Below are positions 1 through 24,347 of a DNA stretch of 24,347 nt, piece after piece (position 1 is the first letter of the stretch; each line of letters starts with the position of its first letter). The notes under the pieces are model-generated. The model saw nothing but the letters and a program-made list of their open reading frames with translations, had not been told where the DNA came from and ran no database searches. Location of the stretch: the NCBI GenBank assembly GCA_021372775.1, contig JAJFTU010000022.1, forward strand, positions 1-24,347, written 5' to 3'. The stretch is from a bacterium. Its GTDB lineage: Bacteria; Acidobacteriota; Polarisedimenticolia; J045. The translations under genes were made by a program, and so were the position numbers.

Positions 1-1
1 C

Positions 2-382
2 CACGGCGAGGCGCGGCGGGTCTCCGAGGTGATGGGGGAGATCGCGGCGGCGAGCGAGCAGCAGACGACGGGGATCGGCCAGGTCAACGTCGGCGTGGAG
101 CAGATGAACCAGATGACGCAGGCCTCGGCGGCGAACTCGGAAGAGTCGGCGTCGGTGGCCGAGGAACTGGCGGGGCAGGCCTCGGAGATGCACCGGCTGG
201 TGGAGATGTTCCGGCTGAGCGGCGCCGCGGCGCCGCTCCGGGCCTTCTCCTCGGCGCCGGCCGCGCCGCGGCCGTCGGCGCCGGCGCCGTTCCGCGCGGC
301 CTCGGCTTCGTCCGGACGCCGGCCGTCGCCCGAGGCGCTCATTCCGCTCGACGACGACGAGGAGCGCTTGAAGTCGTTCTGA
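2..382 (+). CDS. Methyl-accepting chemotaxis protein, C-terminal fragment. The 5' end lies before the window. It contains the distal part of the MCP signalling domain.
   Basis: The in-frame translation from nt 2 gives 'HGEARRVSEVMGEIAAASEQQTTGIGQVNVGVEQMNQMTQASAANSEESASVAEELAGQASEMHRLVEMFRL'. This matches the conserved C-arm of MCP signalling domains (EQ/EE methylation-type heptads and a terminal '...FRL'). A Pro/Ala/Ser-rich tail follows, with stop TGA at 380-382. Confidence 0.8.
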   Translation, partial: HGEARRVSEVMGEIAAASEQQTTGIGQVNVGVEQMNQMTQASAANSEESASVAEELAGQASEMHRLVEMFRLSGAAAPLRAFSSAPAAPRPSAPAPFRAASASSGRRPSPEALIPLDDDEERLKSF

Positions 383-458
383 GCCCGGTTTCGACGAGGG
401 GCGGCCGCCCGGACGCTCGGCCCGGCGGCCGCCCCCCGCGTTGCACGAGGGGACGCAT

Positions 459-3400
459 GTGACGCTCTACCGCAAGGCGCTGCTCAACCTCGCTGTGGTC
501 TTGGTCCTCGCCGCGGTCGCCGTCTGGGCGGTCGCGCAGTGGGTCGTCGTCCGCGGCTTCGACGAGATCGAATACGCCGACGCGGAGCAGCACCTTCAGC
601 GGGCGGTCGCGGCGCTCGAGAACCGCCTCGCCGACGCCGACCGCTTCGCCCGCGACTGGGGCTCTTGGGACGACGCCTACCGCTACGTCGAGGAGCGCGG
701 CAAGGAGTTCGAGCGGTCCAACCTCGACGGCGCCGCCCTCGTCGCCTCGGAGGTCGAGATCGTCGCCTTCTTCGACGCCAAGGGGAACTTCGTCGCCGGG
801 CGGCGGCGGAACGGACGGAACGACCCGTACGCGCCGCTGGAGCGGGCGTCGCTCGCCGATCTCGTCGGCCCGACGCTCGCCGGCGGACCGCCGGTCGCGC
901 GCAAGGGCGTGGCCCTCGCCGGCGGACGGCCGCTGCTCGTGGCGGCGCGGCCGATCCTCCCCAGCTCCGAGATCGGCGCGCCCAAGGGCTGGCTGGTGAT
1001 GGCGCGGCCGTTCGACCGGGAAACCGTCCACGGGTTGACGCGCGACCTGCTGCTCGACCTGCACGTCGAATCGCTCGACGCGCCGGACGCCGCCGTTCCG
1101 CGGGCCGCGCTCGGCCGCGGCGACAAGACGGCGGTCGAGGCGGCGAACGACGACGCGCTGCTCGTCCACGGGATCCTGAAGGACATCGAAGGGCGCCCCG
1201 CGCTGGCGCTGGGGGTGGAGATCGACCGGACGATCCACCGTCGCGGCGTCGCGACCGCGCGCTTGATGCTCGTCTCGCTGGCGCTGGTCGGCGCGCTGAT
1301 CGGGATCGTCGTGCTGCACCGGATCGCGGGGGAGGTCGCGCGGCGGGTCGAGACGATGGAGCGGCGGCTGGCGGCGATCGCCGCGGGCGGCGACTTCTCC
1401 GGCCGCCTCGACGTCGGCGGCGAGCGGGACGAACTCGACCATCTGGCCGAGGGCGTCAACGGAACGCTCGCCGCCCTGCAGCGGGCGCGCGACGCGCAGG
1501 CGGCCAACGAGCGCGCCTACCGGGAACTGGTCCAGACGGCGAGCCAGGCGATCATCATCGTCGAAGAGGGGAAGATCGTCTTCGCCAACGCCATGGCCGA
1601 GGAGATGGGGGGGATCCCCGCCGCGGAGCTCGTCGGCGCCTCGGCCTTCTCCCGCGTCCACCCGCAGGACCGCGGGATGGTGCAGGAGCGCTACGCGGCG
1701 CTCGTCGCCGGCCGGGGCTCGGCCGGGCCGCTGGAGTGCCGGCTGCTGGACGCATCGGGCACGGTGAAGTGGATCCACCTCACGTCGACTCCGGTCGCCT
1801 GGCGCGGCGCGCCGGCGATCTCCTGCATCGCCGTCGACGTCTCCGCCGAGCGGCGCGCGCAGGAGGACCTGTCGCGGGCGAAGGACGCCGCCGAGGCGGC
1901 GAGCCGGATGAAGTCGCTGTTCGTCTCCACCGTCTCGCACGAGATCCGCACGCCGCTCAACTGCATCGTCGGCTTCGCGGAGCTGGCCGCGCGCGCCTCG
2001 TCGCTGGAGGAGGCGCGCGGGACGTCGCGGACGATCCTCAAGGAGTCGGAGACGCTGCTCGCGCTGATCAACGGCCTGCTGGACCACGCGAAGATCGAGG
2101 CGGGCCGGATGGAGCTCGACCCGCGCGCGGCCGACCTCCGCGCCTGGCTGGCCGACATCGCCGCCGGGACGCGGACGCGCGCCGCGGCCAAGGGGCTCGA
2201 GTTCTGGATCGAGGTCGGGCCGAACGTGCCGCGCTTCGTCGTCTTCGACGCGCTGCGCCTGCGCCAGGTGCTGCAGAACCTGCTTTCCAACGCGCTCAAG
2301 TTCACGCGCGCCGGCTGGGTCGGGGTCTCGGTCGCCATCGTCGAGCGGACGCCGCGCGAGGTCTCGCTCCGCTTCGCCGTGCAGGACACGGGGATCGGCA
2401 TCCCGCGGAACAAGCAGGCGACGATCTTCGAGAGCTTCGCCCAGGCCGACGGCGGCACGACCCGCCGCTACGGCGGCACCGGCCTCGGCACGACGATCGC
2501 GCGGCGGCTGGTCGAACTGATGGGCGGGACGATGTCGCTGGAGAGCGAGGAGGGAAAGGGCAGCACCTTCTCCTTCGTCGTCTCCTTCCCGACCGCCGAG
2601 GCGGCGGCCGCGGAGGAGGAAGCGCCGGCGTCGGCCGCCGCGCCCGCGGGCGGGCGGCGCGGACGCGCGCTGCTGATCGAGGACTACGAGCCGAACCAGG
2701 AACTCGCCCGCGCCCACCTCGAGGCGGACGGGTGGACCGTGGACGCCGCCGACGGCGGCGCGATCGGGGTCGAGGCCGCCTGCGCGACGGCCTACGACCT
2801 GATCCTGATGGACGTCAGCATGCCGGACATGGACGGCTGCGAGGCGACCCGCCGGATCCGCCGCGAGGGGGCGTCGCGCGGCGCGCCGATCGTCGCCGTC
2901 ACCGCGCACGCCGGCGAGGACGTGCGCCGCCGCTGCCTCGCCGCGGGGATGAACGACATCATCGCGAAGCCGATCCGCCGCGATTCGTTCCTCGCGGCCT
3001 GCGCCCGCTGGGCGGGCGCGGCGGCCGCCTCCTCGCCGCGACTCTCGCCGTCGGCCCCCGCGGGGCGGACTTCCGCCTCCGCGACGCGGCCCGCGCCGTC
3101 GGCCGCCGGGGGGCCGACTTCCTCCCCGGCGCCGGCCGAGGATGCGCCGGCGGGCGGACCGCCCGCGGCGGGCGCGCCGGCCGGCGACGCGCCGCTGGCG
3201 TGGGACCGCGGCGTGTCGGAGTTCGGCGGCGACGAAGCGCTCTTCGCGCGGATCCTGCGGCAGTTCCTGACCCGCAGCGCCGACGACGTCGCCGCGATCG
3301 AGGCCTCCGCCGCGGCTGGGGACCGGGACGCGGCGCGGGCCGTCGCGCACCGGCTCCGCGGCGGGGCGCTGAACCTGGGGGCCGACGCGCTCGGCGAGGC

Positions 3401-3524
3401 GGCGCGCCTCGTCGAGGAAGCGGCGGACGATCCGTCGGCGTCTTTGCCGCCTCCGGCCGCGCGGCTGCGCGAGGAGCGCGGGCGGCTGTTGCATTGGGCG
3501 GAGGACCGCCTGCACCGGGGGTGA
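459..3524 (+). CDS. Hybrid sensor histidine kinase / response regulator with a C-terminal Hpt domain. Domain order: TM-sensor-TM-HAMP-PAS-HisKA-HATPase_c-REC-Ala/Pro linker-Hpt.
   Basis: The ORF-track frame is 441..3524. The TTG at 441 opens the ORF, but the GTG at 459 is preceded by GAGGGGA (446-452) and is the more likely start. Two hydrophobic segments (LLNLAVVLVLAAVAVWAV and LMLVSLALVGALIGIVVL) bracket an extracytoplasmic domain of about 230 aa. The H-box is 'STVSHEIRTPLN'. The G-boxes are 'GTGIGIPRNKQATIFESF' and 'GGTGLGTTIARRLVELMGG'. The receiver domain is 'LLIEDYEPNQ...LILMDVSMPDMDG...IVAVTAHA...DIIAKP'. The Hpt-like C-terminus is 'HRLRGGALNLGADALGEAARLVEE'. Third-position GC is high in this frame only. 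Confidence 0.85.
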   Translation: MTLYRKALLNLAVVLVLAAVAVWAVAQWVVVRGFDEIEYADAEQHLQRAVAALENRLADADRFARDWGSWDDAYRYVEERGKEFERSNLDGAALVASEVEIVAFFDAKGNFVAGRRRNGRNDPYAPLERASLADLVGPTLAGGPPVARKGVALAGGRPLLVAARPILPSSEIGAPKGWLVMARPFDRETVHGLTRDLLLDLHVESLDAPDAAVPRAALGRGDKTAVEAANDDALLVHGILKDIEGRPALALGVEIDRTIHRRGVATARLMLVSLALVGALIGIVVLHRIAGEVARRVETMERRLAAIAAGGDFSGRLDVGGERDELDHLAEGVNGTLAALQRARDAQAANERAYRELVQTASQAIIIVEEGKIVFANAMAEEMGGIPAAELVGASAFSRVHPQDRGMVQERYAALVAGRGSAGPLECRLLDASGTVKWIHLTSTPVAWRGAPAISCIAVDVSAERRAQEDLSRAKDAAEAASRMKSLFVSTVSHEIRTPLNCIVGFAELAARASSLEEARGTSRTILKESETLLALINGLLDHAKIEAGRMELDPRAADLRAWLADIAAGTRTRAAAKGLEFWIEVGPNVPRFVVFDALRLRQVLQNLLSNALKFTRAGWVGVSVAIVERTPREVSLRFAVQDTGIGIPRNKQATIFESFAQADGGTTRRYGGTGLGTTIARRLVELMGGTMSLESEEGKGSTFSFVVSFPTAEAAAAEEEAPASAAAPAGGRRGRALLIEDYEPNQELARAHLEADGWTVDAADGGAIGVEAACATAYDLILMDVSMPDMDGCEATRRIRREGASRGAPIVAVTAHAGEDVRRRCLAAGMNDIIAKPIRRDSFLAACARWAGAAAASSPRLSPSAPAGRTSASATRPAPSAAGGPTSSPAPAEDAPAGGPPAAGAPAGDAPLAWDRGVSEFGGDEALFARILRQFLTRSADDVAAIEASAAAGDRDAARAVAHRLRGGALNLGADALGEAARLVEEAADDPSASLPPPAARLREERGRLLHWAEDRLHRG

Positions 3525-3527
3525 ACG

Positions 3528-3926
3528 ATGCGGATTCTGGTCGTGGACGACGACTTCGTCGGCCGGGAGAAACTGAAGGCGATCCTCGCGCCGTACGGGG
3601 ACGTGGACGCCGTTCCGGACGGCGAGGTCGCGGTGCGGATGGTCGACGCCGCGCACCGCGACGGGGCGCCGTACCACCTGGCGACGATGGACGTGAACCT
3701 GCCCGGTCTCTCGGGCGCCGGCGCCGTGGCGCAGATCCGCGTGATCGAGAAGGCGAAGGGGATCGCGGAAGGCTGCGGGACGAAGGTGCTGATGATCTCG
3801 GCGCGCGCCGACAGCGGCGCCGTCCTCTCGTCGTTCCGCTTCGGCTGCGAGGGGTACCTCGTGAAGCCGGCGACTCCGGACAACGTCGGCGCCGCGCTGG
3901 AGAAGATGGGAATCGCGCGGGTTTGA
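3528..3926 (+). CDS. Single-domain response regulator (REC only, CheY-like, no output domain).
   Basis: 'MRILVVDDDFVGRE...LATMDVNLPGLSG...KVLMISARAD...EGYLVKP' carries the receiver-domain acidic pocket, the phospho-acceptor Asp in 'MDVNLPG', and the conserved S/T and K positions. The ATG lies 3 nt after the HK stop, so the two genes are translationally coupled. Confidence 0.8.
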   Translation: MRILVVDDDFVGREKLKAILAPYGDVDAVPDGEVAVRMVDAAHRDGAPYHLATMDVNLPGLSGAGAVAQIRVIEKAKGIAEGCGTKVLMISARADSGAVLSSFRFGCEGYLVKPATPDNVGAALEKMGIARV

Positions 3927-3955
3927 GCGCGCGCCGCGGCGCGTAGAATGGCGGC

Positions 3956-5704
3956 GTGACGAAGCCCGCGCGGCGGGCCGGCGCCCGCCTCGCTCCGGCC
4001 TTGTGGTTGACGGCGGACGCGGGTCTCGCGGCGCTCGTCGCGTGGCCGGCGGAGGCGCTGCTTCTCTTCCTGCTCAACCCCGACCTGCCGTTCACGCTCG
4101 GCGGCTTCGGCGCGACGATGATCGCGCTGCTGCCGCAGGCGCTGGCGATCTTCGTCCTCGCCGGGCCGCTCGCGGTGCTCTTCTTCACCACGCTGCGCGT
4201 GGGGCGGAACACGCGCCGCGGCCTGTCCGCGCGCTACGTCCTCCGCTTCGGCGCGCTCGACGCGGCGTTCCTCGCCTTCGCCGCGCTGCGGCAGTGGCAG
4301 TCGGTCGGGGAGCTGCTGCCCAGCCTCGCGCGGTCGGCCTTGGGGCTCGCCGGGACGTCCCTCGCCGTCTCGGCGGCGCTGGCGGCGGCGCTGGCCTTCG
4401 TGGACGGGCGGCGCCCGGGGTTCGTCGGCGTGCCGTGGATCCTCGCCCTCGGCGTGCTGGCGGTCATCCCGCTCGGCGTGGCCGGCGACATGCGCCGCGT
4501 GAAGCTTCCCGAGCCGCGTCCGGTCGAGGCGCCCGGGTTCGAGCCCTCGCGCCGCCTGCTGATCGTCGAGATCCCCGGCCTCGACCCCGACGACCTCGCC
4601 CAGTTCGTCGCCCGCGGCAACACCCCGGCGCTGGAGGCGCTGGCCGAGCGGGGCGCCTTCTTCAAGGTCGCCGGCGGGCCGGTCGTCGATCCGGTCGCGC
4701 TGCACGCGACGCTCGTCACCGGCCGCGACCCGCGCCGTCATCGGATCCTCGCCGGCGTGCGCTACAAGCCGGCGACGTGGGACATCGCCTTCGGCATCTT
4801 CCCGCGCGGCCTGCTGCTCCGCCCGCTGCTGCTGACGCCGTTCTGGGAGCGCGTGCCGGCGCCGGAGGGGGCGGTGCGCGCGGTGGCGCTGCCGGGGATC
4901 GCGCGGGCGCTCGGCCTCGAGGCGGCGGTCGTCGGCGATCCGCTCGGCTGGAAGGGGGACGCGGAGGCGCAGATGGTCGTGCCGCGCGCCGCGCTGCGGG
5001 CCGGCGCGGCGGTCCGCCTTCCCGGCGAGGACGCGCCGTTCGTCTGCCCGAGCCCGGCGCCGCCCGCCTTCAACCCGCCGGCCGACTCGCTGCGCTCGAC
5101 CCCCGCGCTGGCCGCGGAGCTGCGCGCGAACCTCGCCGAGGACGTCTGCGCGCTCGCCGCGGGGCGCCGCCTGCTCGCGCGGAGCGCCGCCCCCGCGATC
5201 ACCCTCGTCCGGCTCGCCGGATACGGCCGCACGGCGTGGCGCTTCGCGGGGTGGCGCGACGACCACCCGGCGCGCAACGCGACCGAGCAGGAGATCGCGG
5301 CCTACAAGTGGACCCTGACGCGCTACGTGCGCCTGCTCGATCCGGAGATCGGGCAGCTCGTCGACGCCGCGGGGCCGCAGGCGCTCGTGGCCGTCGTCGC
5401 GCCGCTCGGCGTCCGCCCGCGCCAGGACGTCGGCGCCGTCGGTTCCGCGCTCCTCGGCGCGACCAGCGCGACCGGCTCCTTCGCCGGCCCGCCCCCCGGC
5501 TTCGTCGTCGTCGCCGGCGAAGGCGCGCGCGCCGGCGAGCGGCTGCCGGACATCTATCCGCTGACGGCGGTGCTCCCGACGCTGCTGTGGGCGCAGGGCC
5601 TGCCCGCGGCGGAGGACATGGGGCCGATCGTGCGCGGCGCCTTCGCCCCCGCCTTCCTCGAAGCCCACCCCCTCGTCGCCCTCCCGTCCTACGACTCGCA
5701 GTAA
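3956..5704 (+). CDS. Polytopic membrane protein with an alkaline-phosphatase-superfamily domain (nucleotide pyrophosphatase / type I phosphodiesterase-like).
   Basis: GTG start at 3956. An upstream ATG at 3946 runs straight into a TGA. The N-terminal 190 aa hold about 5-6 hydrophobic helices. The downstream region has 'LLIVEIPGLDPDDLAQFVARGNTPALEALAERGAFFKV ... LHATLVTGRDPRRHRIL'. This resembles the NPP/PF01663 signatures 'DGfr...TPnLdrLa.eGv' and 'HytivTGlyPesHGI'. The position where NPP enzymes carry the Thr nucleophile ('PTkTFPNH') reads 'PVVDPVALHA' here, so catalytic competence is uncertain. Confidence 0.55.
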   Translation: MTKPARRAGARLAPALWLTADAGLAALVAWPAEALLLFLLNPDLPFTLGGFGATMIALLPQALAIFVLAGPLAVLFFTTLRVGRNTRRGLSARYVLRFGALDAAFLAFAALRQWQSVGELLPSLARSALGLAGTSLAVSAALAAALAFVDGRRPGFVGVPWILALGVLAVIPLGVAGDMRRVKLPEPRPVEAPGFEPSRRLLIVEIPGLDPDDLAQFVARGNTPALEALAERGAFFKVAGGPVVDPVALHATLVTGRDPRRHRILAGVRYKPATWDIAFGIFPRGLLLRPLLLTPFWERVPAPEGAVRAVALPGIARALGLEAAVVGDPLGWKGDAEAQMVVPRAALRAGAAVRLPGEDAPFVCPSPAPPAFNPPADSLRSTPALAAELRANLAEDVCALAAGRRLLARSAAPAITLVRLAGYGRTAWRFAGWRDDHPARNATEQEIAAYKWTLTRYVRLLDPEIGQLVDAAGPQALVAVVAPLGVRPRQDVGAVGSALLGATSATGSFAGPPPGFVVVAGEGARAGERLPDIYPLTAVLPTLLWAQGLPAAEDMGPIVRGAFAPAFLEAHPLVALPSYDSQ

Positions 5705-5707
5705 CCC

Positions 5708-5732
5708 CACAGTGACGCCGAGATTGTTGCGG
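5708..5732 (+). repeat. Left terminal inverted repeat of the IS (25 bp).
   Basis: CACAGTGACGCCGAGATTGTTGCGG. It matches the right end perfectly when reverse-complemented. Confidence 0.8.
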
Positions 5733-5832
5733 GCGGGGCGGCGGGGAGGGCCGTCCGCGGGCGGACGGGTGTCCGGACAGTCCGTCCGTCGGCGGACGCG
5801 GGACATCGTCGGGGGGCGGGGCGGCGGCGAGG

Positions 5833-7065
5833 ATGGGCCGCGCGCGCCGCTGTTTTCCGCGCGGCGGGGACGCGGCGCGGATCTTGCGTTCGGTTTCCGG
5901 CGTGGACCCCGACCGCCGCGCCGCCTCCGCCGTCTTCGACGGGCCGCCCCCCGGCGACCCGGCGTGGACGCCGTTCCACTGCCCGTGGGACGCCTGTCCC
6001 TCGCGCCGCGGGGCCCCGTTCCGCTGGCGCCGCCACGGCGCCTTCCGCCGCGCCGCCGCGCCCCGCCTCGTCCGGCGCTACCGCTGCCTCGCCTGCGGCC
6101 GCACCTTCTCCGACCAGACCTTCTCCGGCGCCTACTTCGCCAAGCGCCCGGAGATCCTCGCCCCGCTCGCCAACGCCCTCGTCAACGGCGCCGCCCTCCG
6201 CCAGGCCGCCCGCGGCCTCGCCTGCGCCCGCTCCACCGCCGTCCGCGCCGCCGACCGCCTCGGGCGTCTCGCCGCCCTCGCAACGGCCCGGCTCCTCGCG
6301 GGGCTCGCCGTCGCCGGGCCGGTGGCCCACGACGACTTCGTCACCTTCGCCCTCCGTCGCCCGCTCGCCGTCTTCCTCGGCACCGCCGTCGACCCGGCGA
6401 CCGACCTCGTCCTCGCCCTCTCCGCCGCCCCGGGGATCCAGGGCGGCCGCCGCACGCCGGCGCAGCGCCGCCGCCTCCCCGCGCTCCGTGCCGCCCTTCC
6501 GCGCGCCGCCCGCCGCCGCGCCTTCCGCGCCCTGCTCGAGGGGCTCCTCGACCGCCTCCCGCCCGGCGCGCGGCTGGAGCTCCGCACCGACGACGACCGG
6601 GTCTACCGCGACGTCGTCGACCGCGTCGGGGCGGGGCGGATCGACCACCGCGTCCATCCCGCCCCCCGCCGCGGGCGGGCCGACCCCGCCTACAACCGCG
6701 CCCTCGGCCCGGCCAACGCCCTGCACCGCTTCCTGCGCCACGCCGACGCCGAGCACCGCCGCCGGCCGCTCGCCTTCGCCCGCCGGGTCGCCTCCTGCGC
6801 CGGCCGCGCCGCCCTCTTCGCCTTCTGGCGCAGCTTCGTCCAGCGCCGCCGCGAGGGCCGCAACGGCGGCCCGACCCCGGCGATGCTCGCCGGCCTCGCC
6901 GACCGCCCGCTCTCCTGGGACGACCTCCTCGGCCGGCGCATCTTCCGCCGCGAGATCGCCCGCCTCCCCGACGTCGCCGCCCGCGTCCTCGCCCGCGCCT
7001 TCCCCACGCCCGGCGCGAAGGACTCCCCGCGCCTCTTCCCCACGCACTGGCTCGCCCTCGCCTGA
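5833..7065 (+). CDS. IS transposase with an N-terminal C2C2 zinc ribbon and a helix-turn-helix.
   Basis: 'HCPWDACPSRRG...(about 30 aa)...RYRCLACGRTFSDQTFSGAYFAKRPEIL' matches the transposase zinc-ribbon pattern (C-x-C...RY-C-x2-C-x-TFS) of IS1 InsA and of IS1595/ISXO2-type transposases. 'ALVNGAALRQAARGLACARSTAVRAADRL' is HTH-like, as in InsA '[25 protein letters not shown]'. Third-position G+C is extremely high in this frame. The start codon is uncertain: ATG 5833 directly abuts a GAGG. Confidence 0.65.
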   Translation: MGRARRCFPRGGDAARILRSVSGVDPDRRAASAVFDGPPPGDPAWTPFHCPWDACPSRRGAPFRWRRHGAFRRAAAPRLVRRYRCLACGRTFSDQTFSGAYFAKRPEILAPLANALVNGAALRQAARGLACARSTAVRAADRLGRLAALATARLLAGLAVAGPVAHDDFVTFALRRPLAVFLGTAVDPATDLVLALSAAPGIQGGRRTPAQRRRLPALRAALPRAARRRAFRALLEGLLDRLPPGARLELRTDDDRVYRDVVDRVGAGRIDHRVHPAPRRGRADPAYNRALGPANALHRFLRHADAEHRRRPLAFARRVASCAGRAALFAFWRSFVQRRREGRNGGPTPAMLAGLADRPLSWDDLLGRRIFRREIARLPDVAARVLARAFPTPGAKDSPRLFPTHWLALA

Positions 7066-7163
7066 GCCTCCCGGCGCTCCGCGCGCCGCTCCGCCCGCGG
7101 CGCCGCGCGCCCGGCCTCGGCGCCGAGGGGCGTCGTGTCCGCGACGCGCCCCCGCGCGTCGGG

Positions 7164-7188
7164 CCGCAACAATCTCGGCGTCACTGTG
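7164..7188 (-). repeat. Right terminal inverted repeat of the IS (25 bp).
   Basis: CCGCAACAATCTCGGCGTCACTGTG is the reverse complement of 5708-5732. The match breaks at the 26th base. Confidence 0.8.
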
Positions 7189-7191
7189 CGC

Positions 7192-7220
7192 GTTGACCGG
7201 GGGGCGGTTCGGTGCTACAA
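7192..7220 (+). promoter_or_regulatory. Candidate sigma70-type pyrR promoter: TTGACC, 17-nt spacer, TACAAC.
   Basis: TTGACC at 7192-7197 lies 3 bp outside the IS right end. TACAAC at 7215-7220 follows after 17 nt. The predicted leader is about 55 nt before the pyrR ATG. This is hexamer matching only, in a GC-rich genome whose promoter rules are unknown. Confidence 0.25.
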
Positions 7221-7282
7221 CGCGCCGGACCCGGCGGCGTCGCCGTCAGGCCGCAACAGTCCATCGGTTCCGCGGAGGATGC

Positions 7283-7968
<686 letters not shown>

Positions 7969-7972
<4 letters not shown>

Positions 7973-8916
7973 AGCTTCGCAGTCGTCACCTGCTGGGGAT
8001 CGCCGACCTCGAGCCGGACGAGATCCAGCTGATTCTCGACACGGCGGACACGTTCCTCGAAGTCTCGGGGCGGGAGATCAAGAAGGTCCCGACCCTGCGC
8101 GGCAAGACGGTCATCAACTTCTTCGTCGAGCCGTCCACCCGCACGAGGACCTCCTTCGAAGTCGCCGAAAAGCGGCTGTCCGCCGACACCTTCAACATCA
8201 CCGCCTCGGCCTCCTCGATCGTCAAGGGGGAGACCCTGGTGGACACGGCGCTGAACCTCGAGGCGATGAACCCCGACTTCATCGTCATGCGCCACTCCGA
8301 GCCCGGCTCGCACGCGATGCTGGCCCGGATCTGCAAGGCCTCGATCGTCAACGCCGGCGACGGCGCGCACGAGCACCCGACGCAGGCGCTGCTCGACGCG
8401 ATGACCATGCGGCAGAAGTTCGGCCGCCTCTCGGGGCTCAAGATCACGCTCCTCGGCGACATCCGCCACAGCCGCGTCGCGCGCTCCAACTTCCACCTGC
8501 TGGGGAAGATGGGCTCGAAGGTCACGGTCTGCGGCCCGCCGACGCTGATCCCGACGGGGATCGAGACGATGGGCGTCTCGGTCGAGCACGACGTGGAAAA
8601 GGCGGTCGCCGGCGCCGACGTCGTGATGGTGCTGCGGATGCAGCTGGAACGGATGAAGACCGGCTACGTGCCGACGCTGCGCGAGTACGCGAAGCTCTAC
8701 GCGCTGACGCCGGAGCGGATGGACAGGATGCATCCCGACGGGATCGTGATGCACCCCGGGCCGATGAACCGCGGCGTCGAAATCGACAGCGTCGTGGCCG
8801 ACGGTCCTCGTTCCGTGATTCTCACCCAGGTGGCCAACGGCGTCGCGGTGCGCATGGCGGTGCTGTACCTGTTGGCGGGAGGCGAGCGTGAAAACGCTGC
8901 TCATCAGGCGAGCTAG
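7969..8916 (+). CDS. pyrB: Aspartate carbamoyltransferase catalytic subunit.
   Basis: '...[20 protein letters not shown]...[10 protein letters not shown]...' carries the carbamoyl-phosphate-binding STRTR motif and the HPxQ motif. The product is 315 aa. The start overlaps the pyrR stop. Confidence 0.9.
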
Positions 8917-10168
8917 GGTCGTCGATCCGGTCGCCGGGCTCGATGGAGTCCGCGACGTCCTGATCGAGGAAGGCAAGATCTCCAAGGTCGCGGCGCGGAT
9001 CCAGAAGCCGGGCGTTCCGACGCTCGACCTCGACGGCCTCGTCGTCGCCCCCGGCTTCATCGACATGCACGTCCACCTGCGCGAGCCGGGGCAGGAGTGG
9101 AAGGAAACGATCGCGTCGGGCTGCGCGGCCGCCGCGGCCGGCGGCTTCGTCGCCGTCGCCTGCATGGCCAACACCGATCCGGTGAACGACTGCCGGGCGG
9201 TGACGGAGATGATCCTCGCCGAGGCCGAGCGCCACGGCGCGGTCCGCGTCCTCCCCGTCGGCGCCCTCTCCAAGAAAATGGAAGGGAAGGAGCTGGCGGA
9301 GATCGGCGAGATGGTCGCCGCCGGCTGCGTCGCCGTCTCCGACGACGGCAAGTCGGTGATGGACGGCGGCCTGATGCGCCGCGCGCTCGAGTACTCGACC
9401 ATCTTCGACCTGCCGGTGCTGGTCCACGAGCAGGACGCGAACCTGCTCGGCACCGGGCAGATGCACGAAGGGGCCGTCTCCGCGCGGCTCGGCCTCGCCG
9501 GCATGCCGGCCTCGGCCGAAGAGGCGCTGATCGCCCGCGACGTGCTCCTCGCCGAGGACGCCGGGGCGCGGCTGCACGTGCAGCACGTCTCCACCGCCCG
9601 CGGCCTGACGATGATCAGGCTGGCCAAGCGCCGCAAGGTCAAGGTGACCTGCGAGGCGACGCCGCACCACCTCGCGCTGACCGACGAGGCGCTCGAGTCG
9701 TTCGACGCGAACTTCAAGATGAACCCGCCGCTGCGGCCGGAAGCCGACCGCGCGGCGCTGCTCCGCGGCGCGGCCGAGGGGGCGATCGACGCGGTCGCCA
9801 CCGACCACGCGCCGCACCACGCCGACGAGAAGGGGCTCGAGTTCGCGCGCGCCCCGTTCGGCGTCGTCGGGCTCGAGACGGCGGTCGGCGTCGTCCTGAC
9901 CAAGCTGCACCACGAGGAAGGGGTGCCGCTGCCGCGGATCGTCGAGCTGCTGTCGGTCGGTCCGGCCCGCGCGCTGCGCGTCGCCGGCGGGACGCTCGAA
10001 GTCGGCGCCCCGGCCGACATCACCGTCCTCGACCTCGACCGCGAGTGGACGGTCGACCCCGAGAAGTTCAAGAGCAAGGGACGCAACACCTGCTTCGCCG
10101 GCATGCCGCTCAAGGGCGCGGCGGCGATGACGATCGTCGGCGGCCGCGTCGTCCACGACGCGCGCTGA
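8888..10168 (+). CDS. pyrC: Dihydroorotase (amidohydrolase family, type I).
   Basis: GTG start: '[15 protein letters not shown]...[20 protein letters not shown]...[12 protein letters not shown]'. It has the HxH metal motif and the conserved 'DHAPH' of DHOases. It overlaps the pyrB 3' end by 29 nt. Confidence 0.85.
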
Positions 10169-10192
10169 TCCGGCCCTTTCGCTGTAACCTAG

Positions 10193-10226
10193 AGGGGCGC
10201 CCCGCGGGGGGCGCCCCTTCGTTTTT
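10193..10226 (+). terminator. Intrinsic (rho-independent) terminator after pyrC.
   Basis: Perfect 10-bp GC stem GGGGCGCCCC (10194-10203) / GGGGCGCCCC (10208-10217) with loop GCGG. The stem is followed by TTCGTTTTT. Confidence 0.6.
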
Positions 10227-10260
10227 CCGCGCGCCGCGGAACGAGACAGAGGAACGAACG

Positions 10261-11151
10261 ATGCCCGCCGTGACCGACACGAACCTGCCCGGCCTGAAGA
10301 TGATTTCGCGCGGCAAGGTGCGCGACATCTACGACCTCGGCGACCGGCTGCTGCTGATCGCCACCGACCGCATCTCCGCCTTCGACGTCGTGCTGCCGCA
10401 GCCGGTGCCGGACAAGGGGAAGGTGCTGCACCAGGTCTCCCTCTTCTGGTTCGACCACTTCAAGGACGTCGTGCCGAACCATATCGCCGCCGGCCGGGTG
10501 GACGACTTCCCGCCGGAGCTGCGCGCGCACCGCGAGGTCCTGGCGGGGCGCACGGCGCTCGTGCGCAAGGCGAAGATGTTCCCGATCGAGTGCGTCGCCC
10601 GCGGCTACCTCGCCGGCTCCGGCTGGAAGGAATACCGGACCTCGGGGACCGTCTGCGGCGTCAAGCTCCCGGCCGGGCTGAAGGAGTCGGACAAGCTGCC
10701 CGAGCCGATCTTCACCCCCTCGACGAAGGCCGAGACGGGGCACGACGAGAACATCGACTTCGAACGCGCGGCGGGGATCGTCGGCCGCGAGGCGGCGACG
10801 ACGCTGCGCGACCTGACGCTCTCGCTCTACGCCAAGGCCGCCGACTTCGCGCGCGGCAAGGGGATCGTCATCGCCGACACGAAGTTCGAGTTCGGCGTGA
10901 TCGACGGCCGGGTCGCGCTCTGCGACGAGGTCCTCACCCCCGACTCGTCGCGCTTCTGGCCGGCCGACCAGTACAAGCCGGGCGGGCCGCAGCCGTCGTT
11001 CGACAAGCAGTTCGTGCGGGACTGGCTGGAGTCGATCCACTGGAACAAGCAGCCCCCCGCTCCGTCGCTGCCGGCCGAGGTGATCGAGGGAACGCGGGCC
11101 CGCTACGTCGAGGCGCTGCGGATCCTCTCCGGCCACGGCCTGACCGAGTAG
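10261..11151 (+). CDS. purC: Phosphoribosylaminoimidazole-succinocarboxamide (SAICAR) synthase.
   Basis: 'ISRGKVRDIYDLGDRLLLIATDRISAFDVVL...KGKVLHQVSLFWFDHF...IVIADTKFEFGVIDGRVALCDEVLTPDSSRFW' are classic PurC motifs. A GAGGA RBS lies 7 nt upstream of the ATG. Confidence 0.9.
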   Translation: MPAVTDTNLPGLKMISRGKVRDIYDLGDRLLLIATDRISAFDVVLPQPVPDKGKVLHQVSLFWFDHFKDVVPNHIAAGRVDDFPPELRAHREVLAGRTALVRKAKMFPIECVARGYLAGSGWKEYRTSGTVCGVKLPAGLKESDKLPEPIFTPSTKAETGHDENIDFERAAGIVGREAATTLRDLTLSLYAKAADFARGKGIVIADTKFEFGVIDGRVALCDEVLTPDSSRFWPADQYKPGGPQPSFDKQFVRDWLESIHWNKQPPAPSLPAEVIEGTRARYVEALRILSGHGLTE

Positions 11152-11205
11152 TCTCGGAAGAGCCGAGCGAGGCCGGCGGACGCCGGCCCCGCCGCGCGCC
11201 GCGCG

Positions 11206-11238
11206 AAGGCCGCCCCCCGCGGGCGGCCTTCGTGTTTT
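11206..11238 (+). terminator. Intrinsic terminator after purC.
   Basis: Stem AAGGCCGCCC (11206-11215) / GGGCGGCCTT (11221-11230) with loop CCCGC. The stem is followed by CGTGTTTT. Confidence 0.5.
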
Positions 11239-11323
11239 CGGGCGGCGCGAAAAGCTTGCGCGGGGCCCGTTTCGCCCGATACATGAAGGTCGCGGGGCGT
11301 TCGCCGCGGACGGAGGGATCGGT

Positions 11324-11722
11324 ATGAAACGGACGTACCACTGCCCGCACTGCGACGGGCTGCTCAATCCGAACGTGAAGATCATCCTCAAGGCCGAGGC
11401 CGCCGCGGGGCCGGGGCTCGTCCTCTTCAGCCCGCGTCCCGGCAACTACGAGGCGATCGTCGCCGAGGACCTCCACATCAAGAAAAAGGAGACGGTCCGC
11501 TTCTCCTGCCCGCTCTGCGGCAAGGACCTGACGTCGAGCCGCGACCGCACGATGGCGGAGATCAACTTCGTGTCGCCGTCGGGGCAGGAAGGGCGCGTCG
11601 TCTTCTCCCGCGTCTTCGGCCACCACGAGACGTACTTCGTGACCGACGAGCAGGTGTCGGGGTACGGCGGCCACATCGGCGAGGACCAGCTGAACTTCTG
11701 GGGCATGGGGCCGCGCCGCTGA
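11324..11722 (+). CDS. Small hypothetical protein with two CxxC pairs (zinc-ribbon-like).
   Basis: The 132-aa product has 'CPHCDG' at residues 7-12 and 'CPLCGK' at residues 63-68. RBS GGAGGGA lies 6 nt upstream. Codon bias is coherent. No family assignment can be made from sequence alone. Confidence 0.55.
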   Translation: MKRTYHCPHCDGLLNPNVKIILKAEAAAGPGLVLFSPRPGNYEAIVAEDLHIKKKETVRFSCPLCGKDLTSSRDRTMAEINFVSPSGQEGRVVFSRVFGHHETYFVTDEQVSGYGGHIGEDQLNFWGMGPRR

Positions 11723-11728
11723 GGACCT

Positions 11729-11762
11729 GCCGCGCGGCGCCGGACTCCGCGCGGCGCCGGAC
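11729..11762. repeat. Tandem direct repeat: two copies of a 16-nt GC palindrome-containing unit.
   Basis: CCGCGCGGCGCCGGAC at 11730-11745 and again at 11747-11762, one nt apart. It lies in the 87-bp gap between two convergent genes. Each unit contains the palindrome CCGGCGCCGG. Confidence 0.5.
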
Positions 11763-11809
11763 CGGCCGCCGCGGACAGCGGGGCGGCGCGGCTCAGTCCA
11801 CCGCGCGGC

Positions 11810-12193
11810 TCAATCCACGGCGCGGATCGGGGCGCCGAAGAACGCCTCGCCCCGCTCGATCTTCCCCTCGTCGTTGAACTGCATCGCCTCCGCGGCGCGG
11901 CCGACGAGGTCGTCGAAGACGCTGTCGTAGATGACCACCAGCGTCTTGGACCGCTCGTCCCAGACGACGTGGTCGACGTCGATCTCGACCCGTTTTAGGT
12001 TCTCCCGCGCCTCGTGCCAGTAGGCGGCGAGCGCCGCCCGCCCCTTGATGCGCGCGCGCCCGGTCAGCGGAATCGCGTTCGGGCTGATGAACTCGCAGTC
12101 TTCGGCGTAGTACGCGACGACGGAGTCGATTTCGCGCCGCCGCCAGGCGGCGGCCCAACTTTCCGCGAACGCGTGAGGATCAACCTGCAGCAT
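11810..12193 (-). CDS. SnoaL-like / NTF2-fold protein (ketosteroid isomerase-like superfamily).
   Basis: 'MLQVDPHAFAESWAAAWRRREIDSVVAYYAEDCEFISPN...LAAYWHEARENLKRVEIDVDHVVWDERSKTLVVIYDSVFDDLVG' is typical of SnoaL_2/DUF4440 proteins of about 127 aa. The longer 186-aa ORF in the track adds an Arg-rich low-complexity N-terminus, so the shorter start is preferred. Confidence 0.5.
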   Translation of the reverse strand: MLQVDPHAFAESWAAAWRRREIDSVVAYYAEDCEFISPNAIPLTGRARIKGRAALAAYWHEARENLKRVEIDVDHVVWDERSKTLVVIYDSVFDDLVGRAAEAMQFNDEGKIERGEAFFGAPIRAVD

Positions 12194-12368
12194 GGCGGGC
12201 CCTCTCCTCCTTCCCCCGGGGAAGAGTAACCCGAAATCGCGCGGGGAGCCCCGGCCGCGCGCCGCGCGCCGACGCGTTCGTGCGAGGATGACGCCGCGCG
12301 CGCCGCGTTCCGCGCGCCGGCGCGGTCCGGCGCCCGGGCCGCGGACGTCGCGGAGGAGACGTTCGGCC

Positions 12369-14498
12369 ATGATCCAGATCGCGTGGTGGATGTACCCGGT
12401 CGCCGTCGTCGTCGGGCTCCTCGTCCTGGCGTGGCTGCTCGGCCTGCGCTACATCCCGCACAACAAGGTCGGCGTGATCGAGAAGCTCTGGTCGGCGCGC
12501 GGCTCGCTCTCCGGGGGGCGGATCGTCGCCGCGCAGGGCGAGGCCGGCTTCCAGGCCCGCCTGCTGCGCGGCGGGCTGCACCTCGGCTACTTCCCGTGGC
12601 AGTACCGGATCCGCCGCCAGCCGCTGGTCGTCGTCGCCGAAGGGAAGATCGGCTACGTCTACGCCCGCGACGGGCAGCCGCTGCCGCCGACGCAGACGCT
12701 CGGCCGGACGGTCGACTGCAACCACTTCCAGGACGCGGCGGCGTTCCTCGCCGGCGGCGGGCAGCGCGGCCGCCAGCGGGCGGTGCTGCGCGAAGGCGTC
12801 TTCGCCGTCAATCTCGCGCTCTTCGTCGTGATCACGGAGGACGTCGTTCTCTGCGGGCCGATCCGCGAGCAGAACGAGGACAAGTACCGCGACTGGCAAG
12901 GCCAGCTCCGCGCGATCGGCGGGTTCGAGCCGGTCGTCGTCGGCCACGGCGGCCGCCAGGCCGAGGCGGAGGTCGCGCAGGCGCCGACCGGCGGCGAAAT
13001 GCGGCTCGGCCCGACCGACACGATCGGCGTCGTCACCGTCCACGACGGGCCGCCGATCGAGACCGGCGAGGTGATCGCCCCCGAGGTCCGCGCCGCGGGA
13101 GGCGACGGCCACCAGTACTTCCAGGACATCGAGGCGTTCCTCGCCCTCGGCGGCAAGCGGGGAAAGCAGCTCCAGGTGCTCACCGACGGGACCTTCTTCG
13201 TCAACCGCTGGTTCGCCACGGTCGAGATCCGCCCCAAGACGCTGATCCCGATCGGCTACGTCGGCGCGGTCGTCTCCTACTTCGGGGAGCGCGGCAAGGA
13301 CATCACCGGCGACGCCTTCCGCTACGGCGAGCAGGTGGAGACCGGCGAGCGCGGCGTCTGGAAGCGGGCGCTCGCGCCGGGGAAGTACGCGCTCAATCCG
13401 TACGCGATGAAGGTCGAGCTCGTCCCGACGGTCAACTTCGTGCTGCGCTGGATCACCGGCCAGATGGAGGCCCACCAGTACGACCGCGACCTGACGAGCA
13501 TCGAGCTGATCACCGCCGACGGCTACGAGCCGGTGCTGCCGCTCTCGCTCGTGCTCCACATCGACTACGAGAAGGGGCCCTCGGTCATCCAGCGCTTCGG
13601 CGACGTGCGCCGGCTGATCAGCCAGACGCTCGACCCGATCCTCACCGCCTACTTCCGCGACGTCGCGCAGAGCTCGAACATGCTCGACCTCCTGACCCGC
13701 CGCGAGGAGATCCAGGCGCGGGCGACGGTCGAGCTCGGCAAGCGCTTCAAGGAGTACGACATCAACTGCATCGCCGTGCTGATCGGGCGGCCGGAGTCGA
13801 AGGTCGCGGCCGGCGCGGCCGACCCGATCGAGGCGCTGTTCGACCAGCTCCGCGCGCGGCGGCTGGCCGAGGAGCAGAAGGCGACCTACGCCAAGCAGGA
13901 GGAGGCCGCGGGGAAGCTGAAGGAGCTCAACGACGCGCAGGCCGCGGCGGCGAAGCAGACCGAGCTGACCCAGACGCGGGTCGACGTCGAGATCGCCGGG
14001 AACCGCGGCGAGGCGCAGCTCGCCGAGGCGCGGCGGCTGGCGCAGCGCGACGTCGTGCGCGCCGACGGCGACGCGCGGGCCCGCGAGCTGCAGGGACGCG
14101 GCGAGGGGGCGCGCGTGGCGCAGATCGGCCTCGCCGAGGCGGCGGTCTTTCTGCAGAAGATCCGGGCCTACGGCGACCCGCGGCTCTTCGCGCTCAACCT
14201 CGTCGCCGAGCGGTTCGCGCAGAGCGCGCAGCCGATCGTGCCGGAGCGGCTCTTCGTGCTCGGCGGCGGCGCGGGCGAGCGGCCCGAAACCGGCGCGGCG
14301 GGCGGGGGGGCGAACGTGCTCAACCAACTGCTGGCGCTGCTCCTGGCGGAGAAGGCCGGATTCGCCCCCGGCGAGGCGCCGCGCGGCCTCGACGAGCTGG
14401 AGCGCTACGCCGAGGAGCTGACCCGCCGCTTCGCCCGCGGCGAGGCGCCGGCGCCGGGCGGCGACGCCCCCGCTTCGGGCGGCGCGCCGGCCGCCTGA
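12369..14498 (+). CDS. Flotillin-like SPFH (band-7) domain protein with a long C-terminal coiled coil.
   Basis: An N-terminal membrane anchor 'MIQIAWWMYPVAVVVGLLVLAWLL' is followed by 'YIPHNKVGVIEKLW'. The SPFH-type core is followed by an Ala/Glu/Gln/Arg-rich heptad region ('LRARRLAEEQKATYAKQEEAAGKLKELNDAQAAAAKQTELTQTRVDVEIAG...'). This is the architecture of YqiK/FloT flotillins. The product is 709 aa. Confidence 0.75.
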   Translation: MIQIAWWMYPVAVVVGLLVLAWLLGLRYIPHNKVGVIEKLWSARGSLSGGRIVAAQGEAGFQARLLRGGLHLGYFPWQYRIRRQPLVVVAEGKIGYVYARDGQPLPPTQTLGRTVDCNHFQDAAAFLAGGGQRGRQRAVLREGVFAVNLALFVVITEDVVLCGPIREQNEDKYRDWQGQLRAIGGFEPVVVGHGGRQAEAEVAQAPTGGEMRLGPTDTIGVVTVHDGPPIETGEVIAPEVRAAGGDGHQYFQDIEAFLALGGKRGKQLQVLTDGTFFVNRWFATVEIRPKTLIPIGYVGAVVSYFGERGKDITGDAFRYGEQVETGERGVWKRALAPGKYALNPYAMKVELVPTVNFVLRWITGQMEAHQYDRDLTSIELITADGYEPVLPLSLVLHIDYEKGPSVIQRFGDVRRLISQTLDPILTAYFRDVAQSSNMLDLLTRREEIQARATVELGKRFKEYDINCIAVLIGRPESKVAAGAADPIEALFDQLRARRLAEEQKATYAKQEEAAGKLKELNDAQAAAAKQTELTQTRVDVEIAGNRGEAQLAEARRLAQRDVVRADGDARARELQGRGEGARVAQIGLAEAAVFLQKIRAYGDPRLFALNLVAERFAQSAQPIVPERLFVLGGGAGERPETGAAGGGANVLNQLLALLLAEKAGFAPGEAPRGLDELERYAEELTRRFARGEAPAPGGDAPASGGAPAA

Positions 14499-14512
14499 AC
14501 CGCGCCGCAGCC

Positions 14513-15559
14513 TCAGAGCGCTTCGTCGAGCGCGGCGAGCGCGTCGTCCCAGCGCGGCGCCGGCGGAGCGGCGGCGAGGCGCGCGAGGAGCGTCGCCTGC
14601 CGCGCGACCGACGAGCGGAGCGCCGCGGCGTCGAGCCGGCCGCTCTCGAGCGCGGCGGCGACTTCGTCCCGCGCGCGGCGCGGGGCGTCGAGCCCGCGGC
14701 AGAAGAGGGCCAGATCGCACCCCGCGGCGAGCGCGCGCGTCGCCCGCTCGCCGGGCGCGCCGAGCGCGGCGACGGCGCCCATCTCGAGGTCGTCGCTCAC
14801 GATCAGGCCGGAGAAGCCGATCCGCCCGCGCAGCCATTCGCCGACGAGCCGCGCGCTGAATGTCGCCGGTCCGGCCTCCGGCCCCTCGACCGCGGGGTAC
14901 GCGGCGTGCGCCGTCATGACCAGCGGCGCGCTCTTGGCGAGATCGACGTAGGGACGGAGGTGCGCGTCCCACAGCTCCTTCTCGCCGAGCGGGCTCCGCG
15001 CGAGGCCGACGTGCGTGTCGAGGTCGGTGCCGCCGAGCCCCGGGAAATGCTTGAGGCATCCCGCGACCCCCGCGTCCTCGAGTCCCGCCAGCACGGCTCC
15101 GTCGAGAGCCGCGGCCCGCCCCGGATCGAGGCCGAACGAGCGCGCGCCGATCGCGTTCGTCCCCGGCCCCTCGTCGAGGTCGGCGACCGGCGCGAAGTCG
15201 ACGTTGAAGCCGACGGCGCGCAGCGCGCCGCCGACGAGCCGCCAGACGTCGCGCAGCCGCTCTTCCCCCCACGCGCCCTGCGCGCGCCCCTCGGGGAGAC
15301 GGCGGAAGACCGGCGCGATCTCGGCGAGGCGGTTGACCTTCCCGCCTTCCTCGTCCACGGCGAGGAGGAACGGGCGGCCGAGGATCTCGGCCAGCGCCGA
15401 GGCGAGGTCGCGCGTCTGCGCGGCGCTCTTGAGGTTGCGCGCGAAGAGGATCGCGCCGGCGGGGGCGAGGTCGCGCAGCGCGGCCTCGTCGGCGGGGGAG
15501 ACGTCGGGACCGGGAAGCGCCGCGACGATCAGGCGCCCGGGATCGAGAAGGGAGGCCAT
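14513..15559 (-). CDS. nagZ: Beta-N-acetylhexosaminidase (glycoside hydrolase family 3, NagZ-like).
   Basis: 'FLLAVDEEGGKVNRL...GFNVDFAPVADL...CLKHFPGLGGTDLDTH...LVMTAHAAYPAV...GFSGLIVSDDLEMGAV' are GH3/NagZ hallmark motifs (DEEGG, KHFPG-G, SDDLEMGA). Confidence 0.85.
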   Translation of the reverse strand: MASLLDPGRLIVAALPGPDVSPADEAALRDLAPAGAILFARNLKSAAQTRDLASALAEILGRPFLLAVDEEGGKVNRLAEIAPVFRRLPEGRAQGAWGEERLRDVWRLVGGALRAVGFNVDFAPVADLDEGPGTNAIGARSFGLDPGRAAALDGAVLAGLEDAGVAGCLKHFPGLGGTDLDTHVGLARSPLGEKELWDAHLRPYVDLAKSAPLVMTAHAAYPAVEGPEAGPATFSARLVGEWLRGRIGFSGLIVSDDLEMGAVAALGAPGERATRALAAGCDLALFCRGLDAPRRARDEVAAALESGRLDAAALRSSVARQATLLARLAAAPPAPRWDDALAALDEAL

Positions 15560-15603
15560 GGGGCGATTGTGTCGGCGCGGCCGCGGCCCGTCAACGCGGC
15601 GGC

Positions 15604-15609
15604 TATACT
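15604..15609 (+). promoter_or_regulatory. Possible -10 element (TATACT) for cls. It would give a leaderless or near-leaderless transcript.
   Basis: TATACT lies 8 nt before the cls ATG (15618), in the 58-bp divergent nagZ/cls intergenic region. No convincing -35 was found. Confidence 0.2.
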
Positions 15610-15617
15610 ACGAAGCG

Positions 15618-16877
15618 ATGAGCCTTCTCTCTCGCTCGGCGGCGGTCGCCGCCGTGGTGGCGCTGGCGGCGCTCGGCGTCGGCTGCGCCTCGTACCCGCG
15701 TTACCGCTACCAGCCCCGCCTCACCGCGGCGGGGGCCGACGTGCAGGCGGCGCTCTCGATCGCCGGCGGCAACGAGGTCTCGGACGGGAACAAGGTGGAC
15801 GTGCTGGTCAACGGCGACCAGGTGTTCCCGGCGATGCTGGAGGCGATCCGCGGCGCGCGGAACAACGTCCACCTCGAGACCTACATCTTCCGCGACGGCG
15901 AGATCGGCCGGCGGTTCGTCGACGCGCTCGTCGAGCGCGCGCGGGCCGGCGTGAAGGTGCGGCTGCTGCTCGACGGCATCGGGTCGCTCGGCTTCGGCGA
16001 GGAGAACGAGGCCAGGCTGCGCGAGGCGGGGGTGCAGGTCGTCTTCTTCCGCCCGCTCAAGCTCTCCAACCTCTTCAAGCTCCATCTCCGCACCCACCGC
16101 AAGTACCTGATCGTCGACGGGCGGATCGGCTTCACCGGCGGGATCTGCATCGACGACTCGTGGATGGGGAACGCCGACCGGCCCGACCGCTGGCGCGAGA
16201 CGCAGGTCCGCGTCGAGGGGCCGGTGGCGCGGCAGATGCAGTCCGGCTTCGCCCGCGCCTGGCTCGAGGCGACGGGGGAACTGCTCAGCGCGCAGGCGCT
16301 CTACCCGACGATCGACCGCGTCGGCGACCAGCGCTGCCAGATCATGGAGTCGGCGCCCGGCTTCAAGGGGAACCCGGCCCGGCTCTCGTTCCTCGTCGCC
16401 GTCGCCTCGGCGAAGCGGTCGATCGACGTCACGAACGCCTACTTCGTGCCGGACGGCGTGGCGCTCGAGGCGCTGGAGAAGGCCGCCCAGCGCGGCGTGC
16501 AGGTGCGGCTGCTCCTGCCGAGCCGCAACACCGACGTCAAGTCGGTCCGCTACGCGGGACGCAGCTACTACCGGCGGCTGCTCGAGGCGGGCGTCGGGAT
16601 CTACGAGTACGAGCCGTCGCGCCTCCACGCCAAGACGATGGTCGTGGACGGCGAGTGGGCCACGGTCGGCTCGACGAACCTCGACCGCCGCTCGTTCGTC
16701 TGGAACTACGAGTCGAACCTGAACTGCTTCGACCGCCGCGTCGCCGAGGAGCTGACGCGGATCTACGAGGCCGACCTCGCCAAGTCGTCGAAGGTCGAGC
16801 TGGCGGCGTGGAAGAAGCGGCCGTTCGGGGAACGCGTGCTCGAAACGTTCTACGGGCTGTTCCGCTCGCAGTTCTGA
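15618..16877 (+). CDS. cls: Cardiolipin synthase / phospholipase-D family protein with a lipoprotein signal peptide.
   Basis: Two HKD motifs are present: 'HRKYLIVDGRIGFTGGICIDD' and 'HAKTMVVDGEWATVGSTNLDRRS'. The N-terminus 'AAVVALAALGVGCASY' has a lipobox (LGVGC). Confidence 0.85.
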   Translation: MSLLSRSAAVAAVVALAALGVGCASYPRYRYQPRLTAAGADVQAALSIAGGNEVSDGNKVDVLVNGDQVFPAMLEAIRGARNNVHLETYIFRDGEIGRRFVDALVERARAGVKVRLLLDGIGSLGFGEENEARLREAGVQVVFFRPLKLSNLFKLHLRTHRKYLIVDGRIGFTGGICIDDSWMGNADRPDRWRETQVRVEGPVARQMQSGFARAWLEATGELLSAQALYPTIDRVGDQRCQIMESAPGFKGNPARLSFLVAVASAKRSIDVTNAYFVPDGVALEALEKAAQRGVQVRLLLPSRNTDVKSVRYAGRSYYRRLLEAGVGIYEYEPSRLHAKTMVVDGEWATVGSTNLDRRSFVWNYESNLNCFDRRVAEELTRIYEADLAKSSKVELAAWKKRPFGERVLETFYGLFRSQF

Positions 16878-17115
16878 GCGTCGTTTCCGTCCCCGAGTCG
16901 CGCCGCGCGGCGGCGTCCGTCCCGCGCCGCTCGTCCGCGAAAGACCGCAGCCGTTTCGGACGGGACGCCCCTTTTCGGGCGCGCCGCCCATCTCCTCGCG
17001 CCGGCGGCGGTCAAGTTCGCCCCACCCTGTCCGATAAGCAGCCCGCAAGGCCGCGTGGGCCGGGAAAGGAATCGTCCTTGGTCCCGGCGAACGACGCGCG
17101 GATCGGCGGGAACAG

Positions 17116-18816
17116 ATGGCGACCTGCGCCCCGATGTTGGACGGCGGAGCGGCCGCGGCTGCGGTCGGAGCGTCCGTCCGGAGTCTCCGCGAAGCGGCGG
17201 GGAGGCTCGAAGCGCTCTTCTGCGGGGCGGGCGGCCGTCTGGCCGAACTCCACGCCCGCGCGCTCGACATCGCGTCGCGCTCGACGGCGGAGGCGGAGCG
17301 GCTCGGCGGCGACGAACTGCGCGCCGCGCGGGACGAGATGCTCGACCTTCTCGACCGCCTCGACCGCTACGCCGCGACCTCCGGCGAGCAGATCGAGCGG
17401 GCCGAACGACGGCTCGGCGAGCTGCTCGAGGCGCTGGACGCCGCCACGTCGCGCATCCCGCAGTTCGAGCGGCTGGTCCAAATGCTGCGGATCCTCGGCA
17501 TCTCGACGAAGATCGAAAGCTCGCGCCTCTCCCGCAGCGACATCGGCTTCGACACCCTGTCCAAGAACGTCGAGGCGCTGGCGATGCGGATCCGCGCCAA
17601 GACCGACGATCTCGCCTCGCTCGGCGGTGGCCTCGCCGCGCGGGCGCGGGCGTCGGCGGCCCGGGCGCGCGACCTGCGGTCGGCCCGCTGCGGCCGCTTC
17701 GCCGCGGCGATCGCCGAGACCCGCGCCAGCGCCGACCTGCTCGCCTCGAGCTGCGCGCGCGGCGCGCGGGCCGCGGCGGCGGCGGCGGAGACGACGAGCC
17801 AGGTCGCCGCGGCGGTCGGCGACATCGTCACCTCGATGCAGTTCCACGACATCACGCGGCAGGAGCTCGAGCACGTGCGCGAGGCGGTCGCCGAGCTGTC
17901 GTTCGCCGACGAAGGCGCCGGGCGCGTCTGCGCGCTGCAGGCGGCGCAGCTGGGCAACTCCCGCGGCCGGCTGGCCGCCGCGGTCGCCTCGGCGCGCGAG
18001 AGCTTCGGCGGCATCGGGCGGCGGCTCACGCTCCTCGCCGGGACGACCGGCGAGCGCGACGCCGGCGCGGGCGCCGGGTCGCTCGAGCGGCTGGACCGGT
18101 CGCTCGTGCCGGTGGCCGACGAGCTGGCCGCCGACGAGGCGTCGTACGGCGCGCTGGCCGAAGTGACCGACGCGGTCGCGTCCGCGGCCGAGGACATGTC
18201 GCGCCTCGCCGCCGAGATCGAGTCGATCGGAGCGGAGGTCGGGCGGATCGCGCTCAACGCCAGCGTGAAGGCGGCCCACACCGGCGCGGAAGGGGCCGCG
18301 CTCGGCGTGCTCGCGGAGGAGATCCAGCGGCTGGCGACCGACACCCGCCGGCGCACCGGCGAGCTCGCCGCGCCGCTCCGCGGCGTGGCCGCGGCCGCCG
18401 CGGAGATCCGGCGCGACGTGAAGGGCGCGGAGAGCTCCGGCGCGCACGGGTCGGGGAAGGGGCTCGGCGACGAGATGCGCCGCCTGGCCGCGAACCTCTC
18501 CGCCTTCGCCGGGCGCGGCGCCGCCGCCGGGATCGAGCGGGACGCCCGTTCCCTCGCCTCGGAGCTGGACGCCGTCGCCGCCGGCTTCGCCGGCCACGCC
18601 GCGGTGGACGGCGAGCTCGCGGACGTGGAGCGGGCGCTGCGCGGCGCGGCCGAGGCCTGCGGCGCCTCGGAGCTCGACGCGGACGATCTCGCGCACTTGG
18701 CGGCCCGGTACACGACCGGCGCCGAGCGGCGCGTGCACGAAGAACTGATCGGCGGCGTCGCGGGCGCTCCCGGCGAGGCCGCGGGCGAATTCGGCGACAA
18801 CGTCGAGCTGTTCTAG
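17116..18816 (+). CDS. Soluble, atypical MCP-like protein. It has no TM segment, two degenerate MCP signalling-tip-like motifs and a central CheZ-like D-x3-Q motif.
   Basis: Residues 126-158 'ILGISTKIESSRLSRSDIGFDTLSKNVEALAMR' and 371-405 'IGAEVGRIALNASVKAAHTGAEGAALGVLAEEIQRLATDT' both follow the canonical MCP tip pattern 'ILALNAAIEAARAGEqGRGFAVVAdEVRkLAerT'. 'SMQFHDITRQELEHV' at residues 240-254 resembles the CheZ active-site segment 'AQDFQDLTGQVIKRM'. The protein is first in an operon with STAS-CheY-CheA-MCP. The start codon is uncertain. Confidence 0.55.
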   Translation: MATCAPMLDGGAAAAAVGASVRSLREAAGRLEALFCGAGGRLAELHARALDIASRSTAEAERLGGDELRAARDEMLDLLDRLDRYAATSGEQIERAERRLGELLEALDAATSRIPQFERLVQMLRILGISTKIESSRLSRSDIGFDTLSKNVEALAMRIRAKTDDLASLGGGLAARARASAARARDLRSARCGRFAAAIAETRASADLLASSCARGARAAAAAAETTSQVAAAVGDIVTSMQFHDITRQELEHVREAVAELSFADEGAGRVCALQAAQLGNSRGRLAAAVASARESFGGIGRRLTLLAGTTGERDAGAGAGSLERLDRSLVPVADELAADEASYGALAEVTDAVASAAEDMSRLAAEIESIGAEVGRIALNASVKAAHTGAEGAALGVLAEEIQRLATDTRRRTGELAAPLRGVAAAAAEIRRDVKGAESSGAHGSGKGLGDEMRRLAANLSAFAGRGAAAGIERDARSLASELDAVAAGFAGHAAVDGELADVERALRGAAEACGASELDADDLAHLAARYTTGAERRVHEELIGGVAGAPGEAAGEFGDNVELF

Positions 18817-18825
18817 GAGGACGCG

Positions 18826-19179
18826 ATGGAAGCGACGTGGGCGATCGACGACGGCGTGGGGACGCTCGCGCTCGGCGGCGCGCTGACGATCGAGTCGGCG
18901 GCGGAACTGAAGGCCGCCCTGCTTCGCGCGTTGGACGAGGCGCCGGTCGTGGCGCTGCGCTTCGAGGACGACGCGCGGCCGGACGTCTCCTGCGTGCAGC
19001 TGCTCTGCGCCGCGCACCGCTCGGCGATGCGGCGCGGAACGACCTTCGCGCTCCGCGGACCGCTGCCCGCGACGCTCGCCGCGGTCGTGGGCGAGTTCGC
19101 GCCCTGCGTTCCGGGCGCCGCGGCCGGCGCGGTCTGCCTGTGGGAAGGAAGGGGGGACGGATGTCAAAAGAGATCCTGA
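18826..19179 (+). CDS. STAS-domain protein (anti-sigma-factor-antagonist fold).
   Basis: 'TLALGGALTIESAAELKAALLRAL...VVALRFEDDARPDVSCVQLLCAAHRSAMRRGTTFALRG' has the STAS/SpoIIAA-like pattern. The canonical phosphorylatable Ser of the 'DSSGL' motif is absent here, where the sequence reads 'LCAAH'. A strong RBS AGGAGG lies 5 nt upstream. The 3' end overlaps the cheY start by 19 nt. Confidence 0.55.
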   Translation: MEATWAIDDGVGTLALGGALTIESAAELKAALLRALDEAPVVALRFEDDARPDVSCVQLLCAAHRSAMRRGTTFALRGPLPATLAAVVGEFAPCVPGAAAGAVCLWEGRGDGCQKRS

Positions 19180-19529
19180 TCGTCGACGACTCGACGAGCA
19201 TGCGGCAGATGGTCGCGTTCACCCTGCGGGGCGCCGGCTACGCCGTGCTCGAGGCGGCGGACGGGCGCGAGGCGCTCGACCGCTTCTCGGCCTCGCCCGA
19301 GGTGGGGCTGGTCGTCACCGACCTCAACATGCCGAACCTCGACGGGATCGGGCTGATCAAGGCGCTGCGGGCGCAGCCGCGCGGGCGCTTCCTGCCGATC
19401 CTGATGCTGACCACCGAATCCCAGGACGCGCGGAAGCAGGAGGGGAAGGCCGCCGGCGCGACGGGATGGATCGTCAAGCCGTTCCGCCCCGAACAGCTGG
19501 TGGCGGTCGTGCAGAAGGTGCTCAAGTGA
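19161..19529 (+). CDS. cheY: Chemotaxis response regulator CheY.
   Basis: 'ILIVDDSTSMRQMVAFTLRGAGYAVLEAADGREALD...VVTDLNMPNLDGIGLIKALR...ILMLTTESQ...GATGWIVKPF' is a single REC domain with the CheY-type 'TDxNMP' motif and K-P-F. The stop overlaps the GTG start of cheA. Confidence 0.85.
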   Translation: MSKEILIVDDSTSMRQMVAFTLRGAGYAVLEAADGREALDRFSASPEVGLVVTDLNMPNLDGIGLIKALRAQPRGRFLPILMLTTESQDARKQEGKAAGATGWIVKPFRPEQLVAVVQKVLK

Positions 19530-21631
19530 TCGACCAGCATCGCGCGGCGTTCGTGGAGGAGGCGACCGAGCTGCTCGGGGAGCTCGAGACGACCCTCCTG
19601 ACGCTCGAGGAGAACCCTCGGGACCGCGAGATCATCGACCGCGTCTTCCGCGCCCTGCACACGATCAAGGGCTCCGGGGCGATGTTCGGCTTCGACGCCG
19701 TCGCCGCCTTCACCCACGAGCTGGAGACCGCGTTCGACCGCGTGCGCCGCGGCGAGCTCGAGGTCTCGACCGCGCTGATCGAGCTGACGCTCGCCGCGCG
19801 CGACCACATCCGCGACCTGCTCGACGTCGAGGGGACGCCGGACGAAGTGCAGCGGGTCCGCGGCGCCGCGGTCGTCGAGGCGCTGCTCGCGCTCTGCCCG
19901 CGCCGGGACGCGCCGGCCGCCGCGGCGGAGGCGCCCCGCGCCCCGTCGTCGTCGGCCGCCGCGGCCGGCGCGGAAACGACGTACCGGATCCGCTTCAAGC
20001 CGCCGGCCGACATCTTCCTGCGCGGCGGCGACCCCTCGGCGCTGATGGCCGAGCTGGCCGGCCTCGGCGCGCTGCGCTTCGCGCTGCGGACCGACGATCT
20101 CCCGCCGCTCGAGGAACTCGACCCCGAACAGTGCCGCTGCTCCTGGGAGGCGGTCCTGACGACGAGCCGGCCGCTCGACGACGTGCGGAACGTCTTCGTC
20201 TTCTTCGAGGACGACGCCGAGCTGCGGATCGACGTCGTCGACGTGGACGCCGACGAAGGGGCGCCGCCGAAGCGGCTGGGCGAGATCCTCGTCGAACGCG
20301 GCGACGTCTCCGAGGACGCGGTGCGGGCCGCGCTGGCGACGCAGCGGCGGATCGGCGACGTCCTGATCGAGCAGGGGCTCGTGTCGCCGGCCAAGGTCCA
20401 CGCCGCGGCGGTCGAGCAGAAGGCGGTGCAGGACGCGCGGACGAAGCGCCAGACGGCCGAGGCGGCGTCGAGCGTGCGGGTCGCCGCGGAGCGGCTCGAC
20501 CAACTCGTCAACCTCGTCGGGGAGCTGGTCACCGTGCAGGCGCGCTTCTCGGCGACCGCGCTGCGGCGCGGCGACCAGGAGCTCGCCGCGCTGGCCGAGG
20601 AGGTCGAGCGGCTGACCTGGGAGCTGCGCGACACGGCGATGAACATGCGGATGCTGCCGATGGGGGCGACGTTCGCCAAGTTCCGCCGCCTCGTGCGCGA
20701 CCTGGCCCGCGACCTCGGCAAGGAAGTGGAGCTGGAGACCGAAGGGGCGGAGACCGAGCTCGACAAGACGGTCATCGACCGCCTCGGCGAGCCGCTGGTC
20801 CACCTCGTGCGCAACGCCGTGGACCACGGCATCGAGGCGCCGGAGGCGCGCGCGGAGCGGGGCAAGCCCCGCGCCGGCACGGTGCGGCTCTCCGCGGCGC
20901 ACATGGGGGCGAGCGTCGTCGTCGAAGTGCGCGACGACGGCGCCGGCCTCGACGCGGAGGCGATCCGCGCCAAGGCGGTCGAGCGGGGGCTGCTCCCGCC
21001 GGGCGCCGAGCCGTCGGAGCAGGACCTCTTCGCGCTGATCTTCCATCCGGGGTTCTCGACGGCGAAGCAGGTGTCGAGCGTCTCCGGGCGCGGCGTCGGG
21101 ATGGACGTCGTGAAGCAGGCGATCGACGCGCTGCACGGGCAGATCGAGGTCCGCTCGCGGCGCGGCGAGGGCACCACCGTCGCGGTCAAGCTGCCGCTGA
21201 CGTTGGCGATCATCGACGGCCTTCTCGTCGGCGTCGGCGGCGAGCGCTACGTCCTGCCGCTCTCCGTCGTGCAGGAGTGCGTGGAGCTGACGCGCGCCGA
21301 CGCGGAGGCGATGCACGGCCGGCGCGTGGCTTCGGTCCGCGGGCGGCTCGTGCCGTACGTGCGGCTGCGCGAGATGTTCGACGAACCGGGCGAGCGGCCG
21401 GCGATCGAGCAGATCGTGATCGTGTCGGCGGAAGGACGCGAGATCGGACTGGTCGTGGACCACATCGTGGGCGAGCACCAGACGGTCATCAAGTCGTTGG
21501 GACGGGTCTACAAGGACATCGTGGAACTTTCGGGCTCGACGATCCTCGGAGACGGCAGCGTCGCGCTGATTCTGGACGTGCCGAAGATCGTCGAGAGGGC
21601 CGAGAACGAGGAGCGCGCGCTCACGGCGTGA
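19526..21631 (+). CDS. cheA: Chemotaxis histidine kinase CheA (Hpt P1, dimerisation, HATPase and CheW-like P5 domains).
   Basis: P1 'FRALHTIKGSGAMFGF' contains the phospho-His. The kinase core has 'HLVRNAVDHGIE' and 'GRGVGMDVVKQAI'. The C-terminal CheW-like domain is 'LLVGVGGERYVLPLSVVQECVEL...EIGLVVDHIVGEHQTVIKSLG'. A GTG start at 19526 is preferred over the in-track ATG at 19466, which lies inside cheY. Confidence 0.85.
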   Translation: MIDQHRAAFVEEATELLGELETTLLTLEENPRDREIIDRVFRALHTIKGSGAMFGFDAVAAFTHELETAFDRVRRGELEVSTALIELTLAARDHIRDLLDVEGTPDEVQRVRGAAVVEALLALCPRRDAPAAAAEAPRAPSSSAAAAGAETTYRIRFKPPADIFLRGGDPSALMAELAGLGALRFALRTDDLPPLEELDPEQCRCSWEAVLTTSRPLDDVRNVFVFFEDDAELRIDVVDVDADEGAPPKRLGEILVERGDVSEDAVRAALATQRRIGDVLIEQGLVSPAKVHAAAVEQKAVQDARTKRQTAEAASSVRVAAERLDQLVNLVGELVTVQARFSATALRRGDQELAALAEEVERLTWELRDTAMNMRMLPMGATFAKFRRLVRDLARDLGKEVELETEGAETELDKTVIDRLGEPLVHLVRNAVDHGIEAPEARAERGKPRAGTVRLSAAHMGASVVVEVRDDGAGLDAEAIRAKAVERGLLPPGAEPSEQDLFALIFHPGFSTAKQVSSVSGRGVGMDVVKQAIDALHGQIEVRSRRGEGTTVAVKLPLTLAIIDGLLVGVGGERYVLPLSVVQECVELTRADAEAMHGRRVASVRGRLVPYVRLREMFDEPGERPAIEQIVIVSAEGREIGLVVDHIVGEHQTVIKSLGRVYKDIVELSGSTILGDGSVALILDVPKIVERAENEERALTA

Positions 21632-21764
21632 GGCCGTCGCGCGGAGGAGAGGCTGCGCAGGAGAGCCCAGGACGGCGGGAGCCGTCGCTGCGTCGCCGGG
21701 CCCGGGGCGGTTGGACCGGGCAAGGCCATGGGCCGGCCGGACGCCAAGTCCGGGGGAGAGCGCC

Positions 21765-24347
21765 ATGTTGGACAACGTGAAGATCGGCAGGAAGCTCGTC
21801 GGCGGGTTCGCCGCCGTCGCCGCCGTCGCCGCCCTCGTCGGCGGGATCGGCGTCGTGACCATCACGCGCACGGACAAGGCGCAGGCCGAGCTGCTGGACC
21901 GCGTCCAGGCGGTCAACGGCGGGCTGGACGCGGCGAACGCCTCCTACGACGCGCTGCGCACCGCCGCGCGGCGCTACGCCGGCGCGAAGACGGCGGGCGA
22001 GCGGGACGGCATGCGGGCCCAGTTCGCCGCCGCCGGCGAGAACTTCGACGCCGCGCTGCGCGGGCTGGACAAGGCCGAGGCGGACGCGACGTCGCGCCGC
22101 GCGCTCGAGGGGGTCCGCGACGCCTGCGTCGCCTACCGCGCCGTGCTGGACAAGGTGGCCGGCCTGATCGACGGCGGCCGCGAGGACCGCGGGCGCGAAC
22201 TCCTCGACACCGACGCCCAGACCGCGGCGGCCCGCGTCGCCGGCGCGACGGCCTCCGCGCGCAAGGACATCTCCGAGCAGGCGAACGCCGCGTCCGACGC
22301 CCTGTCGTCGTCCGCGGACCGCGCCGTCGCGCTGATGATCGTCGTGCTGGTCCTCGGCGTCGCCTTCGCTCTCTTCTTCGGCGTCATGCTCGCCCGTTCG
22401 ATCGCCGCGCCGCTGGCGCAGGGGCTCGAGATGATGCAGGAGCTGGCCCTCGGCCGGCTCGGCCGCCGTCTGCGGCTCGGCCGGCAGGACGAGGTCGGCG
22501 AGTTGGCCCGCGGCATGGACCAGTTCGCGGACCAGCTGTCGGCGATCGCCAAGGAGCTGCGCCGCGTGGGCGACGGCGACCTCGCCGCCTCCCTGACGCC
22601 GCAGTGCGCCGAGGACGAGATCTCCCCGGCCTTCAACCAGACCGTCAAGGCGGTCAACGGCCTCGTCACCGAGATGGAGCGGGTCACCGGCGCGGCCGGC
22701 GGCGGCGACTTCTCGGCCCGCGTCGAGGCGGCGCGCTTCGCCGGCGCCTACCGCGACGTCGCCGAAGGGGTCAACCGGACGCTCGACATCGTGCTCGAGA
22801 AGACCGACTGGTACGAGGCGATCATCGACGCCGTGCCGTTCCCGATCCACGTCACCGACGAAGAGATGAAGTGGACGTTCCTCAACCGGCCGTTCGAGAA
22901 GCTGATGGTCGAGCGCGGCGCCGTGCGCGACCGCAAGGACGCCGTCGGCCGCCCGTGCAGCACGGCCAACGCCAACATCTGCAACTCGCAGGGCTGCGGC
23001 ATCCGCCAGCTCCAGCGCGGGATCAACGAGAGCTTCTTCGACTGGTGCGGCATGAGCTGCAAGCAGGACACCGCCGAGCTGCGCGACCGCAAGGGGAAGA
23101 AGCTGGGCTACGTCGAAGTCGTCACCGACCTGACCTCGATCCTGCGGGCGCAGGACTACACCAACGTCGAAGTCGAGCGGATGGCCGGGAACCTCTCCCG
23201 CCTCGCCGAGGGGCGGCTCGACCTCGACATGACGCTGCCCGAGGCCGACCAGCACACGCAGAAGGTCCGCGCGCAGTTCGGCAAGATCCACGACAGCCTC
23301 TCGCTGGCCAAGGACGCGGTCTCGGCGCTCGTCGACGACGGCAAGATGCTGGCCAAGGCCGCGGTCGAGGGGAAGCTCGCGACGCGCGCCGACGCCTCGC
23401 GCCACAAGGGCGAGTTCCGCGCGGTCGTGCAGGGCGTGAACGACACGCTCGACGCGGTGATCGGCCCGCTGAACGTCGCCGCCGGCTACGTCCACCGGAT
23501 CTCGAAGGGCGAGGTCCCGGAGAAGATCACCGACGCCTACCAGGGCGACTTCAACACGATCAAGAACAACATCAACGCCTGCGTGGACGGCCTCGCCGGG
23601 CTCGTCGAGGCCGACGCGGTGCTGCAGCGGATGGCGGTCAACGACTACACCAAGACCGTCCAGGGGAGCTACGCCGGGATCTTCGCCGACGTCGCCAAGG
23701 CGACCAACCTCGTCCACTCGCGGGTGGACCACACGATCGACATCCTCAAGAGCGCCGCGATCGGCGACCACGCCAAGGACCTCGAGGACCTCAAGCGGGT
23801 CGGCCGGCGGTCGGAACACGACACGCTGATTCCGGCGATGATCCAGCTGCTGGAGGCCAACGACGGCGTCGCGTCGGCGGCGATCGCGCTGTCGAAGGGC
23901 GACCTGCGGCTCGCCGTCAAGGAGCGGTCGGAGAACGACCAGTTGATGCGGGCGATGAAGACGATGATCGCGCGCCTCACCGAGGTCGTCGGCGAGGTCA
24001 AGTCGGCGGCCGAGAACGTCGCCTCCGGCTCGCAGCAGATGAGCAGCGGGGCCGAGGAGCTCTCCTCCGGCGCCAGCGAGCAGGCGGCGGCGGCCGAAGA
24101 GGCTTCCTCCTCGATGGAGGAGATGGCGAGCAACATCCGCCAGAACGCCGACAACGCCAACCAGACGGAGAAGATCGCCGTCAAGGCGGCCGACGACGCG
24201 CGCGAGGGCGGCAAGGCGGTGCAGCAGACGGTCGCCGCGATGAAGGAGATCGCCGAGAAGATCTCGATCATCGAGGAGATCGCGCGGCAGACGAACATGC
24301 TGGCGCTCAACGCGGCGATCGAGGCCGCCCGCGCCGGCGAGCACGGC
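21765..24347 (+). CDS. Large methyl-accepting chemotaxis protein with one TM segment and multiple HAMP-like repeats. The 3' end lies beyond the window.
   Basis: The frame is open from ATG 21765 to the window end (861 codons). It has the 4HB_MCP-like N-terminal TM segment 'AVALMIVVLVLGVAFALFFGVML' followed by HAMP. A Cys-rich insert reads 'CSTANANICNSQGCGIRQL...CGMSC'. The sequence ends in the MCP signalling-domain start '...IARQTNMLALNAAIEAARAGEHG'. RBS GGGGGAGAG lies 4 nt upstream. Confidence 0.8.
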   Translation, partial: MLDNVKIGRKLVGGFAAVAAVAALVGGIGVVTITRTDKAQAELLDRVQAVNGGLDAANASYDALRTAARRYAGAKTAGERDGMRAQFAAAGENFDAALRGLDKAEADATSRRALEGVRDACVAYRAVLDKVAGLIDGGREDRGRELLDTDAQTAAARVAGATASARKDISEQANAASDALSSSADRAVALMIVVLVLGVAFALFFGVMLARSIAAPLAQGLEMMQELALGRLGRRLRLGRQDEVGELARGMDQFADQLSAIAKELRRVGDGDLAASLTPQCAEDEISPAFNQTVKAVNGLVTEMERVTGAAGGGDFSARVEAARFAGAYRDVAEGVNRTLDIVLEKTDWYEAIIDAVPFPIHVTDEEMKWTFLNRPFEKLMVERGAVRDRKDAVGRPCSTANANICNSQGCGIRQLQRGINESFFDWCGMSCKQDTAELRDRKGKKLGYVEVVTDLTSILRAQDYTNVEVERMAGNLSRLAEGRLDLDMTLPEADQHTQKVRAQFGKIHDSLSLAKDAVSALVDDGKMLAKAAVEGKLATRADASRHKGEFRAVVQGVNDTLDAVIGPLNVAAGYVHRISKGEVPEKITDAYQGDFNTIKNNINACVDGLAGLVEADAVLQRMAVNDYTKTVQGSYAGIFADVAKATNLVHSRVDHTIDILKSAAIGDHAKDLEDLKRVGRRSEHDTLIPAMIQLLEANDGVASAAIALSKGDLRLAVKERSENDQLMRAMKTMIARLTEVVGEVKSAAENVASGSQQMSSGAEELSSGASEQAAAAEEASSSMEEMASNIRQNADNANQTEKIAVKAADDAREGGKAVQQTVAAMKEIAEKISIIEEIARQTNMLALNAAIEAARAGEHG

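Follow-up and report, generated by a model that had tools for sequence, protein, structure and literature searches.

Receptors with two signalling domains in a single chain are known from F9 chemosensory systems, in which the double-signalling-domain receptor DosM (VC1403) is encoded together with a triple-CheW protein in clusters of the order MWB...RYA (PMC9321776 Table S1, PMC7534058). DosM has the shape of an extended rod, stabilises cytoplasmic arrays of two layers (PMC7534058, PMC9321776) and is essential for array formation (PMC7534058), and 98% of its homologues have two signalling domains only (PMC9321776). A different arrangement is found in F7 'stage 1' clusters, which start with STAS-cheY-cheA (PMC7184735), and in the alphaproteobacterial operon icpA/atu0514-cheS-cheY1-cheA, in which CheS is a STAS protein according to the operon descriptions in PMC12654446 and PMC7184735; in the summary offered by PMC12654446, CheS binds CheA and speeds the dephosphorylation of CheY1-P. 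The receptor Atu0514 consists of a protoglobin domain, HAMP and a single 36H signalling domain (PMC8466855). Finally, F17 systems carry a CheW:CheZ fusion (PMC9321776 Table S1). Here, we describe a locus from a window of 24,347 nucleotides (the whole stretch of DNA that was analysed), the leading gene of which encodes a predicted soluble protein with two divergent receptor-type tips and a helix that resembles part of CheZ at the level of a motif.

The locus and its family

The genes of the locus, all on the plus strand, are as follows.

17116 to 18816, plus strand: leading gene, 566 aa, predicted soluble protein with two MCP-like hairpins; full-length relatives exist
18826 to 19179, plus strand: STAS-domain protein, 117 aa (Pfam STAS_2, E 2.7e-10)
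19161 to 19529, plus strand: CheY-type single-domain response regulator, 122 aa (NCBIfam CheY, E 5e-22)
19526 to 21631, plus strand: CheA with Hpt, dimerisation, HATPase and CheW-like domains (Pfam; NCBIfam CheA, E 2e-142)
21765 to 24347, plus strand: canonical transmembrane MCP with 4HB_MCP, HAMP, HAMP_2 and MCPsignal (Pfam; hydropathy 3.0), its tip cut by the end of the window

Because its third-position GC of 0.95 fits a window of 74% GC, the leading open reading frame is regarded as a real gene. The highest 19-residue hydropathy of its product is 1.14, as opposed to 3.0 for the downstream transmembrane MCP, and the protein is therefore expected to have no membrane segment and to be soluble. 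The STAS gene begins 9 nt past the stop codon of the leading gene, and both the STAS and CheY genes and the CheY and CheA genes overlap, the start codon of CheA being either GTG 19526 or ATG 19466. In CheA, an MshEN-type c-di-GMP-binding motif replaces P2 (NF053729, 41.6 bits; cut-off 38), by which c-di-GMP could gate the pathway. Domain searches of the leading protein detected no known sensor domain.

The extent of the family became apparent from searches of different depth. A word-indexed search returned only 17 relatives, with a precomputed PF00015 assignment listed for all 17, and a profile search of 1.84 billion representatives recovered 2,284 cluster representatives at E<1e-30, the best 150 of which are all full-length (~600 aa). 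A scan for the motif HDI[TVI]RQ[QRK]xEH, covering one genome per species, led to confirmed family loci in at least 529 species genomes. Among the matches listed, the family occurs in Geobacterales, Desulfovibrionaceae, Syntrophorhabdus, Ignavibacteria/Melioribacteraceae, Kuenenia, Acidobacteriota, Synergistia and others. Relatives are annotated at source as 'hypothetical protein' or 'methyl-accepting chemotaxis protein', and a literal motif search of the literature found no paper mentioning a QFHD-type motif. The protein belongs to a large and so far uncharacterised family.

The initial annotation had described a soluble protein at the head of a chemosensory operon and had suggested co-occurrence with STAS, CheY and CheA genes as a point to follow up; the hydropathy profile and the related loci bear out this description. 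Across ~80 loci in other genomes, the order leading gene-STAS-CheY-CheA is nearly invariant: a STAS gene lies directly behind the family gene in at least 55 related loci, most others have a STAS-sized gap there, and the position of CheY is kept. The genes downstream of CheA differ among these ~80 loci, being CheR-CheB, CheW-MCP-CheR-CheB or other genes, and in many genomes the cluster contains no other receptor or CheW. Where CheW is encoded in the ~80 loci, the open reading frames are of 157-204 aa, i.e. single-domain. One family copy is an orphan without che neighbours.

Two signalling tips in one chain

Conservation was scored on a 150-sequence family alignment, using the numbering of the window protein. 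Residues L124, E134, Q242, D245, R248, Q249, N381 and Y532 are invariant, and H244, E252, H253, G390 and G393 are at least 90% conserved. The three strings that had been singled out initially, namely ILGISTKIESSRLSRSDIGFDTLSKNVEALAMR (residues 126-158, tip 1), MQFHDITRQELEHV (residues 241-254) and IGAEVGRIALNASVKAAHTGAEGAALGVLAEEIQR (residues 371-405, tip 2), were found at these residues in the translation of the window; since all three rank with the most highly conserved parts of the alignment, they are not chance strings. The features of the protein, in order, are as follows.

17464 to 17589, plus strand: tip 1, aa 117-158, 'F..LV..LRILGISTKIESSRLSRSDIGFDTLSKNVEALAMR' (conserved columns; AlphaFold2 U-turn at 138-144; MCPsignal matches of relatives)
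17827 to 17886, plus strand: CheZ-like helix VTSMQFHDITRQELEHVREA, aa 238-257 (conserved columns; Pfam CheZ match in 10 of 40 relatives)
17929 to 17952, plus strand: 'CALQAAQL', aa 272-279 (Q275 and Q278 at least 90% conserved; family consensus L-Q-x-A-Q-L)
18217 to 18336, plus strand: tip 2, aa 368-407, IESIGAEVGRIALNASVKAAHTGAEGAALGVLAEEIQRLA (Pfam MCPsignal; PDB MCP tips; conserved columns)
18706 to 18738, plus strand: 'RYTTGAERRVH', aa 531-541 (family consensus RYTMxxERxVH)
18751 to 18813, plus strand: flexible linker, aa 546-559, and GDNVELF, aa 560-566 (pLDDT <50; tail survey)

In the family consensus, the N-terminal block reads E-x-x-F-L-x-x-G, the middle block S-M-Q-F-H-D-I-T-R-Q-Q-x-E-H-V and the terminal block G-D-N-V-E-L-F. 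At tip 1, F117, L127, I133, F145 and L155 are at least 90% conserved in the 150 members, as is L396 at tip 2. In the block near the C-terminus, Y532 is accompanied by T533, E537, R538 and H541, all at least 90% conserved, and the C-terminal region including this block has no Pfam match. The methylation consensus [ASTG][ASTG]xx[EQ][EQ]xx[ASTG][ASTG] is absent from the window protein and occurs at no position common to at least 8 of the 150 members, and a methyl-accepting function was rejected on this ground; the sole conserved [EQ][EQ] pair, Q249-Q/E250, lies within the QFHD motif.

Evidence for receptor-type tips comes from both halves of the protein. Residues 350-439 of the window protein score 29.3 bits against Pfam MCPsignal, under the gathering score of 34.6 and covering tip 2 only, and tip 2 also matches MCP tips in the PDB at E 4e-4. 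Among N-half fragments of ten relatives, MCPsignal was the best Pfam family in seven (E 5e-10 to 0.013), and two of the fragments exceed the gathering score, at 39.9 and 35.0 bits; the window's own N-half fragment has no MCPsignal match. Furthermore, the two halves of the family alignment (N, aa 20-262; C, aa 266-520) match over 223 columns with an hhalign probability of 97.8% (E 8.5e-13). In this register tip 1 coincides with tip 2, and the QFHD helix is paired with a weaker helix of the second repeat, 'I-x-V-H'. Because the halves align and MCPsignal matches are found, a tandem duplication of the whole signalling hairpin is indicated. The two motifs are accordingly the tips of duplicated units and not the N and C arms of a single tip, the outcome by which the initial annotation would have been refuted.

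The predicted structure agrees with this arrangement at one tip and departs from it at the other. An AlphaFold2 model built with 150 sequences (pLDDT 89.7, pTM 0.76) contains a first hairpin made of helices 10-137, a U-turn at 138-144 in tip 1 and helices 145-259, with the polar, invariant CheZ-like helix at the end of the hairpin opposite the tip. A loop at 260-267, of variable length in the family, leads into the 'CALQAAQL' block, which opens the second repeat; helix 268-312 and a loop at 313-318 are then followed by one continuous helix, 319-440, that runs straight through tip 2 with no hairpin there, and by helices 447-514, two short helices and a disordered tail. The suggestion that both motifs might form antiparallel hairpins is therefore matched by the model at tip 1, whereas tip 2 is modelled as a straight helix. 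The best PDB matches in Foldseek are MCPs. Mean-field DCA applied to the topology was dominated by gap artefacts (Meff ~200), and its positive control was barely detected. On the sequence comparisons, the protein is taken to hold two tip-type hairpins, separate and complete, with arms of ~17-18 heptads each.

The canonical tip residues, which we take to be N381, E385, R388 and G-x-G-F in the numbering of Tsr, seem to be divided between the two copies. When compared with Tsr, tip 1 retains E134, R137, G144 and F145 and lacks the Asn, and tip 2 retains N381, G390 and G393 (window numbering), with K/H in place of E/R and L in place of F. Tip 1 is thus the apparent carrier of E, R and G-F, and tip 2 of N and G-x-x-G.

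The CheZ-like helix and the C-terminal tail

The initial annotation had compared the D-x3-Q of the middle segment with the motif of CheZ. When the middle segments (aa 222-300) of 40 members were scanned singly against Pfam, CheZ (PF04344) was matched by 10 of them (E up to 10; best E 2e-5), and it was the sole Pfam family matched by more than two segments; in a control, 30 segments from the C-terminal part of these proteins showed no Pfam family that recurred. The CheZ matches always span HMM positions 107/108 to 135-157, and the best of all, with a 47-aa family fragment, reached E 9.5e-6 and 26.1 bits. A 45-aa fragment of E. coli CheZ (the sequence used is identical to 1KMI chain Z) places D143 and Q147 on HMM positions 129 and 133, the same positions that D245 and Q249 of the family occupy. 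The implied CheZ alignment of 43 residues contains 10 identities and retains the hydrophobic heptad pattern. The extended signature of CheZ, AxxF(Y)Q-DxxxQ (PMC7750401), has its family counterpart in S240-x-x-F243-H244-D-x-x-x-Q.

Several results set bounds on this resemblance. The window protein has no Pfam CheZ match, either whole or as its middle segment, nor have 30 of the 40 middle segments scanned, and the best scores in relatives, 25.0-26.1 bits, are all under the gathering score of 30.7. The 10 matching members are related to each other and not independent, and because spurious single Pfam matches near E 1e-3 arise on such helical segments, the CheZ E-values are somewhat optimistic. 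Comparisons by hhalign with E. coli CheZ or with nine beta/gamma CheZ were not significant (P 0.03-0.2, probability ~1%), although the best local alignment fell in the catalytic register each time; the homologue search for the set of nine gave close enterobacterial CheZ only, and four plasmid-borne CheZ were added. In the reverse test, an HMM of the family segment failed to separate 120 CheZ from 4,613 decoy ORFs. The comparison made initially thus holds as a recurrent Pfam match in the catalytic register, and it falls short in the scores below threshold, the unmatched window segment and the negative hhalign and reverse HMM tests. The resemblance to CheZ is real at the level of a motif and is suggestive as to function; homology of the helix to CheZ is not demonstrated.

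In its architecture, the family shares with CheZ a long helical hairpin whose C-terminal helix carries F-x-D-[LI]-T-x-Q in matching heptad positions. In both, the motif is preceded by a small residue and Phe (AxxFQ in CheZ, SxxFH in the family), and a flexible linker connects to a conserved C-terminal peptide. However, the protein is 2.6 times the length of CheZ and is built on MCP hairpins, and the highly conserved Gln that precedes the Asp of CheZ is replaced by His. Residues R248, E252, H253, Y532, E537 and H541, invariant or conserved in the family, have no counterpart in CheZ and may indicate another function.

The tail behind RYTMxxERxVH is 19-156 aa long (median 36) and rich in A/G/E/D/S/P. 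An xVELF-like motif closes it in 234 of 236 members, and in 23 members the motif is present in two to six copies. A variable linker with xVELF is the signature of a putative short linear docking motif. The pentapeptide NWETF of MCPs, a CheR/CheB tether, likewise combines a variable flexible linker with five residues ending in Phe, and NVELF shares three of its five positions. The xZxxZ definition of the MCP pentapeptide requires an aromatic residue at position 2, and NWETF-type tethers have one there, whereas xVELF has Val or Ile at this position and, unlike the tether, is also found in internal tandem copies. The motif is retained in at least one cluster without CheR or CheB nearby (locus L002, in which product P0011 ends in GANVELF). 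The tail is formally like the C-terminal CheY-binding peptide of CheZ but is unlike it in sequence (QDxVDDLLxSLGF).

Possible functions and relation to known systems

We tentatively propose, at a probability of roughly 0.4, that the protein is a double-hairpin scaffold which integrates into the array and carries both a CheZ-type phosphatase site for CheY-P and a docking tail. Through its tips, the protein would be built into a cytoplasmic array of CheA or would nucleate one. The conserved helix would act as the catalytic helix of CheZ does, with D245 paired to the Lys in the CheY active site and Q249 holding the attacking water in place, and the tail would tether a partner, most simply the co-encoded CheY. 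A scaffold that holds the kinase and also dephosphorylates CheY-P would put the phosphatase at the source of the signal, for which CheZ bound to CheA-short and the CheW:CheZ fusions of F17 systems offer parallels. That one polypeptide unites a receptor-like, CheA-organising core with the phosphatase of its CheY is unlikely; such a protein would be, by analogy, the chemosensory counterpart of bifunctional kinase/phosphatase sensors. Its tips, being non-identical, might on this view make up a pseudo-dimer within one chain, with one hairpin specialised for array contacts and the other for CheA. A phosphatase-like function or that of a receptor decoy, the two roles suggested by the initial annotation, is something that we infer from sequence features.

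The protein might instead be a cytoplasmic sensor receptor, a reading that we consider somewhat unlikely, in which the CheZ likeness is coincidental and the polar cluster opposite the tips (E32, Q242, H244, D245, R248, Q249, E252, H253, Q275, Q278, Y532, E537, R538 and H541) is a four-helix-bundle site; this head would bind a metal, a cofactor, a small molecule or STAS, and the tips would relay the signal to CheA. The many invariant His, Glu, Asp and Tyr residues without a CheZ counterpart are in keeping with such a site, as are the weak CheZ statistics and the many loci in which a complete cluster, running through STAS, CheY, CheA, CheR and CheB, has no receptor-like gene other than the family gene. 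On the other hand, a sensor would be one without any known sensor domain, with no conserved methylation consensus even though CheR and CheB are often present, and it would leave unexplained why one Pfam family alone, CheZ, recurs on this helix and does so in the catalytic register. The hairpin could also be viewed as a phosphotransfer element, one that resembles a DHp domain and takes phosphate from CheY-P or passes it on, serving as a phosphate sink or relay. Kinases of the HisKA_3 type (NarX, DesK) have an H-box of the form H-DxxxQ, which H244-D-x3-Q copies; H244 is at least 90% conserved immediately before D245, and in the AlphaFold2 model a loop and a returning helix come after this helix, in the fashion of a DHp hairpin. 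This is nevertheless very improbable, as the protein has no ATPase domain and the family actually matched is CheZ; HisKA was matched once among the 40 segments, at E 0.04, and HisKA_3 not at all, leaving the H-box similarity without Pfam support.

A purely structural role, in which the tips of a DosM-like scaffold bridge a cytoplasmic array of CheA or stabilise it, and in which the conserved motifs are needed only for packing or for binding a partner, seems quite improbable to us. It accords with a soluble protein whose two MCP signalling hairpins are not combined with a sensor domain, as in most DosM homologues (PMC9321776), and with the dependence of array formation on DosM (PMC7534058). However, the triple CheW that is the signature of F9 is absent from the ~80 loci, the gene order is unlike MWB...RYA, the arms of ~17-18 heptads estimated from the AlphaFold2 model are shorter than those of F9 receptors (class 44H), and packing alone does not explain the invariant exposed polar residues and the docking tail. 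Our preferred reading remains the scaffold with a CheZ-type site.

The family bears on the switching-off of CheY-P and on the organisation of cytoplasmic che modules in the lineages that carry it; Geobacter has been reported to be without cheZ genes (PMC2577667, Table 1). If the protein is a phosphatase, it would represent a new way to put signal termination at the kinase, and double-tipped receptors would then comprise a second family, independent of DosM. Should it be a sensor, its conserved head would constitute a cytoplasmic input module of a new kind.

The combination had initially been thought to match no described family. Receptors with two signalling domains are known, however, in DosM and F9 systems, and what stands of this view is that the present family differs from DosM. 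Both are soluble and are encoded in a che cluster, with two tandem MCP signalling domains per chain and no sensor domain. In contrast, the domains of DosM are ordinary Pfam MCPsignal of class 44H, whereas the tips described here are highly divergent, and the family adds the QFHDITRQ helix, the RYTMxxERxVH block and the xVELF tail, which are not reported for DosM. The family gene is followed by STAS-Y-A-(W-M)-R-B with no CheW3 in ~80 loci, unlike the F9 arrangement in both respects, and membership of the DosM family is ruled out by the absent CheW3 and the different cluster (PMC9321776).

With the icpA/atu0514 operon, the locus shares the order soluble receptor, STAS, CheY, CheA, but Atu0514 lacks both the double hairpin and the QFHD motif. 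Orthology to IcpA/Atu0514 was rejected despite the same-looking synteny, given the protoglobin-HAMP-36H architecture of Atu0514 (PMC8466855) and a tblastn search of plasmids that found no sequence match to the protein. The Geobacter Esn cluster and the alpha and beta group clusters (PMC5585712, PMC2577667) differ in gene content, and no link to them was established. The CheW:CheZ fusion of F17 systems is similar in that an array component is physically joined to a CheZ-type element. In F17 systems the carrier is a CheW with a recognisable CheZ domain, whereas here it is a receptor-like protein with one CheZ-like helix.

Tandem copies of the tail motif

The flexible C-terminal tail of the two-hairpin protein ends in the short motif xVELF.

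18751-18813, C-terminal tail with the xVELF motif

Among the 236 family members, 23 (P0051, P0085, P0040, P0090 and others) carry two to six tandem copies of xVELF, located inside acidic disordered tails, and this repetition marks xVELF as a predicted multivalent short linear docking motif.

Gene surroundings in the window and at related loci

Several further signaling genes, and a gene of a different type directly upstream of the family gene, are found in the window.

2-382, 3' end of an MCP gene, truncated by the window start
441-3926, hybrid sensor kinase with CHASE4, HAMP, PAS, HisKA, HATPase, REC and Hpt domains
15603-16877, PLD-like (cardiolipin-synthase-type) gene

The partial MCP has the C-terminal end ...LIPLDDDEERLKSF, and the gene immediately after the hybrid sensor kinase encodes a response regulator with a single domain. 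In the Fundidesulfovibrio locus (L001), a PLDc gene (3213-4667) lies approximately 5 kb upstream of the homologue; the occurrence of a PLD-type gene upstream of the family gene in both places is probably a coincidence. In one related locus (L002, 15005-17019), an insertion encoding a 4HB_MCP-HisKA_3 kinase and a GerE-type regulator separates CheA from the MCP-CheW genes of the cluster. A Syntrophorhabdaceae MAG contains an orphan family member with every motif intact (L043, 7881-9689), adjacent to genes for an acyl-CoA ligase, an epimerase, LepA and a HemN-like protein, and no che genes were found within 8 kb of it.

An MshEN-type motif within CheA

CheA of the window (19526-21631) scores 41.6 bits with NCBIfam model NF053729 (E 7.7e-11), above the model's cut-off of 38.

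20273-20416, MshEN-type cyclic-di-GMP-binding motif inside CheA, assigned from NF053729

In most related loci CheA carries at least the first half of this motif. The CheA versions of Ignavibacteria, Bacteroidota, Bacillota and Synergistia at these loci are without it, and both halves are present in Geomonas, Fundidesulfovibrio, Syntrophorhabdus, Kuenenia and Acidobacteriota. In CheA of the window, the motif (RLGEILVERGDVSEDAVRAALATQRRIGDVLIEQGLVSPAKV) occupies the usual place of the CheY-docking P2 domain.
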